In this document: in pieces, positions 1 to 64,000 of the stretch | Layout of the letters: the number at the start of each line of letters is the position of its first letter | Numbering within the stretch: position 1 is the stretch's first letter | Assembly (NCBI GenBank): GCA_017410505.1 | Contig: JAFQQR010000027.1 | Location: 31,461-95,460 of the forward strand | DNA length: 64,000 nt | Direction of reading: 5' to 3' | From: Clostridia bacterium | GTDB taxonomy: Bacteria > Bacillota > Clostridia > TANB77 > CAG-508 | The notes under the pieces: generated by a model | What the model was told of the DNA's origin: nothing | The model's database searches: none | Seen by the model: only the letters and a program-made list of their open reading frames with translations | Made by a program: the position numbers and the translations under genes

Positions 1-392
1 TTTCTTTCAACTTTTGAGCTGCTTTATTTGATCTATATGACTCAAAAAATTCTAACAATGTACTTGCTGCAACTAAAATAGCTATTACTATAATATTAGC
101 ATAATTTGGTTCTGATGCTAAATAAATATCTGTATATACTAAGATAATAGAAATCCCTATCAATATACAATTAAATGGTGTAAGCAGACTTTCCAAAAAA
201 TAGTTGTACCATTTTTTAGGTTTAGCTTGTTTAATCTCATTTAATCCTAAATTACGAATGTTTTCTTCAGCCTTTTCATTTGAAAGTCCGTTTCTCACTT
301 ATTTTGTACTTTTGCAAAAATTCATTTTTTGAAATACTACTATCTTTGCCATACATTTGATATACATCAACATCTTCCTTTAAACTAGACAT
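1..392 (-). CDS. Cation-transporting P-type ATPase, N-terminal part. The gene starts at 392 and runs off the window edge. There is an apparent 1-bp frameshift near 297.
   Basis: Minus-strand translation from the ATG at 392 (RBS AGGAGA) gives MSSLKEDVDVYQMYGKDSSISKNEFLQKYKISEK, then a stop. The adjacent frame continues GLSNEKAEENIRNLGLNEIKQAKPKKWYNYFLESLLTPFNCILIGISIILVY..KAAQKLKE, which is the typical P-type ATPase N-terminal region plus TM1. Confidence 0.5.
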
Positions 393-579
393 TTTTATCG
401 TCTCCTATCTTATTTTTTATACATTATTTATATCATATAAATTAAAAAAAGAATAGCTTTTAACACTATTCTTTCAAAATAAATATTTTTTATTCTTACT
501 TTATTTTCTGGTAACTGACGAACATTAGAGAATTTTATCATATTAATTTTAACTTATTATCTGCCTTGCTTATTGTAAT

Positions 580-1053
580 TTATATTTCTAATCTCATTTT
601 CTTTTCAAATTCACTAAATCCCATTTTTTTATATAATTTAAAAGCATTTTCATTTGCTGATGTAACATTTAATTCAAATATTTTAGCTCCAATATCTTTA
701 CTCCATTTTTTACATTCATTAATTAATTTTGTAGCTATTCCCTGATTCCTATATTGAGAATCCACATATAAACCATCTAACAATGCTATATGAAATATAG
801 TTGGTCCATTATCATCAGTTATGATTTTACAATATGCATAACCTATAATTTCTTTTTTATTATTTTTAGCTGCAAATAAAACATTATTTTTTTCTCTATA
901 CTTATTTTCAAAATAACCATTTACAACATAATCATTTTTTAAATTTTTATCGAATTTACTTTCACTGCAAATCAATTTCGTCAATAGTTCATCACATTTA
1001 ACTGCATCTTCTATATCTTTTACAACTTCTATCTGCATCTTTAACCTCTCCAA
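580..1053 (-). CDS. GNAT family N-acetyltransferase
   Basis: 157 aa with an acetyl-CoA binding motif (RNQGIATKLINECKKW...GAKIFELNV) and the GNAT fold pattern. Confidence 0.8.
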   Translation of the reverse strand: MERLKMQIEVVKDIEDAVKCDELLTKLICSESKFDKNLKNDYVVNGYFENKYREKNNVLFAAKNNKKEIIGYAYCKIITDDNGPTIFHIALLDGLYVDSQYRNQGIATKLINECKKWSKDIGAKIFELNVTSANENAFKLYKKMGFSEFEKKMRLEI

Positions 1054-1248
1054 AAATTACTAATCGTTGTTAGCATTATATAATAAAAGACTGATAATTT
1101 CAACTAACTATCAGCCATATTTATTGCAATTTGTCGCAATACCATAAATTACTTTTTTAAATTCTATATCTTATTTTTTCCTTTTTATTACCAATTTTTC
1201 TTATCTTTTGTATGGTCTTGATTTGTTCTTCTTGATACTACAGTTTGG

Positions 1249-1425
1249 TCAAACCAAGCTACCAACTTCTTCTTCATTAAAATAACTTTGTGCTGTATCA
1301 ATTAATCTATAACCTACTTTTATTGCATTAAGTACACATTCTTCACACTCATCTTTACTAATTTGATATACTCCAAATCCTGCTTTTGGCATTTTCACAT
1401 GATTATTTAAAATTACATACTCCAT
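1249..1425 (-). pseudogene. Aldo/keto reductase N-terminal remnant of about 58 codons, truncated
   Basis: The minus-strand [61 protein letters not shown] matches the conserved AKR N-terminus (..GFG..Q...EC...V..A...GYR.IDTAQ.Y.NE..VG) but stops after 58 aa. It lies divergent to the MerR regulator. Confidence 0.5.
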
Positions 1426-1527
1426 TTTTTTTATTCCTCCTTGACCTTTTTATTATATGATGTTATTATATATGTCGATAGTAGCTATCGGTCAATAGTT
1501 TTTTTAATTTTTTTTGGAGTGATTCGT

Positions 1528-1929
1528 ATGTATTCAATGCAGGAAACTTATAAAATGGTTGGAATGAGCTATCAAACTCTAAAATTTTACTGTAATCAAG
1601 GCTTAATTCCTAATGTTAAACGAGATAAAAATAATTATAGAGTTTTTGATGATAATGATATTAAATGGATTGAAGGGTTAATTTGTCTAAAAAAATGTGG
1701 TATGAGCATAGAAGAAATGAAAGAATTTCTTAACTTATGTCTAAAAGGCGAATCCTCTATTCCTGAAAGAAAAACAATATTAGATATTAAAAAACAAAAA
1801 TTAATAGAAAATTTAAACCAAATTCAATCAAGTATAGATTATATTGATAAAAAACAAGAATTTTATGATAGTGTTCTTTCTGGAAAAACAAAATATTATA
1901 GTAATTTAATAAAAGTTGAAAATGAATAG
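1528..1929 (+). CDS. MerR family transcriptional regulator
   Basis: The N-terminal HTH MYSMQETYKMVGMSYQTLKFYCNQGLIPNVKRDKNNYRVFDDNDIKWIEGLICLKKCGMSIEEMKEF is classic MerR. The GGAG RBS lies before the ATG at 1528. The track ORF is extended upstream. Confidence 0.85.
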   Translation: MYSMQETYKMVGMSYQTLKFYCNQGLIPNVKRDKNNYRVFDDNDIKWIEGLICLKKCGMSIEEMKEFLNLCLKGESSIPERKTILDIKKQKLIENLNQIQSSIDYIDKKQEFYDSVLSGKTKYYSNLIKVENE

Positions 1930-1978
1930 TCAAAAAAAGATGAAATTTTGTATTTTCATCTTTTTTACTTAATCTATA

Positions 1979-3294
1979 TTAAATATACTCATATTTCTTC
2001 CTATTATGAATTAATAATGTACTACTTACTATAAATGACAACAGCTCTGCAACAACTATTGCAAGCCAAATTCCATTAAGTCCTAATATTGCTGGAAGAA
2101 TAAATATCATAGATGTTTCAAATACTAATGTTCTCATAAAAGATATAATTGCAGATACAGGCCCATTATTTAATGCTGTAAAGAATGATGATGCAAATAT
2201 ATTAAACCAACTAATCAAATATGAAATTGCATATAATCTTATAGCTGTAATTGTCATTTCAAATAATTCTTTATCATAGCTTACAAATATTGAAGCTAGT
2301 CCTTTTGATAAAACTTCAGCAGCTAAAGTAAGTATTAAGGCCGCTACTCCAAGTAATTTTAAACTCTTCTTAAATAAGCTCTTTAATTCATCTTTATTTT
2401 CCGCACCATAGTGATAACCTATAATTGGTGCTGAGCCTATTCCGTATCCTAAATATGTTCCAGAGAATATAAATCCTACATACATAATAATTCCATAAGC
2501 TGATACTCCATTTGCTCCTGCAAATTTCATTAATTGCATATTATATAACATATTTACCAACGAAATAGAAATGTTTGTTAGCATCTCTGATGAGCCATTA
2601 GAGCAAGCTTGTAATATTGTTTTTCCATCAAATTTTGCTTTTACTATTCTCAAAGGACTATTATTTTTACAAATAAAGTAAACAAGTGGGATAATACCAC
2701 CTACAACCTGGCTTATTCCTGTAGCAAAAGCTGCTCCAAACACTCCCATTTTAAAAACATATATAAATAAGAAATCTAAAACCATATTAGTTATACCTGC
2801 ACAAATAGATATAAGTAATCCCATTTTTGGTTTTTCTGCAACAACAAGAAAACTTTGAAAACAGTTTTGTAATAAAAATGCTATTAATGCTATTAGTAAT
2901 GTTCTTCCATATGTTACACTATAATTTAATATATCTCCTTCTGCTCCTAATAAAGTGGCAATTGGTTTAATAAAAATAAAGCCAATTATAGTTAATATTA
3001 GTCCTGCAATAATTAATAAATATATTAACATTGAAAAATATTCATTTGCTTTTTCTTTTTTTCCTTCTCCTATTGTTTTTGAAACTAATGCGCTTCCTCC
3101 AGTTCCAATCATAAAACCATAATAGCAGGCATAATTAAATTTACTGCTGCAAACGCATCACTTCCTACACAATTTGATATAAATATTCCATCTACTACTC
3201 CATAAATTGATGTAAATATCATCATAATAATTGTTGGTATTGTAAATTTTATTAATTTTTTATATGTAAAGTGTTCTGATAACTGTATTTTCAT
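1979..3294 (-). CDS. MATE family efflux transporter, interrupted by a frameshift near 3109-3112. It is either a pseudogene or a sequencing error.
   Basis: The 61-aa ORF 3109-3294 is a typical MATE N-terminus (FTIPTIIMMIFTSIYGVVDGIFISNCVGSDAFAAVNLIMP). The 377-aa ORF 1979-3112 continues the MATE TM bundle. Together they make ~438 aa, a full-length MATE. Confidence 0.7.
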
Positions 3295-3297
3295 CTC

Positions 3298-3471
3298 TTA
3301 TTTCCCTCCAAACCAATCTTTTATATATTCTTCTGAAAGACCTGTTTGCTTTGCAATTTCTGTTATAATTTCACGGTCATAATAGGCCATTCCTAATTCA
3401 TCTGCTAGCCTTTTTCCTACTTCTCTCCCTCCGCTTCCAAATTCTCTGCTGATTGTAATAATCATACTCAT
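3298..3471 (-). pseudogene. Cytidylate kinase-like (AAA) family protein, 57-codon N-terminal remnant
   Basis: The minus ORF MSMIITISREFGSGGREVGKRLADELGMAYYDREIITEIAKQTGLSEEYIKDWFGGK* matches the conserved N-terminus of cytidylate kinase-like family proteins (ISREFGSGG..ig..LA..LG..yyD.eii), which are normally ~200 aa. Confidence 0.4.
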
Positions 3472-3760
3472 AAAAATTCCTCCTCTTTTTAGGGCAAAAA
3501 AAGAGCCCCATTATTTTTATAAATAACCGAGCTCACTCGACATCTTATCGACAATATAATTACGATTATATGTCCTCCGATGATCACACTTATGATAATA
3601 TAGTACAAATTTATGTATTTGTCAACAAAATTTATATTATTATTTTTTCTTATGATAAAAATGCCAAAGGAAAGTTGTATATTGCTATCAGTGCTTTTGA
3701 ATTACCTGCTTCTTCTACTAATGCTCCATCTACATGAATACTTCCTCTACTATATTACAT

Positions 3761-4363
3761 CTAATCTTTCCATTTAAAACTATCAACAATACTTTTAGCA
3801 ACATCATCAGTTTCTTCTGACTCTCCAAAAACAGTTTCATGAATCAAAATATATTTGTAATCTCCTACAATATAATATTGCGTCGTTGTAATATTATCAG
3901 TTGTTTCTTTAATAATAAAAGTGTAAACAATATATCCATTATTTGTGTCTGAACCATTTGCTTTTATTTCTATATCTTCTTTTCCTGCTATCTGCATTGA
4001 AAGTTGATTAAGTATTGCTGTTTTAAATTTTTCATGTTCTGTCTCAGCATATTTATTAGTGCCAGAATTTATAGAAATATTATTGGGTTGTGCTTCTTGT
4101 TCTTGTCCTTCTAATACATAAAAGAATTTACTATTTGTAGAATGTTCCTTACTTTCTACCCAATTTTCTGGAACTTCATAGCTTCCAAAACTTTTATTAA
4201 CAGTATTGTTATTATTATTTTCAACATTTACAATATTGCTTGTTTCTTCTAATTCGTTCTTTAACTTTTCTTCTTGTTTAAAGTCTTGAACTATGAAATA
4301 TCCTATACCAATTATTATAATTGCAATGATTATTGTTATAATTATAAGAATCTTCTTTTTCAT
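3761..4363 (-). CDS. Signal-anchored extracytoplasmic protein, hypothetical
   Basis: 200 aa. The N-terminus MKKKILIIITIIIAIIIIGIGYFIV is a TM anchor followed by a polar, Asn-rich domain. It has the same N-terminal architecture as the three genes at 26607-30796. Confidence 0.55.
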   Translation of the reverse strand: MKKKILIIITIIIAIIIIGIGYFIVQDFKQEEKLKNELEETSNIVNVENNNNNTVNKSFGSYEVPENWVESKEHSTNSKFFYVLEGQEQEAQPNNISINSGTNKYAETEHEKFKTAILNQLSMQIAGKEDIEIKANGSDTNNGYIVYTFIIKETTDNITTTQYYIVGDYKYILIHETVFGESEETDDVAKSIVDSFKWKD

Positions 4364-4641
4364 ATCTATTATCCCCTTTTATTTTAATATCAACCTAACA
4401 ATCTTAACTATAGTTAGGAGTATAATCTTCTATAAAATTTTCTATATATATTCTAATTTTATGAATCTAATAATATCATAAAAACAGATAATTATCAAAT
4501 AACTACACGTGTTTTGATAGTATAATTTTTAAAAATTCATTTTATAATTTTCAATAAATGTTGTATAAAATATTTAACTTATAAATTATGAGATCAAAAA
4601 ATTATAAGATGTTTGATATGTGTTGGCTGTATATATCTTTT

Positions 4642-5169
4642 TTAGATTCCAAACATACCAGTTATAGGATCCTTAAATAAACCAATATGAGGTGGAAAAA
4701 ATGTAAAAATTAAAAAAGATAAATATAATACTAATAAAATGATAATAGGTATTACATTATTACAAGAAATATTTGATTGCATTTTTTGATATGCTACATA
4801 TTGACCTAATATTACAGCTACAAAAAAGCTACCAATATCTATAATAGCGAAGTTAGTTCCTATTATTCCAGTATATGTATAGAAAAATATTATTGTAAAA
4901 GAAATTGCTAAAATAATTCCTAGAACTTTTGCACATAAATAATTAGAAATAGTTTTCCTTGCATAAAAATATAATATAATTGTGCTTATCAACATAGGAA
5001 AAAATAATAATTTTAAATGTTCCCATACACTTTCATTTACTGGGCTAAAAGTACCTACTAATACATTATTATTTGACCACTCGAATGTGAAATGTAAAAG
5101 TATTCCTAATATTATTATGAAAATAGTACTTATTATTTCAAACTTCAAAATAGGATTTTTTTTAAGCAT
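4642..5169 (-). CDS. Polytopic integral membrane protein, hypothetical
   Basis: 175 aa with 5-6 hydrophobic segments. No motif I can assign confidently. Confidence 0.55.
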   Translation of the reverse strand: MLKKNPILKFEIISTIFIIILGILLHFTFEWSNNNVLVGTFSPVNESVWEHLKLLFFPMLISTIILYFYARKTISNYLCAKVLGIILAISFTIIFFYTYTGIIGTNFAIIDIGSFFVAVILGQYVAYQKMQSNISCNNVIPIIILLVLYLSFLIFTFFPPHIGLFKDPITGMFGI

Positions 5170-5253
5170 ATATATATCCTCCTCATGGATATATATATGC
5201 TTAAATGTTACATTATATTTACATTTTTATTAGCAATTTATATTTTTTAATAC

Positions 5254-7122
5254 TTATTCTTCAACTTCTTCAAATTGAGAATTATACAACTTAGCATAAA
5301 ATCCTTCTTTAGCTAACAATTCATCATGAGTACCTTGTTCAACAATATCACCATGATCCATAACTAAAATCAAATCCGCATTTTTAATAGTAGACAATCT
5401 ATGTGCAATAATAAAGCTTGTTCTGCCTTTCATTAAGTTATCCATAGCAGCTTGAATTTGTTGTTCTGTTCTAGTATCTATCGAACTTGTTGCTTCATCT
5501 AAAATTAGTATTTTAGGATCTGCTAAAATAACTCTTGCTATTGTAAGTAATTGTTTTTGTCCTGCTGAGATATTGCTTGATTCTTCATTTATCATAGCAT
5601 CATATCCCTTAGACAATGTTTTTATATAATGATGAACATGTGCTGCTTTTGCGGCCTCAATTACTTCTGAATCTGTAGCTTCTGGTCTACTATATTTTAT
5701 ATTATCTTTTATAGTTCCTCCATATAGCCATGTATCTTGAAGTACCATACCAAACATTTTTCTAAGTTCTCCACGTCTAAAGTCTTTTATATTATGTCCA
5801 TCTATTAAAATTGCACCACTATTTACATCATAAAATCTCATTAATAGTTTTACCATTGTTGTTTTACCAGCACCTGTTGGTCCAACTATAGCTATTTTTT
5901 GACCATCTTTTACTTCACAATTAAAGTCATTTATTATTGTTTTTTCTGGGTTATATCCAAAATGAACATGGTCAAATTTGATATTTCCATTTATTTTCTC
6001 TGTCGATACAGGATTTTTAATATCTTCTACTTCTTCTTTTTCCTCTAAAAATTCAAATATTCTCTCTGCTGCTGCTATCATTGATTGTATTGTACTAGAT
6101 ATTTGTGCAACTTGCCCTATTGGTTGTGTGAATTGTTTGTTATATTGTATAAAACTTTGAATATTACCAACTGTAATTCTTCCTTTTACTGCAAAATATC
6201 CACCAAGTATTGCTACTAGCACATATCCTATATTTCCAACAAAATTCATTAATGGATGCATTAAACCTGATAAAAATTGAGAACGCCATCCTGATCTATA
6301 TAATTCTAAATTTTCTTTTTCAAATGCTTTAAATGCTTCTTCTTCTCTTCCAAATACTTTTACTATATTGTGTCCACTATAAACTTCTTCTACTTGACCA
6401 TTTACATGACCTAAATATTCTTGTTGTTTTACAAAGTATTTTTGAGATTTTCCTATAACCATTTTAAGTATTACTGCTGATACAGGTAATATTAATAAAC
6501 TAGCAATAGTCATTTCCCAGCTAATTGAAAGCATCATTACAAGTATTCCTATTATTGTACATACTGATGTTATTATTTGTGTTATACTTTGGTTTAGTCC
6601 TGTGCTTAATGTATCAACATCATTTGTTATTACTGACAAAACTTCTCCATTTGTTCTTTTATCAAAATATTTCATTGGTAATTTATTTATTTTTTGTGTT
6701 AAATCATTTCTAATTTTGTATGTTACATTTTGGGCAACTCCTGCCATAATATAACTTTGTATTAAATTAAATAATGCACTTACTCCATATAGTCCTAAAG
6801 CAAATAAAATGATTTTGCCTATTTTTTCAAAGTCTATTCCACCTGTTCCATTTATTTTATTCATTAATCCTGTATAAATTTCTGTTGTAGCATTTCCTAA
6901 TATTTTAGGTCCTACTATACTAAATATTGTACTTCCTATTGCAAATATAACTACAAATATAATTGCTATTTTGTATTTTGAAAGTGTTCCTGCTAATTTT
7001 TTTGTTGTTCCTTTTATATCTTTTGCTTTTTCTGCTGGAGCATGGCCACCATGTGGTCCTCCTCCCATTGGTCCATGTCCTCTCATTTTTGGAGGTTTTT
7101 GTGTTGTTTCTTTATTACTCAT
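5254..7122 (-). CDS. ABC transporter ATP-binding protein/permease; half of a heterodimeric type I exporter
   Basis: 622 aa. A TMD is followed by Walker A GPTGAGKTT, signature LSAGQKQLLTIARV and Walker B ILILDEATS. It overlaps the upstream partner by 8 bp. Confidence 0.9.
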   Translation of the reverse strand: MSNKETTQKPPKMRGHGPMGGGPHGGHAPAEKAKDIKGTTKKLAGTLSKYKIAIIFVVIFAIGSTIFSIVGPKILGNATTEIYTGLMNKINGTGGIDFEKIGKIILFALGLYGVSALFNLIQSYIMAGVAQNVTYKIRNDLTQKINKLPMKYFDKRTNGEVLSVITNDVDTLSTGLNQSITQIITSVCTIIGILVMMLSISWEMTIASLLILPVSAVILKMVIGKSQKYFVKQQEYLGHVNGQVEEVYSGHNIVKVFGREEEAFKAFEKENLELYRSGWRSQFLSGLMHPLMNFVGNIGYVLVAILGGYFAVKGRITVGNIQSFIQYNKQFTQPIGQVAQISSTIQSMIAAAERIFEFLEEKEEVEDIKNPVSTEKINGNIKFDHVHFGYNPEKTIINDFNCEVKDGQKIAIVGPTGAGKTTMVKLLMRFYDVNSGAILIDGHNIKDFRRGELRKMFGMVLQDTWLYGGTIKDNIKYSRPEATDSEVIEAAKAAHVHHYIKTLSKGYDAMINEESSNISAGQKQLLTIARVILADPKILILDEATSSIDTRTEQQIQAAMDNLMKGRTSFIIAHRLSTIKNADLILVMDHGDIVEQGTHDELLAKEGFYAKLYNSQFEEVEE

Positions 7123-9385
7123 GTTTATTACCTCCTTCTAAATTTAATTCTTCTTCTGACAATTGTGATAATGCTATTTGTCTATATATTTCATTATTTT
7201 TTATTAATTCTTCATGTTTTCCTTTACCTACAACTTTTCCATCTTCTAATACTATAATTTGGTCTGCATTTAATATTGTATTTATTCTTTGTGCTACTAT
7301 TATCACTGTTTTATCTTTTGTTTTTTTGCTAAGTTCTTGTCTTAAAATACTATCTGTTTTAAAGTCTAATGCTGAAAAACTGTCATCAAATACGAATATT
7401 TCTGGGTCTACTGCAATTGCTCTTGCTATTGATAATCTTTGTTTTTGTCCCCCAGATACATTACTTCCACCTTGTGCTATTGGCTCTTGATATTTTAATG
7501 GTTTTGACTCTATAAATTCTTCTGCTTGTGCTATTTGTGCTGCTTCTATCATTTGCTCATCTGGCATTTCTGAATTTCCATATTTAATATTTGATTCTAT
7601 TGTTCCTGAGAATAATATACCTTTTTGTGGAACAAATCCTATTATTTTTCTTAAATCTTTACTTGCTATGTCTTTTATATCAACACCATCAATAAGCAAA
7701 TTTCCTGATGTTATATCATAAAATCTTGGTATTAAATTAACTATTGTAGATTTACCACTTCCTGTACTTCCTATAATAGCTGTTGTTTCACCTGGTTTTG
7801 CTGTAAATGTAATATCACTTAAAACTTCTTCATCACTATCTGGATATTTAAATCCTACATTTTTAAATTCTACTAATCCTTTTTTGTCAGAGTTTAATTG
7901 TTTTGGATTTTTACTTTCCTTTATGAATTCATCTGTTTCTAATACTTCATTTATACGGTTAGCAGATACTGATGCTCTTGGAAGTATTATAGATAACATT
8001 GATATAAACAAGAAACTCATTACAATTTGCATTGTATATTGTATAAATGCCATCATATTTCCAACTTGCATTGTTCCGTTATCAACACCATGTGATCCAA
8101 CCCATACAATTAATAAAGAAATACTATTCATTATAAGCATTAATAGTGGCATCATAAAGCTCATTGCTCTATTTACAAATAGATTTGTCTTTGTTAAGTC
8201 AATATTTGCAGCATCAAATCTTTTTTCTTCTCTTTTTTCTGTATTAAATGCTCTGATTACTGGTAATCCTGTTAAAATTTCTCTTGCAACTAAGTTTAGT
8301 TTATCTATAAGTTTTTGTAACTTTTTGAATTTTGGCATTGCTATAATAAATAATGTTGCTACTACAAATAATATTGCTACAATTGCTACACCTATAATCC
8401 AAGCCATTGAATTATCACTTTGTCTTAATACCCTTAAAAATCCTCCAACACCTATTATTGGTGCATATACAACTGTTCTAAATAACATTCCCATTAAACC
8501 TTGTATTTGTTGTATATCATTTGTTGAACGTGTTATTAATGATGCTGTACTGTATTCTGAAAATTCTTTATTTGAAAAACTTAGTACTTTTTTAAATACT
8601 TTTTCTCTTAAAGTTTTTCCTAGTTTCGCTCCAACTCTCGCAGATAATAACATAATTAATATTGCAGATACCATTATAATTAAAGATATTCCAAGCATTT
8701 TTAATCCAGAAATTATTATGTATTTATTTTGTAAATTGTCTGTATTTACTCCTATAGATTTATATTCTTCTTTTACTTGTTGGATTGTTGCTTGTTCTAG
8801 TATACTATCTTGCATATCATCTATTTTTTTGTTTATTTCCTCAAGCATTGTATTTAATTGTTCTTCAGGCATTTGTTTGATGATATCTATAAGTTCCATA
8901 TTTTGCATCATTGCTTTTTGTTGTTCTGGCATATTTGCTGTCATTTGCTCTTTCATTTTAGTTGTTAATTCTTCATCACTTAAATATCCTACTATCATTA
9001 ATGGTTTAGCAATAACTGCATTTAAATTATCTTTTTCATCCTTAGATAATTTGTTTATTTTATATAATGTTTCATTCTCTAATGCTGGATATTCTTCTAC
9101 TAATTTTTCATATTCTTTTTCTTCTAAACTGTCTTTTGAAATCTCTTTATATGATGATAATATTGTTTCATCATTTTCTGTAAAAATTAGCATATTATCC
9201 ATCGTACTTTTTCTAATCATTTCAGGTGATACATCTTCTATACCACCATTTTGGATACCTACATTTACTATTTTTGATGTGTAATCTGGTAATGTTAAAT
9301 CACATGCGGCTTGAACTACTAGTAATATAACTATCACAATTACTGATAACCATGATTGTTTCAAATTTTTTAGTATTTTTAACAT
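7115..9385 (-). CDS. ABC transporter ATP-binding protein/permease with a ~190-aa extracytoplasmic insertion after TM1; heterodimer partner
   Basis: 756 aa. Walker A GSTGSGKST, signature VSGGQKQRLSIARA and Walker B IFVFDDSFSALD. There is a long charged insert between the first two TM helices. Confidence 0.9.
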   Translation of the reverse strand: MLKILKNLKQSWLSVIVIVILLVVQAACDLTLPDYTSKIVNVGIQNGGIEDVSPEMIRKSTMDNMLIFTENDETILSSYKEISKDSLEEKEYEKLVEEYPALENETLYKINKLSKDEKDNLNAVIAKPLMIVGYLSDEELTTKMKEQMTANMPEQQKAMMQNMELIDIIKQMPEEQLNTMLEEINKKIDDMQDSILEQATIQQVKEEYKSIGVNTDNLQNKYIIISGLKMLGISLIIMVSAILIMLLSARVGAKLGKTLREKVFKKVLSFSNKEFSEYSTASLITRSTNDIQQIQGLMGMLFRTVVYAPIIGVGGFLRVLRQSDNSMAWIIGVAIVAILFVVATLFIIAMPKFKKLQKLIDKLNLVAREILTGLPVIRAFNTEKREEKRFDAANIDLTKTNLFVNRAMSFMMPLLMLIMNSISLLIVWVGSHGVDNGTMQVGNMMAFIQYTMQIVMSFLFISMLSIILPRASVSANRINEVLETDEFIKESKNPKQLNSDKKGLVEFKNVGFKYPDSDEEVLSDITFTAKPGETTAIIGSTGSGKSTIVNLIPRFYDITSGNLLIDGVDIKDIASKDLRKIIGFVPQKGILFSGTIESNIKYGNSEMPDEQMIEAAQIAQAEEFIESKPLKYQEPIAQGGSNVSGGQKQRLSIARAIAVDPEIFVFDDSFSALDFKTDSILRQELSKKTKDKTVIIVAQRINTILNADQIIVLEDGKVVGKGKHEELIKNNEIYRQIALSQLSEEELNLEGGNKHE

Positions 9386-9999
9386 CTCTTTCCTCCTTTT
9401 AAAATCCCATATTTTAAAAATTCTATTTGTCTTAAATAATCTTCTCTGGCCTTTTCTTTTGATTCATATTTAAATCTCATAACTATTGCTTTATTAGTTA
9501 TTGCAAATAAAATTTTCTCAATTATTTCTAAATCGTCTTTTGTTTTTATATTCAAATTGTCTATATTGATTCTTTCTATGCAATCTTTTATTTTTATTGG
9601 TCTGTCTTTTATTATATTTTTTGAAAAAAGATAATCTTCACTTGTTTTTATATTTTCAAATATTTTTTTATAAAATTCCACATCTTTATTTTCTGAACAA
9701 TTATCTACCATAAAGTCATATATTGATATGAAAAATTTAAAAATGTCTCCGTTAGCTTTTTCTAAGTCTTCCTTTATTTTTTCATTCATTTCTTCAAAAT
9801 GTTTGCTTAAAATAAAACCTAGTAAATCTTCTTTATCTTCAAAATATTGATAAAAACTGCCTCTTGCAATTTCTGCATCTTCTACTATATTTTTTATTGA
9901 TACCTGTTCTAATGGTACTCTTGCAAATTCTTTTTTTGCTGAAAATATAATTTTTTCTTTCTTTTCTTCAGAAAGTTTTAAAAATGTTTCTTTTGGCAT
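9379..9999 (-). CDS. TetR/AcrR family transcriptional regulator
   Basis: The TetR HTH is IFSAKKEFARVPLEQVSIKNIVEDAEIARGSFYQYFEDKEDL. The true start is MPKETFLKLS with RBS GGGGATGAG. The track ORF is extended through the upstream operator. Confidence 0.85.
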   Translation of the reverse strand: MPKETFLKLSEEKKEKIIFSAKKEFARVPLEQVSIKNIVEDAEIARGSFYQYFEDKEDLLGFILSKHFEEMNEKIKEDLEKANGDIFKFFISIYDFMVDNCSENKDVEFYKKIFENIKTSEDYLFSKNIIKDRPIKIKDCIERINIDNLNIKTKDDLEIIEKILFAITNKAIVMRFKYESKEKAREDYLRQIEFLKYGILKGGKRC

Positions 10000-10065
10000 T
10001 TTCTCATCCCCTTCTAAAATAGTAATCTTATGGCCAGTAGTCAAAATTACTATTTTGCACCAAAA

Positions 10066-10102
10066 TGACACTGTGTCATATATTATATATGACACAGTGT
10101 CA
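10066..10102. promoter_or_regulatory. Perfect 18-1-18 palindrome TGACACTGTGTCATATAT-T-ATATATGACACAGTGTCA; likely TetR operator
   Basis: Read directly from the sequence. It lies ~65 bp upstream of the TetR start, leading the TetR-ABC-ABC operon. Confidence 0.55.
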
Positions 10103-10139
10103 TTTGTCAATACCTTTATTTCCTTTTCCTAAATATGTA

Positions 10140-10781
10140 TTATAAAATTTCTCTTAACTCTTCTAATTTAGAAATTGTATAATATTTCTCGTTTTTTTCT
10201 TTATTGTTAGGAGTATAATGTACTGCTTTAAGACCACAATTTAATGCGCCTTTTATATCTCTTTCTAAATTATCTCCTATCATTATGCATTCTTCTGGTT
10301 TGCTTGTTCCTATTGCTTGCATAAATGCTTCTTTAAATGGTTTCCTTTTTGTTTTTTCTGCTGAATATACATTTGTAAAATATTTTAAAATATCTAATTT
10401 TTCTAATCTCTCTTTTTGTTGGTCTGCATACCAATCAGTTAAAATTACTAATTCATATTTTGATTTTAAATATTCTAGTGTTTCTATTATTTTTGAATCC
10501 ATTTTATCTGGTACACAATTTGCCCATTTATCGGTAAGATTATATATGAACTCTTTAGGATATTGTTTTTGTGTGTATTTATTTATATATTCTAACATTA
10601 GCTTTCTATCAAAAATATAATATTCGTTTTCATATTCATCTAATGCTTCTAAGATTCTATTATAATCTTCATCTGTATATTCTATACCTAATTCTTCTAA
10701 AACATTATTTATTTTTTTATAATATTCATCTTTCCACATAACTAAAGTATTATCTATATCAAATATAACTCTTTTTATCAT
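10140..10781 (-). CDS. HAD superfamily hydrolase
   Basis: N-terminal DxDxT motif VIFDIDNTLV and a C-terminal GDN..D motif (IMIGDNLERDIKGA). Confidence 0.8.
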   Translation of the reverse strand: MIKRVIFDIDNTLVMWKDEYYKKINNVLEELGIEYTDEDYNRILEALDEYENEYYIFDRKLMLEYINKYTQKQYPKEFIYNLTDKWANCVPDKMDSKIIETLEYLKSKYELVILTDWYADQQKERLEKLDILKYFTNVYSAEKTKRKPFKEAFMQAIGTSKPEECIMIGDNLERDIKGALNCGLKAVHYTPNNKEKNEKYYTISKLEELREIL

Positions 10782-10798
10782 TATTACTCCTTACCATA

Positions 10799-11449
10799 TT
10801 ACATTTTTCTGAACACACCGCAAACTTTTCCTAAAATTTCGCATGTTGGAACTATTATTGGATCCATTGTGCTGTTTTCTGGTTGTAGTCTAATATGGTC
10901 TTTTTCCTTATAGAATGTTTTTACTGTTGCTTCATCTTCTATTAATGCTACAACTATTTCTCCATTTCTTGCATCATTTTGTTTTTTTATTAATATATAA
11001 TCTCCATCTAGAATTCCTGCTTCTATCATGCTTTCTCCTCTAACTGTAAGCATGAAGCAGTCTGAATTTCCTACAAAATCTATTGGAATTGGGAATGTAT
11101 CTGTTACATTTTCTACCGCTAAAATTGGAGCTCCAGCTGTTATCCTTCCTACTACTGGTACGTCAACTAATTCTTTTTGTGTATAGAAATCTTTTGTTGA
11201 TGTCTTTTTTGTTTCTCCATCTGTTCCTTTTAATAATCTTAAAGTTCTTCCTTTTTTATCTTGTTTTTTAATATAACCTTTATCTTCTAATCTCTCTAAA
11301 TATCCATGTACTGTTGCTGTTGAACTTAATCCTACAGCTTTACCTATTTCTCTTACTGATGGTGGGTATCCTACTGTCATTATTTGTTTTTCAATATATC
11401 TTAATATTGATTTCTCTCTACTATTTAATTCAGGTCTCTTTCTTGGCAT
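10799..11449 (-). CDS. lexA: LexA repressor
   Basis: [60 protein letters not shown] is the winged-HTH, followed by the S24 peptidase domain (GESM...K). Confidence 0.9.
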
Positions 11450-11565
11450 ATATATCACTCCATTTTTTATTTTTTTATATAGTATCATACAAACAAAAAA
11501 ATGTCAAACATAATTTTGCTTTTTTGTAATTTTTTTTAGCAGAGCTCTTACACTCTGCTTTTTGT

Positions 11566-12873
11566 TTATTTATATCTTTTTCCTTTTGAACGTTTTTTCT
11601 TTTTAGGTGTTTCTTCATAAAAATCTTCTACTTCATCTTCTTGTTCTACATCATCAAATTCGTCTGAATCAAAATTGTCCATTATATTGTAATATGGCAT
11701 TGAAGAATCGTCATCTTTTTTTCGTTTTTTTACTATAACTACTATAATTACTATTATAATAACTAAGCTTACTCCTCCGATTACTGCATATAATATGGTG
11801 TTTTGTTCTTGTCCTGCTTGATTTTCAACAATTTCTTCTGATGCTAATACTTTATTTACTATTATTTGATATGCTATTGTTTCCTCATCGTCTTTATTTT
11901 TTACTATAATTGTAATTATATTTTCTCCTTCTTGTAAATTTTCATTTCCTGTTATTTCTATATTTGCACCTTCTTCTGTTGCTAATGCTGTTAAGTCTAA
12001 TTTTTGTAAATCTTCTTTTAATTCAATTTTATATTCATATACATCTGCTTGAAATTCTGGTTGTAAATTTATTCCGTCTATTGTTAATTCCTTTAATCCA
12101 AATGTTGTTGATGTTGTTTCTTCTTCCTCTTGTTCTTCTTTTTCCTCTTCTTCATCATCTTCTTTTTTTGCATCTCTAGTTATATTAATTGTGTATGTTT
12201 TGGTTGTTTCTTCATCTTCTGCTGTAACCGTTACATTTACTGTATTTGCTCCTTCTGCTAATTTTTTTGTTCCTGTTCCTGATATTGTTTGTCCACTATG
12301 ACCTTTGTTAGCATATACTTCTACTGATTCTACATCATTTGGTACTGTGACTGAATATGATGTTTTTGATGGTGTAAATCCTGAGAAGTCATTTGGTCTT
12401 ATTCCTAGGTTTGAAAGTGTTGCTATATTTGATTTTGTGTCTGTTGAATTAGTACTATTTTCTGTCTCGGAATTGCTATTTATATTCGATTCACTTCCAT
12501 TTGACGATACTTTTGTAACATTTATTGTTTTTGAATTAAAATTCCTTATTGTACTACCATCACTTGCTTCTGTCACACTCCCTTCTAGTGTTATTGTTAA
12601 ATTTCCTTCTGATGTTGGCTTATAAGTTCCTGAAAAAGATATTGCTTTATTTCCTTGTACATTTTCAAACTCGTTACTAGAAGCTATTGTTGTTCCATTA
12701 ACTTTTAAATTTAAATTCCATTGAACAGCACTCCCAGAAACTGAAATGTTTACTGGTGTATTGGCTTCCACTGTACTATCGCATTGTATAGATGCATTTG
12801 CAGCATTACTATAATTTTTTATGTTAAATACTATTATTATTGCAAATATTATACTAACTATTTTTTTTGTCAT
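11566..12873 (-). CDS. Membrane-anchored surface protein with two cadherin-like beta-sandwich domains and an acidic C-terminal tail
   Basis: It has a signal peptide and Thr/Ser/Asn-rich repeats. The segment SNLGIRPNDFSGFTPSKTSYSVTVPNDVESVEVYANK is cadherin-like. An E-rich linker follows, then a C-terminal TM segment VIGGVSLVIIIVIIVVIV + KKRKK. Confidence 0.65.
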   Translation of the reverse strand: MTKKIVSIIFAIIIVFNIKNYSNAANASIQCDSTVEANTPVNISVSGSAVQWNLNLKVNGTTIASSNEFENVQGNKAISFSGTYKPTSEGNLTITLEGSVTEASDGSTIRNFNSKTINVTKVSSNGSESNINSNSETENSTNSTDTKSNIATLSNLGIRPNDFSGFTPSKTSYSVTVPNDVESVEVYANKGHSGQTISGTGTKKLAEGANTVNVTVTAEDEETTKTYTINITRDAKKEDDEEEEKEEQEEEETTSTTFGLKELTIDGINLQPEFQADVYEYKIELKEDLQKLDLTALATEEGANIEITGNENLQEGENIITIIVKNKDDEETIAYQIIVNKVLASEEIVENQAGQEQNTILYAVIGGVSLVIIIVIIVVIVKKRKKDDDSSMPYYNIMDNFDSDEFDDVEQEDEVEDFYEETPKKKKRSKGKRYK

Positions 12874-12882
12874 TTTTCCTCC

Positions 12883-14601
12883 TTATAAACAAATATTAGA
12901 TACTCCTAATATTTGTTTTTTTAAAATAAATGTATCTCCTGTATCTAATGAATTATCACTATTTACATCTGCTGCTATTTTGTAATATTTATTACTAAAA
13001 TTTTTCACATTTAACACAACACATTTCAAAATGTAAGTATCTCCTGTATCAACTTCTCCATCTCCATTGCAATCACCTTTTTTTACAACTATATATTGAT
13101 CTTCTACTATAAATCCTGTAGCCATTGAATCATTTTCGCCATTAAGAAAACTTCCATCTGCTTTTGTTATTTTTGTAGGACCTCCAAAAGTTTCTAATAT
13201 ATCGCTCGCAATTGCATCTGGAGTAACCATTATGATTCTTTTATCTTTATCAACATTTACTTTGTTCGTATTTGTTAATGTATTATCTGAGGTATTTTGA
13301 TTATTGCTATTAGAATTGTCCCCACTTACAGGCACTAAATACAATTTATACGCACTCTCACTTTCATAAGTTTCTCTAGCCGCATAACCTTCTGTTCCAT
13401 TAGATTTTCTTACCTTATCCCAATAAGTACCATTAACTTTAGAAGTTGCCTTTTCTATTCTTGTAACAATTTCATCTTTATATAAATATCCAACAGTTGT
13501 ATCTCCATTTGGATTATTTCTTATTCTTAATGAACTATCTACATTTACCTTTACTAAATCTATTTCTGTAGAACTTGTTCCATTTGAATCTGGTCTACTA
13601 CAAATATCTGTAGGCATATTTTCATATACAGGTATTATAAATGTATGTTTAGATGCCATTATATTTGTATTTATATATGTATTTCTTAAAGTTGTTCCTT
13701 CACTTTGAGCTGCTAAGATATTTTGCATATATTGATTTGAATATAAACCATTAGTTGCAGCTACATCAAATTTTTGCAAATATAAAGTATTTTGTCCTTT
13801 TTGTATGTATTGACTAGCTAAAAAACTAATACCTCCATTTATTGACGCTTCTAAACTTGTCCATCCTTTCTTTTGTGCATATGCAAGAGCATTTGTTAAA
13901 ATTTCTGATGTTGAATTTCCTGATGCTGCTATATTAAATGCATTATAATATCCTGCATATTGTCCATTATATCCACTTCCAGATGTTAACACTGTCCCAG
14001 ATGCTCCTTGTTCTTGTATTAATCTTGCCGCTATATAATAACAATTTACATTATTATTTGTTGCTGCATCTATTATCCCTTGTTCATGTCCTGAAAGAAA
14101 TGTTCCACTTGTCATAGTTCTTAAAATATTTATATCACATCCTGCATTTGTTAGCTCTTCAAATTGAAAAATATCTGATTCATTGATTGATACTCTTGGG
14201 TCCATCATATATTTTATAGCTTGTTCTGATACGCATCTCCAACTTCCATTATCATATGCTCTATCCCCACATATTGGGCAAAGCCATGCACCTTGGTAGT
14301 TTGATGTTTTGTATACTAAATTTTTTGGTGAGCCTCCATGCCCTGTAAATTCATTTGCTATAACTTCATTCCAATCTAACCCAGTATAAAGTACTTTAAA
14401 TGTCCAATTTGGATATTTGCTTTGTAACGTCTTTATCTTATCTTTTATTCCTGGATATTTTGAGTTATCTATTCCATCTATATTTGTGCTTATACTTTGT
14501 GTAACCGCGTATGTTTTATTTTGATAAATTATTGATATTAAAATATTTAGTAATATTGCTAGAATTAAGACTGATGATAATATTTTTATTATTTTTTGCA
14601 T
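12883..14601 (-). CDS. Secreted cell-wall hydrolase (glucosaminidase-like catalytic region) with a bacterial SH3 domain and a C-terminal type-I dockerin
   Basis: The true start is the ATG at 14601 with a GGAGG RBS; the track used an upstream TTG. SH3_3-like segment: NPNGDTTVGYLYKDEIVTRIEKATSKVNGTYWDKV. Dockerin duplicated Ca-binding loops: DCNGDGEVDTGDTYILK and DVNSDNSLDTGDTFILKKQIL. Confidence 0.65.
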   Translation of the reverse strand: MQKIIKILSSVLILAILLNILISIIYQNKTYAVTQSISTNIDGIDNSKYPGIKDKIKTLQSKYPNWTFKVLYTGLDWNEVIANEFTGHGGSPKNLVYKTSNYQGAWLCPICGDRAYDNGSWRCVSEQAIKYMMDPRVSINESDIFQFEELTNAGCDINILRTMTSGTFLSGHEQGIIDAATNNNVNCYYIAARLIQEQGASGTVLTSGSGYNGQYAGYYNAFNIAASGNSTSEILTNALAYAQKKGWTSLEASINGGISFLASQYIQKGQNTLYLQKFDVAATNGLYSNQYMQNILAAQSEGTTLRNTYINTNIMASKHTFIIPVYENMPTDICSRPDSNGTSSTEIDLVKVNVDSSLRIRNNPNGDTTVGYLYKDEIVTRIEKATSKVNGTYWDKVRKSNGTEGYAARETYESESAYKLYLVPVSGDNSNSNNQNTSDNTLTNTNKVNVDKDKRIIMVTPDAIASDILETFGGPTKITKADGSFLNGENDSMATGFIVEDQYIVVKKGDCNGDGEVDTGDTYILKCVVLNVKNFSNKYYKIAADVNSDNSLDTGDTFILKKQILGVSNICL

Positions 14602-14735
14602 TTGTTTTTCCTCCAACTCTTTAGTTTTTCATATATTTATCTTTTTTGATACTTTTTTCCATTTTTCGATATTATATCATTGCGTTTTTTTTAAGTCAAT
14701 CGATTTGCTTAATGTAATATAATTGTAAAATAATT

Positions 14736-14780
14736 GGAAGAAAAACAAATGAGTAGTCTTTTATTCAAAAACTACTCATT
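14736..14780 (-). terminator. Rho-independent terminator downstream of rdgB
   Basis: The hairpin AATGAGTAGT...ACTACTCATT is followed by a T-run on the minus strand. Confidence 0.5.
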
Positions 14781-14792
14781 ATATAATTATTT

Positions 14793-15383
14793 TTATCTTT
14801 CAAATTCTCTCTGCTCTAGCTCATATCTTAAAGTCTCTAAAGCTCTTTTTCTTGCACTTATCTCATTTTTTTCTTCTGGTAATAACTCTGCCAATGTTTT
14901 TCCATTTTCTAATTCAAATATTTCATCAAAGCCAAATCCATTATCTCCTTTAACATTTTCTGCAACATACCCTTCTATATTTGCTACTGCTGAAAATGTA
15001 TTATTTCCATCTGAAATAGCCATAGCTGTAACGAATTTTATTTTTCTTTTTTCTTTTGGAACATCTTTTAATTTTTCAATAATCGCTAGATTCCTTTCTC
15101 TATCTGTTCCTTTATGCCATCTTTTTGTATATACTCCTGGAAATCCGTTTAAATATTCTATTTCGATTCCAGAGTCGTCTGCTATGCACATTTTTCCTTC
15201 CAATTCTTTTGCTATTGTTTTAGCTTTTTTTATTGCATTTCCTATAAATGTTTCTTGATCTTCTTCGACATCTATTTCTATTCCAATTTCTTGCATTGGT
15301 GTTATTTTATATTCTTTTAATATTTCTTGTGCTTCTTTTATTTTTCCTTTATTTCCTGAAGCAATTACTATTTCTTTATTCAT
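14793..15383 (-). CDS. rdgB: Non-canonical purine NTP pyrophosphatase (RdgB/HAM1 family, XTP/dITP diphosphatase)
   Basis: MNKEIVIASGNKGKIKEAQEIL ... FGFDEIF are the family hallmarks. 196 aa. Confidence 0.9.
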   Translation of the reverse strand: MNKEIVIASGNKGKIKEAQEILKEYKITPMQEIGIEIDVEEDQETFIGNAIKKAKTIAKELEGKMCIADDSGIEIEYLNGFPGVYTKRWHKGTDRERNLAIIEKLKDVPKEKRKIKFVTAMAISDGNNTFSAVANIEGYVAENVKGDNGFGFDEIFELENGKTLAELLPEEKNEISARKRALETLRYELEQREFER

Positions 15384-15657
15384 TTTTTATTTTCTATGCT
15401 AGATTTTAATATCTAACATATCTCCTTTCTTAATTTTTATAACTTATATAATTATATATTCTTACAGTATTATTAGTTTGATTACTGCATCCACACTTGC
15501 CATAAACCTACTCTTTTGGTGCCGCTACTGTAGTTATTTACAGCTCTTGCTCTCTTAACTTTTTTCCCTTTTAAGGTTCTAAATATCAACTTTAATCATA
15601 ACTTTACTTGAAAGTAAACAAGGGGCACAACTTTTAATATTGTACTCCTTGCTATAA

Positions 15658-15924
15658 TTACTTATATTCTCTGACATAATTTTCAAAGAATCCTCTTGCT
15701 GTATTAGGAGATGATTTTAACCATTTTTTTACTTCTTCAATTTTTTGGTCTTCTGTTTTTTCTTTAAATTGTCCAGGCTCATAATCTATTCCTAATTCGT
15801 TTGCACATTTTTTAAGAAGTTTTTCTACTTCCTCTAATGGTATACAAGAAATCTCATCACTTGTAGGAAGTTCTTCATTATAATGTCTGTTTGTGTTGAT
15901 AGAATTAAATAAGTCTTTTCCCAT
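15658..15924 (-). CDS. Hypothetical small protein
   Basis: The ORF has a good RBS (AAGGAGA) before MGKDLF. No recognisable domain. Confidence 0.4.
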   Translation of the reverse strand: MGKDLFNSINTNRHYNEELPTSDEISCIPLEEVEKLLKKCANELGIDYEPGQFKEKTEDQKIEEVKKWLKSSPNTARGFFENYVREYK

Positions 15925-16140
15925 AAATTTTCTCCTTAACAAATCTGTTTACGAGTTACTTATGTCCTTCCATTCAGAATAAGCATTTAATTGAGTTTCT
16001 TTTAGAAAGTCTTTTAAATAATTCGATAACCTATTTTATCACATTTTTATATGAATTTCTAGTATTTTCAGTTATTTTTTATGATATAACCTCATAAATT
16101 TAAAATACTACTGTGCATTACTATTGCATTAATTTTAATA

Positions 16141-16178
16141 AAAAAGCAAGTAAAAACAGAGGTTCAAAATCCTCTGTT
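16141..16178 (-). terminator. Rho-independent terminator downstream of tRNA-Leu
   Basis: The hairpin AACAGAGG-TTCAAAAT-CCTCTGTT is followed by a T-rich tract on the minus strand. Confidence 0.5.
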
Positions 16179-16187
16179 TTCTTACTC

Positions 16188-16272
16188 TGGTGCGGATGAA
16201 GGGACTCGAACCCCCACGCCGTTGGCACTGGTTCCTAAGACCAGCGCGTCTACCAGTTCCGCCACATCCGCA
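16188..16272 (-). tRNA. tRNA-Leu, anticodon UAG, with a long variable arm and encoded CCA
   Basis: The reverse complement reads GCGGATGTGGCGGAACTGGTAGACGCGCTGGTCTTAGGAACCAGTGCCAACGGCGTGGGGGTTCGAGTCCCTTCATCCGCACCA. The anticodon loop is CTTAGGA. A TTGACA-N18-TATTAT promoter lies just upstream at 16279-16321. Confidence 0.85.
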
Positions 16273-16340
16273 TATCTCTTTGACAATAATTATAATAGCA
16301 CATTCATACTTTTATTGTCAATACAAATTTTTAATTTTTT

Positions 16341-16586
16341 CTATTTTGATATAAAAAGTAATACTATTCCTCCCATTATAACAATAATAAACCCTAGAAT
16401 CTTCAAGCCTGATGACCCTTCATTTTGATCCCCAAAACTAAAAAATCTTTTTGTCAAAATTCTAGCATCATATATTAAAATAACTCCGATTAGTATTATT
16501 AATAGCAATAATATTTTTATTATTATATTAATCATATCTATCAACATCCTTTTTATATTTATACATATATAATAATATTTTTTCAC
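16341..16586 (-). CDS. Small membrane protein, hypothetical
   Basis: 81 aa with two hydrophobic helices. Confidence 0.4.
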   Translation of the reverse strand: MKKYYYICINIKRMLIDMINIIIKILLLLIILIGVILIYDARILTKRFFSFGDQNEGSSGLKILGFIIVIMGGIVLLFISK

Positions 16587-16646
16587 AAAAAAGTCAAGAA
16601 GGAAACGAAATTCGTTTCCTTCTATCTGTCTTGGAAGTTTTTCATT

Positions 16647-17357
16647 TCACTGAATCAAGTAGTCATACAATTCTTCAAGAATGTTTGAATCGCTTTGATT
16701 AATGCCCCATTTGGTTGGAATTTTAACTTTTTTCAAACTTAATATTAATTCCATGTTTTCCATTTGGAATTTGATTTCCTCTTCTTTGCTTCTTTTGGAA
16801 TCTTTTTTTAAGTAGTTAAGTTCATTAAGAGTCTGCCATATATTTTCCTTTAATTCTATATCTGGATTATACTTTTTTCTTAATACCATTGCATTCCAAA
16901 ATTTAAGGCTTTCATCATCTAGCCCTTTTATGGAATTTAATTCCGCAATTACTGATAGCTCTTTTACCATGTAATCTAATACATCTTCAACTGTGAATCC
17001 AGTTAATTTCCAATCTTTTGGAATCACCGCCCCCTCTAGGGCGTCTTCTAATTGTTCCAAACACCTTTCATTCGTTCTCTCAAGAAAGTTGTTTTTGCCG
17101 TAGTTTTGTCCATTGCATCCAACAGCCTGCATACTTTCTGTACGCATTTTCTCTTCTTGGACTTCTGGACATTCTTTGTTGCTATATCTCCTCCTCATCT
17201 TTTTCTGTGTTTTGGAAATTATTTCCTTTAACTTTTCCTCTGGGTGTCTCATTTTTCTAAGCAACATTGTTGATAAAAAAATGGTATGATAATTACCCAG
17301 ATATTTAATTCTGCTAACCTCCATAAGACAGATTTTGTAAAGTTCCTCTTTCCTCAT
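16647..17357 (-). CDS. Hypothetical protein. Its GC content is locally higher than the surroundings.
   Basis: 236-aa ORF. No recognisable motif. Its composition differs from the flanking housekeeping genes. Confidence 0.45.
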   Translation of the reverse strand: MRKEELYKICLMEVSRIKYLGNYHTIFLSTMLLRKMRHPEEKLKEIISKTQKKMRRRYSNKECPEVQEEKMRTESMQAVGCNGQNYGKNNFLERTNERCLEQLEDALEGAVIPKDWKLTGFTVEDVLDYMVKELSVIAELNSIKGLDDESLKFWNAMVLRKKYNPDIELKENIWQTLNELNYLKKDSKRSKEEEIKFQMENMELILSLKKVKIPTKWGINQSDSNILEELYDYLIQ

Positions 17358-17604
17358 GTTTTTCTTCCTTTTCTTTCAATGTGCCTCTAATTAGAGGTCT
17401 TATTGTGTTTATCTGTTGCAAATTCCAAATTGGACCTAAAGGTATTATATCACATTTTACATAATTTGGCAACCCTGTTTTTCAATCTCATCAAACTTTA
17501 ATTCTAAAAAAATATGAGTAACATATATTTATATTAAAACAACTATAAATTTGTATGTAAATAAGTAATATCACCTATTTCATACAATAAAATTGGAGGT
17601 TAGA

Positions 17605-18063
17605 ATGAAAAAAATAATTGCAAGTTTATTATTTATAATTATGTCAATTCCAGTATATTCGTTCGGACATGATTCAACTAGCTCATACATATGGTCAACT
17701 GATATAGATTCAATAGCAGTTAATTCTTCAGATATACTTGAAACAAACTCAGAAATTGAAAATAACAACTCCTTAAATTTAGAAAGTGGTTCAGCAATAT
17801 TAATTGAACAATCAACAGGTCAAGTACTTTATTCTCATAACGCACATGAACAATTATGTCCAGCATCAGTAACAAAAATAATGAGTATTCTATTGATAAT
17901 GGAGCAAATTGATAATGGTTCTCTATCTTACTCAGACACTATTAGTTGTTCTGAAACCGCACGTTCTATGGGTGGTTCTCAAATATGGCTAGACCCAAGA
18001 GAAACCTTAACAGTTGATGAAATGCTAAAAGCTATTTGTGTTGTATCAGCAAATGATTGTAAT
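17605..18063 (+). pseudogene. dacF: D-alanyl-D-alanine carboxypeptidase (PBP5/DacF-DacB-like), 5' portion only; interrupted by an inserted element
   Basis: It has a signal peptide, the SxxK active site (PASVTKIM) and the SxN motif region ..AICVVSANDC. After that, the reading frame diverges into element sequence. The ATG at 17605 has a GGAGGT RBS. Confidence 0.8.
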
Positions 18064-18117
18064 GTTCAAAAAAGGCAGGAAAATGAAATTTGTGAACACT
18101 CTACAGAAATAGAGTGT

Positions 18118-19704
18118 TCACTTTTTGCAGGAAACAATTTTAGATGGTTTTTTTTCAAATTTATAATATATATGAATATAATTTTCATACACTTCTATTT
18201 TATCAATCAATTCACTTATGTCTTCATTAGATAGAATATCTTTATTTAGATTTTTTAAGATTTCTTTAACTTTCTTTATTTTCGCTATATTTTCATTACT
18301 ATTCAATTTTTCTTTTTCATTCTCTAAATTTTTTATAATTTCTCTTATGTCTTTTCTTTTTTGAGTTAATTCTTTATATAACTTTTTATAATTTTCTTCT
18401 AAAATGCTTTCTTGTAGTCTATCATTATATAGTTTTGTAATTTTGAATCTTAATAAGCCTAATTCTTTATTTAATTCTTTTAATTGAATATTTATTTTTT
18501 TAACTTCTATATCATTATATTTTTTCATAAGACTCGTATTTAAATTACTCTTTTTTAAGAATTTAGCAAATTCCTTTTCTATATCTTTAATAATTAAACT
18601 TTCTAAATCTTCATATTTATATAAGATATTATTTGAACATAAATATGAAGATTCATTTCTGGAAGGACAATGAACATTTATAAAATTTCTTGACTTTCTT
18701 TTTGCCATCCTTTTTTTACACTTACCACAATACATATATTTGGAAAATTTAGCATCTATCCCTTCTTTTCCACTAGCTGTTTTTCCAAATTTATTGTTAT
18801 CATGAATTTTATTATAAATTTCTTCAGTGATAATAGGTTCATGTGTCTTTTCAGTCGTTATTTGTTCACTTCTTTTTACATAAATTCTTTTTTTACTTTT
18901 ATAACTAATATTTTGTGTTTTTCCTCTCAGACATTTTCCTGTATATACTTCATTAGCTAATATTCTTGTAATTATTGATCTTGTCCAGACTTTTTTTGTC
19001 CTATTTTCTAGTCCTTTTACTTTTAAGTATTCTGCTGGAGTAATAATTTCTTCTTTATTAAATAAATCTGCTATTTGTTTTGCTGTTTTTCCTTCTAATG
19101 TTAATTTAAAAATTCTTTTGACATTTATACTAGCTACTTCGTCTATAATTAATTTTCCTTGATTATCTGGATCTTTCATGTAACCATATGGAGCTACATT
19201 ACAACTATAATATCCATCAAGCATCTTCTTTCTTTTACTTCTTTTGACTCCCTTAGATGTTTCTTTACAAAATAATTCATTAAAAACACCTTTTATTGGT
19301 GCAAATTCATTTGCTATTTTATCTTCAAAATTGTCTACTCCGTCTAAAATAGCAATATATCTAATATTATTGTTAGGAAATAATTTTTCTATATATTCTC
19401 CCGCTTCAATATAATTTCTTGCAAATCTAGCTAAGTTTTTTGTAATTACTAAATCTATTTCATTTATTTTTAATTCTTGAATCATTTTTTTAAAACCTGG
19501 TCTATCAAATGTAGCTCCTGAAACTCCATCATCTACATATTCATAATATTTTTCATAATTAAAATTCTTTTTTATATAGTCGAGGATAATTGCTCTTTGA
19601 TTAGAAATGCTTTCACTTTCTTCAGTATCACCATCATCTTTACTTAGTCTTAAATATATTGCAACATTACGAACTGATGACTTTTCTAGTCTTTGGATTA
19701 TCAT
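18118..19704 (-). CDS. Large serine recombinase (resolvase N-terminal domain plus recombinase, zinc-ribbon and coiled-coil regions)
   Basis: VAIYLRLSKDDGDTEESESISNQR...YVDDGVSGATFDRPGFKKM...VITKNLARFARN is the catalytic serine region. 528 aa. It stops 55 bp from the dac junction. Confidence 0.9.
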   Translation of the reverse strand: MIIQRLEKSSVRNVAIYLRLSKDDGDTEESESISNQRAIILDYIKKNFNYEKYYEYVDDGVSGATFDRPGFKKMIQELKINEIDLVITKNLARFARNYIEAGEYIEKLFPNNNIRYIAILDGVDNFEDKIANEFAPIKGVFNELFCKETSKGVKRSKRKKMLDGYYSCNVAPYGYMKDPDNQGKLIIDEVASINVKRIFKLTLEGKTAKQIADLFNKEEIITPAEYLKVKGLENRTKKVWTRSIITRILANEVYTGKCLRGKTQNISYKSKKRIYVKRSEQITTEKTHEPIITEEIYNKIHDNNKFGKTASGKEGIDAKFSKYMYCGKCKKRMAKRKSRNFINVHCPSRNESSYLCSNNILYKYEDLESLIIKDIEKEFAKFLKKSNLNTSLMKKYNDIEVKKINIQLKELNKELGLLRFKITKLYNDRLQESILEENYKKLYKELTQKRKDIREIIKNLENEKEKLNSNENIAKIKKVKEILKNLNKDILSNEDISELIDKIEVYENYIHIYYKFEKKPSKIVSCKK

Positions 19705-19711
19705 AATTGAA

Positions 19712-21325
19712 CTATCCTCCTATACAATTTAACTCATAAAAATTAAAGTGAATTAGTACATTTTTATCCTTATCTATTTCAATTTTATTAACTAATTGTT
19801 GTACATCTTCTTTTTTTAGCTCATTTTTATTAGCTATCTTTTCAATTACATTTTGTATTTTATCTTCCATTTTTTTATCATCATATTTTTTATCAAATTC
19901 TTTGATTTCTTCTTGTGTAATTTCTTTTAATTTTTCTAGTTTATGTCTTTCTTTTATCATATTTTCTGAAAAACATATATAATCTTGTTCTTCTATTAAT
20001 CCGCCCAATTTATCATTATATAATGTAGAAATCTTTTTGTTTAAAATATTTAATTGAGTATTGATTTGTTCTATCTTTTCTTCTAATTTCCCTTTGTTAT
20101 TTTGAGATTTTATCAAATTCTCTAATAAGTGTTTATTATTAAAAACATTTGACGTTATATATTCTCTAAATATATTTGATATTTTATTTAATATTTTTTC
20201 CTCCAATCTATCATAATTCACATATTGTCTATAACATATTTTGTTAGTTACTTCTCTTGTTGCTGTACTACAAATAATATATCTTCTAATTGTTACTTTA
20301 TCTTTGTATTTGTCTTTCTTTTTAACAATTTGTAGCTTATTCTGACAATGATAACAATATAGTAACGATTTTAGTAATGGATCTTCTTCTTTTATTTTTT
20401 CTCCTATATATTTTTTAAACAAGGATTGAACCATATTCCATGTTTCTATATCAATAATGGCTGGATGATGATTTTCAGTAATAGTATGTTGGCTTTCAGG
20501 TAATGTAATCATTTTCTTGCTTTTATAACTAATCTTTTTTCTTTTATTTTGAACAACTGTACCTATATATATTGGATTTGTTAAAATTCTTTTTATTGTT
20601 GTATGTCTCCAAATATTAGTAGTATTTGTTATATTGTTTACTACTCCTGTCATGTTCATGGATAAACCTGGCGTAACTACTTTTTCTTTGTTTAATAATT
20701 GTGCAATTTGATATGTTCCTTTTCCTCCAATAAACTCTTTAAATATTTTCCTTACTATATCTGCAGTCACTTCATTAATCTTTAGATTCCCTGCTTTATC
20801 TATTTTTGTATATCCAAATGGTGCATAACTTGTATAATAGAAGCCTTCTTGTTTTTTTCTATTTTTAGTTTTTTTTATGTTTTTAGATGTTTCTTTAGCA
20901 TAAAAATCATTCATTATATTTTTAAACGCAACTGTATCACAGTTCTTATCCAAATATGTATCCACATCATCTAATATCGCAATGTAACGAATTTCGTTTT
21001 CTGGAAAAAATGTTTCAATATATCTCCCTGTTTCTATGTAATCTCTTCCTAATCTTGCAAGGTTTTTTGTGATTACCATATTTACTTTTCTAGTTTCTAT
21101 ATCTTTAATCATTCTTTTGAAATTTGGTCTATTAAAATTAGTTCCACTATATCCATCATCAATATATTCATCATAAATGTTGTAATTATTTTCTTTCACA
21201 AATTCTTTTAATATTTTTCTTTGATTCGTTATACTTTCACTTTCCTCCTTATCTCCATCATCTTTACTTAATCTCATGTATAAAGCTACCGTATAACTTT
21301 TATTATCAAAGTTACTCGCTTCCAA
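19712..21325 (-). CDS. Large serine recombinase, second tandem copy
   Basis: VALYMRLSKDDGDKEESESITNQR...YIDDGYSGTNFNRPNFKRM...VITKNLARLGRDY. 537 aa. Confidence 0.9.
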   Translation of the reverse strand: MEASNFDNKSYTVALYMRLSKDDGDKEESESITNQRKILKEFVKENNYNIYDEYIDDGYSGTNFNRPNFKRMIKDIETRKVNMVITKNLARLGRDYIETGRYIETFFPENEIRYIAILDDVDTYLDKNCDTVAFKNIMNDFYAKETSKNIKKTKNRKKQEGFYYTSYAPFGYTKIDKAGNLKINEVTADIVRKIFKEFIGGKGTYQIAQLLNKEKVVTPGLSMNMTGVVNNITNTTNIWRHTTIKRILTNPIYIGTVVQNKRKKISYKSKKMITLPESQHTITENHHPAIIDIETWNMVQSLFKKYIGEKIKEEDPLLKSLLYCYHCQNKLQIVKKKDKYKDKVTIRRYIICSTATREVTNKICYRQYVNYDRLEEKILNKISNIFREYITSNVFNNKHLLENLIKSQNNKGKLEEKIEQINTQLNILNKKISTLYNDKLGGLIEEQDYICFSENMIKERHKLEKLKEITQEEIKEFDKKYDDKKMEDKIQNVIEKIANKNELKKEDVQQLVNKIEIDKDKNVLIHFNFYELNCIGG

Positions 21326-21402
21326 ATTTCCTCCCTTCTTTGTAATTATCTATGCCTAATTATTACTACATTTATTTCTATATTTAAAGTCAAGAAAAAA
21401 CT

Positions 21403-21588
21403 TTAATTAGATTCATTCATTTTTCTTATTATTATGTTTTCAGCAATTGACTGGAAACTTTGTCCATGTTCAGCATAAGTTACAATAATGTTATAATCTT
21501 CTTTCTTCTTGTTTTTTTCTTTTGTTTTAATTATGTTTTCACTTTCTTCCATAGCTTTCACCTCAATTAAATCTATGATTAAAAACAA
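21403..21588 (-). CDS. Small hypothetical protein; candidate recombination directionality factor, speculative
   Basis: 61-aa ORF directly upstream of the recombinases. No motif. Confidence 0.25.
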   Translation of the reverse strand: MFLIIDLIEVKAMEESENIIKTKEKNKKKEDYNIIVTYAEHGQSFQSIAENIIIRKMNESN

Positions 21589-21715
21589 AAGAATATTATA
21601 AAAAAGAAGCTTAGTTTTGTACTAAACCTCTACTATACATTTCCTCCACTCTTTCTTTAACTTTTTCCATCTATATTCTCCTTAATACTCAATATCCTAA
21701 GTTTTATAGATTATT

Positions 21716-22687
21716 TTAATTATCTATGCCATATTGTTTTAATAGCCATTTTAAAGGTTCTTCTCCATCTTTTACTTCCTCTACTCTAGATAATAAATCA
21801 TTATACACATCTTTATTTTTTTTGTATAAATATGTAACCATTAGCTTTCTGTCATCTTTTTTCCCATTATGGATTCTTTTATGACAATTCGGACATAAAT
21901 TAATAATGTTCTTCGGATTATCTATTATTTCCTTTGGAAATTTTTTATCTTTTCTTCCATTACACTGTTCTATCAAATGGTGTGCTTCATAATAATTCAT
22001 TCCATTTTCTTTTTGAAATGTATTATGGTTTGCATCTTTTAAGCCTTTGCAATTTTCTAAAGTACATTTAGACATTTTATTCATATCCTCTGCTAATTGT
22101 TCAAGACTATAATTTTTATATTTTTTCGAATTACAAGCTTTCTCCAAGTCTTCTATTAATTTTCTTTGATAATACTCTTCTAACTTATTATCGTTATTTT
22201 TTTGTAATAAATCTTCTTTTAAATGCTGTTTTCCCTGCAAATTATTTATACCATATTTATTGAATAAAGCTTCTTGTGAAAATTTTTCTTTATCACTATT
22301 TACACATAGTGCATTTTCGAATTTTAGTCTTATTGCTGGAATTTTATCTATTTCTCCTTTTAACATTTTTTCTTCTTCCTCAGGAGTTTCACAGTAAAGA
22401 CAATCTTTCTCTAAGACTCTACATTTAATTAAAATTCTATTAATTCTATCAGGCAAATTCGTGTAATAAATATATACTATATCATCTTCTTCTACTTTTA
22501 AATCTCTTTTTACTTTACCATTTTTCCATAAAATTCCTTCATAATCTTTACCTTTATCTTCATTAAGTAATTTATCAAAATCAAACTCTTCAAAATTACC
22601 TAAAATCAGATGATGTTTATAATGTTCTTTTTTACCTTTTTTTTCAGTTTCGAATTTTGCTTTACTTATTTTTTTTATATCACTCAT
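21716..22687 (-). CDS. HNH endonuclease with a tentative N-terminal PUA/EVE-like domain; candidate modification-dependent (type IV-like) restriction enzyme
   Basis: C-terminal HNH: YEAHHLIEQ...NIINLCPNCHKRIHNG. The N-terminal region GILWKNGKVKRDLKVEEDDIVYIYYTNLPDRINRILIKCRV resembles the PUA/EVE fold pattern. No search was possible. Confidence 0.55.
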   Translation of the reverse strand: MSDIKKISKAKFETEKKGKKEHYKHHLILGNFEEFDFDKLLNEDKGKDYEGILWKNGKVKRDLKVEEDDIVYIYYTNLPDRINRILIKCRVLEKDCLYCETPEEEEKMLKGEIDKIPAIRLKFENALCVNSDKEKFSQEALFNKYGINNLQGKQHLKEDLLQKNNDNKLEEYYQRKLIEDLEKACNSKKYKNYSLEQLAEDMNKMSKCTLENCKGLKDANHNTFQKENGMNYYEAHHLIEQCNGRKDKKFPKEIIDNPKNIINLCPNCHKRIHNGKKDDRKLMVTYLYKKNKDVYNDLLSRVEEVKDGEEPLKWLLKQYGIDN

Positions 22688-22710
22688 AATTATTTCCTTT
22701 AAATTTCATT

Positions 22711-22783
22711 ATTTTAAATATTTATCTCTATTTTAAATATTTATCTCTATTTTAAATATTTATCTCTATTTTAAATATTTATT
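22711..22783. repeat. 19-bp direct tandem repeat ATTTTAAATATTTATCTCT, 3 full copies plus 1 partial, between the WYL gene 3' end and the HNH gene start
   Basis: Read directly from the sequence. The copies are contiguous with no spacers, so this is not CRISPR. Confidence 0.85.
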
Positions 22784-23758
22784 ACTTGCATCCTCTATTA
22801 TTTTAATTATTTCACTTCTTAGATTTATAGGTTTTTTTACTTCTACTAGATCTAAATTTCTCATAGCCCATAGTTTAAATCCAAAAGGATTTACTTTAAG
22901 CTTCATTTTAAAACTATCTTTATTGATTGGTGCTATTTCTACATTTTTGCCAAATTTCTCAATTACTTCTCCTAACAAATATTCATTGCATTCCGCTTCT
23001 ATTTCTACCTCATCACCACTAAATACCTCTACAGATGTATCTGCATATTGTTCTATATCCTTTTCAGATTTACTTATTTTTATTATCTCTGCTAGTTCTT
23101 TTAAATTTTTTATTCTATCTAGTCTATAATGATAAAACTCTTTATTTCCATCTTTTATTGCTAACATGTAGAATTGCTGTTTATCATATATTATAGCATA
23201 AGGAGAAACTACAGGGGTACTTACAATTTGTTTTTCCACTCTATCTCCTACTATGCAGTATTTCCAATATTCAAATTTAACTTTATTTTTATTCATTATG
23301 CTATTTGAAATATCTTCAATGTTTTTTATAACTTCAACATTATTTGTTCTTCCTTTTGGAGAATATACTCTATAATTTTTAATCTTTTCATTTTCATATA
23401 CATTTTGTAAGTTCTTACATTTTCTTATTATTCCTTTGGCCATTCTCTGTTCGATGAATGTAGAATAGCTAAATGTATCAATAATAGCTCTTATCTCTCC
23501 TGGTTCAAAATCTGTTTCTGGATCATTGCTTATGTAATACCCTATTTTGTTATCATTATATGTGCTAATGTCATATCCAAATTTTTGTTGCAAAAGATTA
23601 ATATTTCTTCTTATTGTTCTTGGATCAATATCTTCTCCATATTCTTCTTTGATTTTTTCTTTAAGTTCTGATATTGATAGTTTATGTTCTTCATCACTGT
23701 ATTTTTTTAATACATTTAATATGTATAATATGTTTCCATTTTTTTCGTATAAATCCAT
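22766..23758 (-). CDS. WYL domain-containing transcriptional regulator (HTH-WYL, BrxR/CapW-like)
   Basis: The N-terminal wHTH is YILNVLKKYSDEEHKLSISELKEKIKEEYGEDIDPRTIRRNINLLQ. A central WYL-like region and a C-terminal extension follow. 330 aa. Confidence 0.7.
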   Translation of the reverse strand: MDLYEKNGNILYILNVLKKYSDEEHKLSISELKEKIKEEYGEDIDPRTIRRNINLLQQKFGYDISTYNDNKIGYYISNDPETDFEPGEIRAIIDTFSYSTFIEQRMAKGIIRKCKNLQNVYENEKIKNYRVYSPKGRTNNVEVIKNIEDISNSIMNKNKVKFEYWKYCIVGDRVEKQIVSTPVVSPYAIIYDKQQFYMLAIKDGNKEFYHYRLDRIKNLKELAEIIKISKSEKDIEQYADTSVEVFSGDEVEIEAECNEYLLGEVIEKFGKNVEIAPINKDSFKMKLKVNPFGFKLWAMRNLDLVEVKKPINLRSEIIKIIEDASNKYLK

Positions 23759-23780
23759 ATTTTAATTCTCCTTTGCATTT

Positions 23781-24797
23781 TTAAAATAAATAAAATATTT
23801 TTAACTTTTCTTTAAGTATATTTAAAACTACATTATCAGATTCTTTACTAATAAGAAATTCATATAACTCATTTCTCGCGATTGGAATTATTTTGTTATC
23901 TTTTTCATCTATACATCCATACCCATCTCCTTTCAATCCTGAAAATAAATATATTTTTTCAAATTTATTTTTATCCTTTGCATCATTAAGATAGTCATTA
24001 TACTTAACAATGTTTTTATTTTTCACTTGGCATGTAATGTGTTTATTTGTATCAGTTTTATTAACTAAATCAAATTCATATTTAATTTCATTTTTTTTAC
24101 ATTGTGATGGATATAAAACATAATCTTTATGTTTTTCAATTATATAAGCATATACTAAATCTTCTAAATCAATAGAAGATAATGTACTTGTAAAATTATC
24201 TAAATTTATTTTAATATACGATTTTTTCATTGTATTGTGATATAAATTATATATGAAATGTTTTATTATAGCATTATCATCTGAGTTTGTGGCTATCCTT
24301 TGTATAGTAGAATGTCTTCTTTGTGACATTCTGCCTATAATATGTCCTGGAAGATTATTTTTATTAAATTTTTTCCATTCTTCAACTTTACAATACCAAC
24401 TAAATCTTGAAATAAATTCTATATTACATGGTTCTGCTTTTTCACTTACTTTTCCAATATAATAATTTCCATCTAATAGTCTTGTTATTACATAATCACC
24501 AATTTCTATATTTAGAAAATCTCTTAGTGCAGAATCAGCACTTTTATTAAAAAATTTTTTATATAATTCTCTTATTTTATTTTTATCTTTATTGAGTTTT
24601 ATAAATTCTTTTGCCTTTTTTTGAATATCAAGAAACTTATTATTATCACAATAATTCCATCCCATACCAAATACATTTTGCATATAACATTTTTGTTGAA
24701 ATTCGCTTATTTCATTCATGGATACAGTATTGTTAAATGGTTTTATAAATGTTATCCAATAATTTTTATTTTTATCATAATTTATATTTTCTCTCAT
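23781..24797 (-). CDS. Hypothetical protein with a possible C-terminal PD-(D/E)xK nuclease motif
   Basis: 338 aa. ...EDLVYAYIIEKHKDYVLYP...YEFDLVNK...ITCQVKNK has a D...(E/Q)xK-like arrangement. Weak. Confidence 0.35.
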   Translation of the reverse strand: MRENINYDKNKNYWITFIKPFNNTVSMNEISEFQQKCYMQNVFGMGWNYCDNNKFLDIQKKAKEFIKLNKDKNKIRELYKKFFNKSADSALRDFLNIEIGDYVITRLLDGNYYIGKVSEKAEPCNIEFISRFSWYCKVEEWKKFNKNNLPGHIIGRMSQRRHSTIQRIATNSDDNAIIKHFIYNLYHNTMKKSYIKINLDNFTSTLSSIDLEDLVYAYIIEKHKDYVLYPSQCKKNEIKYEFDLVNKTDTNKHITCQVKNKNIVKYNDYLNDAKDKNKFEKIYLFSGLKGDGYGCIDEKDNKIIPIARNELYEFLISKESDNVVLNILKEKLKIFYLF

Positions 24798-24987
24798 AAT
24801 TTATCTCCTCTTTTTTATTTCAATAATATAATACCTTGCATTTTCTGCATTTTTATTTTCTATATTTTTAGTATTATTGTCATCAAAAATCTTTTTCCAA
24901 ATAGTTCCTTATTTCCATTTATAAATTCCTTAATATATTCTCTTAAATTAAGTTTTTCTTCCATATATATTTCTTCCTTTTCCTTTT

Positions 24988-26505
24988 TTATTTTGCAATC
25001 TCTTTCAATCTCTCCCAAACTTTAACCATAGCATAAGTATCTAACTTGCAATAAACTAACAATCCATTTCTTAGTTGTTCTTGCTCTTCTTTAGATTTTC
25101 CTTTTAAACTCAGAAATGTCTCAGATGCCTCTCCTCCATTATGTACAACTGGCAAATTATTATAGTCAAGTTCTGGATCATTTGGATATAATGCCGGTAA
25201 TACTTTCTTTATTGATGCTGAACCTTGCATTTCTTTCATATAAAACTGTCTCCTTTTGAATGGTGGTAAGAAATCAACCATATTACTATTTATTCTTAAC
25301 AATTCATTTTTCAGATCTGGATATAACTCTGCAAGTTCATTTATTCTTGAATGTTCAAATCCTTTATTATAAACTATAACGCTTCCATTTTCAGGTATGT
25401 CTTTAATCATGTTTTCTGCAAAATGTCTTAGAAAATTTTTATCATCTACCTCTGCTAAAAATTCTTTATGCTGTAGTTCTGCATCTTCTTTTTTAATTAT
25501 ATGAAGTGAATATTGAAAAGGTAGTTGTTGATACGGTTTAGTGTTATCATATTCTGGAATAGCTAATTGAAATGTTTCAAAATCTATGAAATATAAAGGA
25601 TATTTTAGCGAATTTATCAATTCTCTTATAGGTTCAATTTCTATTTTAGGTTCACGATTATTTATTTCAAAATCTATTTGTTCTAAATAAGTTTCATTTA
25701 GATTCTCATGTTGCAAATCTTCAAAAGAAATCTTTCCCTCATAATATTTTTCAAACTTTTTATCTGTATGCATTCCACCTTTTATATCAAATACATTTGG
25801 CTTAGGTAAGTCTTTGGTACAATATTCCCAGTATTCACAACCATACGGTTTTGTACATTGCATACCTATCACTTCTTTTGGTTCATTGTTTTCATCATGT
25901 GTATTCATATATTCATTTATCTGAATAATTCTATCTTTTATTTCTTTTTGTTTTAATACTGCAATTTCAGATATATCTTTAATATTAAATAATTTATCTA
26001 GCTCTAATTCTCCATGCTTTACATATTGATTATTTATATAAACTATACTTACTCTTTTAACAAGATATCCTAGATTACTTAGAACATAATATTGATATGC
26101 TGCATCATCCAAATAAATATCATGTACTTCTGTCGAGCTTTTTACTTCATATATTTCTACACCATCTTCTGTATTTTTCAAAATATCAACACTGCAAAAA
26201 TTATGGTTATATTCAAATGAAGCCTCAGTTATAATATTAGGCACTTTTTTTAGTGCCTCTTTTGTATCTGAAATCATTTTTGATAAATCACTATTAAATT
26301 CAATATTAACATATTCTCCAAATAGTCCTCTAGCTAATTCTCCAACCATAGTTCCGTTCTTAAAAACAGAATCTTTTGCAGATTGTACTTTTTCTTCTTG
26401 TTTATATTTATCCATCCATAATATCTTTTTGCATTGTATTGATTTGCAATATCTTGATTTTGATAAATAAACATTACAAACTATTTTTTCATCAGCCTTA
26501 TCCAT
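24988..26505 (-). CDS. Two-domain nuclease-like protein: N-terminal Cas4/RecB-like PD-(D/E)xK domain with Cys cluster, plus C-terminal DEDD-type 3'-5' exonuclease-like domain (DUF2779-like)
   Basis: The N-terminus is YLSKSRYCKSIQCKKILW. The ExK motif is IYEVKSS. The Cys triad is QCTKPYGCEYWEYC (C-x5-C-x5-C). The C-terminal half carries YFIDFETFQ (Exo I-like D-x-E). Confidence 0.5.
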   Translation of the reverse strand: MDKADEKIVCNVYLSKSRYCKSIQCKKILWMDKYKQEEKVQSAKDSVFKNGTMVGELARGLFGEYVNIEFNSDLSKMISDTKEALKKVPNIITEASFEYNHNFCSVDILKNTEDGVEIYEVKSSTEVHDIYLDDAAYQYYVLSNLGYLVKRVSIVYINNQYVKHGELELDKLFNIKDISEIAVLKQKEIKDRIIQINEYMNTHDENNEPKEVIGMQCTKPYGCEYWEYCTKDLPKPNVFDIKGGMHTDKKFEKYYEGKISFEDLQHENLNETYLEQIDFEINNREPKIEIEPIRELINSLKYPLYFIDFETFQLAIPEYDNTKPYQQLPFQYSLHIIKKEDAELQHKEFLAEVDDKNFLRHFAENMIKDIPENGSVIVYNKGFEHSRINELAELYPDLKNELLRINSNMVDFLPPFKRRQFYMKEMQGSASIKKVLPALYPNDPELDYNNLPVVHNGGEASETFLSLKGKSKEEQEQLRNGLLVYCKLDTYAMVKVWERLKEIAK

Positions 26506-26606
26506 TTATATTACCTCTCTCAAATCATATTAAATATCAAGTATCTTGTAAAGTTGTTTGGTCATATAATGTCTTTACGATTATAATATTATATTTCATC
26601 TTTAGT

Positions 26607-27893
26607 TTAATTTCCTTGATAAGTAAATGTTCCTTCACTTTGTCTATATTGGAATGCATTATTTTTAGTAACATCAAAAGCAGTAAAATCATGTGTATAT
26701 GAATTACTTGGTTCATATGTACTATGATACTTTGTATAAGTGAATTTTATAATCCAAGATTTTGTTGTATCGTAGTCATCTCCGTTTGAAAAATAAACTT
26801 TATATGTCCCCTCAGCTGTATCTGTATATCTTTGATTATATACATTCTTCCAATTGCATATCCATGAGAAAGTTCCATCTTTGTTTATAGTATATGTTCC
26901 TCCTGCAGGAGAATCTTGTTGATCACATACATATTTTCCGTATTTTAGAGTATAATTTCCAACCTTTAATCCTTTAGCAGCTTCCTCCTCTGCCTTTCTT
27001 TTAGCTTCTTCTTCAGCTTTTTTTTGTTCTTCTTCTTGTTTTTTCTTTACTTCTTCTTCAGCTTTTTTAATTTCGTTTTGTTTATCAGTAATTTCTGTTT
27101 CTTTAGTTGCTACTTCTTGTTTTATATTTTCTGTTACTACTTGTTCTTTTGTTTTATAGTCTTTAACCTCTTCAGTTATACTGGCTTTTAACTCTTTGTC
27201 TGATAGATTTTCGTTATATTCCATTGTGTCTATATTTACATCTGTTTTTATAAATACTGTATCGAATTTCGAAATTGATAATTTATTTCCATCTACAGTA
27301 TCAACTGAAATTTCTTCACCTTTCTTAAATGTGTATTCTTTTTGTTCAGTTATTGTATCTTCTGCTTGACTTAAATTTGCTGTGTTTTCACTATTTAACT
27401 CATCACTTTTCATTTTTTCTAATTCTGTTATTCTCTCTGATATTTGTGTCTCTATTGGTTTATATATATCTTCTTCTTGGGTTTGTTTATGTAAATACCA
27501 ATCATATTGTTTTGTCTCAATATTATATAAAAATTCTGCATCTGTTGGTTCTAAGTTTATTATATTATTTACTTCTCCATCATTTATAAAATATATATCT
27601 GAATATTGTTTTTCTTCTTTTTCATATTTTACTATCATTATTGGGTTTTCAACCTCTTCTATATCTACAAATCCTATCTTTGAATTATTTTGAATATTAT
27701 TATTTTCTGAATTTTGAGTAGTATTGCTTTCATTATTTGTTTTTGATTCTTTTAAGAAATTATAATAAGTATTTGCCCATTCCTGTTCTATTGGTTTACT
27801 ATTTTCATAATGTTCATATGCGAAATATCCTCCTACTGATGCTATTATTATTACTACCATAATAAGTATAGCTATTAATATCTTCTTTTTCAC
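26607..27893 (-). CDS. Signal-anchored protein with a K/E-rich coiled-coil segment, hypothetical
   Basis: The N-terminus MKKKILIAILIMVVIIIASVGGYFAY is a TM anchor. The middle region is EEVKKKQEEEQKKAEEEAKRKAEEEAAK. Confidence 0.5.
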   Translation of the reverse strand: MKKKILIAILIMVVIIIASVGGYFAYEHYENSKPIEQEWANTYYNFLKESKTNNESNTTQNSENNNIQNNSKIGFVDIEEVENPIMIVKYEKEEKQYSDIYFINDGEVNNIINLEPTDAEFLYNIETKQYDWYLHKQTQEEDIYKPIETQISERITELEKMKSDELNSENTANLSQAEDTITEQKEYTFKKGEEISVDTVDGNKLSISKFDTVFIKTDVNIDTMEYNENLSDKELKASITEEVKDYKTKEQVVTENIKQEVATKETEITDKQNEIKKAEEEVKKKQEEEQKKAEEEAKRKAEEEAAKGLKVGNYTLKYGKYVCDQQDSPAGGTYTINKDGTFSWICNWKNVYNQRYTDTAEGTYKVYFSNGDDYDTTKSWIIKFTYTKYHSTYEPSNSYTHDFTAFDVTKNNAFQYRQSEGTFTYQGN

Positions 27894-27928
27894 TATTAAC
27901 TCCCCCTTTACATTTTTATTGATTTATA

Positions 27929-28336
27929 CTATTTTAATTTAGTTGCTTTAACGAATACAGGTTTATAACTTTCATAACTTACAGATACTGAATAATACTC
28001 TTCATTTTCTGTATCATAAATTAGTACATATGAAGCACCTACATTGATTAATTGTTCAGAATATCGTAGTGAACCAAACTGACTTTTGGAACTACTTGGA
28101 AGTTCAGTAAATTCTTGTCTAGAAGCATCTATAATTGTATATTTAGTATTATCTTTAAATGCTGATTCGATTGTCCTTACATGATACTCACTTGACTCTT
28201 CTTCTAACTTATCAATAACGGAATTTAATGTTTCTACCACATCTTTTTTCTTATTGATATTTCCACATCTTGTTATAATAAATAACATAACTATTAATAT
28301 TGCTATTATTCCTATTCCTAAAATTTTCTTTTTCAT
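27929..28336 (-). CDS. Small signal-anchored protein, hypothetical
   Basis: MKKKILGIGIIAILIVMLFIITRCG ... 135 aa. Confidence 0.45.
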   Translation of the reverse strand: MKKKILGIGIIAILIVMLFIITRCGNINKKKDVVETLNSVIDKLEEESSEYHVRTIESAFKDNTKYTIIDASRQEFTELPSSSKSQFGSLRYSEQLINVGASYVLIYDTENEEYYSVSVSYESYKPVFVKATKLK

Positions 28337-28396
28337 AAAAATTCCTCCTTAAAAATTTCTATCTGTGTTTTTAATTTCCTACATAATTATAACTAT

Positions 28397-30796
28397 CTAT
28401 TTTACTTTTGTTATATCTTGATAAGAAAAATTAATAACATTGTTAAAATATGCTCTTTCTTGCTCTTCTGTAATATCTGTTTTTTGTCCATTTGCATTCC
28501 AAACCATATGACTATCATATTCATATGTTCCGTCATAAACATTATAAGAACCTCTATCATGTCCTACTACTTTTGATTCTACAAGATTATTATTATTTAA
28601 TTTATAAAATCCATAAATTCCTGTAACAGTATTAGGTCTTGTTTCACTATATACAATTTCTTTTTCATTTTTTTCATAGCGAATTCCTGCATAATTATAT
28701 ATAAGTTTTACTTTAACAACAGTTTTACTCGATTGATTATAAGTATAAATTGCATCTGTTTTCCATTCTTCAGTAACTCCACCTGCTACGCAGTCGATTA
28801 TTAACTCAGGTATTCCATCTTTGTTTATGTCAAAAATACAATAACCCACATTTTGAAGTGTATTACTATTTAATCCTTGTAAATGTTCTTTATAATCATT
28901 TATATATTTTTGTTCTAAAATATATTTTTTATATGCTTTGATTACCTCCGAGTCTGTATCCACAGAAAGACTTCCTACCACGCCATTTTCTGTACCAGTA
29001 TTAACTTGAACATTTGAGTTATTTGAGTTACTTGAGCTACTCGAGTTATTAACAGTAGTACTATTTTGTTGAATATTTTGCTGTGTGTTCGTCGTATCTT
29101 GTTCTTTTTCATCATCTGTCCAATCAACTTCCGATTCAATTTTAAATACTGGATATTTTATTTCCTTTAAATCTACTTTGTACTCTGCTTTAAAAAATAA
29201 AGCATCGACCGAACAATCTAATTTAACTTTCAAATATATTCCTAGTTCAATCTTTGCAGATATACCAGAATCTATATCATTAGTTTCTTTAGTATATTTA
29301 AATTTAGCCGTTGCAAAGTATTCATTATATGCTCCAAATTCTAGCCCTACTCCAGCATGTGCTAAATCTTTATTTATTATACTTATTCCTCCATCTAAAC
29401 CTATTCCTATTTTTATTTCAGCTTTACCTACAACAGAAATTTCTTGTGAAGATGTTGTTTGGCTAGCATTTTGATATGCTTTTTTCTCATTCTTGTTCAT
29501 TACAAAACCTGCATGTTGTACTGTTTCTATTTGTCCTGTATATTTCAAATTTATTTGTAGTGATAATTGCGTTTGAAAATATATATCAAAATAAACATTT
29601 ATTCCTGGAATACCGGTTGGTACTTCAATTGCTCCAATATCTATTGAATTTTCGGAAACATCTGGTACTTCTTTTTGTAATTTTTGTACAATTTCTTGAA
29701 CGGATTTACTATATTCTTCATCACTGATATCTGATATTCCCTTTAAATATTCATTTCCAGATTCTAATTCTACTTCAATTTCAGTTTTTGTTTTTACAGC
29801 CATATCATAGTTCATAGAAAAATCTTTTTCGACATCTACAATATAATCAGTTGAAATTTTATATGATACTTTTATAACTAAATCATGTTGTTTTAGAGAA
29901 TCTAGTCCCAGTTTTTTTTCTCCATCTGCTTTAAATTTTAATTCAATCTCAATTCCTATCTCTTCTCCATCTGTTACTAAAGATATCTTAGGATCTTCTA
30001 CTGCAGCATATACTTCTGTTGCTAAAAATTTATACAGAGCAGATTCTTTTATACTCTTTTCAATTTCTACTTCTGCATTTTCATTTATTTTTAAATTATT
30101 AAAATCAACTTTGCCTTCTTTATATAAGTCCACACTATTATATATTTCCGATAATTCCGGTTTCACAACTGTTGCAATTTCTCCATCTATATTGGATATT
30201 TTATATGCATTATTAATATTATCTCCATCTTTAACCAAAATTACTTGTCCTTCTTTTAAATTTTCATTTTGGATTTTTAATTTTGTTTCATCTTCTATCT
30301 GAATATTTTTATTATCAACAGTAACTACATCATCTGCCATTTTATATTCTGATTTTTGATTTTCCTTAATTTTAAATTCAATCTTTTTAACTTCTTTTAA
30401 AACATCATCTGCAAAATTAGCAGTGTATAACTCTAATTGATATGTTTCACCCTTTGTGTATTTTTTATTTGCCTGTATATATTTCTTTCCATTGTATTCT
30501 ACAATGCTACTTTCAACTGTTTCATTATTGGAATTTGTAAGTTTATATGAATTTAAATCACCACCATCAATTGCGAATTTAATATCAGGTTCAGCCTTAG
30601 GAATATAATATGTTCCATCATCAAAAACAGCATAATATATGGCAGCATTTTGTGCATTATTGGTATTATTTTTACTTTTTAAATAAAAAAATACTCCTGA
30701 AGATGTTCCAATTGCTATAATTATTAAAAATAATATAAAAAATACAATTTTCGTACTTTTCATTTTTGAAATATTTTCTTTTTTCTTATTTTCCAT
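28397..30796 (-). CDS. Large signal-anchored extracytoplasmic protein, hypothetical
   Basis: 799 aa. The N-terminal TM anchor is followed by a long polar domain with an S/N-rich linker. Confidence 0.5.
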   Translation of the reverse strand: MENKKKENISKMKSTKIVFFILFLIIIAIGTSSGVFFYLKSKNNTNNAQNAAIYYAVFDDGTYYIPKAEPDIKFAIDGGDLNSYKLTNSNNETVESSIVEYNGKKYIQANKKYTKGETYQLELYTANFADDVLKEVKKIEFKIKENQKSEYKMADDVVTVDNKNIQIEDETKLKIQNENLKEGQVILVKDGDNINNAYKISNIDGEIATVVKPELSEIYNSVDLYKEGKVDFNNLKINENAEVEIEKSIKESALYKFLATEVYAAVEDPKISLVTDGEEIGIEIELKFKADGEKKLGLDSLKQHDLVIKVSYKISTDYIVDVEKDFSMNYDMAVKTKTEIEVELESGNEYLKGISDISDEEYSKSVQEIVQKLQKEVPDVSENSIDIGAIEVPTGIPGINVYFDIYFQTQLSLQINLKYTGQIETVQHAGFVMNKNEKKAYQNASQTTSSQEISVVGKAEIKIGIGLDGGISIINKDLAHAGVGLEFGAYNEYFATAKFKYTKETNDIDSGISAKIELGIYLKVKLDCSVDALFFKAEYKVDLKEIKYPVFKIESEVDWTDDEKEQDTTNTQQNIQQNSTTVNNSSSSSNSNNSNVQVNTGTENGVVGSLSVDTDSEVIKAYKKYILEQKYINDYKEHLQGLNSNTLQNVGYCIFDINKDGIPELIIDCVAGGVTEEWKTDAIYTYNQSSKTVVKVKLIYNYAGIRYEKNEKEIVYSETRPNTVTGIYGFYKLNNNNLVESKVVGHDRGSYNVYDGTYEYDSHMVWNANGQKTDITEEQERAYFNNVINFSYQDITKVK

Positions 30797-31090
30797 TTTT
30801 AATCTTATTCCTTCCCTGCTTCCGCTACCAATACGCCTATTGAAGTCACAAATCTTTAGTTCACAAAATCACATATAAAATATACATTTTAATTATTAAA
30901 TCTATGAGCAATTATCTCAAAAAAAATTTTATTCTTCGACATTTTCTCTTAAAATTTTCATTTTCAATTATTATATCAAAAAAAATTTTAAATGTATATA
31001 TTTAAAAAATTTATTTATAATTAATTACAACCTTATTATTTATTGCTATTACTATATTTCTTCAATTCCTGTAACTACTGAACGCTCTAA

Positions 31091-31880
31091 GACTGCGTAG
31101 TAGCTATGGCTGAACATATCGCAGGTTCAGAAGAAGCATTTGTTCAAATGATGAATGACAAAGCAAAAGAATTAGGTATGAATGACACGACATTTAAAAA
31201 TTGTCATGGCATCGACGAAGATGGTCATATTACATCTAGCTATGATATTGCTTTAATGTCTCGAGAACTTTTATCAAAACACCCTGATATTACAAAATAC
31301 ACAACAATATGGATGGATAGTTTAAGAGATGGCAAATCACAATTGGTTAATACTAATAAATTAATTAGAACATATAAAGGAATTACAGGATTAAAAACAG
31401 GATCAACTTCACTTGCATTATATAATTTATCAGCAAGTGCCACACGAAATGATTTATCTTTAATTGCAGTAATTATGAAAGCACCCTCTACTAAAGTAAG
31501 ATTTGAAGAAGCACAAAAATTACTCGATTATGGATTTAATAAATTCTCTTTTAAAAGTTTCGGAAATAAAGATGATGTGATTCAAACAGTTTCTGTAAAT
31601 AAAGGTGTAAAAAACAGTGTTGATATCATTTTAGAAGAAAATAGCGGTACTTTAATTGAAAAAGGTAAAGAAAGTCAAATTTCTCAATCTATTGAAATAA
31701 ATGACAATATTGAAGCACCTATAAAAAAAGGTGACAAACTTCGGTCAAGTAACTTTTTATTTAGATAACAGGGAGATTGCAAGCAGCAATTTAGTTGCCT
31801 CTAGTGATATTGATAAAATTAATTTATTTACTATGTCCAAAAGAGTTGTTTATAGTTGGATTGATTTATTACGAAGTTAG
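31091..31880 (+). pseudogene. dacF: D-alanyl-D-alanine carboxypeptidase, 3' portion (continuation of 17605-18063) with an extra +1 frameshift near 31742
   Basis: DCVVAMAEHIAGSEEAFVQMMNDKAKELGMNDTTFKNCHG..LKTGST continues the PBP5 fold. The frame 31106-31768 ends ..KKGDKLRSSNFLFR*. The +1 frame continues GQVTFYLDNREIASSNLVASSDIDKINLFTMSKRVVYSWIDLLRS*, which is the conserved PBP5 C-terminus, ending at 31880. Confidence 0.75.
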
Positions 31881-31910
31881 GATTTGGGGACGTATTAAAA
31901 ATCCCCAAAT
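31877..31910. terminator. Bidirectional terminator hairpin (ATTTGGGGA...TCCCCAAAT) between dac and the helicase gene
   Basis: The 9-bp perfect stem is flanked by T/A runs. Confidence 0.5.
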
Positions 31911-31916
31911 TCTAAT

Positions 31917-33638
31917 TTATTTTTGTTTCAATCTCAAATATCCCTGCTCTTCCCAACTATTATAAGCTAAGTTTAGCTTAAACAACAATTTAGGTTTAGC
32001 TCCCGCTCTATTTTTATCAACAACACAAGCATAATATCTAACATCAGGGTTACTAGATTTTTCTAAATCAAAAAACTTAGTATCAACTTCATTTAATGAA
32101 AATTCATAATCATCGTAGTTATCCCTACTTATTTGTTTCATTAAACATAATGTATCTAAAACTTCTTTTACTGTTCTACTAACAGCTAAATCGTTTACAT
32201 TTAAATTAATTGGTGATGTCGTGCTTTCTGCTAACTGTAATGTTGAACATATATATATGTTGAAATTTTGTGCTAGGTTTGAAAGTATTGTGGCTGTTTT
32301 CTTTATTTCTTCTGTATTTCCTATGTTTGCTGTGTCTGTTTTTAATGTATCGTAGAATACATATTCTATTTGTTCTTTGTAGTAATAATTTATTATGACT
32401 TTTTTTAGTTCATCATTCGTATGGTCTGTAATATTAATAAAATATATTGAATTCTTTATTTGTTTACTTGCCCATTCAATTGCTTTAATCACTTTATTGT
32501 ATTCTGATGAGTTTTCTGAAATTCTTTTTACAAATTGTCTTTGTGTTTCTCCTTCTTCTTTTAGGATATATCCTTCTTCATCTAGTTTTACACTTTTTTT
32601 GTTATCTGGTTTAAATTTAAATTCTAATAATTCCCCTTCTGATATTTTTACTTTTTGTCCATGTATTTTTTGTATTTCTGGATTATTAAGAATTGTTGTT
32701 ATCAAACATAATTTCATTTTTTCTTCTGACATTTCGTTTGATATTATTAATACCTTCTTTTTATGTACTAGTGCTGTATATGCCGCAATATCTATTGTAA
32801 GTCTACTTTTCCCTGAATTTGATGGCATTGCTATTGCTGTTGTTTCTCCTTTTCTTATTCCTTTAAATACTTCTGTTAATATTGGAAATGGATATTCTAA
32901 TCCATTCGCTAATTCGTTATCTCCACTTTCTAAGAATTCTACAAGATTACTGCTTAATACTGCTTGTTTGAATTTTTGAGTTACTTTTACTTGTTCTATT
33001 GTGCTTTCAACTTCTTCTGTAGACATTTTGTCATATAGTTCATAATTTGTTATTTCAACAATTTTTTCTTGTATATTTTCTTCTGGTGTTTCTAAATATG
33101 CTTTTCTTAGTATAAATAATTTCCTTAATTCACTATAAATTTTTTCTATTTTATAACCTTTGTCTCTTACATCTTTTCTTAGTTTATTTTTTAAATCATA
33201 TACTTTTTCTGAATCTTTTGAAAAGTTAAATTTATTTTTAGCTGGTTCTGATGAATATTTTGATCCTTCATTGTATAATACACTTTTATATATATTTAGC
33301 ATTTCATCATCTTCAAACATACAAATATCAAATAAGAAATAATATTTTGCTATTAATTTTGGATTTTCTAATAACATTCCTATAAAAATATGTTCTAATT
33401 CTATATTACTTAATTGTTTTGGATATGCGCCATCTGCTTCATCTTCTAATTCCATTTCTATATATTCTTCATCTTCATCTTGTTCCTTTTCTTTTGCTTT
33501 TAATTCTCTCATTTTTTTTAGAGCTTCCATATAATTTTCTGTTGCTAATAAATGCTTAATTTCATTTATATATTTTTCGTTCTTTCTTGTTACTTTAATA
33601 CTATTTAATAAATCATATATATTATCCATACTATCCAT
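31917..33638 (-). CDS. DnaB-family replicative helicase-like protein, divergent
   Basis: DnaB N-domain-like IFIGMLLENPKLI...IYKSVL. RecA-fold Walker A AMPSNSGKSRLT. 573 aa, with an acidic insert. Confidence 0.65.
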   Translation of the reverse strand: MDSMDNIYDLLNSIKVTRKNEKYINEIKHLLATENYMEALKKMRELKAKEKEQDEDEEYIEMELEDEADGAYPKQLSNIELEHIFIGMLLENPKLIAKYYFLFDICMFEDDEMLNIYKSVLYNEGSKYSSEPAKNKFNFSKDSEKVYDLKNKLRKDVRDKGYKIEKIYSELRKLFILRKAYLETPEENIQEKIVEITNYELYDKMSTEEVESTIEQVKVTQKFKQAVLSSNLVEFLESGDNELANGLEYPFPILTEVFKGIRKGETTAIAMPSNSGKSRLTIDIAAYTALVHKKKVLIISNEMSEEKMKLCLITTILNNPEIQKIHGQKVKISEGELLEFKFKPDNKKSVKLDEEGYILKEEGETQRQFVKRISENSSEYNKVIKAIEWASKQIKNSIYFINITDHTNDELKKVIINYYYKEQIEYVFYDTLKTDTANIGNTEEIKKTATILSNLAQNFNIYICSTLQLAESTTSPINLNVNDLAVSRTVKEVLDTLCLMKQISRDNYDDYEFSLNEVDTKFFDLEKSSNPDVRYYACVVDKNRAGAKPKLLFKLNLAYNSWEEQGYLRLKQK

Positions 33639-33744
33639 TTATTTTCTATCTCCTTTGTTTTTTTCTCATTATATCATAACGTTTTTAAAAATAAAATATT
33701 TTTATTTTATTAAGTACTAAAAATTGTGTTTTTTAATTTTTCTC

Positions 33745-33780
33745 ATAAAAAATCCTACTTGAATTCAAGTAGGATTTTTT
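33745..33780. terminator. Perfect palindromic terminator AAAAAATCCTACTTGAATTCAAGTAGGATTTTTT
   Basis: Read from the sequence. It lies immediately 3' of the minus gene 33784-34422. Confidence 0.6.
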
Positions 33781-33783
33781 ACA

Positions 33784-34422
33784 TTATTCTTTTATTTCAA
33801 ACATTTTAAGTAACTCTTCATAATAACATTCATTAGTAATGGCTGTATCATTTTTTGGTTTAATACTTATTTTCACCTTTTCATTTTCCAATTCTTCTAT
33901 TGTAATACTATCTATGATACTCTGTAAAATAAATTTTTTTTCTTTTTGGTTTATCAAAGATAATATTTCTTCTTTCGGAAAAGCTATTGAAGATATTAAT
34001 TTTCCTTCTCCTAATAGTATGTCTGCCTTTAATTCTTTTTCTCCACAGTTTTTAAATATTATTTGTTTTATTTGATTAGATAAAATTTTATCTTGGATAG
34101 TTTCGTTTTTTATTGTAAGATAATTTTTCAAATTTTCTTCTTTTGTAGTTTTCTTCATTTTGTCTATTTTTATTTTGAATATTTGTTTATCTAATCTTGT
34201 TATTAATATGGAACTGTAAAAAATTAATATTGCAAAAATTGATACGCTACCTACATATACTATAAAAAATGCTATCTCACTTCTAGTATTATTGTAGCCC
34301 CACAATGTTACTATAACGACATTAATAAGAAGCATCAAAACTTCTATATCCTGTATTTTTTGTAGAATTCTTTTTTTCTTTTTTAGTTGTTCTACATCAA
34401 CTTTCCGTCTGCTTTCTTTCAT
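33784..34422 (-). CDS. Hypothetical membrane protein with 2 TM segments
   Basis: 212 aa. Two hydrophobic helices follow a basic N-terminus. Confidence 0.45.
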   Translation of the reverse strand: MKESRRKVDVEQLKKKKRILQKIQDIEVLMLLINVVIVTLWGYNNTRSEIAFFIVYVGSVSIFAILIFYSSILITRLDKQIFKIKIDKMKKTTKEENLKNYLTIKNETIQDKILSNQIKQIIFKNCGEKELKADILLGEGKLISSIAFPKEEILSLINQKEKKFILQSIIDSITIEELENEKVKISIKPKNDTAITNECYYEELLKMFEIKE

Positions 34423-34541
34423 GATTTTTTCCTCCTCAAAATACTTATTTTATTTGATTGCCTGTTACTTATATAACTCCTCATGCTGCAAAACCGGAGT
34501 TTTTTCAAAAAACTTATGTTAATATAATATCATTTTTTTGT

Positions 34542-37220
34542 TTATTTTTCAAGTCTTTCCATTACTTTTTGAAGCATTTCTCTATATTTTTCTAATTTAT
34601 CTTTTTCCTCTTGAATTTTCTTTTCAGGTGCTTTGTTTACAAATCCTGGATTTGAAAGCATTTTTTCACATCTTGCAACTTCAGCTTCTAATTTAGTTTT
34701 TTCTTCTTCTAGTCTTTTTCTTTCTTCTTCCATATCAACTAAATCTTCAAGCGGCATATATAGTTCAATTCCATCTTGCATTATAGCTATGCTGTTTTCT
34801 GCTATTCCTGTTTTATCTTTTTGAACTCTTATTGATGTTCCAAATCCTAGTTTTAATAAGAATTCTTGTGCTTCTAAAATTTCTTTTTCATATTTTTCAG
34901 TTACAAATATTAATTCTGATTTTTTAGATGGATGTATATTCATATTTGCTCTTATATTTCTTATTTCAACTATTATTTGTTTTATTTTTTCAACTGTTTG
35001 TTCTTCTATTTCAAATACAAATTCTTTTCTTATTCTTGGCCATTTTGAAACCATTAAATCTTCATCTTTATATTTTACTAATTTATCAAAAATTTCAGAT
35101 GTTACAAATGGCATAAATGGATGTAATAATTTTAACGATGTTTCAAATACATGGTTTAATATGTCACTTACTGCTATTTTTGTTTCTTCATTTTCACTAT
35201 ATATTCTTGATTTTACCATTTCTATATACCAATCACAGAATTCATTCCAAATAAATCCGTATATTTTATCAATAGCAATTCCTAAATCATAGTTTTCTAT
35301 ATTTTTTGTTACATCTGCTACTAATTTGTCTAATTTATTTAAAATCCATTTATCTTCCAATGTTAGATATTCTGGGTTGTATGAATGTGTTTCATGGTTA
35401 TATACTTTATGACAGAATTCTTTTACTTTTTCTTCATCTGGTGTATTCATTATTATGAATTTAGCTGCATTCCAAATTTTATTTGCAAAGTTTGATGCTT
35501 GGTCTAGTTTTTCTGGCATGTATCTTATATCATTTCCCATTGTTGTTCCTGATAATACAGAAAATCTTAATGCATCTGCTCCATATTGGTCGATTATTTC
35601 TATTGGGTCAATTCCATTTCCTAATGATTTTGACATTTTTCTTCCTTGTGAGTCTCTTACTATTCCATGTACTACGACATCTTTAAATGGATTTTGATTT
35701 GTTAATTCTAATCCTTGTGTCATCATTCTTGAAATCCAGAATGTTATAATATCATATCCTGTAACTAATGCGTTTGTTGGATAGAATGTTTTATAATCTT
35801 CATTTTCTTCGTTTGGCCAACCAAGTGTTGAGAATGGCCATAATGCTGAACTGAACCATGTATCTAATGAATCTTCATCTTGGTGTAATTTATTAGAACC
35901 ACATTTTTCACATTTTTCTGGCATCTGTTTTGCTGCATGCATATGTCCACATTCATCACAATAGTAAATTGGAATTCTGTGTCCCCACCATAATTGTCTT
36001 GATATACACCAATCTTGAATATTATCTAACCAGTTGAAGTACATTTTTTCATATCTTTTTGGTACAAATTTTACTTCATCGTTTCTAACTGAGTCTGCTG
36101 CTCTTTTTGCTAAATCTTTCATACTTACAAACCATTGCTCAGAAATTCTTGGTTCTATTGTATTATGACATCTATAGCATTTTCCAACATTATGAGTATA
36201 GTCCTCTGTTTTTACTAATGCTCCTATTTCTTCTAGTTTTTTAACTATTTCTTTTCTTGCATCTATTGATTTCATTCCTTTATATTCTGGAACTAAATCT
36301 CCCATTATTGAACTGTCATTAAATACTTCTATAATTTCTAAATTGTTTCTTAATCCAGCTTGATAATCATTTGGGTCATGTGCTGGTGTAATTTTTACAC
36401 ATCCTGTTCCAAATTCTTTTTCTACAAAGTCATCTGCAATTATTGGAATTTCTTTATTCATAATTGGAAGTATACATTTTTTTCCTATTATATCTTTATA
36501 TCTTTCATCATCTGGATGTACTGCAACAGCTGTATCTCCAAGCATTGTTTCTGGTCTTGTTGTTGCAACAATTATATATTTATCTGTATCTTTTATTTGA
36601 TATCTTATATGCCATAAATGTGAAGCTTCATCTTCATACTCAACTTCTGCATCTGATATTGTTGTGTGACATGATGGACACCAGTTTATCATTTTTTTAC
36701 CTTTATAAATTAGATCTTTATTATATAAACTAATAAATTGTTCTAATACTGCTTCAGATAAACCTTCATCCATAGTAAATCTATTTCTTTCCCAATCACA
36801 AGAACATCCAAGTCTTCTTTGTTGTTTTTGAATAGTTCCACCATATTCCTTAGTCCAAGCCCAAGCTCTATCTAAAAACTCTTCTCTTGTAATATCAGCT
36901 TTTGTTAAGCCTTCTTCCTTTTTCATCTTTTCAACAACTTTTACTTCTGTTGCAATAGCAGCATGGTCTGAACCTGGAAGCCATAAAGTATTATAACCTT
37001 GCATTCTTTTAAATCTTATTAAAATATCTTGTATTGTACCATCTAAAGCATGTCCCATGTGTAATTTACCTGTTACATTTGGTGGTGGCATCATTATACA
37101 ATAACTTTCTTTTGTTTTGTCCATACTTGGTTTAAAGTATCCTTTTTCTTCCCAGTCTTGATATAGCTTTTCTTCAAAATCCTTTGGGTTGTATTTGTCA
37201 TTTAATATTTTATCTTTCAT
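34542..37220 (-). CDS. valS: Valine--tRNA ligase
   Basis: HIGH (PNVTGKLHMGHAL), KMSKS (KMSKSLGN), the editing domain and the C-terminal coiled coil are all present. The true start MKDKILNDKYNPKDFEEKLYQDWEEKGYF has a GAGGAGG RBS. Confidence 0.95.
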   Translation of the reverse strand: MKDKILNDKYNPKDFEEKLYQDWEEKGYFKPSMDKTKESYCIMMPPPNVTGKLHMGHALDGTIQDILIRFKRMQGYNTLWLPGSDHAAIATEVKVVEKMKKEEGLTKADITREEFLDRAWAWTKEYGGTIQKQQRRLGCSCDWERNRFTMDEGLSEAVLEQFISLYNKDLIYKGKKMINWCPSCHTTISDAEVEYEDEASHLWHIRYQIKDTDKYIIVATTRPETMLGDTAVAVHPDDERYKDIIGKKCILPIMNKEIPIIADDFVEKEFGTGCVKITPAHDPNDYQAGLRNNLEIIEVFNDSSIMGDLVPEYKGMKSIDARKEIVKKLEEIGALVKTEDYTHNVGKCYRCHNTIEPRISEQWFVSMKDLAKRAADSVRNDEVKFVPKRYEKMYFNWLDNIQDWCISRQLWWGHRIPIYYCDECGHMHAAKQMPEKCEKCGSNKLHQDEDSLDTWFSSALWPFSTLGWPNEENEDYKTFYPTNALVTGYDIITFWISRMMTQGLELTNQNPFKDVVVHGIVRDSQGRKMSKSLGNGIDPIEIIDQYGADALRFSVLSGTTMGNDIRYMPEKLDQASNFANKIWNAAKFIIMNTPDEEKVKEFCHKVYNHETHSYNPEYLTLEDKWILNKLDKLVADVTKNIENYDLGIAIDKIYGFIWNEFCDWYIEMVKSRIYSENEETKIAVSDILNHVFETSLKLLHPFMPFVTSEIFDKLVKYKDEDLMVSKWPRIRKEFVFEIEEQTVEKIKQIIVEIRNIRANMNIHPSKKSELIFVTEKYEKEILEAQEFLLKLGFGTSIRVQKDKTGIAENSIAIMQDGIELYMPLEDLVDMEEERKRLEEEKTKLEAEVARCEKMLSNPGFVNKAPEKKIQEEKDKLEKYREMLQKVMERLEK

Positions 37221-37237
37221 AATCTTTATCCTCCTCT

Positions 37238-37519
37238 TGTCCATTTGGGACGTTTCTTTTTGGACAAAAATGTCCATTTGGGCCAGATGTTGTGTCCTTT
37301 TGAATACCATATTTTCCTTTTTGTTCTTTTGTTAATTCTTCTCGTTTACTTAATTCATAATTTAATAATTCATCTTCTAGTCTTTCTCTTAATGTCATAA
37401 ATCGTAGTGCTTCTTTAAATAAATTTTTCATTTATACCTCCTTTGTCCATCTTGTCCGTCTGGGATGTTTCTGTTCTTTTGGGTACGTATCTATTTGGGA
37501 CATGTCCCAGAATGGACAT
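37238..37519. repeat. MITE-like element with terminal inverted repeats of the TGTCCAWWTGGGACGTTTC family, inserted between the valS T-box terminator and the valS RBS
   Basis: The left end TGTCCATTTGGGACGTTTCTTTTTGGACAAAAATGTCCATTTGG closely matches the uvrA-copy TIR. The right end carries the inverted copies GGGACATGTCCCAGAATGGACAT. Confidence 0.5.
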
Positions 37520-37524
37520 AAAAA

Positions 37525-37790
37525 TAAAATAGCCCACCCTTATTGTAAAATAAGGGCGAGCTTTTATCTCACGGTACCACCTTAATTATTATCTATTGCT
37601 ATTATTTAGATAACATCTCATTTAGCTTTAACGCAGCTTTACGGATAATCTTAAGTTTATTTTCGGATTATCAACTCCAAAGTTACTTTCCATTTATCCT
37701 AATTTCAGAAGTTTACAGCCTATGACTTCTGTTCTCTTTAAATTGGTGCTTAAATGTACTTTTCTTTTTCTTTGTTTTTATTTTATTATG
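37525..37790 (-). ncRNA. T-box riboswitch leader (valine specifier GUA) for valS
   Basis: On the minus strand: a Stem I AGAGA motif, the specifier GGCUGUAAAC, and the T-box sequence AATTAAGGTGGTACCGTGAG. The terminator hairpin GCCCTTATTTTACAATAAGGGTGGGC is followed by a U tract. Confidence 0.7.
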
Positions 37791-37853
37791 GCAATATTAT
37801 ATAACTTTTTATTCTGTTTGTCTAGTAAAATTTTGATTTTTAAACCAACAAAA

Positions 37854-38537
37854 TTATTCACAAAGACTAGCTAAAGATATATATTCATCTTTATTACATT
37901 CATTTAAAAGAATAATCGTCTTTATCTTTTGAGAAACATAATACTGTCTGTCCCAAGATGATTTGTAAAACTCATAACGCTTCTCTAATATTTTAGGTTC
38001 ATTTTCAGTAAGATATACCGGCAATCTTTCTCCAATATTTAAGTCTATCTCTATAAGATATACATTAGATAGAAAATCCCCATAATCTACTTCATCATCA
38101 ATGAACCGTATTCTCCTGAGTACCCTAACCCTGTCTTTCATAGAAGCTGGAATAAAGATATCATCTGGAATAACATCAGTACTTCTGAGCAAAGCATACA
38201 TAAGGTCCTTTGATGGTTTTGTTAGATAGTCAACATGATATGTATTTTTGCTTGTTTTCTTTAAAAAAACACCTTCTAATAAAAGATCTTCTTCTAAATC
38301 CTTTTCTTTAATGTCTTCTGGCAGAATAATTTTAATGTATTCCTGCTTTTTTTCAGATTCCACGTAATTAGGAATTGATAATTTTAATCTAAAAGAAGAT
38401 AATTCTTTTATTTTTACATTACCATTCCATTTCCGTTCACAAATACCTGCGTTAATAAATAATTTCATTTTTGCCTCCTTAATGGTATAAACCATTGTTA
38501 TTTGATACTTTACAATATAATTATCTTGTAAATACAT
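37854..38537 (-). CDS. Hypothetical protein
   Basis: 227-aa ORF with no recognisable motif. A 74-aa ORF (38579-38803) lies just upstream. Confidence 0.35.
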   Translation of the reverse strand: MYLQDNYIVKYQITMVYTIKEAKMKLFINAGICERKWNGNVKIKELSSFRLKLSIPNYVESEKKQEYIKIILPEDIKEKDLEEDLLLEGVFLKKTSKNTYHVDYLTKPSKDLMYALLRSTDVIPDDIFIPASMKDRVRVLRRIRFIDDEVDYGDFLSNVYLIEIDLNIGERLPVYLTENEPKILEKRYEFYKSSWDRQYYVSQKIKTIILLNECNKDEYISLASLCE

Positions 38538-38784
38538 ACCTCCTTTTTTAGGATAGGCTAAATTTTATCATAAAAATATTAAGAAATCAATAAAATTATT
38601 ACCATTTTTTTGACAACTCCGTGCTTTCCTCTTATTATAACCGTTCCTGTCCATCTATCATCCATTTCTAATAGCAATTCTTCAAGAAATGAAGAATCAT
38701 ATTGTTGAAATAATTGAAATGCAGATAGACCTTGTAGCTCACCCGCTTGACGAAATCTTTTTTTACATAATTTCGCAATCTTTA

Positions 38785-38823
38785 TAAAAAAAATCGATAT
38801 CATATGATACCGATTTTTTTTAT
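38785..38823. terminator. Bidirectional terminator ATCGATATCATATGATACCGAT flanked by A and T runs, 3' of pspA
   Basis: Read from the sequence. Confidence 0.55.
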
Positions 38824-38832
38824 TAGAAAATT

Positions 38833-39507
38833 TTATAATCCCATTTCCTTTTTCAATTTTTCTAATTCATCTTCTACAGCAATAGAAGTATTACTATATT
38901 TATCTTCTAAGCTCTCTATTTCTGCATTAACATCACTATTTAATTCAGCTGTAGAATTTGCTATATCCAGCATATTATCTGCTTTTTCTTCCATTCTTTC
39001 AAATGCATTCATTGCATCACTTGCAGTGCCCATTGAGCTTGATACTTTATTTAATTTTTCTTGTGTTCTCGCAACTGCAACTTTTGATTTAACATTTTTT
39101 CTACGTTGTTCAAGTTCTTGAACATCTTTTGTTAATTTATCATGCATTTCTCTCATTTTTGTTGCATTTGCTTTTGCCACTTCATAAGATTTTTGTAAAT
39201 CTACTCCATTATTTACATACTCTTGCTTTTTAGTCAAAAATGTTTTTGCATCTTCTTCATTTCCTGCAGTTAATGCTTTTCTAGCAAATTGATCATATTT
39301 TTCTATTTGCTCTGCATTTTCATCTACTAAACGTTTTGTTCTTTTTTCTTCTGCCATAACTCCTGCTGTTTCTTTTTTAACTTCTGCAAGTTGTTCAACA
39401 ACTTGTCTCATATATTCATCTATCATCTTCTCTGGATTCTCACATTTATCCAAAATTGCATTTATGTTTGCTGACATTATATCTCTAAATCTATTTAATA
39501 TTCCCAT
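38833..39507 (-). CDS. pspA: PspA/IM30 family protein (phage-shock protein A / LiaH-like)
   Basis: MGILNRFRDIMSANINAILDKCENPEKMIDEYMRQVVEQL... is a coiled-coil PspA-family protein. 224 aa. Confidence 0.9.
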   Translation of the reverse strand: MGILNRFRDIMSANINAILDKCENPEKMIDEYMRQVVEQLAEVKKETAGVMAEEKRTKRLVDENAEQIEKYDQFARKALTAGNEEDAKTFLTKKQEYVNNGVDLQKSYEVAKANATKMREMHDKLTKDVQELEQRRKNVKSKVAVARTQEKLNKVSSSMGTASDAMNAFERMEEKADNMLDIANSTAELNSDVNAEIESLEDKYSNTSIAVEDELEKLKKEMGL

Positions 39508-39529
39508 TATTTTTCCTCCTAAAATTTTA

Positions 39530-40555
39530 TTATTTTCCTTTATATTTCTTTTCTAACTCACTTGTATCTGTTCCAAAAGTTTCAAGTGGTTTTTCTAATA
39601 TTTTTTCTGTGAATTCTTCTTTTTCTTTTTCTCTTTGGTGTTTGCTTTTTATCATTTTATATATAAATACAATAATTAATATGATTACTATTGCAATTAT
39701 TAAAATTTTTGCAACATCCCATCCATTTGTTGGCTTACTCATAATTGATTTTGCTGTTTCACTAAATGTCTTTGATATCATTTTTTCTATACTTAAAGAC
39801 GTGTTATAATAATTTGTTTCAAAATATCCCCACAAAATGCTTATTGCTTCATTATCCATAATAGTATCTGCGCTATATCCACTTAGATATCTAAATTCTC
39901 CATCCATTTCAGATTTAGAATCATTTTTACATTGGAAATATGCAAAAATAAAATGTCCTTCATCTTTAAATTTTTCTTTATATACTTCTTCTAAATATTC
40001 ATCAGCTTTTGTTACTATGATATTATTTCCATTCCAATATTGTCCTGAATATGGAACAAACAATACATATGGCTGTATTCCTGTCTTTTTATAAAATTCT
40101 TCTAAACCAGTGATTAAATCATTTTTTGATGTTATCCATCCTATTTTATCTTCATACCAGTCTGTTTTTGAAACCACACCATTTAACGCTACTCTTTGTG
40201 TTGTATTTTTAGATACCTTTGATGAATTAACTGAAGTCTTTTGAATAGTAGGTATCACTATAATCATTAATATAATGAAAATTGCTATTATTGTTGACCC
40301 TATACTACCCTGACTGCGTCTATATGTATATCCTGGACCAGGTCTGTGATAATGTGGTCTTCTGTGAATTGGTCCTGGTTGTGGTGGCCTATTATAAGGT
40401 CTTGAATGTCTTGATGGGCCAAAACCTCCACCTCCAAAGCCTCCTCTTGATGAGTTACTTCTTGATGAACGTCCTCCTCCTGAAAATCCACCTGATGAAT
40501 GACCTCCTCCAAAGCCTCCGACCGCTGTGACTACGTCCTCCACTACTGCTTCCAC
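39530..40555 (-). CDS. Membrane protein with a Gly/Ser/Arg-rich N-terminal region and an extracytoplasmic domain, hypothetical; in the operon with pspA
   Basis: 341 aa. The N-terminus is GGFGGGHSSGGFSGGGRSS...GGFGGGGFG...PQPGP. There are two TM helices. Confidence 0.5.
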   Translation of the reverse strand: MEAVVEDVVTAVGGFGGGHSSGGFSGGGRSSRSNSSRGGFGGGGFGPSRHSRPYNRPPQPGPIHRRPHYHRPGPGYTYRRSQGSIGSTIIAIFIILMIIVIPTIQKTSVNSSKVSKNTTQRVALNGVVSKTDWYEDKIGWITSKNDLITGLEEFYKKTGIQPYVLFVPYSGQYWNGNNIIVTKADEYLEEVYKEKFKDEGHFIFAYFQCKNDSKSEMDGEFRYLSGYSADTIMDNEAISILWGYFETNYYNTSLSIEKMISKTFSETAKSIMSKPTNGWDVAKILIIAIVIILIIVFIYKMIKSKHQREKEKEEFTEKILEKPLETFGTDTSELEKKYKGK

Positions 40556-40591
40556 CGCTTCTTCCCATTTGTATATTCTCCTTTCGTTATA

Positions 40592-41032
40592 TTATTTATC
40601 TCTTTTTTTGAATACTGTTTTTAAAAGTAATCCTGAACCTGCTGCTGCTAATCCCATGATAATAATATAATCAAACATAGATGTTGGAACAAAACTTATT
40701 CTGATACTCATTATAATTGTTATAATTATAAATACAACTCCTAAAGTCATAATAATTTTTGGTATTACAGATTTTGAATTGTAAAATTGCCATATAATTC
40801 CTATAATAAGTGGAACTGTGACTAATCCAGATGATATATCAAAACTTCCTATTCTCCAAATATGCCAACTACTATGAACCATTACTCTTTTACTTAGCAT
40901 AAACAGTCCTGCACCTAACATTATTATCCCTAAGAAAAATTGTAATACTTCATTGTTATCTTCTTTTGTTTCTTTTATATTATCTCTTAGTTCTTTTAGT
41001 TCTTCTTCTAACTGCTTATCTTTTCTATTCAT
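40592..41032 (-). CDS. Small polytopic membrane protein, first gene of the pspA operon (LiaI/PspC-like role, speculative)
   Basis: 146 aa. A charged N-terminus is followed by 3-4 TM segments. Confidence 0.45.
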   Translation of the reverse strand: MNRKDKQLEEELKELRDNIKETKEDNNEVLQFFLGIIMLGAGLFMLSKRVMVHSSWHIWRIGSFDISSGLVTVPLIIGIIWQFYNSKSVIPKIIMTLGVVFIIITIIMSIRISFVPTSMFDYIIIMGLAAAGSGLLLKTVFKKRDK

Positions 41033-41227
41033 AAAACACTCCTTTCTCGTTTGTTATTTGGTATTCATATCTTAACATATTTATCTTGCTTTTACAAGGA
41101 TTTTATTTATCTATTGTGTATTTTGACATTTCTACAAAATTATAGTATAATGTAATTAGTTTGTTAAACACATGCTGTAACTAAACTTACTTAAAATCAA
41201 TAATTTGAATTAAGGAGGATATTTCAA

Positions 41228-41473
41228 ATGGCAAACCGTAAAGAAAATTATAAAGATATGGAAAAATGGCGGAAAGCTCTGAATGCTCAAAAAAAAAGGT
41301 ACTATTCTAAAACTGCAATATATAAACCTAGTACCTGGACATTAGAGCATGACAGATTAATATTGGAACATAATGCCACAGATGCTGAATTATCTAAAAT
41401 TATTAAGCATTCTGTAAATGCTATCCAAAAGAGACGATGTCGTTTGAAAAAAATGCTAAAAGAGAACAACTGA
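41228..41473 (+). CDS. Small hypothetical protein
   Basis: 81 aa with the RBS AAGGAGGA. A terminator hairpin lies directly after it. Confidence 0.45.
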   Translation: MANRKENYKDMEKWRKALNAQKKRYYSKTAIYKPSTWTLEHDRLILEHNATDAELSKIIKHSVNAIQKRRCRLKKMLKENN

Positions 41474-41475
41474 AA

Positions 41476-41516
41476 ATATAGCAGAGAAATCAATAAATTT
41501 CTCTGCTATATTTTTA
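41476..41516. terminator. Bidirectional terminator ATATAGCAGAGAAAT...ATTTCTCTGCTATAT
   Basis: Read from the sequence. It sits between the plus ORF at 41228-41473 and the uvrA stop. Confidence 0.55.
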
Positions 41517-44351
41517 TCATAAATACTTCTCCAAAAACTTTCCAGTATAACTTTGCTCATTCTTACAAATCTGTTCAGGTGTTCCAACAGCAACAATTTG
41601 TCCTCCTCCATCTCCACCTTCTGGTCCTAAATCAATAATATGGTCACATGTTTTTATTAAATCTAAATTATGCTCTATAACAATTATTGTATTCCCAGTA
41701 TCAACTAATCTTTGTAAAATATCTACTAATCTATGAACATCAGCTATGTGAAGACCTGTTGTTGGCTCATCTAAAATATATAATGTTTTTCCTGTTGCTC
41801 TTTTAGAAAGTTCTGTTGCAAGTTTAACTCTTTGTGCCTCTCCTCCTGATAATGTTGTTGATGGTTGCCCTAATTTAATATATCCTAGTCCAACATCATT
41901 TAGTGTTTGAATTTTTTGTTTTATTTTTGGTATTTTATCAAAAAATTCTAATGCCTCTTCTACTGTCATATCTAGTACATCTGCTATTGTCTTTCCTTTA
42001 TATTTTACTTCTAAAGTTTCTCTGTTATATCTTTTTCCTTTACATACTTCACAAGGTACATAAACATCTGGTAAAAAGTGCATTTCTATTTTGTGCACAC
42101 CATCACCATTACAGCTTTCACATCTTCCCCCTGCTACATTAAAGCTAAATCTTCCTTTATCAAATCCACGTAGTTTTGCTTCATTTGTTCCTGCAAATAT
42201 ATCTCTTATTAAATCAAAAACTCCTGTATATGTTGCTGGGTTTGAACGAGGTGTTCTTCCTATTGGTGATTGGTCTATATTGATTATTTTGTCTATATTT
42301 TCTAAACCTTTTACTGCTTTACATTTTCCTGGTTTCTCACTTGCTCCATTTAATTCTTTTGCTATAGTTTTATATAAAACTTCATTTACTAATGTTGATT
42401 TTCCTGAGCCTGAAACTCCTGTAACACATGTGAATACTCCTAGTGGAAATTTTACACTTATATTTTTTAGATTATTTTCTGTTGCATTTTTTACTTCTAT
42501 TACTTTTGATTTAGTATGCTTTCTTCTTGTTTTTGGAACTTCTATTTTCTTTCTTCCACTTAAATATTGTCCTGTTATCGAATTTTTTACTTGTTTTATT
42601 TCTTCTGCTGTTCCTTGCGCCATAACATTTCCACCATGAACTCCTGCTCCTGGTCCAATATCAATTATTTGGTCTGCTGCGTACATTGTGTCTTCATCAT
42701 GTTCTACAACTAAAAGTGTATTTCCTAAATCTCTTAATTTTTTTAATGTTGCTATTAATTTGTCATTATCTCTTTGGTGAAGTCCAATACTTGGTTCATC
42801 TAATATATACATAACTCCTGTAAGCCCTGAACCTATTTGTGTTGCTAAACGAATTCTTTGAGCCTCCCCTCCTGATAATGTGCCTGCACCTCTTGATAAT
42901 GTTAGATATTCAAGTCCTACATCTATTAAAAATTGAAGTCTTGTGTTTATTTCTTTTAATATCAAATCTGCAATCATCGCTTCTTTTTTTGTCAATTGTA
43001 CATTACTTAAGAACTCTTTCATTGCTTTTATTGACATATCTGTTATTTCATTTATGTTTTTATCTCCAATTTTTATACATAATATTTCTTTCTTTAGACG
43101 AGCTCCATTACATGTTGTACAATGAGAATTTGTCATATACATTTCATAAAAGCTTCTCATTCCTTGTGATTTTGTTTCGCTATGGCGTCTCTCTAATGTT
43201 GGTAACACTCCTTCAAATGGAGAAGTGAATTTTCTTACACCTGCAGCTGATTCATATTGAAAGTCTATTTTTTCATCACCTGTACCATATAAGATTTTTT
43301 CTAAAAACCATCTTGGTAATTTTTTAATTGGCACGCCTTTTATTTTTACTCCATAATGTCTTCCTATGCTTTCGAAATACATTCTTGCCATTGTATCTCC
43401 TTTTTTCATAGTACTTGACCCAAATGCTTTTACTCCATCATATAAAGTTTTATTTTTATCTGGTATTATTAAGTCCTCATCCATTTTCATTAAAAATCCA
43501 ATTCCCATGCAATCTGGACATGCTCCATATGGATTATTAAATGAAAACATTCTTGGTGTTAGCTCTGGAAAACTGAATCCACAATCTGGACATGCATAAT
43601 TAGAACTATACAATACCATTTTTTCTCCATCTTTGCTGAATATATTTACTAATACAAGATTTTCTGCGTGTTTTAATGCCACTTCTACTGACTCTGTAAG
43701 TCTACTTCTTATTTCTTCTTTCACGACTAATCTATCTACAATTAATTCAATTTCATGCTTTTTGTTTTTCTCTAATTTGATTTCATCTGATAAATCATAA
43801 ACTTCTCCATCGATTCTCACTCTAACAAATCCATCTTTTTGGTAACTTTCTAATTGTTTTACAAATTCACCTTTTCTTCCTCTCACAACTGGTGCTAATA
43901 TTTGTATTTTTGTACCTTCTTCTAAAGCCATTATATTATCAATAATCTGGTCTATTGATTGTTTCTCTATTTTTTTGCCACAATTCGGACAATATGGTAC
44001 CCCTATATTTGCATATAATAAACGTATGTAATCATATATTTCTGTAACTGTTCCAACTGTTGAACGTGGATTTTTTGATGTTGTTTTTTGGTCTATTGAT
44101 ATTGCAGGCGATAGCCCCTCTATTGATTCTACATCTGGTTTTTCCATTATTCCTAAGAATTGTCTTGCATATGATGATAGACTTTCTACATATCTTCTTT
44201 GCCCTTCTGCATATAATGTATCAAATGCTAGTGATGATTTTCCTGAACCTGATAGCCCTGTTACTACTACCATTTTGTCTCTTGGTATTTCTAAATTTAT
44301 GTTTTTTAGATTATGTTCTTTTGCTCCTTTTATTATTATTTTATCATTCAT
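41517..44351 (-). CDS. uvrA: Excinuclease ABC subunit A
   Basis: Two ABC ATPase modules ([27 protein letters not shown]) and zinc-finger Cys clusters. The start [25 protein letters not shown] has a GGAGGA RBS. Confidence 0.95.
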
Positions 44352-44364
44352 TTTTATTCCTCCA

Positions 44365-44572
44365 ATGTCCAAATGGGACGTTTCTAAATGAACAAAAATG
44401 TCCATTTGGAAACGTTCTTTTGAGATATTATACTATATTTTTTTATTTAAAACAAGAGTTTGGTAAATATTTCTTCTCTTTATTGAATATAAACCATATC
44501 CTAGAATTTAAATACAAAAGATCGGTTCTTTTTGGACATTTTTGTCCATTTAGAAACGTCCCATTTGGACAT
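44365..44572. repeat. MITE-like element of ~208 bp with perfect 20-bp TIRs (ATGTCCAAATGGGACGTTTC / GAAACGTCCCATTTGGACAT), extending to ~40 bp with 1 mismatch
   Basis: Read from the sequence. The left TIR abuts the uvrA RBS. There is an internal subterminal direct copy TGTCCATTTGGAAACGTTC. Confidence 0.6.
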
Positions 44573-44578
44573 GACAAA

Positions 44579-44614
44579 ATATCCCAACCAATGCAATTGC
44601 ACTGGTTGGGATAT
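44579..44614 (-). terminator. Rho-independent terminator of the P-type ATPase gene
   Basis: The hairpin ATATCCCAACCAATGCAATTGCACTGGTTGGGATAT is followed by a U-run on the minus strand. Confidence 0.6.
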
Positions 44615-44646
44615 TTTAAAGTGTTACTGTTTTTTGAATAGATTAG

Positions 44647-47259
44647 TTATTCTTTAATGCCCATCTTATTCACAATAGCCTTGCGAATAAGATCAATAGG
44701 AATAATCATAAAGGCAATGAGAATAGCTACAATCCAATTACTAAGTGTTAATGGAGTTGTTCCAAACACTTTACCTCCGAATTGGATAATGATAATCTGA
44801 AAAGCAGCTACTGCAAGCATTACTATAATAAAGTTGTGATTTTCATGAATATGTTCAAACAGATTCATGCTTTCAGTTCTTGCATTAAGAGAATTCCACA
44901 AGATTGCTAATATGAAGGTTGCAAACATGAAAGTTCTTATAACACTAATATCGGTACTTCCTATTATATTGTAAATACCGAATATGTTTTTCAAGATACC
45001 AAGACAAATGATTGTGATGAATACACCTCCAACCAGAATTGCACTTTTGAGATATTTGTTAAGAATATCAGCAGTACGTGCTACAGGCTTTTCTCTCATG
45101 TAACTTTCTCTTGCCGGTTCTTGTCCGAATGCAATGGCAGCTAATGTATCCATAATCATATTAATCCAAAGAATCTGTATGATAGTAAATACTTCGGTCC
45201 AACCAAGAATAGGTCCAAGCACCGCTGTAAAGACTGTACTTACATTGACAGTCAACTGGAAGATAATAAACTTCTTTACTGATTTACTCATAGTACGCCC
45301 ATACATAATTGCATCTGCAATAGAAGTTAAACTATCATTAAGAATAATAATATCTCCTGCTTCCTTTGCAACTTCTGTTCCTGACCCCATAGCGAACCCA
45401 ACATCAGCTTTATGTAGAGCTGACGCATCATTTACACCATCACCAGTCATACCTACTACTTCTCCAATTGATTTGCTTATCTCAACAAGTCTTTCTTTGT
45501 CAGAAGGAACTGCTCTTGCAACCACCTTTAAATTAGGTAATGCTTTGATGAGTTCTTTATCAGACATTCTTGCTAGTTCTTCATGAGTTATGCAAAGATC
45601 TGTCGGTTTAGTAATGAGACCTGCTTCTCTTGCAATAGCCTTAGCTGTAGCCAAGACATCGCCAGTTACCATTGTTACATTGACACCTGCATTCAACATT
45701 TTTTTAACAGAATCCTTAACATCTTTACGTACATCATCTCTGATAGAAATCAAAGCTACAAAAGTTTTCTCATTGGCACTTTCTTTTACAATAGCAATAA
45801 CTCTCATTGCTCGTTCGGTCTGTGCATCCCAAGTTTCTTTCAATTTACTCTGGATTTCACTTGTCAAAGTCTGCTTATCACCGTTTTTGTCAATATAACT
45901 AGTACATTCATTCATAATGATGTCAGGAGCACCTTTCATGTACTTAACACCATCTGGCATAGTAACAGACGCGTATTTTACTTTTGAATCAAAAGGTTCT
46001 GAACTTTCAATTACACTCTTATCAATATTAACGCCATTTTCAATGGCAAGATAAGTAATCAAAGCACGGTCAGTATCATTTGAACCAATGGCTTTTCCAT
46101 CGCCACTAATTGTAGCGTCATTATTTACTCCTGCACCAATAATAATATCTTCCCGTACTGAATCACAAATGTTATCAAAATCTTCATAAACGGTAGAATC
46201 ACCTGTAATAACATTTGCAACCGTCATTTTACCATTTGTTAAAGTACCAGTTTTGTCAGTAAAAATATGAGTCAAATATCCAGCCGTTTCTATAGCCTTG
46301 GGATTTTTTACATAGATATGTGCTTTAAGCATTTTGCCTACATTTAACCCCTGTACCAAAGTATTCATTAACGGCAATCCTTCGGGAACAGCCATAACAA
46401 TAATAGAAACACCTAATACAAGACTACTTAGAATCAAGTATGCAATGTTGCCAACTGTATAATGAGACATATTGATAATTCCTAAAATCAGATGAATAAC
46501 TGCTGCTGCAGCACCACCACAATATCCAAAGGTACCAATATTTTTAGCAAGTTTGTCTAACTTCTCTTCAGAAGGTGTTTTGCTTTCATCTTTCTCCTGC
46601 AAAGATACATTGATTGTACCCAATACAGTGTTGTCACCAACATCGGTAACCTGCATAATTGCTGAACCAGAAGTAACCACACTTCCACGGAAACATTTGA
46701 ATTTTGTGAACAAATCGTCATTGCTTGGAACAGGATTGTCTCCAAGAACAATCTTCTCCGCTTCTCGGCTTTCTCCATTAAGAGCTGCCTGATCAACTTT
46801 AAGAGAACCATCAATCAAGATGCCATCCGCTGGTATCTTATCTCCAGGTTGCAAGAATACACAATCCTCACAAACAATATCATTAATTGATAATTCAATA
46901 AGCTGTCCATCACGATAAACCTTGACTTTAATCTGACTTGCCTCACGTTGGAGTGCTTGAGCACCACGATCTTGCTTGTAGTTAATATAAGTACTAATAA
47001 AAGAAACTGCAATAATAACGATAAAAATCGCTACTGCACTGAACCAGTCATCAGAACCCATATCGGGCCAAATACGACCAATGACATAGAATACTACTTC
47101 AAGTGCCAGAGCTACCATCAGGATTTTCAACCAAGTGTCCTGAAGCGACTCCTTGAGCATATCCCAAAAGCTCTCTCTTTCTCGTTGTGTAAGTTCATTA
47201 GAACCTTTTGCTTTGTTAGCAATTGCTTGCTGCGTTGTTAAACCAATAGTTTTCTTCAT
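44647..47259 (-). CDS. Calcium-translocating P-type ATPase (PMCA/SERCA-like, type IIA/B)
   Basis: DKTGTLT phosphorylation site (FTDKTGTLTNGKMTV), TGDGVNDASAL hinge, 10 TM segments. 870 aa. Confidence 0.9.
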   Translation of the reverse strand: MKKTIGLTTQQAIANKAKGSNELTQRERESFWDMLKESLQDTWLKILMVALALEVVFYVIGRIWPDMGSDDWFSAVAIFIVIIAVSFISTYINYKQDRGAQALQREASQIKVKVYRDGQLIELSINDIVCEDCVFLQPGDKIPADGILIDGSLKVDQAALNGESREAEKIVLGDNPVPSNDDLFTKFKCFRGSVVTSGSAIMQVTDVGDNTVLGTINVSLQEKDESKTPSEEKLDKLAKNIGTFGYCGGAAAAVIHLILGIINMSHYTVGNIAYLILSSLVLGVSIIVMAVPEGLPLMNTLVQGLNVGKMLKAHIYVKNPKAIETAGYLTHIFTDKTGTLTNGKMTVANVITGDSTVYEDFDNICDSVREDIIIGAGVNNDATISGDGKAIGSNDTDRALITYLAIENGVNIDKSVIESSEPFDSKVKYASVTMPDGVKYMKGAPDIIMNECTSYIDKNGDKQTLTSEIQSKLKETWDAQTERAMRVIAIVKESANEKTFVALISIRDDVRKDVKDSVKKMLNAGVNVTMVTGDVLATAKAIAREAGLITKPTDLCITHEELARMSDKELIKALPNLKVVARAVPSDKERLVEISKSIGEVVGMTGDGVNDASALHKADVGFAMGSGTEVAKEAGDIIILNDSLTSIADAIMYGRTMSKSVKKFIIFQLTVNVSTVFTAVLGPILGWTEVFTIIQILWINMIMDTLAAIAFGQEPARESYMREKPVARTADILNKYLKSAILVGGVFITIICLGILKNIFGIYNIIGSTDISVIRTFMFATFILAILWNSLNARTESMNLFEHIHENHNFIIVMLAVAAFQIIIIQFGGKVFGTTPLTLSNWIVAILIAFMIIPIDLIRKAIVNKMGIKE

Positions 47260-47516
47260 AAAGAACCTCCTTAAATTGTTGACTTTTTATATTGGTTTTC
47301 AGTTACTTAAAAATTAGCTCTACATATCATATCCTCCTTACCTTTCTATTCAATTGTTAATGTACAACATGTATATTAATTGATATCGTATCATCAATTA
47401 ATATACTAAATTATACGAACAGTTTTCACTTTGTTGCACATACATTTCTGCAACTTTTGTAAAAATTTCGCACGTTTAGTATTATAACACGGTACATTTT
47501 TTATGTCAATCTTTTT

Positions 47517-47742
47517 CAGTTTTTTGTAAAATCTGCATTACATCTCAGCATAAATACATATATATTAAAATTCCGTTCCTTGCTGGTCGGACTAATCATA
47601 TGAGCAGAATATAGGTATGTCAAAGTTTGAATAGTTAATCTGGGTGGTCTGTATGTTTTTGTGTCATTCCAAACTGCGCGTCACTGCATTTTAATATATA
47701 TGTATTTATGCTGAGATGTAACGCAGATTTTACAAGAAACTG
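47517..47742. repeat. 55-bp near-perfect inverted repeats (47517-47571 and 47688-47742, 2 mismatches) flanking a 116-bp core; inverton-like or MITE-like
   Basis: Left arm CAGTTTTTTGTAAAATCTGCATTACATCTCAGCATAAATACATATATATTAAAAT. Right arm ATTTTAATATATATGTATTTATGCTGAGATGTAACGCAGATTTTACAAGAAACTG. Confidence 0.6.
47595..47623 (-). promoter_or_regulatory. Consensus sigma-A promoter TTGACA-N17-TATGAT inside the IR-flanked core, currently oriented toward the P-type ATPase gene
   Basis: On the minus strand, TTGACA sits at 47623-47618 and TATGAT at 47600-47595, with a 17-nt spacer. Confidence 0.45.
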
Positions 47743-48012
47743 AAACTTAAATTTTCGTTTTTTAATCATCTCGCTTTACTTTTTATGTAAATTATAATAT
47801 AATATCCTAGCATACCGGTATTTTTAACATTATAAAAAAATTTTATAATGAATGGAGTAATTATTTTTATCGGTAGATAATTAAAATAGTTTCTCTAGCA
47901 AACAAAATTATCCTCAGCAATTGCAAGGTTAAATTTTGTTATTCTTAAGAAAAAACTATTTTTGTAACAATAATTTCATACTTAAATAACATCAAGAAAG
48001 GAAAATATCATT

Positions 48013-49068
48013 ATGGATTATCGGACTATCAACAATTATGCAGCAAATATTATCAGAGCATTTGATAAAAATTCTGGAAAAGAAGTTTTACAGTACGCAG
48101 TAGGAGCTTTGCTTTATATGCCTGGAACCAATACTAAGATTTCAAAAAAAATCCTCAAAAAGGAAAATCCAAATATTAAATCTTTGGTGCTTTGTTTGGA
48201 AGATTCTATTGGTGATAGCATTGTTGAACAAGCTGAGGAATGTGTAAAAAATACACTTATCGAAATTCACACTGCAATTACTACTGGGCGATTTTCCATT
48301 TCTGATTTACCATTAATTTTTATCCGGGTACGGGAAATCGGACAAATGACACGACTTGTTGACAAATGTGGAGATAGCATTTCTACAATCACAGGCTTTG
48401 TTCTTCCAAAATTCAATAAAATTAATGCTTCAAATTATATAAATGAATTTGAGCAGATTTTGGATTCGGTAGATACTTCGTTATATTTAATGCCTATTAT
48501 TGAAAGCAGAGATATAATGCATAAGCCTACTCGTTTAGAGAATTTGTGTTATATTCACAATGCACTTAAAAAGATTTCAGACCGTACTCTTTGTATCCGT
48601 GTAGGTGGAACTGATTTTTGCAATATCTTTGGAATCAGACGTCCTATAAATTCAACAATTTGGGATATTAGAGTTATTTCTGATTGTATTTCTGACATCA
48701 TTAATATTTTTGGCACAGATTATGTCGTTTCTGGACCAACATGGGAATTTTTTGAAAAGAAAGACTCCCCTAGTCAAACCGATTGGGTTGAAGGATTAAA
48801 TAAAGAACTTTTCTATGATAGACTCAATGGCATTATAGGAAAAACTTGTATCCATCCCACTCAAGTGCCTTATGTTCAACAATCTTTGATTGTTTCTGAA
48901 ACAGACTACACTAATGCACTTCAAATATTAAGCATGTCATCTCAAAGTTTTGTTGGTGTAAAAAAAGGAACTAATGGTAACCAGATGAATGAATCCAAAA
49001 CTCATATAAATTGGGCGAAAAAGATTCTTGCATTATCTGGAATTTATGGTATTAAGAAAGAAATTTAG
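48013..49068 (+). CDS. HpcH/HpaI aldolase/citrate-lyase-like family protein of the Ter-associated biosynthetic module
   Basis: 351 aa. LCLEDSIGDS is a citrate-lyase-beta-like acidic motif. It sits in an operon with the PRTase, StiP-like and HAD genes beside terD/telA. Confidence 0.55.
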   Translation: MDYRTINNYAANIIRAFDKNSGKEVLQYAVGALLYMPGTNTKISKKILKKENPNIKSLVLCLEDSIGDSIVEQAEECVKNTLIEIHTAITTGRFSISDLPLIFIRVREIGQMTRLVDKCGDSISTITGFVLPKFNKINASNYINEFEQILDSVDTSLYLMPIIESRDIMHKPTRLENLCYIHNALKKISDRTLCIRVGGTDFCNIFGIRRPINSTIWDIRVISDCISDIINIFGTDYVVSGPTWEFFEKKDSPSQTDWVEGLNKELFYDRLNGIIGKTCIHPTQVPYVQQSLIVSETDYTNALQILSMSSQSFVGVKKGTNGNQMNESKTHINWAKKILALSGIYGIKKEI

Positions 49069-49081
49069 AGGAGATTTTATT

Positions 49082-50272
49082 ATGAAAAAAAACATCTTAG
49101 ACCTTAACAACTATGTTACTATTACTAAAAATAACAGTAACATTTATGAGCCTGCAGATATTGTGAATATTTGCAAACGGAGAAATAATCTCAAAAGAGA
49201 TTTTCTATTTGTAAATTCTTTACAAGGAAAACATCTTCATGTAGATCCATGCAAAATATTTGCACTATATGATGAATTAGTTAAATCAATTATCAAATCA
49301 ACAACTCAGAATGAAAAAGTCATTGTAGTTGGTTTTGCAGAAACTGCTACAGCAATAGGACATTACATTGCTAGTTCTCTATCAAATTGCATCTACTACA
49401 TGCAAACAACAAGAGAACAAATCCCTAATGCAACATCACTTCTTGAATTTAAAGAAGAACATTCTCATGCTATGGAACAGTTTTTATATGGAGATATTTC
49501 TGAGCTTACCAAATGCGACAAAATCATTTTTGTAGATGATGAGATTTCTACTGGTAATACAGTATTAAATTTTATTTCAGAAATCGAAAAAATTGGTATC
49601 CATGTAAAATATGGTGTAGCTTCACTTTTAAATTGGCAAAATGATGAATGGTCCGATAAGTTTGAGAAATTGAATATTGATACTTATTTTGTATTAAGAG
49701 GTAAATTGAAGGATTTGAATGTCAAAGTTCCAATTTCTGTTTCTGACGAAATGCATGTCTCTCCAAATATCATGGATTTTCCTAAAGTTCTTGTAGCAAG
49801 GAGCGATATTTCTAATTATTCTAAGGAAAGAATTGGCTCTAAGCCATATCCTCTTTCAGGATTTTCGGAAATTGTTTATTCTACAATAAGTTCTACATTA
49901 AATGACCATATGCCTATGGTAGGAGATGATGTATTAGTTTTAGGAACAGAAGAATATATGTTTACCCCGATGATTTTTGCAAAGGAATTGTGTGACAAAT
50001 TACATACTAATGTACAATTTCATGCAACTACAAGAAGTCCAATTGAAACAGCTGATAGGATTGATTATGCAATAAGAACTAGATATCCTATAACAAGTTG
50101 CTACGATTATACAAGAAAAACCTATATTTATAATCTTAGAAAATATGATAAAGTTTATATTATTACTGATGTCATTCCTAATTCTAATTTTATTATAGAT
50201 ATTTCTTCAGCTCTTGTTAATGCAGGATGTAAAATTCAAGACATAATTATTATAACAATGAAAGGATATTAA
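49082..50272 (+). CDS. Phosphoribosyltransferase-domain protein (Ter-associated PRTase)
   Basis: PRT motif IIFVDDEISTGNT. The start MKKNILDL has a GAGGAG RBS. Confidence 0.7.
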   Translation: MKKNILDLNNYVTITKNNSNIYEPADIVNICKRRNNLKRDFLFVNSLQGKHLHVDPCKIFALYDELVKSIIKSTTQNEKVIVVGFAETATAIGHYIASSLSNCIYYMQTTREQIPNATSLLEFKEEHSHAMEQFLYGDISELTKCDKIIFVDDEISTGNTVLNFISEIEKIGIHVKYGVASLLNWQNDEWSDKFEKLNIDTYFVLRGKLKDLNVKVPISVSDEMHVSPNIMDFPKVLVARSDISNYSKERIGSKPYPLSGFSEIVYSTISSTLNDHMPMVGDDVLVLGTEEYMFTPMIFAKELCDKLHTNVQFHATTRSPIETADRIDYAIRTRYPITSCYDYTRKTYIYNLRKYDKVYIITDVIPNSNFIIDISSALVNAGCKIQDIIIITMKGY

Positions 50273-50282
50273 GGTGATGTAT

Positions 50283-51377
50283 ATGAATTTAGTTAAAACC
50301 AGTTATCGGAGTGATGATGTAACCATACTTTTGAAAGATATCTCTGGTATTATTACTCCACTTTCGACAGAAGAAAGAGAAAAACTTAATCAAACAGGAG
50401 TACATTACTCAGAAATGTTACCATTAGAGTATAAACCTACTGAAAAGTACATGGAAATTTACAATGAGGCTTTACAAACACTTTCATATAAGACTGCAAA
50501 TGCTACAGCTATTCTTGCAAAAAAATTGTATGAAAAATATGGTAATAAGCTTGTACTTGTATCGCTTGCTCGTGCAGGTACTCCCATCGGAATACTTTTG
50601 AAAAGATTTATTCGATTCAAGTATAACATTGTAGTTCCTCACTATAGTATTTCTATTATTCGTGGCAAAGGCATTGATGTTAATGCTATAAATTATATTG
50701 TTGATCGACATGGTTCATACGGATTGCAGTTTGTTGATGGATGGATTGGAAAAGGTGCTATTAATGGAGTTCTCGTGGAAGCTTGTGAACTTTTGAAAAC
50801 TGAAAGTTTTAAATTTTCTTCACTTGATTCCACCCTTGCGGTTCTTTCCGATCCTGCTTTCATCACAGATTTGTGTGGAACTCATGAAGATTTCTTAATT
50901 CCTAGTGCTTGCCTTAATTCGACAGTTAGTGGACTAATTAGCAGAACTTTTTTAAGAAATGATATTATTGGTCCTAATGACTTTCATGGTGCAGTATATT
51001 ATGGTGAATTAGAACTTGAGGATAAATCTAACGAGTTTATTGATACTGTAAGTAATTATTTTGAAAAAATTAATTATGATTATTTTCAGGATAATTCTTC
51101 TATCATGCAGGATAGCAAAACCGGAATAGATGAAGTTAGAAACATTGCTAGGGACTTTGGAATACTTGATATTTCGAAAATTAAACCTGGCGTTGGCGAA
51201 ACAACAAGAGTTCTTCTTAGACGTGTTCCTTATTGTGTTCTTTTAAGAAACTTAGCAGATATGCAAAAGTTTCCTCATATTAAAAGACTTTGTGAAGAAA
51301 AAAATATTCCTATTAAGGAATATCCTTTGCAGATGTATAATGTATGTGGAATAATAAAAACTTTATCTGACATTTAA
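50283..51377 (+). CDS. Ter-cluster associated protein, cysteine protease StiP-like family (tentative)
   Basis: Conserved position between the PRTase and HAD genes in a Ter biosynthetic operon. ~365 aa. I cannot verify the family without a search. Confidence 0.45.
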   Translation: MNLVKTSYRSDDVTILLKDISGIITPLSTEEREKLNQTGVHYSEMLPLEYKPTEKYMEIYNEALQTLSYKTANATAILAKKLYEKYGNKLVLVSLARAGTPIGILLKRFIRFKYNIVVPHYSISIIRGKGIDVNAINYIVDRHGSYGLQFVDGWIGKGAINGVLVEACELLKTESFKFSSLDSTLAVLSDPAFITDLCGTHEDFLIPSACLNSTVSGLISRTFLRNDIIGPNDFHGAVYYGELELEDKSNEFIDTVSNYFEKINYDYFQDNSSIMQDSKTGIDEVRNIARDFGILDISKIKPGVGETTRVLLRRVPYCVLLRNLADMQKFPHIKRLCEEKNIPIKEYPLQMYNVCGIIKTLSDI

Positions 51378-51389
51378 AGAGGTGATTTA

Positions 51390-52145
51390 ATGATATTTGC
51401 AACAGACTTAGATAACACAATGATATTTTCACATAGATTGATAAGCGGTTATGAAGATAAAGTTTATTGTGTGGAATATTATAATGGAAAAGCTATTACT
51501 TACATGACTTATACAGCTATTGAGAAAATAAAAAATCTCATGAAGAAAATCCATGTAATTCCTATTACAACACGTTCTATTTCTCAATTTGAACGAATCG
51601 AAATTTTTTCATCAGCAACATATGCTGTTGTAGCTAATGGAGGAACAATATTGAAAAATGGCATTATTCATCCAGAATGGGAACAATACATTAATGGCAT
51701 CTTACACAAATATAATTTTGAAGATGTTATCAAAGTATTTTCTAATCTTCCTAATCTTACATTACAACCTAAAGTTGTGGATGGAAAATTTGTATTTGCA
51801 AAATCTGATGATATTAATTCATGCAAGCAGATTTTACAAAATAAATTAGATACAAAAATATGGCAATTATCGTTTCAGGGCGCAAAAATGTATGCTATTC
51901 CTATGGAAATTACCAAAGGAAATGCTTTAAAATTTATCAATGAAAAAATAATAAATGATAAGCAACCTGTAATTTCAGCAGGAGATAGTAATTTAGACTT
52001 ATCAATGTTGGAATATTCAGATTATAGTATTATTCCTTGGGGGTGCAATTTATCAAGCCCTAAATATCAAAACTTCATTGAATTAGGTAATAGTTTTCTA
52101 TCATCTGATGCAATATTAGATTTTGTTACTAACTTATCTGTTTAA
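51390..52145 (+). CDS. HAD-superfamily hydrolase (IIB-like), Ter-associated phosphatase
   Basis: N-terminal DxD motif IFATDLDNTM and C-terminal GDSNLD. Confidence 0.7.
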   Translation: MIFATDLDNTMIFSHRLISGYEDKVYCVEYYNGKAITYMTYTAIEKIKNLMKKIHVIPITTRSISQFERIEIFSSATYAVVANGGTILKNGIIHPEWEQYINGILHKYNFEDVIKVFSNLPNLTLQPKVVDGKFVFAKSDDINSCKQILQNKLDTKIWQLSFQGAKMYAIPMEITKGNALKFINEKIINDKQPVISAGDSNLDLSMLEYSDYSIIPWGCNLSSPKYQNFIELGNSFLSSDAILDFVTNLSV

Positions 52146-52206
52146 TGAATAAATTAAAAAACTCACACAAAGCATTTAAACATTGCTTTGTGTGAGTTTT
52201 TTATTA

Positions 52207-53292
52207 TTAATTCAAATTTGTGTATTTAACAATTGCTGCTTTAAGTTCGGCTTCATCTTTCTGAAGCTGCTTAGCTCCCTCTTCTCTTGATGCAATAGCT
52301 TGTTTTGCAATTTCATACGAACCACTTAAAGATTCAATCAGTTTCTGATTAACAACATTGACAGTTTCAATATCCAGCACTCCTCTTTCCACTGCCTGAG
52401 CTGTTTCCAGAGTAAGCTGTTTGTTTAGTTCTGCATTTTTCTTCATCATCTCATTTGTCGCATCCTTAACTGCATTAACAGCATTAAGGCTTCCTTGAAT
52501 AACCTGCATACCAAGGGCAGCTGCCATCTGATTTTTCCAAAGAGGAATTGATGTTACGATTGTAGTTTTGATGCTCTCAGAAAGTTCATCTGCACCTTTT
52601 TGGATATTTTTAATCTGGCCTGCCTGTTGAATTGCAATTGTACGAGTTAATTTCAGATCATAAAGTCTTCTTTCAAATCTAATAATGTCATCATTGAAAT
52701 CAGATGCATTCTGAATTTCCATTAAGTCCTCTGACATTTCTGCTTCTTTTTGCATGTTTTGAAGTTTTATCTTTTCATCCTTTAAGGCCTGCTCACCAGC
52801 ATAGATTACCATTGTGAGAAATTCATACATATTTTTGTTTTCTACATACATCATTTCAAAGTTTCTAGAAACTTGGCCTAATGCTAAATCCTTGTTCTGT
52901 AGCTCTTTAACAACTATATCTATATTATCTGCCACAGATTTATACTTGGTCTGTAAAGTCTGAATTTTAGATTTCTGCTTTCTAAAAAAAGCAAAGAATC
53001 TCACATTATCATCGTTTTCACATGCTACCTTATAACCATTGATATCGCCAATTACTTTTGTTAAAAGTTTACCAGCTTCTCCGACCTCTTTAGTTCCTAC
53101 ACCTTGTAAGATAGATTCGGAAAACTTGCTGAGATGTGCCTGTTCTTCTCTTCCATAAGCGATAACCTTTCCTTTATCATGAATATCAATAGAAGATTTT
53201 AGTTCTTCCACTTTCCGTGCGATTTCAGGTGTCATCTTCTGCTCATAAGTAGCAGGTAATGAGAGTTGTTGTTGCATTGTTAATTCTTCCAT
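52207..53292 (-). CDS. telA: Toxic anion resistance protein TelA/KlaA family
   Basis: 361 aa of coiled-coil TelA-like sequence (…IDIHDKGKVIAYGREEQ…), adjacent to two terD genes. Confidence 0.8.
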   Translation of the reverse strand: MEELTMQQQLSLPATYEQKMTPEIARKVEELKSSIDIHDKGKVIAYGREEQAHLSKFSESILQGVGTKEVGEAGKLLTKVIGDINGYKVACENDDNVRFFAFFRKQKSKIQTLQTKYKSVADNIDIVVKELQNKDLALGQVSRNFEMMYVENKNMYEFLTMVIYAGEQALKDEKIKLQNMQKEAEMSEDLMEIQNASDFNDDIIRFERRLYDLKLTRTIAIQQAGQIKNIQKGADELSESIKTTIVTSIPLWKNQMAAALGMQVIQGSLNAVNAVKDATNEMMKKNAELNKQLTLETAQAVERGVLDIETVNVVNQKLIESLSGSYEIAKQAIASREEGAKQLQKDEAELKAAIVKYTNLN

Positions 53293-53392
53293 GTTGTACT
53301 CCTCCTAACATTTTTTAGAAAAGCACCCCATTTGCACGACAAATGGGGTGTTGTTTTTGAGTTATCTAGCTATACCGCAATAATGCTATGCA

Positions 53393-53971
53393 TTATTCAA
53401 CATCAATGCCATACTCAATGCAAAGGTCTGCTAATTCCTTCGCATAACCTTCACCAACGGCCTTAAACTTCCACTCATCAGAAGACTTATAGATTTCTCC
53501 AAATACAACTGATGTCTGAATATCAAACTCTTCTGCAAGATCATATCTTTGCAATTCCTCATTGTTCTCCATGTTAACAATACGGATATAAGCATTGTCT
53601 ACTGCTCCAAAAGACTGATCTCTTTCTTTTGCATCGTAAATAGAAACTGTAATGACTATCTTTTCCACATTTTCTGGGATATTGGCAAAATTGATAAATG
53701 CTGTTTCATCATCACCTTCGCCAGCACCAGTGCGGTTATCTCCGGAATGTTTGACAGACTTCGCTGGATCTTCAAGATTGTGATAATAAATCATATGCTT
53801 ATCATCGATACAACGACCATTTTTATCACACATAAAGATAACGAGATCTAAGTCAAAATCTTTTCTTCCATCGTACCGGTTGATATCCCAACCAAGACCT
53901 AACATTGCTTCTTTTAATCCTGTGCCCTTAGTAAGATCTACACGCTGATTCTTTTTTAATGATACTGCCAT
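53393..53971 (-). CDS. terD: TerD family stress protein
   Basis: MAVSLKKNQRVDLTK...LGLGWD...DLDLVIFMCDKNGR...GDNRTGAGEGDDE is the TerD Ca-binding fold. Confidence 0.9.
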   Translation of the reverse strand: MAVSLKKNQRVDLTKGTGLKEAMLGLGWDINRYDGRKDFDLDLVIFMCDKNGRCIDDKHMIYYHNLEDPAKSVKHSGDNRTGAGEGDDETAFINFANIPENVEKIVITVSIYDAKERDQSFGAVDNAYIRIVNMENNEELQRYDLAEEFDIQTSVVFGEIYKSSDEWKFKAVGEGYAKELADLCIEYGIDVE

Positions 53972-54015
53972 AATTATTCCTCCTGTTTGATAAAATCTTT
54001 GTTTATTGTGTTCAG

Positions 54016-54582
54016 TTATCTACATTTAATTGCGACCATTTCTTTGATATCAGCCACTTTCACGCCTTCTCCAATTGCTTTGAATTTCCACTCGCCGTTA
54101 TAGCGATAGATATCAGCTACAAAAATACCGGTTGAGCCTTTGAAGTTACCATCGACATCATATCGAACCAACTCCTTATGGGAATCCATATCATCGGCAT
54201 GAACAAAACAATTTTTTACTTTACTAAAGTCCTGTTTTCTGCCGTAGGCAGAGTAGATGTTAATAATGATAGAAAGTTTCTGGATATTATTAGGAATTTT
54301 GTCCAGATTAATTTCAATTTGCTCATCATCACCATCTCCATCACCGGTGAGGTTATCACCCTGATGAATAATTGCACCAGAACTATGTTTCAGCTTGCCG
54401 TAATACACTACACTCTCTTTACGGTTGTTGTCATCAATACAAATAATACTTGCATCGATATCCATTTTTGAGCTAAAAGCAGATTTGACAGGGTCCCATC
54501 CTAAACCGATAAGAACCCGCTTCAAATTTGGCGCCTCTTTGCTAAGGCTTACTCCTTGATTCTTGCTTAATTTTACTGACAT
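54016..54582 (-). CDS. terD: TerD family stress protein (paralog)
   Basis: MSVKLSKNQGVSLSK...IGLGWD...DIDASIICIDDNNR...GDNLTGDGDGDDE. Confidence 0.9.
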   Translation of the reverse strand: MSVKLSKNQGVSLSKEAPNLKRVLIGLGWDPVKSAFSSKMDIDASIICIDDNNRKESVVYYGKLKHSSGAIIHQGDNLTGDGDGDDEQIEINLDKIPNNIQKLSIIINIYSAYGRKQDFSKVKNCFVHADDMDSHKELVRYDVDGNFKGSTGIFVADIYRYNGEWKFKAIGEGVKVADIKEMVAIKCR

Positions 54583-54820
54583 TTGCTTTACCTCCTTAAG
54601 TTGTTAAAAAAGTTTGACTGTTGCATATGGGGTAGCTAAAATTTTCTCATCAATAATGAGAATTTACTACTCCTTTCATTGTACACAATGAAAGTAATAA
54701 TACTAAAATAATGCGTACAGCGGATATATTACCATATTTTTTTAACAAAGTCAATGTTTTATGTAATCTTTTATAAAAATTTAAATGCTACATGGAAATC
54801 CATATAGCATTCTACTTAAT

Positions 54821-55930
54821 TCAGAAGTAATCTTTTCTGAATTTAAGATATGATACAAATTGTAACTTTTCAGGAATATTTCTTCTATCAATTCTAACGG
54901 TCATAAGGTTATCCTTGTATAAGCCACTTCTTTCTTGTAAATAAAACCAATTTTTTCTTCTAATTTCTATCTTTTCCCCTTTCACTAGTGTCGGTCCAAT
55001 AATTCTAACCATATAATCTGATGGAATTATAATTGAAATAACAGCATAGGTTTTTTTTGTTAAAACAATTTGTAAAATTCCTTTTAAATATTGTTCTAAG
55101 TCATTCATATTAACAATCTCAAAAGTTAAAGACTTCTCTTCATTTGGATTATATTCCCAGTCATTGTCAATAATACAGGTTCGCCTCATATAATTTAGCT
55201 GAAACCTTGTAACACTAGAAATATATACCCATACAGAATCTGTTGGAATTGTATTTTCAAATTCAAGTTTTAGAACTCTAATCTTATTTAATTTTTCGGA
55301 ACTTAGAACTTTATCATTCTTATCTGCATAGACTTGTTTGCAGAAGTTTCCAAAACGATAGCTTTCTATACTATCATTTTCATCAACTAATATTGCATTA
55401 TTATTTTTTGGAATTGGTATTTGAATATTAATATTCCAAGCCTGTCTATAACTTTCGATTCTATTTAGAATAATGTTATCTAATTCAGGTTTGGTATTAA
55501 CTTCACATAACCTCACTAGTATTGTAAATATCTTTGTTTGAACAGCTTCTAATTTAGCTTTTTCAATTTCATCATAAAAACTATAAACTGACTTTTTCCA
55601 AACTGACTGATACTCTCTTTCGTTTCCTTTAACTAAGTTAAGTATTTCATCAATCTGAGCAAGAGCTACTTGATCTTGTTTAATTTTTTTATTAATGAAA
55701 TTTATTTTGCTTTGACTCAATGTTGTTTGTAACAAGAAATCTGTTTGCATTTTGCAAATATCATTGTAATAATAACTTTGCAGTTCTGCAACAAAATTCA
55801 CTGCATCTTGCAACGTAGTTCCGGAAGTCTCTGGGGTATTGGTTTCTGCTGTATTAACTATCCGTTTTTCTTTCTTAGAATCAGCATTATCAAGTCCAAA
55901 GAACTTTGTAAAGAAATTTCCCTCAGCCAT
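54821..55930 (-). CDS. Hypothetical protein upstream of the terD genes
   Basis: 369-aa ORF with no motif. A MITE-family motif remnant lies ~110 nt upstream. Confidence 0.45.
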   Translation of the reverse strand: MAEGNFFTKFFGLDNADSKKEKRIVNTAETNTPETSGTTLQDAVNFVAELQSYYYNDICKMQTDFLLQTTLSQSKINFINKKIKQDQVALAQIDEILNLVKGNEREYQSVWKKSVYSFYDEIEKAKLEAVQTKIFTILVRLCEVNTKPELDNIILNRIESYRQAWNINIQIPIPKNNNAILVDENDSIESYRFGNFCKQVYADKNDKVLSSEKLNKIRVLKLEFENTIPTDSVWVYISSVTRFQLNYMRRTCIIDNDWEYNPNEEKSLTFEIVNMNDLEQYLKGILQIVLTKKTYAVISIIIPSDYMVRIIGPTLVKGEKIEIRRKNWFYLQERSGLYKDNLMTVRIDRRNIPEKLQFVSYLKFRKDYF

Positions 55931-56083
55931 ATTTCTATCACCCTTTCCTATAATGTTAATTTAGCTATTTTAATAAGCTGAATTGCTTTGTATATTTTAT
56001 CATGCTTTACATAAAAAGTAAAGTGTTTGTATAGATGAGTTGTAAAAAGTAGTTTCTGTCCAAAAAGAAATGTCCCTATTGAA

Positions 56084-56107
56084 CACAATATTAAAGGAGT
56101 AGGCATT
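56084..56107. terminator. Hairpin GGAGTAGGCAATGCCTACTCC with a flanking T-run (bidirectional)
   Basis: Read from the sequence. It lies directly 3' of the minus gene 56110-56481. Confidence 0.45.
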
Positions 56108-56109
56108 GC

Positions 56110-56481
56110 CTACTCCTCTTTTTTGCATTTTTCATTTAATTCTATTAGTCTTGCTTTATTTATATACCTCTTTCTCTTATCTTCTTCTGTAAGTTCCGGT
56201 GGCATATTTTTTCTTACTACAATTTCACCATTTATATATTTCTTATCATCCATTCTATACATCATGTTAGTTATTGGATCCCAGAAAAAGCTTTTTCCAT
56301 CTTTCTCTTTCTTAATTAGGTATATTTCACCTAAAATTTGATTTGCAGAAATATAAACTGAACTACCTAAGTTCTCTATTTTTCGTAGAAAAAGTTCACA
56401 TTTATATAAACTTTCTATACAATACTCTTCTTCCCGTAGTCCTTTTGTTGCTTGTAACTGTTTCATTTTAAATTCCTCCAT
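56110..56481 (-). CDS. Hypothetical protein
   Basis: 123-aa ORF. Confidence 0.4.
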   Translation of the reverse strand: MEEFKMKQLQATKGLREEEYCIESLYKCELFLRKIENLGSSVYISANQILGEIYLIKKEKDGKSFFWDPITNMMYRMDDKKYINGEIVVRKNMPPELTEEDKRKRYINKARLIELNEKCKKEE

Positions 56482-56606
56482 TAATTAAATGATTGCAATT
56501 AAAAATTGATTACGCTATATTATAACATATATTTGTAAACTATGCAAGTGATTTTTTTCATATTTATGTTACTATGCTTATTTTTAAAATTTACTTTTTG
56601 TATTTT

Positions 56607-56948
56607 TTAATTAGAAGCCCATCTAAGCATCTTAATATCATTATATTTTTTTAAAACTTGCTTATATTTTTCATATTCTTCTTCCCACAATTCTTGAGGT
56701 ATTTTATCAAAAGCTATAAATATTCTCTCTGCTTCTGATAAATAAATTATTTGCTCTTGTGGTGACATTTTTTGATATTGTTTAGCAAATCTATATAACT
56801 TATCTAACATTTGGTTTGCTTCTATAAAATCCCAAAAATCCTTTACCTTCATTCCTAATAATTTTATTTGCATTACTGAATATAATAATAATGCAAATAA
56901 TATAAATACTAATATGTATATAATTAATAATATTTCCATTTCTACCAC
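56607..56948 (-). CDS. Small membrane-anchored hypothetical protein
   Basis: 113 aa with an N-terminal TM segment. Confidence 0.4.
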   Translation of the reverse strand: MVEMEILLIIYILVFILFALLLYSVMQIKLLGMKVKDFWDFIEANQMLDKLYRFAKQYQKMSPQEQIIYLSEAERIFIAFDKIPQELWEEEYEKYKQVLKKYNDIKMLRWASN

Positions 56949-57007
56949 CTTTTGGTTCTTCTATTATACATCTAAATTATAACACATATAACATTTTTTT
57001 GCAATTT

Positions 57008-57580
57008 TTATATTGTCCCTTCCAATCTAACCTCATTCTCTATTATTGTCATAATAACTTGAACGGTCTTCTCCAACTCATCATTTTTTATAACATAATC
57101 ATACAAAGGTATTTTTGATTCTTCATATTGCAATCTACTTAATCTTAATTCCATCTCAGACTCGCTTAAATCATCGCCTCTATTAATAAGTCTATGTTTT
57201 AATTCTTCCTTATCAACTTTCAAAAATATAGTTACCAATTTTGTTTCATGTTTTAATGTTTTTATTAAATTTTCTGTTCCATTTACTTCAATGTCTTTTA
57301 CTATTATCTTTCCACTTTGTATTTTTTCATTCATTAATTTTCTAGATGTGCCATAATAATTTTCGTGATGTATATCATATTCATAAAATTCACCATTTTT
57401 TATTTTTTCCTTAAATTCTTCTTTTGTTATAAAGTGATATTGTACTCCTTCTTCTTCTCCTACTCTTGGGTTTCTAGAAGTAAAAGATGGAAGCGATATT
57501 ACATTTTCCATCCTTTTTATTAATTCTTTTTTTATTGTATCTTTTCCTGCTCCTGAAACGCCTGATAATATTACTAACAT
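57008..57580 (-). CDS. gmk: Guanylate kinase
   Basis: P-loop VILSGVSGAGKDT, TSRNPRVGEEEGVQYHF, YGT and YDYVIKND are the Gmk pattern. Confidence 0.8.
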   Translation of the reverse strand: MLVILSGVSGAGKDTIKKELIKRMENVISLPSFTSRNPRVGEEEGVQYHFITKEEFKEKIKNGEFYEYDIHHENYYGTSRKLMNEKIQSGKIIVKDIEVNGTENLIKTLKHETKLVTIFLKVDKEELKHRLINRGDDLSESEMELRLSRLQYEESKIPLYDYVIKNDELEKTVQVIMTIIENEVRLEGTI

Positions 57581-57609
57581 AAACTATTCCCCTTAATATC
57601 TATTTTTTA

Positions 57610-57846
57610 TTATTCTTCATCATTATTAGAATTTTCTTCTTTATCAGACTCTTCTTCTCTTACAATAGTAACTTTATCTTCTGCAATTTCATTTGCAGCT
57701 AATGTAACAGGTGAATCTTCCTTAACTTTTGTTAATACCTCATCTCCCATTGCTATTTGTCTAGCTCTTTTTGATGTAGCTATTACTAGCTCATATCTGT
57801 TTTTTGATTTTTTTAATAACTCTGTAACTGTTGGTTTTACTATCAT
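57610..57846 (-). CDS. rpoZ: DNA-directed RNA polymerase subunit omega
   Basis: VTELLKKSKNRYELVIATSKRARQIA is the RpoZ signature. 78 aa with an acidic tail. Confidence 0.8.
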   Translation of the reverse strand: MIVKPTVTELLKKSKNRYELVIATSKRARQIAMGDEVLTKVKEDSPVTLAANEIAEDKVTIVREEESDKEENSNNDEE

Positions 57847-57871
57847 TCTATTTTTACCTCCTTAAATTTAA

Positions 57872-58144
57872 TTATTCTTCATCTTGTAATTGTGTAACTG
57901 CAGCTGTTATGTCTTTGTCTAATCTTCCTGCAACCGTTTCTGGTTGTACTGCAGACAATATAATATGATCAGAATCTGTTATTATTACAGCTCTTGTTCT
58001 TCTTCCACATGTTGCATCAACTGCTGTTTTATTATCTTTTGCTTCTTGTACCATCCTTTTTATTGGTGCTGATTCTGGGCTTACTATAGCAACTATTCTT
58101 TCTGCTGAAACAATATTTCCAAATCCTATATTTACTAATTGCAT
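57872..58144 (-). CDS. remA: Extracellular matrix/biofilm regulator RemA (DUF370)
   Basis: [37 protein letters not shown]...[24 protein letters not shown]. Confidence 0.85.
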
Positions 58145-58161
58145 ATAAATCTCAATCCTTT

Positions 58162-59043
58162 CTATTCTATATTTTGCACTTGTTCTCTAATATCTTCTAA
58201 TTCTGTTTTTATATCTATTACTCCATTTGTTATTTCTAGATTATTTGCTTTTGATCCTATTGTGTTTGTCTCTCTGTTCATTTCTTGTATTATAAAATCT
58301 AGTTTTTTTCCAATTGTTTCATTTTGGTTATCAGATAATAGATTTTTAAATTGATATATATGGCTATTTAATCTTGTAATTTCTTCTTCGATTGAACATT
58401 TATCTGCATATATTACAACTTCTTGGGCTAATCTTGATTTATCTATTTCTTCTGATTTTAGTATTTCCTTTATTCTTTTTTCTAATTTTACTACATATTC
58501 TTCAATAAGTCCAGTAGATTTTTCAGATATCTCTAGTATTTTATTTTCTATTTTTTCTATTCTTCTTAATAAATCTTGTGCTATTTTTTCGCCTTCTGCA
58601 TTCTTCATTTCTAATATTTTATCTATTGCATTATTGGTAGCCTGCAATATTTCATTTTTTATTTTTTCATCATTCTCATCTATTTTAATTGTTAAAATAT
58701 CTGGAAATTTTGCAATATCTATGACTTCTATATTACTTAATATTTCTTCTTCATTTGCTAATTCTTTTAATTGATTTATATACACTTTAGCAAGTTCTTT
58801 ATTAATTTTTATATTTCTTCCTTCTTGACTATTATTTTCAAATGTTATAAAAATATCTATTTTCCCTCTTTTTATTTTTTGAGATACTTGTTTTTTTATA
58901 TCTTCTTCTAAATAGCTTAATGTTTTTGGCATTTTTATATTTATGTCCAAATATCTATGGTTTACACTTTTTATTTCTACTTGGTACTCTCTACTTTCAG
59001 TACTTAAAAATCCTTTGCCATACCCTGTCATACTTCTAATCAT
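58162..59043 (-). CDS. yicC: YicC/YloC family endoribonuclease
   Basis: [11 protein letters not shown]...[17 protein letters not shown], with the DUF1732 C-terminus. Confidence 0.9.
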
Positions 59044-59044
59044 T

Positions 59045-59560
59045 TTATTTTACCTCTTCTTTTTCTTTTTTCTTTTTCGTATCTTCTTCTTTTTCTTTTT
59101 TCTTTTTCGTAGCTTCTTTTTTTACCGGTTCTTCTTTCTTTACAATTTCTTTTATATCACTAAATTTTTCTACTTCCTCTTTTTTTCCTTTTGTATATAC
59201 AATTATACATTTTAATATAAAATATATTGCAAATATATTTGATGCTACTAATGTGTAAGTTTTAAAATTTAAATTAAATCTGTTTGTTATATGTTCAGTT
59301 GTTAGTGTATACATAGATAAAATCAATATTTCAATCCCTTGTATAGCTAATTTTCCATCCTCTTTTTTATATGCTCTTTCAAACATATATATTGCTATAA
59401 AAAGAAATATCATTGTACATAATTGTATTCCCTTTTCTAAATATACCATATTTACTTTTTCATATGCTACACTTAGTATAAAAAAATATAGTACAATTAT
59501 TATAGCTTTTAATACATTTAAATACATCTCTTTTAAATACTTTTCATCTAATCCTTTCAA
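59045..59560 (-). CDS. Membrane protein with a K/E-rich repetitive C-terminal tail, hypothetical
   Basis: 4 TM segments. The tail KKKKEKEEDTKKKKEKEEVK is encoded by a 30-bp tandem DNA repeat at 59046-59110. Confidence 0.45.
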   Translation of the reverse strand: MKGLDEKYLKEMYLNVLKAIIIVLYFFILSVAYEKVNMVYLEKGIQLCTMIFLFIAIYMFERAYKKEDGKLAIQGIEILILSMYTLTTEHITNRFNLNFKTYTLVASNIFAIYFILKCIIVYTKGKKEEVEKFSDIKEIVKKEEPVKKEATKKKKEKEEDTKKKKEKEEVK

Positions 59561-59571
59561 TTATCTTCCTC

Positions 59572-60324
59572 CTAATTTTCTAATTCATACATAATAATAC
59601 TTAAGACATTTAACGCTACTGTTTCTGTTCTTAATATCCTTTTCCCTAAAGTTATTATTTCTGCTCCACTATTTTTTAAGATTTCAACATCGTTTTCTTC
59701 TAATCCACCCTCAGGTCCTATAATAATTCCTATTTTTAATTTACTATACTCTTCACTTGATTTAATCTTTTTTAATTGTTGTTTCAAAGTATTTTCTTTT
59801 TCGTTTTCATATGCTACTAATACTATATCATAATTATCTATTAAATTACATAGTTTTTTTACATTTATTATATTATTTATTTTTGGAATTAAATCTCTAC
59901 CACATTGTTTTGCTGCTACTTCAGATATTTTTTGCCATCTTAGTTCTTTTTTATTTTTATCTTTTTCATTAAGTTTTACAACACATCTTTTCATCTCTAT
60001 TGGTGTTATATCATAAACTCCTAATTCCACTGACTTTTGTATTATATATTCCATTTTATCAGCTTTTGGCAACCCTTGAAATATTGTAACTTCTATATTA
60101 GATTCTACCTTTTCTTCTATTTTCTTTTTTATATTACATATTATATTTTCATTTTCTATATTTTTTATATCACATAAGAAATTTTCTCCATTTTGGCTGT
60201 TGCATATTTGCAACTCATCTCCTATTTTCCCTCTTAAAACTTTTCTTATATGATTTACATCCTGTCCTTGAATAATTATTTTATTATCTTGTATTTGTTC
60301 TTGTTTTACAAAAAATTTTGGCAT
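59572..60324 (-). CDS. rsmE: 16S rRNA (uracil1498-N3)-methyltransferase RsmE
   Basis: MPKFFV...IQGQDVNHIRKVLR (PUA-like N-terminus) and the SPOUT C-terminus GIIIGPEGG. Confidence 0.85.
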   Translation of the reverse strand: MPKFFVKQEQIQDNKIIIQGQDVNHIRKVLRGKIGDELQICNSQNGENFLCDIKNIENENIICNIKKKIEEKVESNIEVTIFQGLPKADKMEYIIQKSVELGVYDITPIEMKRCVVKLNEKDKNKKELRWQKISEVAAKQCGRDLIPKINNIINVKKLCNLIDNYDIVLVAYENEKENTLKQQLKKIKSSEEYSKLKIGIIIGPEGGLEENDVEILKNSGAEIITLGKRILRTETVALNVLSIIMYELEN

Positions 60325-60466
60325 TTATTTTCTCCTTTTTGTCCATTTTGGGACACATGTTCTTTCGAATTATATCATATCATCCCATTTTTTTCAAATA
60401 TAAAAAGCACCAAGACTATTTAAATTTTTAGTCTTGGTTAATATCATTAATTTAATTTTTTCAATA

Positions 60467-61006
60467 TTAATAATTTTCAGCTTTTATTTCAAAATAAGCT
60501 TTTGGATGAGCACATACTGGGCATATTTCTGGAGCTTCTTTTCCTATTACTATATGTCCACAATTTCTACATTTCCAAATTTTATCTCCATCTCTGCTAA
60601 ATACTAATCCATCTTCAACATTTTCTAATAATTTTAAATATCTTTGTTCATGTTCTTTTTCTATTTTAGCAACTTCTGAGAATAAATATGCAATATGGTC
60701 AAATCCTTCTTCCTTAGCTTCTTGTGCCATTCTATCATACATATCTGTCCATTCGTAATTTTCTCCTTCTGCTGCTGCTTTTAAGTTCTCTTCTGTTGAT
60801 TTTATATCTCCACCATTTAATAATTTAAACCACATTTTTGCATGTTCTTTTTCATTATCAGCTGTTTCTTGGAATATAGCTGCAATTTGTTCATACCCTT
60901 CTTTTTTTGCTTTACTTGCAAAATATGTATATTTATTTCTTGCTTGTGATTCTCCAGCAAAAGCCTCCATTAAATTTTTTTCTGTTTTTGTTCCTTTTAA
61001 TTCCAT
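60467..61006 (-). CDS. rbr: Rubrerythrin
   Basis: Ferritin-like diiron motifs (E..EH ×2) and a C-terminal rubredoxin-like CRNCG...CPVC. The start MELKGTK has a GGAGGA RBS. Confidence 0.9.
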
Positions 61007-61025
61007 TATAATTCCTCCTACAATA

Positions 61026-61414
61026 TTATTTTTTTGATTTACAATTTTCACATATTCCATTTATTGTAATACAATCCATATTTGATATTACACCAGTCTG
61101 TTTTTTTATAGATTTAGACATTTTTTTCGTTTCAAAATTATATTCAAAATCAAATACTTTTCCACATATTTCACATACTGCATGGTGATGTGGAAAATGT
61201 ATATAATCAAATCTATCTGGACCTTCTTGCATTGTTATTTTTTTTATTGTATCATTCTCAGCTAAAATTTTTACATTTCTATACACTGTACTTTTACTGA
61301 TTTTACAATCTACTTTTGTTACCATTTCATATATCTCTTCTATAGTAGGATGTATTCGTGTATTTTTTATTACTTCTAATATTATCTCTCTTTGTTTGGA
61401 ATAGTTGTTACTCA
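61026..61414 (-). CDS. perR: Fur family transcriptional regulator, peroxide-sensing PerR-like
   Basis: Fur-family winged helix, HHHAVC, and CxxC...CxxC. It is adjacent to rubrerythrin. Confidence 0.85.
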
Positions 61415-61429
61415 TAAATCCTCTCCTCA

Positions 61430-61450
61430 AATTAGGAATTATTCCTAATT
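61430..61450. promoter_or_regulatory. Perfect 10-1-10 palindrome AATTAGGAAT-T-ATTCCTAATT; candidate PerR/Fur-box operator upstream of perR
   Basis: Read from the sequence. It lies ~4 nt upstream of the perR RBS and has the 7-1-7 Fur-family architecture. Confidence 0.5.
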
Positions 61451-61597
61451 TATATTTTAGAGTTTATCTTATTTTTTTCTCTTTGTCAATACTTTTTTTA
61501 ATTTAATTTTAATTTTTTGAATTAATAAAAACTTTATATATTTTTTGCATAAAATTAGGAAGATGCAATGCACCTTCCTAACTGAAAAAACTGAATT

Positions 61598-63421
61598 CTA
61601 AATCTCTCTTACTAAATTACATTCTCCTTCTTTTAGAAACTGCAAATTTCTAAATGTATGCTCATCAGCAAGATTACCTTTAAACCCATCAATGTTCTGG
61701 TGTGTAGATATAATTACTATTCGTTTTTTATCCGAATTAGCATATCTTACAATATACTCTAAAATTCTCTCTGCATCAGCCGAATCGTTTTCAGCTTTAT
61801 CATCAAGACCTGATGTACATTCATCCAGAACTATAACATCAATTTCATCATCTAACCAGTATAGCATCTTAGCAAGAATAAGTCTCTGCCTCTGTCCATT
61901 TGATAATGATTGTTCAAACTTCTTTTCTTTCATCCACTTCCATACATCAAAGCAATTTGACTTTATTTCACACCACAAATGGAGATTTTCTAAAATCTTT
62001 TGCATTTTCATAAGGTCTGGATTTTCGTTACAACAGAATAATTCTTCAAAAATACTTAAACTACCAAACTTCAATTTCTCATCATAAAACAAGAAACGTG
62101 ATGTTGATGGTATTTCTGTACTTTTTTCTAACCTGATTCGTTCTGTCAACATTTTCATAAATGTCGATTTTCCACTACCAGATGGACCATACAAAACAAC
62201 TATTTCACCATTTTCGATGCAAATCTGATTCTTTGAAATTAGTGTGAATGGCTTATCATTTTCTGATTCCTCTAAATATTGGATTGAAAATGGATTTATT
62301 CTTATATTGTCAACAACTTTTGGAGTAGAAATCTTTGCAGATTCATTATAGAAAACATCCAAAATCAATGACATATCCTTTTCTTCTTTTTCCAATATAA
62401 TTAATCTTTCATTGTGATTATTGAATGTTTCAGCAATCCTGCCAATCTGCCTTAACGCTGTTTCAATAATTAAAAGCGTTGCAGTAATATCTGTTATAGT
62501 AGCCAGACTGATACTATTCCATTCAACTCCTAATAGATAAAATACTATTATTCCGTATTGACTAAATGCTTCGATTGTGGTTATGAACAATCTTGACAAA
62601 TTCATCACCTTATGAAACTTAGTAACATTCTTATTGCTTTCAATAACAGTCTTTTGAAATTTGTTTATTCTCATGTCCAAGTCACCATTAACTATTACAG
62701 GAACACGAAGTAAATCATTAATAATCATAGACTGTTCGTTGTTATATTCTCTATGATTTCGATAGTATGTTTCCCTGTTTAAACTGATATATGCAGAGCT
62801 AAAAAAAGAAATAAATACAAATACAAAAATCAGTGGAATAAAAACAACTTGTGATATAGATTCATTTGTTAGAATAGATATTGTTAACATTATAATCACG
62901 CTTATCACTTCAAGAATGTCAAATGTATGCCGAATTTTTTGTTGCCATAAATTTTGTAGATAGTTTTTGATAGTATTTAGTACTGACTCATTGCTCATCA
63001 CCTTATATAGGTTGTTTGATATGTCATACTTTAAAACTTTGTTTGTTGTCTTGCCGATGATTTTACTTGCTCTTAATACAATTTCATCTTCAAAAATTAG
63101 TTCAAATTTCTTTCTTTCAGAACTTTCAAAAAGATAAAAAGTCTCTCTTACAACTTGTTGTCCACGATACAACATGAATAATATAATTCCAAGCAATATC
63201 ATCCTATATTCAATCATCAAGTTTGTAATCTTGAGCATAAATGCAAATATAAGAACAATTATGGTCATACCAAGATTCATAAATCCAACTTTTAATCCCA
63301 TCCGTTTAACACTTCCAGGAATATTAAGCATTTCATCTGACAGACCATAAGGTTTAAAGAACTTAATAATGAGATTTATCACCTCTTGAATTAAATTTTT
63401 TGTTTTTTCCTGTCCTTTCAT
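61598..63421 (-). CDS. ABC transporter, fused permease/ATP-binding protein (exporter)
   Basis: N-terminal 6-TM domain. Walker A GPSGSGKST, signature LSNGQRQRLILAKM, Walker B VIVLDECTSGLD. Confidence 0.85.
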   Translation of the reverse strand: MKGQEKTKNLIQEVINLIIKFFKPYGLSDEMLNIPGSVKRMGLKVGFMNLGMTIIVLIFAFMLKITNLMIEYRMILLGIILFMLYRGQQVVRETFYLFESSERKKFELIFEDEIVLRASKIIGKTTNKVLKYDISNNLYKVMSNESVLNTIKNYLQNLWQQKIRHTFDILEVISVIIMLTISILTNESISQVVFIPLIFVFVFISFFSSAYISLNRETYYRNHREYNNEQSMIINDLLRVPVIVNGDLDMRINKFQKTVIESNKNVTKFHKVMNLSRLFITTIEAFSQYGIIVFYLLGVEWNSISLATITDITATLLIIETALRQIGRIAETFNNHNERLIILEKEEKDMSLILDVFYNESAKISTPKVVDNIRINPFSIQYLEESENDKPFTLISKNQICIENGEIVVLYGPSGSGKSTFMKMLTERIRLEKSTEIPSTSRFLFYDEKLKFGSLSIFEELFCCNENPDLMKMQKILENLHLWCEIKSNCFDVWKWMKEKKFEQSLSNGQRQRLILAKMLYWLDDEIDVIVLDECTSGLDDKAENDSADAERILEYIVRYANSDKKRIVIISTHQNIDGFKGNLADEHTFRNLQFLKEGECNLVREI

Positions 63422-63614
63422 ATGTTTTTCCTCCTTAATTATATGTGATAGAAAAATTTTTACTTAGGTATTTACCTTACACCTACATTATACCATATTT
63501 ACATAATATTTTCCATATTTACCCAAAACATACAACAATTTAAACCGCATTTTTATATAAAATTTTATATTATCATAATATTTTTATAACACATCTACTC
63601 TATAACTTAAAAAA

Positions 63615-63655
63615 TCACCATACAGAAAATATTTATTTTCCGTATGGTGACTCTT
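63615..63655 (-). terminator. Rho-independent terminator 3' of 63656-63988
   Basis: The hairpin TCACCATACAGAAAAT...ATTTTCCGTATGGTGA is followed by a T-run on the minus strand. Confidence 0.5.
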
Positions 63656-63988
63656 TTACTTAATTGATAACCCATGTTCTTTGTCAAAATCCAAAACTTT
63701 ATCTCCATTTTTGAGATCTTTAATAAATTTTTCAAAAATAGATTTTGTTAATTTTTCTTGACCGTATTCTTTCCTTATAAGATTTTTTACATCAAAGGTT
63801 TCTTCCTTTTCGTCAATTTCTAGAACAATCTCCATCTCAGATGATTTTCCTAGAAGATACTCTCCCTGTCCACCTCTTATAATGTAATATCCTTGGTCCA
63901 TCTTTTTTTCAATTTCCTCTCTTGTTCCTCGAAAAGTAAACCGCTCTTCATCTGAATACTTGAAACTTTTGAGCTCAATTGATGACAT
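63656..63988 (-). CDS. Hypothetical protein
   Basis: 110-aa ORF. Confidence 0.4.
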   Translation of the reverse strand: MSSIELKSFKYSDEERFTFRGTREEIEKKMDQGYYIIRGGQGEYLLGKSSEMEIVLEIDEKEETFDVKNLIRKEYGQEKLTKSIFEKFIKDLKNGDKVLDFDKEHGLSIK

Positions 63989-64000
63989 ATGGATTCCCCC

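What the first reader, a model, noticed from the sequence alone, without database searches (positions are those of the whole stretch)
37238..37519. Dispersed MITE-like repeat family (TGTCCAWWTGGGACGTTTC TIRs) inserted immediately 5' of the ribosome-binding sites of valS, uvrA and rsmE
A ~20-bp palindromic motif occurs at least 9 times in 4 loci of this 64-kb window. At uvrA, a complete 208-bp element has perfect 20-bp TIRs (≈40 bp with 1 mismatch). At valS, a ~282-bp element with the same TIR family sits between the T-box terminator and the RBS. A solo copy, GTGTCCCAAAATGGACA, lies 5 nt from the rsmE RBS (60335-60360), and there is a remnant at 56046-56075. In every case the TIR ends 1-5 nt before the Shine-Dalgarno sequence. 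That placement suggests either insertion-site preference or a regulatory role, for example an RNA hairpin next to the RBS. The motif also creates spurious shared peptides (GHFCP.RNVP) in overlapping ORFs.
Basis: seen in the sequence. Interest (0 to 1): 0.65.

Follow-up and report, generated by a model that had tools for sequence, protein, structure and literature searches.

The report
Transposase-linked repeats beside gene starts
The repeats in front of valS, uvrA and rsmE are real and belong to a family of short inverted-repeat modules that, in related gut Clostridia, always flank one fixed, single-copy tyrosine (HUH) transposase gene, so this is a new Clostridial example of the known REP/RAYT-type "domesticated transposase plus scattered repeats" system, not a classical MITE.

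Summary
The motif occurs at four loci, against about 0.02 hits expected by chance. It sits 1-3 nt from the Shine-Dalgarno sequences of valS, uvrA, rsmE and a small ORF.

The unit is a 16-30 nt module: A = TGTCCCAWWWTGGACA, B = ATGTCCAAAMR-GAAACGTCCCAWWTGGACA. Modules occur singly, as doublets or as inverted pairs.

In related low-GC gut Clostridia MAGs, inverted copies flank a single-copy Y1/HUH transposase gene. Its closest solved structure is E. coli TnpA_REP (4ER8). The gene always lies between a small hypothetical gene and radA. Each transposase lineage carries its own module variant, and the dispersed copies in that genome match that variant. This is the REPtron/TIRtron (RAYT/TIRYT) architecture.

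The "208-bp uvrA element" is not one mobile unit. Its interior is the native uvrA promoter, which is conserved in a species that has no repeats.

Across 385 kb, 23 of 47 complete modules face an SD plus start codon (13 distinct genes, median gap 5 nt). Eleven face a stop codon. None is in the opposite orientation.

The window holds no transposase gene, and catalysis is inferred. This is a new member of a known kind, of moderate interest.

The parts
37238..37268 (-). B module (TTGTCCAAAAAGAAACGTCCCAAATGGACA). Its outward end lies 2 nt before the valS SD (AGGAGG).
   Evidence: Exact 19-mer. nhmmer E=3e-10. Sequence read.
37270..37290 (-). Degenerate A module (CATCTGGCCCAAATGGACA). Together with the B module it forms an A+B doublet.
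   Evidence: 37271-37285, 1 mismatch. Alignment with L054, where this position reads TGTCCCAAATGGACA.
37210..37431 (-). 73-aa ORF with a strong SD. Its first 45 codons are a 136-nt lineage-specific segment. Its last codons are the A+B doublet translated. Its stop overlaps the valS start. It is probably not a conserved gene.
   Evidence: Only 2 homologues among 5.8e9 proteins. The differences from L054 are mostly nonsynonymous. No Pfam or NCBIfam hit.
37440..37519 (-). Distal module cluster just after the T-box terminator. It holds a palindromic A (37503-37518), a degenerate A (37488-37502) and a degenerate B (about 37453-37486). It is followed by the SD of the 73-aa ORF.
   Evidence: A less degenerate version is seen in L054.
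37531..37781 (-). Context: valS T-box leader with its terminator. The modules lie in the leader downstream of it.
   Evidence: Rfam RF00230, 117.5 bits. Terminator-like site at 37562-37531.
44365..44422 (-). uvrA 5'-UTR doublet: a degenerate B followed by a B. The outward end lies 2 nt before GGAGG.
   Evidence: The orthologue L022 has a single B module here and L026 has none.
44427..44463 (-). Native uvrA promoter block (CAAACTCTTGTTTT...ATATAGTATAAT) lying between the two doublets.
   Evidence: Conserved in the window, L022 and the repeat-free L026 (blast).
44515..44572 (+). uvrA distal doublet in inverted orientation. Its outward end faces the terminator and stop of the upstream P-type ATPase gene.
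   Evidence: Absent at this position in L022 and L026.
56053..56085 (+). Degenerate B module. Its outward end faces the terminator and stop of gene 56110-56481(-).
   Evidence: (I16).
60340..60355 (-). Solo A module (TGTCCCAAAATGGACA) in the rsmE 5' UTR, 3 nt before AGGAG.
   Evidence: A promoter-like site TTGAAA-17-TATAAT at 60397-60369(-) lies just upstream.

Best explanation
The motif copies are modules of a REP-like / terminal-inverted-repeat family that belongs to a RAYT-type system, called a 'REPtron' or 'TIRtron'. In this clade of low-GC gut Clostridia, one chromosomal, vertically inherited Y1/HUH tyrosine transposase gene sits between a small hypothetical gene and radA. That gene is itself bracketed by inverted copies of the modules.

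By analogy with E. coli TnpA_REP and IS200/IS605 TnpA, the enzyme is inferred to recognise the short hairpins the modules form in single-stranded DNA, and to cut and rejoin there. This would seed and homogenise 16-50-nt modules in intergenic DNA in trans.

Selection then keeps only harmless placements: in 5' UTRs right next to the SD in the 'sense' orientation, and just after stop codons or terminators in the opposite orientation. In that opposite orientation the transcript reads a small hairpin followed by a U-run.

Shown here:
- The repeat family exists.
- It flanks the transposase gene.
- The transposase sits at a single fixed locus.
- Each transposase lineage is matched to its own repeat variant.
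- The placement and orientation rule holds.

Inferred:
- That the transposase acts on the modules.
- That the window's own genome carries the transposase gene.
- The reason for the orientation rule.
For: 1. A 259-aa ORF (L038:922-1701) lies between inverted modules. It matches Pfam Y1_Tnp at 57 bits against a cutoff of 23. Its best NCBIfam match is 'REP-associated tyrosine transposase'. It carries HVH and YIHQNP, the class-2 Y---NP signature described in PMC6006769. The AlphaFold model has pLDDT 89.8. Its top PDB match is 4ER8, TnpA_REP bound to a REP hairpin (E=1.2e-6, TMt 0.73), followed by the IS608 and ISDra2 TnpA structures. A profile search of PDB sequences returns only 4ER8.

2. Orthologues at 53-84% identity (L039, L041, L043, L050, L052) and ten strains carrying the identical protein all show the same synteny: mreB - radical SAM - hypothetical - transposase - radA - disA - PPIase.

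3. Every orthologue is flanked by inverted modules, and the module sequence differs by lineage.

4. Dispersed copies in each locus match only that genome's own variant: L043 6 own and 0 other, L041 3 and 0, L052 3 and 0.

5. The window's B module is identical in 29 of 30 positions to the one flanking the L038 transposase.

6. Many homologues sit on contigs of about 1 kb, as expected if flanking repeats break assemblies.

7. Placement rule: 23 of 47 modules face an SD plus start codon (13 distinct genes), 11 face a stop codon, and 0 of 47 are reversed. The antisense strand of the modules scores as terminator-like.

8. RAYT-like genes flanked by TIR families are a described kind (PMC3733652; PMC6006769).
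Against: - The 64-kb window contains no transposase gene. I could not show that this genome has one.
- The NCBIfam RAYT score (64.9) is below the curated cutoff of 80.
- The canonical REP features are missing. There is no GTAG tag, and the ssDNA hairpins are short and weak, at -3 to -9.6 kcal/mol.
- Ten strains of one species showed stable module positions and no clean insertion/empty-site pair, so recent mobility is not demonstrated.
- Modules are common at the edges of intergenic regions. 'Flanked by modules' is therefore less exceptional than it would be in a repeat-poor genome, although 6 of 6 lineages with matched variants is far beyond chance.
- No biochemical data exist for this subclass.
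Confidence: 0.8

Rival explanations
1. Classical MITE. The 208-bp and 282-bp structures are deletion derivatives of a DDE-type insertion sequence, mobilised as whole units through their TIRs.
For: There are long inverted ends: 58 nt at 88% complementarity. In other genomes a 250-285-bp long-palindromic subfamily with homologous interiors occurs at non-orthologous loci: L016/L034/L037, L010, L035, L003, L027 and L024. That subfamily does behave like a MITE or REPIN.
Against: - No target-site duplication appears at any copy read.
- The uvrA interior is the native promoter, present in the repeat-free L026.
- The only coding sequence bracketed by the ends is a Y1/HUH gene fixed at one locus.
- No DDE gene with these ends was seen in 385 kb.
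Confidence: 0.05
2. Operator sites. The modules are binding sites of a DNA-binding regulator, possibly the C-terminal helix-turn-helix part of the transposase-like protein itself, which controls the adjacent genes.
For: - In the window the SD-facing modules lie between the promoter and the SD: rsmE, uvrA and the valS leader.
- Orientation is strict.
- uvrA has sites on both sides of its promoter.
- The protein has a helical C-terminal domain with sub-threshold HTH matches.
Against: - The downstream genes are functionally heterogeneous: valS, serS, thrS-like, pth-like, rsmE, ispG-like, gpr-like, radA, uvrA and sufS-like.
- As many copies sit after stop codons.
- The number of copies at orthologous sites varies between close species: 0, 1 and 2+2 at uvrA.
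- Many copies are degenerate.
- serS orthologues show the motif diverging about as fast as coding DNA: 3 of 35 positions against 88% coding identity.
Confidence: 0.05
3. Exapted cis-acting RNA or transcription signal. Whatever their origin, the modules persist because they act in the transcript. In sense orientation they would form a 5'-UTR hairpin next to the SD that stabilises or insulates the RBS. In antisense orientation after genes they would act as weak terminators.
For: The orientation split is 13 distinct genes to 0. The antisense strand gives a hairpin plus T-run that the terminator scan flags. The outward end lies a median of 5 nt from the SD. REPs and MITEs are known to act in these ways in other bacteria (PMC3733652 background).
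Against: - The hairpins are weak, with 4-7 bp stems.
- No Rfam family matches beyond a spurious hit.
- No expression data are available.
- The orientation bias could arise purely from selection against harmful orientations, with no positive function.
- Orthologous sites gain and lose copies.
Confidence: 0.1

Closest known systems
TIRtrons / TIRYT (TIR-associated tyrosine transposases; Di Nocera et al. 2013, PMC3733652). Probably equal to TnpA_Y1 subclass 2.1 of Quentin et al. 2018, PMC6006769.
   Same: - A RAYT-like Y1/HUH gene is flanked by long inverted repeats rather than GTAG hairpins.
- The repeats form a moderately abundant dispersed family organised as singlets, dimers and clusters.
- The protein is longer than E. 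coli TnpA_REP, with a helical, HTH-like C-terminus.
- A GGGGAC-type motif occurs in the repeats. The L041 variant GGGGACAG fits the consensus GGGGWSAS.
   Different: - The host is uncultured gut Clostridia. No Firmicutes appear in the text of PMC3733652 that I searched, and PMC6006769 found no repeats next to subclass 2.1 genes.
- The window variant (GGGACGTT) fits the GGGGWSAS consensus only partly.
- The repeats are built from two short palindromic modules.
- Placement and orientation next to SDs and stop codons are strict.
- The synteny next to radA is conserved.
- My assignment to subclass 2.1 is by resemblance, not by phylogeny.
REP/REPIN-RAYT systems of Gammaproteobacteria (E. coli TnpA_REP, PDB 4ER8; Pseudomonas REPINs; PMC2817692, PMC3116915, PMC5581495)
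   Same: - A single-copy, vertically inherited Y1 transposase sits at a fixed locus, flanked by its own repeats.
- Repeat families are lineage-specific and track the transposase.
- Repeats are extragenic, often in inverted pairs.
- TnpA_REP is the best structural match.
   Different: - There is no GTAG tag.
- Stems are 4-7 bp rather than 8-13 bp.
- Many copies lie in 5' UTRs rather than mainly downstream of genes.
- The phylum is different.
- Bertels et al. reported only weak repeat association for the RAYT group that they found in Clostridia.
Bacterial MITEs such as RUP, Correia/NEMIS and ERIC
   Same: Small size, inverted ends, location next to coding sequences, co-transcription with neighbouring genes and possible effects on expression.
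   Different: Those elements are derived from DDE-type ISs. They move as whole units with target-site duplications and have a conserved interior. The window's copies meet none of these features.
IS200/IS605 insertion sequences
   Same: The catalytic fold and the HUH/Y motifs are the same. By inference, so is recognition of single-stranded DNA hairpins.
   Different: IS200/IS605 elements are multicopy. They carry asymmetric left and right ends with no TIRs, and they transpose together with their own gene. Here the gene sits at one fixed locus and only the short modules are dispersed.

Membership tests
REP/RAYT (REPtron) system | Encodes a Y1/HUH transposase of the RAYT clade, with HUH and Y---NP motifs and a TnpA_REP-like fold. 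| tested here: met
   Pfam Y1_Tnp at 57 bits. HVH and YIHQNP read in the ORF. Foldseek top hit is 4ER8. A profile search of PDB sequences returns only 4ER8. The NCBIfam RAYT model is the best match but scores below its cutoff, 64.9 against 80. This was tested on relatives (L038 and others), not in the window.
REP/RAYT (REPtron) system | The transposase gene is single-copy, at a fixed chromosomal locus and vertically inherited. | tested here: met
   The same synteny (hypothetical - transposase - radA - disA) is seen in orthologues at 53-100% identity and in 10 strains. Copy number per complete genome was not countable.
REP/RAYT (REPtron) system | The gene is flanked by inverted copies of the same repeat that is dispersed in extragenic DNA, and each transposase has its own repeat family. 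| tested here: met
   Flanks were read.
REP/RAYT (REPtron) system | The repeat is a 20-40-nt stable imperfect palindrome with a 5' GTAG (GTRG) tag. | tested here: not met
   There is no GTAG. Stems are 4-7 bp and ssDNA folding energies are -3 to -9.6 kcal/mol with modest z-scores.
REP/RAYT (REPtron) system | High genome-wide copy number, from tens to hundreds. | tested here: inconclusive
   70 modules in 385 kb of sampled loci and about 11 in the 64-kb window, or roughly 1 per 5-8 kb. No complete genome was available, and most loci were chosen because they hold a copy.
REP/RAYT (REPtron) system | The transposase binds and cleaves its repeat on single-stranded DNA. | not testable with these tools
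   This needs biochemistry.
REP/RAYT (REPtron) system | The cognate transposase is present in the genome that holds the window. | not testable with these tools
   There is no homologue in the window (tblastn). Cluster records carry no locus tags.
TIRtron / TIRYT | A RAYT-like gene is flanked by long TIRs unrelated to GTAG REPs. | tested here: met
   The definition is from PMC3733652.
TIRtron / TIRYT | The TIRs share the motif GGGGWSAS. | tested here: inconclusive
   L041 has GGGGACAG, which fits. L039 and L052 have GGGGACGT, fitting 6 of 8 positions. The window has GGGACGTT, a partial fit.
TIRtron / TIRYT | A C-terminal HTH domain (Bac_DnaA_C, HTH_23 or HTH_28-like), as in subclass 2.1. | tested here: inconclusive
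   The AlphaFold model has a helical C-terminal domain. Only sub-threshold HTH_23, CENP-B_N, KorA and sigma-70 region 4 hits appear in some members.
Classical (DDE-type) MITE | Target-site duplication flanking the element. | tested here: not met
   The flanks at uvrA (CCAA / GACA), at valS (CTCT / TAAA) and at the compact elements L015 and L032 show no direct repeat.
Classical (DDE-type) MITE | The whole element, interior included, is the repeated unit. | tested here: not met
   The uvrA interior is the native promoter, conserved in the repeat-free L026. The window's interiors have no other copies. A 250-285-bp subfamily in other genomes does meet this feature.
Classical (DDE-type) MITE | A parent IS exists with the same TIRs and a DDE transposase. 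| tested here: not met
   None was seen in the sampled loci. The only bracketed gene is Y1/HUH. Absence from whole genomes was not testable.
Single-regulon operator | A functionally coherent set of target genes, with conserved presence of the site at orthologous promoters. | tested here: not met
   The 13 downstream genes are heterogeneous. uvrA orthologues carry 0, 1 or 2+2 copies.

The most novel reading that the evidence does not exclude
The modules are not just tolerated junk. They have been co-opted as orientation-dependent 'punctuation' of transcription units in these streamlined Clostridial genomes. In sense orientation they would act as a leader hairpin that insulates or stabilises the RBS. 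In a few genes, a short upstream ORF reads through a module and ends just past the real start codon (seen at radA in L039 and L041, and at valS here), which might couple translation. In antisense orientation they would act as weak terminators after genes. The conserved transposase-like protein, with its HTH tail, would be retained to maintain them or to bind them as a genome-wide regulator.
Probability: 0.15. Interest if true: 0.7.

Novelty: new member of a known kind. Interest (0 to 1): 0.45.

Why it matters
Well-documented REPIN-RAYT systems are essentially a proteobacterial story. For the RAYT-like subclass with a C-terminal HTH, the survey in PMC6006769 found no associated repeats.

Here the transposase is fixed next to radA, its flanking repeats diversify with it, and dispersed copies match the local variant. 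That gives a clean, testable Firmicutes example of a long-lived partnership between a domesticated transposase and its repeats.

The strict rule that outward ends abut Shine-Dalgarno sequences or stop codons makes this a convenient system for asking whether such repeats are merely filtered by selection or actually used by the host.

There is also a practical consequence. The modules are open in several reading frames, so they mislead gene callers. Examples are the 962-aa extended uvrA ORF and the 73-aa 'hypothetical protein' upstream of valS. They also break metagenome assemblies.

Tried and rejected
- Rfam, at gathering and E-value thresholds, gave only the T-box and tRNA hits plus a spurious miRNA hit over the uvrA inverted repeat (32.7 bits against a gathering score of 230). 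No known RNA family matches.
- A scan of viral contigs for the 19-mer gave 0 hits, so the motif is not phage-borne.
- The six exact hits in high-GC genomes (Spongiivirga, Chloroflexaceae, Victivallales, Eremiobacteria, Paracoccaceae and others) are single copies of the kind expected by chance for a 19-mer in 596 Gb. I ignored them.
- A single-sequence PDB search of the transposase found nothing meaningful. The profile search and the fold search were needed.
- I considered LexA/SOS, CtsR, sigma-factor promoter and parS readings of the motif from memory and dropped them. The spacing and consensus do not fit, and valS and rsmE are not in those regulons.
- I tested the 73-aa ORF in the valS leader as a possible real gene. 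It has 2 homologues only, both in the same locus, and mostly nonsynonymous differences.
- I tried to link the window's genome to a specific transposase through cluster names and samples. No locus tags or shared samples were recovered.
- I tried to look for a flipped uvrA promoter in other samples, to test an inverton idea. The exact-protein look-ups of UvrA, with 945-aa and 962-aa starts, found nothing.
- I looked for strain-level insertion polymorphism in ten strains around the transposase locus. Module positions were identical, and only one spacer (disA-PPIase) is replaced in two strains.
- Conservation of the motif beyond neutral expectation was not shown. Most 'orthologous' pairs are simply close relatives.

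Full report
**1. The observation**

The window is about 28% GC. valS (34542-37220), uvrA (41517-44354) and rsmE (59572-60324) all lie on the minus strand. A T-box leader lies at 37549-37781.

The palindromic core gives 8 matches against 0.23 expected.

The uvrA inverted repeat has arms of 58 nt at 44365-44422 and 44515-44572, 88% complementary. Read directly, it is perfect for 26 nt and has one mismatch in 40 nt.

**2. What the unit is**

A scan of one genome per GTDB species with GAAACGTCCCAWWTGGACA returned 38 loci. Of these, 32 are in low-GC 'uncultured Clostridia' gut MAGs from several animal sources. Lining them up shows a longer conserved unit.
- Module B is ATGTCCAAAMR-GAAACGTCCCAWWTGGACA.
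- It is often preceded by module A, the palindrome TGTCCCAWWWTGGACA.

An HMM built from these copies finds further copies in the same loci. Many are inverted pairs 84-290 bp apart, with the ...TGGACA ends pointing outward.

**3. The turning point**

In L038 an inverted pair brackets a 259-aa ORF.
- It matches Pfam Y1_Tnp (IS200-like) at 57 bits. Its best NCBIfam match is 'REP-associated tyrosine transposase', at 64.9 bits against a cutoff of 80.
- It carries HVH and YIHQNP. The latter is the Y---NP signature that PMC6006769 gives for class 2 (TnpA_REP-like) proteins.
- An AlphaFold model has pLDDT 89.8. Its best PDB match is 4ER8, E. coli TnpA_REP bound to a REP hairpin (E=1.2e-6, TMt 0.73), followed by the IS608 and ISDra2 transposases.
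- A sequence profile finds only 4ER8 among PDB sequences.

The family has 1766 database homologues. Many sit on contigs of about 1 kb, as expected if flanking repeats break assemblies.

**4. Fixed locus and matched repeats**

Orthologues at 53-84% identity, and ten strains with the identical protein, all sit in the same place: mreB - radical SAM - small hypothetical - transposase - radA - disA - PPIase.

Each orthologue is flanked by inverted modules, and the module sequence differs between lineages. For example:
- L039: ...ATGTCCAAACGGAAACGTCCCCAAATGGACA
- L043: ...CAAAAGGAGCAAAAGGAAACGTCCCAATTG
- L041: ...AATAGGCATGGGGACTGTCCCCATAAGACA

The dispersed copies in each 8-21-kb locus match only that genome's own variant: L043 6 to 0, L041 3 to 0, L052 3 to 0.

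This is the defining architecture of REP/RAYT systems. Because the repeats lack GTAG and fold only weakly as single strands, it fits best the 'TIRtron/TIRYT' class of Di Nocera et al. (PMC3733652). Quentin et al. equate that class with TnpA_Y1 subclass 2.1 (PMC6006769).

The window's valS B module differs at one position from the one next to the L038 transposase. The window itself has no transposase homologue.

**5. The two 'elements' in the window**

L022 is an orthologous stretch from a related species, about 85% identical over window 36164-44385. L026 carries a more distant uvrA.

*uvrA.* All three species share the promoter block CAAACTCTTGTTTT...ATATAGTATAAT. L026 has no module. L022 has one B module in the 5' UTR. 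The window has a doublet there and a second, inverted doublet upstream of the promoter. So the interior of the '208-bp MITE' is host promoter DNA, and the structure is two separate placements.

*valS.* L022 has, in order: T-box terminator, two B modules, SD, valS. The window and the close relative L054 carry an extra 215 bp or so. Their order is: an A unit in inverted orientation, an A+B doublet, an SD, a 136-nt unique segment, a second A+B doublet, an SD, valS.

The 73-aa ORF across this segment has only two database homologues. It differs from L054 mostly by nonsynonymous changes. I treat it as an accidental or very young ORF.

No target-site duplications are visible anywhere.

A genuinely MITE- or REPIN-like subfamily does exist in other genomes. 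It is 250-285 bp long, forms a long palindrome and has homologous interiors at non-orthologous loci. It is not present in the window.

**6. The placement rule**

I analysed 40 non-redundant low-GC loci (385 kb). They hold 70 modules, 47 of which have a complete outward end.
- 23 have an SD, a start codon and an ORF within 60 nt beyond the outward end. The gap to the SD ranges from 0 to 28 nt, with a median of 5.
- 11 have a stop codon 0-31 nt away.
- None has a diverging gene start at the inner end.

The 23 SD-facing copies represent 13 distinct genes with mixed functions.

In the window, the SD-facing modules lie downstream of promoter-like sites or of the T-box: rsmE, uvrA and valS. The uvrA distal doublet faces the terminator of the upstream gene, and the 56-kb copy faces the stop and terminator of its upstream gene.

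A simple reason is suggested by the terminator scan. It flags the antisense strand of the modules as a hairpin plus T-run. That orientation would be harmful in a 5' UTR and harmless or useful after a gene. This is inference only.

**7. What is not shown**

- I could not show that the window's genome carries the transposase.
- I found no clean filled-site/empty-site pair. Ten strains have identical module positions.
- The motif is not conserved beyond neutral expectation between serS orthologues.
- No expression or biochemical data exist.

**8. Comparison and novelty**

The held literature contains neither this motif nor any Firmicutes REPIN/RAYT paper.
- Bertels et al. note a RAYT group present in Clostridia that has only weak repeat association (PMC5581495).
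- Quentin et al. found no repeats beside subclass 2.1 genes.
- Di Nocera et al. list no Firmicutes in the text I searched.

I file this as a new member of the RAYT/TIRYT-with-repeats kind, with an unusually clear placement rule. It is not a classical MITE, not a regulon operator and not a known RNA family.

Noticed in passing
window 47514-47745: An unrelated 232-bp long inverted repeat (78-nt arms, 86% complementary, 76-nt centre) lies upstream of the P-type ATPase gene. It belongs to a different sequence family and may be another hairpin-type or MITE-like element.
   Followed up: partly
window 22694-22791: Four to five tandem copies of a 19-bp AT-rich unit (TTTAAATATTTATCTCTAT), found by the repeat scan.
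   Followed up: no
L038 about 1740-1790; L039 about 9900-9945; also L041, L043, L050 and L052 upstream of the transposase gene: A conserved palindrome, AAAAGTATAGCA-N17-19-TGCTATACTTTT, lies between the upstream module and every transposase orthologue. It stays constant while the modules vary. It contains TGcTATACT, which looks like an extended -10. It may be the promoter or an autoregulatory site of the transposase gene.
   Followed up: partly
L039 10775-10890; L041 10775-10860; window 37210-37300: In L039 and L041 the radA ATG directly abuts the module doublet, and the only good SD lies upstream of the doublet. A short ORF starting after that SD reads through the doublet and stops a few codons after the radA ATG. 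The 73-aa ORF ends the same way over the valS start. This may be termination-reinitiation coupling across an inserted module.
   Followed up: partly
window 41517-44405: The modules are open in several reading frames. The longest uvrA ORF therefore starts inside the module, giving 962 aa against 945 aa from the SD-preceded ATG. Neither version is on record as a called product. Modules of this kind can mislead start-codon annotation.
   Followed up: partly
L010 997-1446: A second, distant (30% identity) Y1-transposase homologue occurs in a genome that also carries the modules. It is not flanked by them within the locus.
   Followed up: no
L058 and L060 against L059, L061-L067, positions about 13350-13470: Among ten strains with identical transposase protein, the disA-PPIase spacer exists in two unrelated versions, both containing degenerate GGGAC/GTCCC motifs. 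This was the only strain-level turnover seen.
   Followed up: partly
L016 4278-4563; L010 4046-4288; L035 7010-7260; also L003, L024 and L027: A 250-285-bp subfamily is bounded by the modules. Its interior is itself a long imperfect palindrome and is homologous between non-orthologous loci and genomes, so it is REPIN- or MITE-like. It fills whole intergenic spacers, for example upstream of an ispG-like gene.
   Followed up: partly

Follow-up and report, generated by a model that had tools for sequence, protein, structure and literature searches.

The intergenic region upstream of uvrA

The 64-kb window (the whole stretch of DNA that was analysed) carries uvrA and, as its upstream neighbour, a gene assigned through its Pfam families to the P-type cation ATPases; the features of the region between them, and of the other repeat loci in the window, are collected in Table 1. 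Between the two genes we noticed ATGTCCAAATGGGACGTTTC at positions 44365-44384 and its exact reverse complement (20/20) at 44553-44572. An inverted match of 20 nt occurred 0.00 times in 100 dinucleotide-preserving shuffles with 3 mismatches tolerated. The arms are identical over 26 nt, carry one mismatch by 40 nt and retain 88% complementarity over 58 nt, which leaves a gap of 92 nt between the 58-nt arms. This inverted repeat is real and far above chance. A sequence-only reading of the locus had described perfect 20-bp terminal inverted repeats, arms that match over about 40 bp with one mismatch, and a position between uvrA and the terminator of the ATPase gene. All of this held, the arms reaching further than stated and the palindrome downstream of the ATPase gene being terminator-like in appearance, though the simple terminator scan made no call there.

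Table 1. Positions of genes, predicted signals and repeat units in the window (E-values are those of covariance model R1, described in the text)
Feature	Position	Strand	Remarks
valS	34542-37220	-	
Doublet directly upstream of valS SD	37238..37283	+	R1 match, E 0.011
Cluster between valS T-box terminator and SD of orphan 73-aa ORF	37445..37520	+	R1 match at 37472-37502, E 0.037
valS T-box	37549-37781	-	RF00230
uvrA	41517-44351	-	start codon A at 44351
uvrA Shine-Dalgarno (SD) GGAGG	44359-44363	-	2 bases from repeat
Proximal intact unit, TGTCCA-AAT-GGGACGTTTC-TAAA-TGAACA	44366..44394	+	R1 match, E 1.1
Decayed second unit of proximal doublet, TGTCCATTTGGAAACGTTC...	44399..44422	+	part of uvrA 5' leader hairpin
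Predicted native uvrA promoter block	44427..44470	-	conserved in orthologous loci
Predicted uvrA -10, TATAAT	44427-44432	-	consensus -10; 17-nt spacer to -35
Predicted uvrA -35, TTGTTT	44450-44455	-	rejected by the 4-of-6 rule of the promoter scan
Palindrome AAAC-N4-GTTT	44450-44461		overlaps uvrA -35
Decayed inner unit of distal doublet, TGTCCAAAAAGAACCGATC... on minus strand	44515..44542	-	
Distal intact unit, TGTCCA-AAT-GGGACGTTTC-TAAA-TGGACA (minus strand)	44543..44571	-	R1 match, E 0.049
Terminator-like palindrome, 21+21 nt	44576-44617	-	downstream of P-type ATPase gene
P-type cation ATPase gene	44647-47259	-	upstream neighbour of uvrA
Solo unit, TGTTCAATAGGGACATTTCTTTTTGGACA on minus strand	56057..56085	-	R1 match, E 1.9

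The arms are doublets of a hairpin unit

The arms are built from a hairpin unit of about 29 nt, TGTCCA-N2-3-GGGACGTTTC-N4-TGGACA, whose outer hexamers form a 6-bp stem and whose orientation is set by the asymmetric centre GGGACGTTTC alone. Each arm is a doublet of two opposed units, the outer one intact and the inner one decayed. The proximal intact unit turns its GGGAC side toward the ribosome-binding site (RBS) of uvrA, 2 nt off, and is the outer half of a doublet that spans the uvrA leader from about the predicted transcription start to 2 nt before the RBS. The distal intact unit turns its GGGAC side toward the terminator-like hairpin of the ATPase gene, 4 nt away. Since the outer intact units are inverted to each other, together they resemble 20-bp terminal inverted repeats.

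The family is present at three loci in the 64 kb. At valS, a repeat-rich stretch of 284 nt separates the T-box terminator from the RBS, and the solo unit lies just 3' of a terminator hairpin and 5' of the next gene's promoter. The orphan 73-aa ORF was considered as conserved cargo and rejected (it was found in the same species only and has no Pfam match), and the idea that a small ORF at the valS copy is a duplicated valS start was ruled out. When the window and 18 loci were searched against Rfam 15, the T-box and tRNAs alone were found and the units matched no family; under relaxed settings a plant miRNA model scored 32.7 bits (threshold 230), which was discarded as a spurious long-hairpin match.

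The interior corresponds to the predicted resident uvrA promoter

Loci for comparison were obtained through a pattern scan of one genome per species, which recovered, among others, the two syntenic relatives L083 and L093, and further orthologous uvrA loci were reached via UvrA homologues at 97-93% identity. The best UvrA match, P0001, was dismissed as an orthologue, being an unrelated double-UvrA fusion. Promoter and transcript boundaries at uvrA are predicted ones. The motif CCAAAC(T/C)CTTGTTTT-N-ATATAGTATAAT was present upstream of uvrA in every orthologous locus that reaches the promoter, and the promoter occupies the same place in all recovered loci that extend to it (L113/114, L115/116, L117/118, L122, L083 and L093). 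Between the window and L113, which is without the distal arm, the promoter block is identical at 46 of 49 positions (94%) and the repeat-filled uvrA leader at 43 of 64.

The repeats around this block vary from one relative to the next. L093 and L122 have the uvrA promoter and zero repeats, L083 has one unit in the uvrA leader, and in L113 the leader array is a different one, with none upstream of the promoter. The distal arm was seen in the window's species only and is absent at the uvrA loci of all recovered relatives; ATPase orthologues, sought as a source of an empty site for this arm, were not found among the fetched loci. The gene upstream of uvrA is a different one in each relative, and the distal doublet sits at a synteny breakpoint.

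When the 208 bp were compared by BLAST with all loci, only the arms were found elsewhere; the interior had no match at other repeat loci and matched orthologous uvrA promoters only. From its conservation and the consensus -10 we infer that 44427-44470 is the uvrA promoter. Judged by this comparison, the interior of 44365-44572 is host promoter sequence and not cargo. The 208 bp are not a single mobile unit, because their interior is orthologous to the uvrA promoter, is kept where the arms are missing and occurs nowhere else.

The sequence-only reading had also stated that no LexA box is evident upstream of uvrA. This stands as far as the Firmicute consensus CGAAC-N4-GTTCG is concerned, which was not found in the uvrA promoter; it needs qualification in that a conserved palindrome, AAAC-N4-GTTT, overlaps the -35. 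The palindrome is present in all orthologous uvrA promoters seen, L115/116 departing from it at one base, and is missing in front of lexA (10808-11440, same window). We rejected it as a LexA box on the grounds that it is uvrA-specific, not common to lexA, and different from the Firmicute consensus.

Distribution and polarity of the family

Our census, which comprised the pattern-selected loci and the 64 kb of the unbiased window, gave 58 clusters; they are spread over about 40 low-GC Clostridia loci and at least 22 species-level assemblies (MAGs). All 58 are intergenic and take the form of singles, doublets or arrays of alternating orientation, common arrangements being ><, <>, <>< and ><><. 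Clusters adjoin a gene start in 34 cases and a gene end (3' ends or terminators) in 35; the 19 that adjoin both indicate that the units fill short intergenic spacers. Units often take up the 5' leader as far as the RBS, and their placement is polar, the GGGAC side always being turned to the nearest gene: an SD, start codon and ORF follow within 45 nt of the GGGAC-side end in 28 of 63 units, and within that distance of the opposite end in 0 of 63. At uvrA, valS, serS, thrS, glmM, pth, ychF and other genes the units stop 1-8 nt short of the SD.

At eight or more loci in two genomes the repeats form a sharp-edged composite of about 88 nt, without target duplication, which begins 1-4 nt past a -10-like hexamer and stops at the ribosome-binding site; with respect to the adjacent gene it is found both ways round (e.g., L004 and L018). 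Inverted unit pairs at other loci also enclose native features, namely a terminator (L016) and a divergent tRNA/thrS promoter region (L068). Units were retained at orthologous sites in three species (L082/L093/L102). No target-site duplication was seen at uvrA (...cctcca|A...T|gacaa), nor a consistent one at about 60 other copies. A fixed target tetranucleotide in the style of IS200/IS605 was rejected, the left flanks being heterogeneous. By inspection, extended stem covariation inside the TGTCCA units was sporadic only.

Turnover between relatives and likeness within genomes

The leaders of orthologous genes differ in their repeat content. That of valS is empty in L115 and L122, where about 30 nt lead from the terminator to the RBS, and occupied in the window, L083 and L119; L083 has a tandem pair of units there, and L119/L120 a variant element whose stems are GAGACA. 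At uvrA, strains that share 93-97% UvrA identity carry different leader arrays. Within L113, two unrelated leaders are identical at 67 of 72 positions, against 43 of 64 for the orthologous leaders of the window and L113. Such likeness within a genome, exceeding that between orthologues, is the behaviour that a spreading or gene-converting repeat would show, and not that of a conserved operator. Between two samples of the window's species we saw neither movement nor inversion, the element being identical throughout.

Association with Y1 transposase genes

A weak tblastn match led to a Y1_Tnp protein of 252 aa in L031, and relatives of it were collected through a metagenome scan and a protein search. 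These Clostridial proteins are about 250 aa long with intact HAH and YIHxNPVK motifs, and match Pfam PF01797 with E-values of 1e-11 to 1e-13; their best NCBIfam match is REP_Tyr_transpos, where they score 70-71 bits and the cutoff is 80. Judging by their length and weak hints of an HTH in the C-terminal extension, we infer that they belong to TnpAY1 subclass 2.1.

The Y1_Tnp gene of L139, L149, L150, L154, L138 and L133/L031 lies between units that follow the blueprint of the window's own (stem, 2-3 nt, GGGGACG, 7-9 nt, stem). Read on the coding strand of the transposase gene, the tag is GGGGACG upstream and CGTCCCC downstream, so that the flanks are inverted arrays, and the stems are TGAACA/TGTTCA, TGCACA/TGTGCA or GATGATTTT/AAAATCATC. 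L139 carries in addition a dispersed cluster of three units that adjoins the SD of another gene with the same polarity as in the window. A covariance model, R1, was trained on twelve units, all of them flanking transposase genes. Run over 128 kb of strand, it placed five units of the window (37238, 37472, 44543, 44366 and 56057) within its top 13, the E-values of the individual units being marginal (0.011-1.9). Across subfamilies the stems TGTCCA, TGAACA and TGCACA covary while the (G)GGGACG tag is invariant. In an alignment that was fitted to R1 and leans toward the model's own structure, the stem is paired in 96.9% of cells and four of its six pairs carry compensatory changes, a level that 0 of 500 shuffles attained.

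We found no Y1 transposase gene in the 64-kb window or in the loci with TGTCCA-type units, and six RAYT-like proteins used as tblastn queries against the window and all loci revealed no cognate transposase of the TGTCCA subfamily. The contexts of four transposase homologues contained sister subfamilies only. As no Y1 gene was found in the TGTCCA-type loci, the link to a transposase comes from sister subfamilies on other contigs. Many of the public contigs with these Y1_Tnp genes are 0.9-1.5 kb long, as would be expected if flanking repeats break assemblies.

In view of these associations, the units most likely serve as substrates for a RAYT-like enzyme of TIRYT type, an HUH/Y1 tyrosine transposase (RAYT group 1, subclass 2.1). 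Such an enzyme would recognise the single-stranded hairpin together with the invariant GGGGACG tag and would copy or move units with no target duplication, and the copies may afterwards be homogenised within the genome. We put the probability at about 65% that 44365-44572 is the resident uvrA promoter lying between two independent REP/REPIN-like clusters of a TIRYT-type system.

Predicted folding of the uvrA leader

The uvrA leader with its proximal doublet has a predicted fold of -19.7 kcal/mol in which the SD is unpaired, and the leader of a relative is predicted to form a hairpin of -60 kcal/mol. With both uvrA arms paired in a read-through RNA, the predicted duplex reaches -86 kcal/mol (z -12.7). 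Sequestration of the SD, or an RNA thermometer, was rejected, the SD being unpaired in the predicted folds. A leader stem-loop that leaves the SD free might stabilise the uvrA mRNA, and the two arms could pair in DNA, as a cruciform, or in any read-through RNA, as a long duplex. The consequences for uvrA are likely to be incidental.

Alternative explanations

The sequence-only reading took the 208 bp for a complete MITE. It looked to empty sites in related genomes and to a full-length IS with matching ends as support, and to a conserved regulatory region free of insertion polymorphism as the contrary outcome. A genuine MITE of this length would be a non-autonomous DDE transposon with terminal inverted repeats of 20-58 bp and an outward promoter of its own that drives uvrA. 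Its appeal lies in the perfect 20-bp terminal repeats, the ends in TGT...ACA, and a size and AT-rich interior that are typical of MITEs. It is opposed by an interior that is orthologous to the uvrA promoter of relatives without arms and absent from other repeat loci, by the missing target-site duplication, and by the inverted unit pairs of L016 and L068, which enclose unrelated native features. An IS with such ends was not found in the window, the 154 loci, PLSDB plasmids, INPHARED phages or IMG/VR; the plasmid, phage and IMG/VR searches gave nothing or chance matches only. Four of the five defining features of a classical MITE were thus lacking, the terminal inverted repeats being the only one present, and the reading is largely refuted; we give a genuine 208-bp MITE very little chance. 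What survives of it is the dispersed, non-coding family to which the arms belong, whose occupancy varies from relative to relative. Empty sites do exist, at valS in L115 and L122, whereas the uvrA loci without arms keep the interior; and a conserved regulatory region is indeed there, in the form of the interior promoter, with arms that are polymorphic around it. Just as improbable is an inverton, in which recombination between the arms would flip the uvrA promoter and make nucleotide-excision repair phase-variable. A promoter between inverted repeats that are perfect over 20 bp and extend to 58 bp does have the known inverton architecture. The orthologous loci, however, are all in the 'on' orientation, as are two independent and identical assemblies of the species (assemblies collapse minority orientations); a non-exhaustive look noticed no recombinase beside the element, and the dispersed family to which the arms belong mostly does not flank promoters.

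The strongest rival is a cis-regulatory leader module, in which the units would act as functional RNA hairpins (bound by a protein, or as 5' stabilisers) or as DNA operators, lying between transcription start and SD and serving to co-regulate or stabilise many housekeeping mRNAs; we regard it as unlikely. Placement in 5' leaders with fixed polarity could reflect function over selfish spread: units keep a strict polarity toward the neighbouring gene start (28 to 0) and at many genes leave 1-8 nt to the SD, arrays start 1-4 nt past -10-like hexamers, units persist at the orthologous sites of L082/L093/L102, and the predicted leader hairpins leave the SD free. Yet the arrays turn over between strains with 93-97% UvrA identity, orthologous leaders can be free of units (L093, L122, and L115 at valS) with no sign of gene loss, and paralogous copies within a genome are closer than orthologous ones. 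Further, 35 of the 58 clusters also lie at gene 3' ends or terminators, the distal uvrA arm falls outside the predicted transcript, the composite of L004 and L018 occurs in both orientations, the same blueprint flanks transposase genes, and there is no Rfam match. It is less probable still that the units, as more than tolerated selfish DNA, are a polarity-fixed leader module, kept by a domesticated TIRYT, that makes up the whole 5' UTR, transcription start to SD, of many housekeeping genes in a Clostridial lineage (uvrA, valS, serS, thrS, glmM, pth and others). Were that reading true, it would mean a genome-wide and fast-evolving control layer acting on mRNA stability or translation, and no hairpin REP system would have been tied to RAYT group 1 / subclass 2.1 before it.

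Discussion

MITEs move whole, with a family-specific interior and a target-site duplication, by means of a DDE transposase that acts in trans; often they are transcribed together with adjacent genes, and they can provide or alter promoters and RNA hairpins. The repeats described here share with the Correia, RUP and BOX elements their small size, lack of coding sequence, dispersal and inverted-repeat boundaries, but differ in that the interior is host sequence, that no duplication is seen and that a unit measures no more than about 29 nt. Invertible promoters (fimS-type, and the invertons of gut Bacteroides and Clostridioides) share with the uvrA locus the inverted repeats around a promoter, but here one orientation was seen, no dedicated recombinase was seen, and the repeats are those of a dispersed family.

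Returning to the reading that we prefer, independent REP/REPIN-like clusters on either side of a resident promoter, the closest likeness is with the TIRtrons. TIRYT genes, which are RAYT-like, have on both sides inverted repeats with a common GGGGWSAS, some of which belong to dispersed families whose copies stand alone, in dimers or in groups (Di Nocera et al., 2013, PMC3733652). Most TIRYTs are TnpAY1 of subclass 2.1, equivalent to RAYT group 1, and are long with a C-terminal extension, and no REP-like hairpins were found near subclass 2.1 genes (Quentin et al., PMC6006769); RAYT group 1 is present in Clostridia (Bertels et al., PMC5581495). The system studied here agrees, in its sister subfamilies, in that a Y1/HUH gene (about 250 aa, extended at the C-terminus) has inverted repeats with a G-rich tag (here GGGGAC) on its flanks, and in having these repeats elsewhere in the genome as single, dimeric and grouped copies. 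It departs from the TIRtrons in its tag, GGGGACG, which deviates from GGGGWSAS at the seventh position and lies inside a 6-bp hairpin whose stem covaries between subfamilies, and in the many copies placed in 5' leaders by the SD; moreover, the cognate gene of the TGTCCA subfamily was not recovered here.

With the REP/BIME/REPIN-RAYT systems of E. coli and Pseudomonas the family shares extragenic palindromes of 20-40 nt with a conserved unpaired tag and a variable stem, clusters of alternating orientation and inverted doublets, a single-copy Y1 gene with flanking repeats of its own (here in sister subfamilies), the lack of target duplication, and vertical persistence with homogenisation within the genome. 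In those systems the canonical tag is GT[AG]G and lies at the base of a GC-rich stem, in contrast to GGGGACG here; the host phylum and transposase subclass differ from those of the Proteobacterial systems, and the score against NCBIfam REP_Tyr_transpos is below cutoff. Canonical REPs lie mainly downstream of genes, whereas many units of this family lie in 5' leaders with fixed polarity.

The uvrA locus illustrates an annotation trap, in that two independent REP-type insertions around a promoter can imitate a perfect MITE, and pipelines guided by terminal inverted repeats would take host promoters for transposon cargo. The repeats themselves appear to be an undescribed REP-like family of uncultured gut Clostridia, apparently paired with a RAYT of subclass 2.1/TIRYT, for which hairpin REPs were previously unreported; their RBS-adjacent placement with fixed polarity is unusual. 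If confirmed, the pairing would extend REP/RAYT biology into the Firmicutes and may offer a tractable case for the effects of repeats on leader RNA stability, on breaks in metagenome assemblies and on rearrangements, the last being raised by the position of the distal arm at a synteny breakpoint.

Stem variants and placement of the hairpin unit

Inspection of the loci fetched from related Clostridia (L numbers) revealed a second subfamily of the hairpin unit, GATGATTTTTTGCTCCGTCCCTAAAATCATC, which has a different stem and the same CGTCCC loop, and which recurs in several genomes; in L031, one copy lies immediately 3' of the Y1 transposase gene. Further stem variants follow the same blueprint, and since in both L014 and L016 they coexist with TGTCCA-type units in one genome, at least some genomes carry several subfamilies. 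Within the window, a hairpin at 31882-31912 was the best match (E 0.0034) to R1, the covariance model built only from transposase-flanking units, and it includes TTGGGGACGTA, a motif of the transposase-flanking units in L154 and L138, but the usual stem is absent; another unit variant and a chance match are both possible readings.

Features considered in this section (window coordinates unless a locus is named)
Feature	Position	Strand	Remarks
Hairpin GGATTTGGGGACGTATTAAAAATCCCCAAAT	31882-31912		Between convergent genes
Orphan 73-aa ORF	37210-37431	minus	Strong SD; inside the 284-nt valS-leader stretch
Perfect palindrome AAAC-TCTT-GTTT	44450-44461		Overlaps uvrA -35
Second inverted repeat	47514-47745		78-nt arms, 86% complementary, 76 nt apart; unrelated to the uvrA one
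GATGATTTTTTGCTCCGTCCCTAAAATCATC subfamily copies	L031 1790-1840 and 7690 (minus); L048 3887; L054 6573
Stem variants TGAGACA/TGTCTCA, TGAACG/CGTTCA, GGGAAA/TTTCCC	L119/L120 valS leader; L014 6652-6714; L016 7963-7989		Same blueprint

Besides ribosome-binding sites, placement at the starts of RNA genes is possible, as indicated by a repeat doublet in L068 (2361-2497) that stands 1 nt from a tRNA gene, at its mature 5' end. At valS, the repeats bound a 284-nt stretch between the T-box terminator and the valS start (window 37210-37520), and the corresponding site in L115 and L122 is empty. The small ORF within this stretch takes its final codons from repeat units, and at its stop it overlaps the start of valS (ATGAAAGATAA); it is confined to the window's species, with one variant at 86%, and gave no Pfam match.

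Repeat arrays and possible assembly breaks

Among the protein-search matches, many public contigs encoding RAYT-like proteins are only ~0.9-1.5 kb long, scarcely exceeding the length of the gene, suggesting that the flanking repeat arrays are routine break points of metagenome assemblies. Likewise, two contigs from the window's species (L126 and L127) stop in the T-box leader of valS or close to it.

The uvrA promoter and its upstream junction

The palindrome in the uvrA promoter is kept in every orthologous promoter seen (L083, L093, L113-L118, and L122), with one variant base in L115/116. It differs from the Firmicute LexA consensus, and the region upstream of the window's own lexA (10808-11440, minus strand) lacks it. 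The palindrome could be an operator.

On the upstream side of the ATPase gene, the second inverted repeat occupies the divergent intergenic region between that gene and the one starting at 48013; one of its arms matches L117 over 44 nt (89%), and the repeat had no Rfam match.

The gene directly upstream of uvrA is different in each close relative (L113, L115, L117, L119, and L120), the neighbours among these loci being a small ORF with a divergent HTH gene ahead of it, a PBP gene, a 170-aa ORF, and a ToxN-like gene whose region also holds reverse-transcriptase and PD-(D/E)XK genes. Since the neighbour is never the same, the uvrA promoter lies where synteny breaks recurrently, or at a variable island, and in the window the distal repeat of uvrA is positioned at that variable junction.

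What the first reader, a model, noticed from the sequence alone, without database searches (positions are those of the whole stretch)
47517..47742. Inverton-like structure: 55-bp inverted repeats flanking a 116-bp core that contains a consensus promoter
Two 55-bp arms with only 2 mismatches flank a core. The core's minus strand reads TTGACA-N17-TATGAT, currently aimed at the Ca2+ P-type ATPase gene (start 47259). Inversion would point it at the divergent Ter-associated biosynthetic operon starting at 48013. This is the architecture of recombinase-driven phase-variable promoters, although the IRs are unusually long and no invertase is adjacent. It could instead be another MITE type or a bidirectional attenuator.
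Basis: seen in the sequence. Interest (0 to 1): 0.65.

Follow-up and report, generated by a model that had tools for sequence, protein, structure and literature searches.

The report
Orphan MITE-like insertion carrying a promoter
A 232-base, non-coding insertion with long inverted ends and its own promoter sits between two conserved back-to-back promoters in an uncultured gut Clostridia genome; it looks like a small mobile-element insertion rather than a flip-flop genetic switch, and is of modest interest.

Summary
Arms 47514-47571 and 47688-47745 are 58 nt long and match at 56 of 58 positions. They flank a 116-nt core whose minus strand carries TTGACA-17-TATGAT (47623..47595).

The inverton reading is not supported:
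- Both neighbouring genes keep their own strong promoters outside the element: P_ATPase at 47509..47481 (12/12 plus TG) and P_ter at 47775..47803. Both are conserved in every related lineage that covers them.
- Nine related lineages (74-85% lyase identity) lack the element. In the eight whose promoter region was read, 21-30 nt (about 75 in one) lie between TATGTCAAT and the Ter -35 hexamer. Removing 47514-47745 plus one copy of a flanking CTT leaves 29 nt.
- All available assemblies of this organism show one orientation.
- The arms are longer than the 10-40 nt usual for invertons.
- The window holds no invertase, only two large serine recombinases 26 kb away.

No second copy turned up in any collection, but this species is absent from the genome collection, so its copy number is unknown.

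Best reading: a lineage-specific MITE-type insertion that adds an extra promoter reading toward the Ca-ATPase gene. A rare flip between the 58-bp arms is not excluded.

The parts
47511..47513 (.). CTT, left copy of a possible 3-bp target-site duplication
   Evidence: Read directly from the sequence. The same CTT follows the right arm. Chance of a 3-bp match at this composition is about 0.03 (my calculation).
47514..47571 (.). Left arm of the inverted repeat (58 nt, 21% G+C)
   Evidence: It matches the right arm at 56 of 58 positions, with mismatches at 47522 and 47537.
47572..47687 (.). Core, 116 nt, 42% G+C, non-coding, no excess RNA structure
   Evidence: composition; only chance ORFs of 35 and 44 aa; folding z = +1.9 and +1.4; no protein relative in any frame.
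47595..47623 (-). Promoter-like site inside the core, TTGACA-17-TATGAT, reading out through the left arm toward the ATPase gene
   Evidence: 11 of 12 matches. P about 0.0015 in shuffled cores. By my reading of the coordinates, about 10 of the other 14 equally good sites in the window sit upstream of a gene on the same strand.
47688..47745 (.). Right arm of the inverted repeat (58 nt)
47746..47748 (.). CTT, right copy of the possible target-site duplication
   Evidence: Read directly from the sequence.
47481..47509 (-). Native promoter of the ATPase gene, TTGACA-17-(TG)TATAAT, outside the element and 4 nt from the left arm
   Evidence: 12 of 12 with TG. Both hexamer regions are invariant in the 7-species alignment.
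47775..47803 (+). Native promoter of the Ter-associated operon, TTTACT-17-TATAAT, outside the element
   Evidence: It aligns with TTGATT/TTGTTA...TGGTATAAT in the related species.
44647..47259 (-). P-type cation (Ca2+-type) ATPase gene, left neighbour
   Evidence: Pfam; the source names it a calcium-translocating P-type ATPase.
48013..52145 (+). Ter-associated operon: C-C lyase, PRTase-TRSP, StiP-PELOTA, HAD phosphatase; right neighbour
   Evidence: Pfam.

Best explanation
This is a lineage-specific, non-coding 232-bp insertion of the MITE type, with 58-bp terminal inverted repeats and a flanking 3-bp direct repeat (CTT). It landed in the short spacer between the back-to-back promoters of a conserved divergent gene pair, a Ca-type P-type ATPase and a Ter-associated biosynthetic operon. 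Shown: the insertion pushes the two native -35 boxes from roughly 20-30 bp apart to about 265 bp apart. It replaces the DNA just upstream of both promoters. It also brings in a near-consensus sigma-70-type promoter. Inferred: that promoter fires out through the left arm, in tandem with and 114 bp upstream of the native ATPase promoter. This would add transcription of the ATPase gene that could bypass or interfere with native control. The element is most likely fixed in one orientation, not a dedicated switch.
For: Presence/absence: L002-L007 keep the ATPase-lyase arrangement and both promoters but have only a short spacer where the window has the element (spacers read). L016/L017 and L018 have the same short spacer. 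L019/L020 have a 526-nt intergenic region against 753 nt in the window. L007 has 521 nt, a difference of 232 nt, which is the element's length. Removing 47514-47745 plus one CTT leaves a 29-nt spacer, against 30 nt in L007. The repeat ends exactly at the CTT/CTT direct repeat. Size, inverted ends and direct repeat fit published MITE criteria of 50-800 bp, TIR of at least 10-15 bp and TSD of 2-10 bp (PMC11602168). There is no coding capacity or protein relative and no RNA-family match. The core is 42% G+C against 21% in the arms and 18-28% in the surrounding intergenic DNA, which suggests foreign origin. The promoter is unlikely to be chance. MITEs that carry sigma-70 promoters are documented, including Correia, MITEAba12 and others (PMC10969869). 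The window holds another, unrelated inverted-repeat family, so such repeats occur in this genome.
Against: No second copy was found anywhere. Searches covered the 64-kb window plus 4.7 kb beyond it, GTDB species representatives by exact 32-mer, JGI metagenomes by exact 20-mer, which gave three chance hits, IMG/VR, plasmids and phages, and a six-frame translation against 5.8 billion protein clusters. A Logan contig runs from the flank through the outer arm to 47567 without a break, which argues against other identical copies in that sample (inference). The 58-bp ends are longer than the ~10-50 bp usual for IS elements (PMC10969869). No transposase or parent IS is known. The 3-bp direct repeat alone is weak evidence (P about 0.03). 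Promoter activity is predicted from sequence only.
Confidence: 0.55

Rival explanations
1. It is a true inverton. A site-specific invertase encoded elsewhere in the genome flips the 116-bp core, pointing its promoter at either the ATPase gene or the Ter-associated operon.
For: Inverted repeats flank a short segment that holds a good promoter. The total size of 232 bp is in the usual inverton range; over 75% of invertons are under 300 bases (PMC11602134). Invertases can act in trans on scattered sites, as Mpi and RecV do (PMC5386303). Most of the genome could not be searched.
Against: Both genes keep conserved promoters outside the element, so a flip would only add or remove a second upstream promoter. 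The arms are 58 nt against the 10-40 nt described (PMC11892184). The ends coincide with a clean insertion and a direct repeat. One orientation is seen in all available assemblies. No small serine invertase or tyrosine recombinase is in the window. The only resemblance to the C. difficile flgB switch repeat is the 10-mer TTACAAAAAA, which occurs 5 times in the window against 2.3 expected. None of the related lineages has a switch here.
Confidence: 0.1
2. It is a passive switch. The insertion is as in the best explanation, but the 58-bp near-identical arms allow occasional RecA-dependent inversion, so a minority of cells carry the promoter pointed at the Ter-associated operon.
For: The arms contain a 34-bp stretch of perfect identity (47538-47571 and its partner) within 58 bp at 96.6%. 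Inversion of promoter-bearing Correia elements has been reported as a possible route to phase variation (PMC10969869).
Against: Only one orientation is seen. Recombination between repeats this short is inefficient (general knowledge, not tested here). The two arm mismatches have not been homogenised.
Confidence: 0.1
3. It is not mobile. It is a lineage-specific piece of DNA acquired by illegitimate recombination or inverted duplication, and its paired arms serve as two identical protein-binding sites (about 174 bp centre to centre) that reshape control of the divergent promoters.
For: It is an orphan with no relatives in any collection. It sits exactly in the shared control region of a conserved divergent gene pair.
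Against: Neither arm aligns with the ancestral spacer of the related species, so a local inverted duplication is unsupported. No candidate binding protein or recurring arm motif is present in the window. The direct repeat at the ends fits transposition better.
Confidence: 0.15
4. It is a structured RNA element: a long hairpin RNA, a small RNA gene, or a terminator or attenuator.
For: The full element folds into a very stable hairpin on either strand (z about -12). On the plus strand, a T-rich run follows the right arm.
Against: Both native promoters point away from the element, and the internal promoter transcribes only one arm, so no known transcript contains both arms. No terminator-like site was found. 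The core folds no better than shuffled sequence. There is no Rfam match beyond a spurious plant microRNA-precursor hit at E = 0.06. It is not conserved in any relative.
Confidence: 0.05

Closest known systems
Promoter-bearing bacterial MITEs, for example Neisseria Correia elements (CREE) and MITEAba12
   Same: A small, non-coding, intergenic insertion with terminal inverted repeats and a short flanking direct repeat. It carries a sigma-70-type promoter that can read into the neighbouring gene and shows presence/absence between related genomes. Inversion of such elements has been reported (PMC10969869).
   Different: Those families are multi-copy (from 1-22 to hundreds per genome), have much shorter ends (26 bp in Correia, from memory) and have characteristic target duplications. 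Here only one copy is known, the ends are 58 bp, there is no sequence similarity to any known family, and no cognate transposase is known.
Invertible promoters (invertons): E. coli fimS, C. difficile flgB and cwpV switches, Bacteroides capsule promoters
   Same: Inverted repeats bracket a segment of 100-300 bp upstream of a gene, with a promoter inside (fimS, Bacteroides), in a gut Clostridia host.
   Different: Known switches have 9-40-bp repeats recognised by a dedicated invertase: 21 bp in flgB and cwpV (PMC5386303 and PMC2784873) and 10-40 nt in general (PMC11892184). Both orientations are seen, and the switch decides whether the gene is expressed. Here the repeats are 58 bp, one orientation is seen, no invertase is found, and both genes keep their own external promoters.
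Outward-facing or hybrid promoters created by insertion sequences
   Same: Inserted DNA supplies a promoter that reads out through its end into a neighbouring gene.
   Different: There is no transposase gene and the element is only 232 bp. The target gene already has a perfect consensus promoter.

Membership tests
Inverton (invertible promoter) | Inverted repeats flanking a short DNA segment (mostly under 300 bp) | tested here: met
   58-nt arms around a 116-nt core, 232 bp in all. Size range from PMC11602134.
Inverton (invertible promoter) | Short repeats (about 10-40 nt) carrying an invertase recognition motif | tested here: not met
   Arms are 58 nt against 10-40 nt (PMC11892184). The only similarity to the flgB switch repeat is a common 10-mer. 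No hit in that paper's held supplements.
Inverton (invertible promoter) | A promoter, or other orientation-dependent signal, inside the invertible segment | tested here: met
   TTGACA-17-TATGAT at 47623..47595, P about 0.0015 by chance. This is a sequence prediction only.
Inverton (invertible promoter) | Orientation decides expression of the flanking gene, which has no independent promoter downstream of the switch | tested here: not met
   Conserved native promoters lie outside the element on both sides, at 47509..47481 (-) and 47775..47803 (+).
Inverton (invertible promoter) | A site-specific invertase (small serine or tyrosine recombinase), nearby or in trans | tested here: inconclusive
   Pfam scans of 47 of the 53 long ORFs found none of that type. 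The only recombinases are two large serine recombinases at 18118-21325, 26 kb away. The rest of the genome is not available.
Inverton (invertible promoter) | Both orientations present in populations or strains | tested here: inconclusive
   All assembled copies have the same orientation. Assemblies report only the majority form, and reads could not be mapped.
MITE (miniature inverted-repeat transposable element) | Small (50-800 bp), non-coding, intergenic | tested here: met
   232 bp with only chance ORFs and no protein relatives. Criteria from PMC11602168.
MITE (miniature inverted-repeat transposable element) | Terminal inverted repeats of at least 10-15 bp | tested here: met
   58 bp, 56 of 58 matching, at the very ends of the inserted DNA.
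MITE (miniature inverted-repeat transposable element) | Target-site duplication of 2-10 bp | tested here: met
   CTT at 47511-47513 and 47746-47748, directly abutting the repeat ends. This is weak on its own, with chance about 0.03.
MITE (miniature inverted-repeat transposable element) | Insertion polymorphism: empty sites in related genomes | tested here: met
   Absent from nine related lineages. Eight of them show a short spacer between the two promoters; the ninth has an intergenic region about 230 nt shorter than the window's.
MITE (miniature inverted-repeat transposable element) | Several copies in the genome or in related genomes | tested here: inconclusive
   One copy in 68.7 kb of this organism and none in any public collection searched. 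The species is not in the genome collection (best lyase match 83%), so its genome could not be scanned.
MITE (miniature inverted-repeat transposable element) | A full-length insertion sequence with matching ends that supplies the transposase | not testable with these tools
   No transposase is in the window, and the rest of the genome is unavailable.
Intrinsic terminator or attenuator | A G+C-rich stem followed by a U run, inside a transcribed region | tested here: not met
   No terminator-like site in 47200-48100, and both native promoters point away from the element.

The most novel reading that the evidence does not exclude
The element is a working flip-flop. A promoter cassette delivered by a mobile insertion inverts between its unusually long 58-bp arms, either through a trans-acting recombinase or through host homologous recombination. 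This would shift an extra strong promoter between a Ca2+ pump gene and a Ter-type stress operon that are otherwise co-controlled from back-to-back promoters. It would be a newly born switch caught just after its origin.
Probability: 0.12. Interest if true: 0.55.

Novelty: new member of a known kind. Interest (0 to 1): 0.25.

Why it matters
It is a clear, datable case of a small insertion rewiring the shared control region of a conserved divergent gene pair (a Ca2+ pump and a Ter-associated operon) in an uncultured gut Clostridia lineage. It is also a caution for sequence-only inverton calling: inverted repeats around a good promoter are not enough. Comparison with related genomes showed native promoters outside the element and an empty site in every relative. 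If reads did show flipping, the locus would illustrate how a mobile-element insertion can give rise to a phase-variable promoter.

Tried and rejected
1. Other copies. I searched the window, GTDB representatives by 32-mer, JGI metagenomes by 20-mer, IMG/VR with four patterns, and plasmids and phages by blastn. The JGI hits L008-L010 are chance matches; L008 shares 25 nt and L010 is a CRISPR spacer sharing 18 of 36 nt. The IMG/VR hit L015 lies inside a phage coding region.
2. A six-frame translation of the element against 5.8 billion protein clusters, to catch ORFs called over other copies, gave nothing.
3. Closer relatives with an empty or inverted site. The lyase and ATPase 90% clusters hold only this organism, and the nearest lyase is 85% identical, so exact insertion boundaries rest on relatives at 74-85%.
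4. Walking further along this organism's contigs gained only 4.7 kb.
5. Resemblance to C. difficile RecV switch repeats was recalled from memory and checked in PMC5386303. Only a common 10-mer is shared, so it was rejected.
6. Rfam gave no real match. The core has no excess RNA structure.
7. The Logan contig break at 47567 is not a sign of inversion. It falls exactly where a k = 31 graph must branch, because the arms are identical from 47538 onward (k = 31 is from memory).
8. Local inverted duplication as the origin: the arms do not align with the ancestral spacer.

Full report
**Observation**

The region was read directly and scanned for repeats. An inverted repeat is present.
- The tool reports arms 47514-47591 and 47668-47745 (78 nt, 86%).
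- BLAST of the element against the window shows the meaningful part is 47514-47571 and 47688-47745, 58 nt at 96.6%. The inner 20 nt of the 78-nt call are close to random.
The repeat only extends three bases further out on each side.
- A 47-nt arm probe matched only these two places with up to 3 mismatches, and none of 100 shuffles gave a match.
- The whole stretch folds about 12 standard deviations better than shuffles on either strand.
- The minus-strand promoter-like site TTGACA-17-TATGAT is at 47623..47595.
- In 20,000 shuffles of the core, a match of 11 of 12 or better appeared in 0.15%.
- The window has 14 other sites that good. By my reading of their coordinates, about ten sit upstream of a gene on the same strand, so such matches here are mostly real promoters.

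**Surroundings**

The host is an uncultured Clostridia MAG with 28% G+C.
- On the left is a P-type cation ATPase (44647-47259, minus strand). Its source names it calcium-translocating.
- On the right is an operon encoding a C-C lyase, PRTase-TRSP, StiP-PELOTA and a HAD phosphatase. It is followed by TelA and two TerD genes on the other strand.
  - A perfect TTGACA-17-TATAAT with an extended -10 TG lies on the minus strand at 47509..47481, four bases from the left arm.
  - TTTACT-17-TATAAT lies on the plus strand at 47775..47803.

**Comparison with relatives**

This was the decisive step. The organism itself is rare.
- Its lyase and ATPase each form a single-member 90% cluster.
- Its species is absent from the genome collection, where the best lyase match is 83%. 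The nearest lyase in the protein collection is 85% identical.
- Independent ENA and Logan assemblies of the same organism are identical or differ by one base over 14-22 kb. All have the core in the same orientation.

Nine related lineages were sampled, and none has the element.
- They are L002-L007, L016/L017, L018 and L019/L020, at 74-85% lyase identity.
- Their intergenic regions are 520-526 nt where measured (L007, L018, L019/L020), against 753 nt in the window. The difference from L007 is 232 nt, exactly the element's length.
- L002-L007 and L018 keep the ATPase-lyase arrangement.
- In the alignment, both native promoters are conserved (TTTATGTCAAT and TATTATA are invariant).
- In the sister sequences only 21-30 nt, about 75 in L006, lie between TATGTCAAT and the Ter -35 hexamer. 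The window has the whole element there.
- Taking out 47514-47745 and one copy of the flanking CTT leaves a 29-nt spacer, against 30 nt in L007.
- The repeat stops exactly at a direct repeat, CTT at 47511-47513 and 47746-47748. The chance of this at the local composition is about 0.03 (my calculation).

The element is therefore a clean, lineage-specific insertion between two back-to-back promoters.

**What it is not**
- It encodes nothing. Only chance ORFs of 35 and 44 aa are present, and a six-frame translation has no relative among 5.8 billion protein clusters.
- It matches no RNA family, and the core alone folds no better than shuffles.
- It cannot act as an attenuator or terminator for the neighbours. 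Both native promoters point away from it, and no terminator-like site is found.

**Tests of the inverton reading**

In favour:
- Inverted repeats surround a good promoter, and the total size is typical (over 75% of invertons are under 300 bases; PMC11602134).

Against:
- Invertons are described as having 10-40-nt repeats (PMC11892184), with 21 bp in the C. difficile flgB and cwpV switches. Here the arms are 58 nt.
- I recalled a resemblance to the flgB repeat AAGTTRCTATWTTACAAAAAA and checked it in PMC5386303. Only TTACAAAAAA is shared, and that 10-mer occurs five times in the window against 2.3 expected.
- Flipping would not turn either gene on or off, because each keeps its own conserved promoter outside the element.
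- Only one orientation is seen in the assemblies.
- Pfam scans of 47 of the 53 long ORFs found no small serine invertase and no tyrosine recombinase. They found only two tandem large serine recombinases at 18118-21325, beside a tRNA gene and 26 kb away. These look like the integrases of an integrated element.
- A Logan contig ends at 47567, but that is not a sign of inversion. The arms are identical from 47538 to 47571, so a k = 31 assembly graph must branch exactly there (k = 31 is from memory).

**Tests of the MITE reading**

Met:
- Size, lack of coding capacity, terminal inverted repeats, a short flanking direct repeat and empty sites in relatives all fit published criteria of 50-800 bp, TIR of at least 10-15 bp and TSD of 2-10 bp (PMC11602168).
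- The core is 42% G+C against 21% in the arms and 18-28% in the neighbouring intergenic DNA, which fits imported DNA.
- Promoter-bearing MITEs are well documented, including Correia, MITEAba12 and others. Inversion of Correia elements has been reported (PMC10969869).

Not met or untestable:
- No second copy was found in 68.7 kb of this organism or in any collection.
- The same Logan contig runs unbroken from the flank through the outer arm, which argues against other identical copies in that sample (inference).
- The rest of this genome could not be reached, so copy number and a parent insertion sequence remain open.
- The 58-bp ends are longer than the ~10-50 bp usual for insertion sequences.

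**Most likely mechanism**

Shown:
- A 232-bp insertion separates the -35 boxes of the two native promoters by about 265 bp instead of roughly 20-30 bp.
- It replaces the DNA immediately upstream of both promoters.
- It contains a near-consensus promoter oriented toward the ATPase gene.

Inferred:
- That promoter is active and reads through the left arm and the native ATPase promoter.
- This gives a longer ATPase transcript that adds to, or interferes with, native control.
- Splitting the shared control region may loosen co-regulation of the Ca2+ pump and the Ter-associated operon.

I put this reading at about 0.55. The rivals are:
- a trans-invertase inverton (0.10);
- occasional RecA-dependent flipping between the 58-bp arms, which is compatible with the same origin (0.10);
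- a non-mobile acquired regulatory repeat (0.15);
- a structured RNA (0.05).

**Verdict**

Novelty is low: a new, orphan member of a known kind. Interest is modest. Read mapping to both orientations and a search of the full MAG for further copies would settle the open points.

Noticed in passing
window 47803-48012 (+), stems 47813-47819/47869-47875 and 47884-47892/47953-47961 enclosing hairpin 47901-47918/47923-47940: The roughly 210-nt leader of the Ter-associated operon is conserved across seven species. RNAalifold predicts a long stem-loop in which 12 pairs keep pairing through changes on both sides, followed by TTTTTG, which looks like a terminator. It has no Rfam match, so it is a candidate attenuator or riboswitch for the lyase-PRTase-StiP-HAD operon.
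   Followed up: partly
window 44365-44422 / 44515-44572, and 37238-37281: A second, unrelated inverted-repeat family is built on TGTCCAAATGGGACGTTTC-like units, with 6 matches against 0.02 expected. It forms 58-nt arms (88%) between the uvrA start and the ATPase stop, and a related copy sits just upstream of the long ORF 34542-37310, which is called a tRNA-synthetase (Val_tRNA-synt_C) gene in L011.
   Followed up: partly
window 18118-19704 and 19712-21325 (-), tRNA at 16191-16271 (-): Two tandem large serine recombinases (Resolvase + Recombinase + Zn ribbon) lie beside a tRNA gene. Genes for WYL, DUF2779 and DnaB-like proteins follow at 22-34 kb. This is probably an integrated mobile element.
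   Followed up: no
window 47371-47406: A perfect 14-nt palindrome, GTATATTAATTGAT-N8-ATCAATTAATATAC, lies in the roughly 220-nt ATPase leader. It is partly conserved in L007, L002 and L006 and absent from L003-L005. It may be an operator. Other blocks of the leader are conserved in all seven species.
   Followed up: no
window 47666: The only base difference between the window and the ERZ28653904 contig over 14 kb (A versus C) falls inside the element's core. This could be chance or relaxed constraint.
   Followed up: partly
L016 1-160 and L017 1-100: In the 84%-identity lineage, the sequence beyond the ATPase promoter differs from the ATPase leader of the other relatives, and both contigs end there. 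This suggests a different rearrangement or insertion at that locus.
   Followed up: no
L010 1840-2140: A JGI metagenome contig that matched the arm 20-mer is a CRISPR array with the repeat ATTATAAAACATCATATGTTATATTCAAAC. One spacer shares 18 of its 36 nt with the arm, which I judged to be chance.
   Followed up: partly
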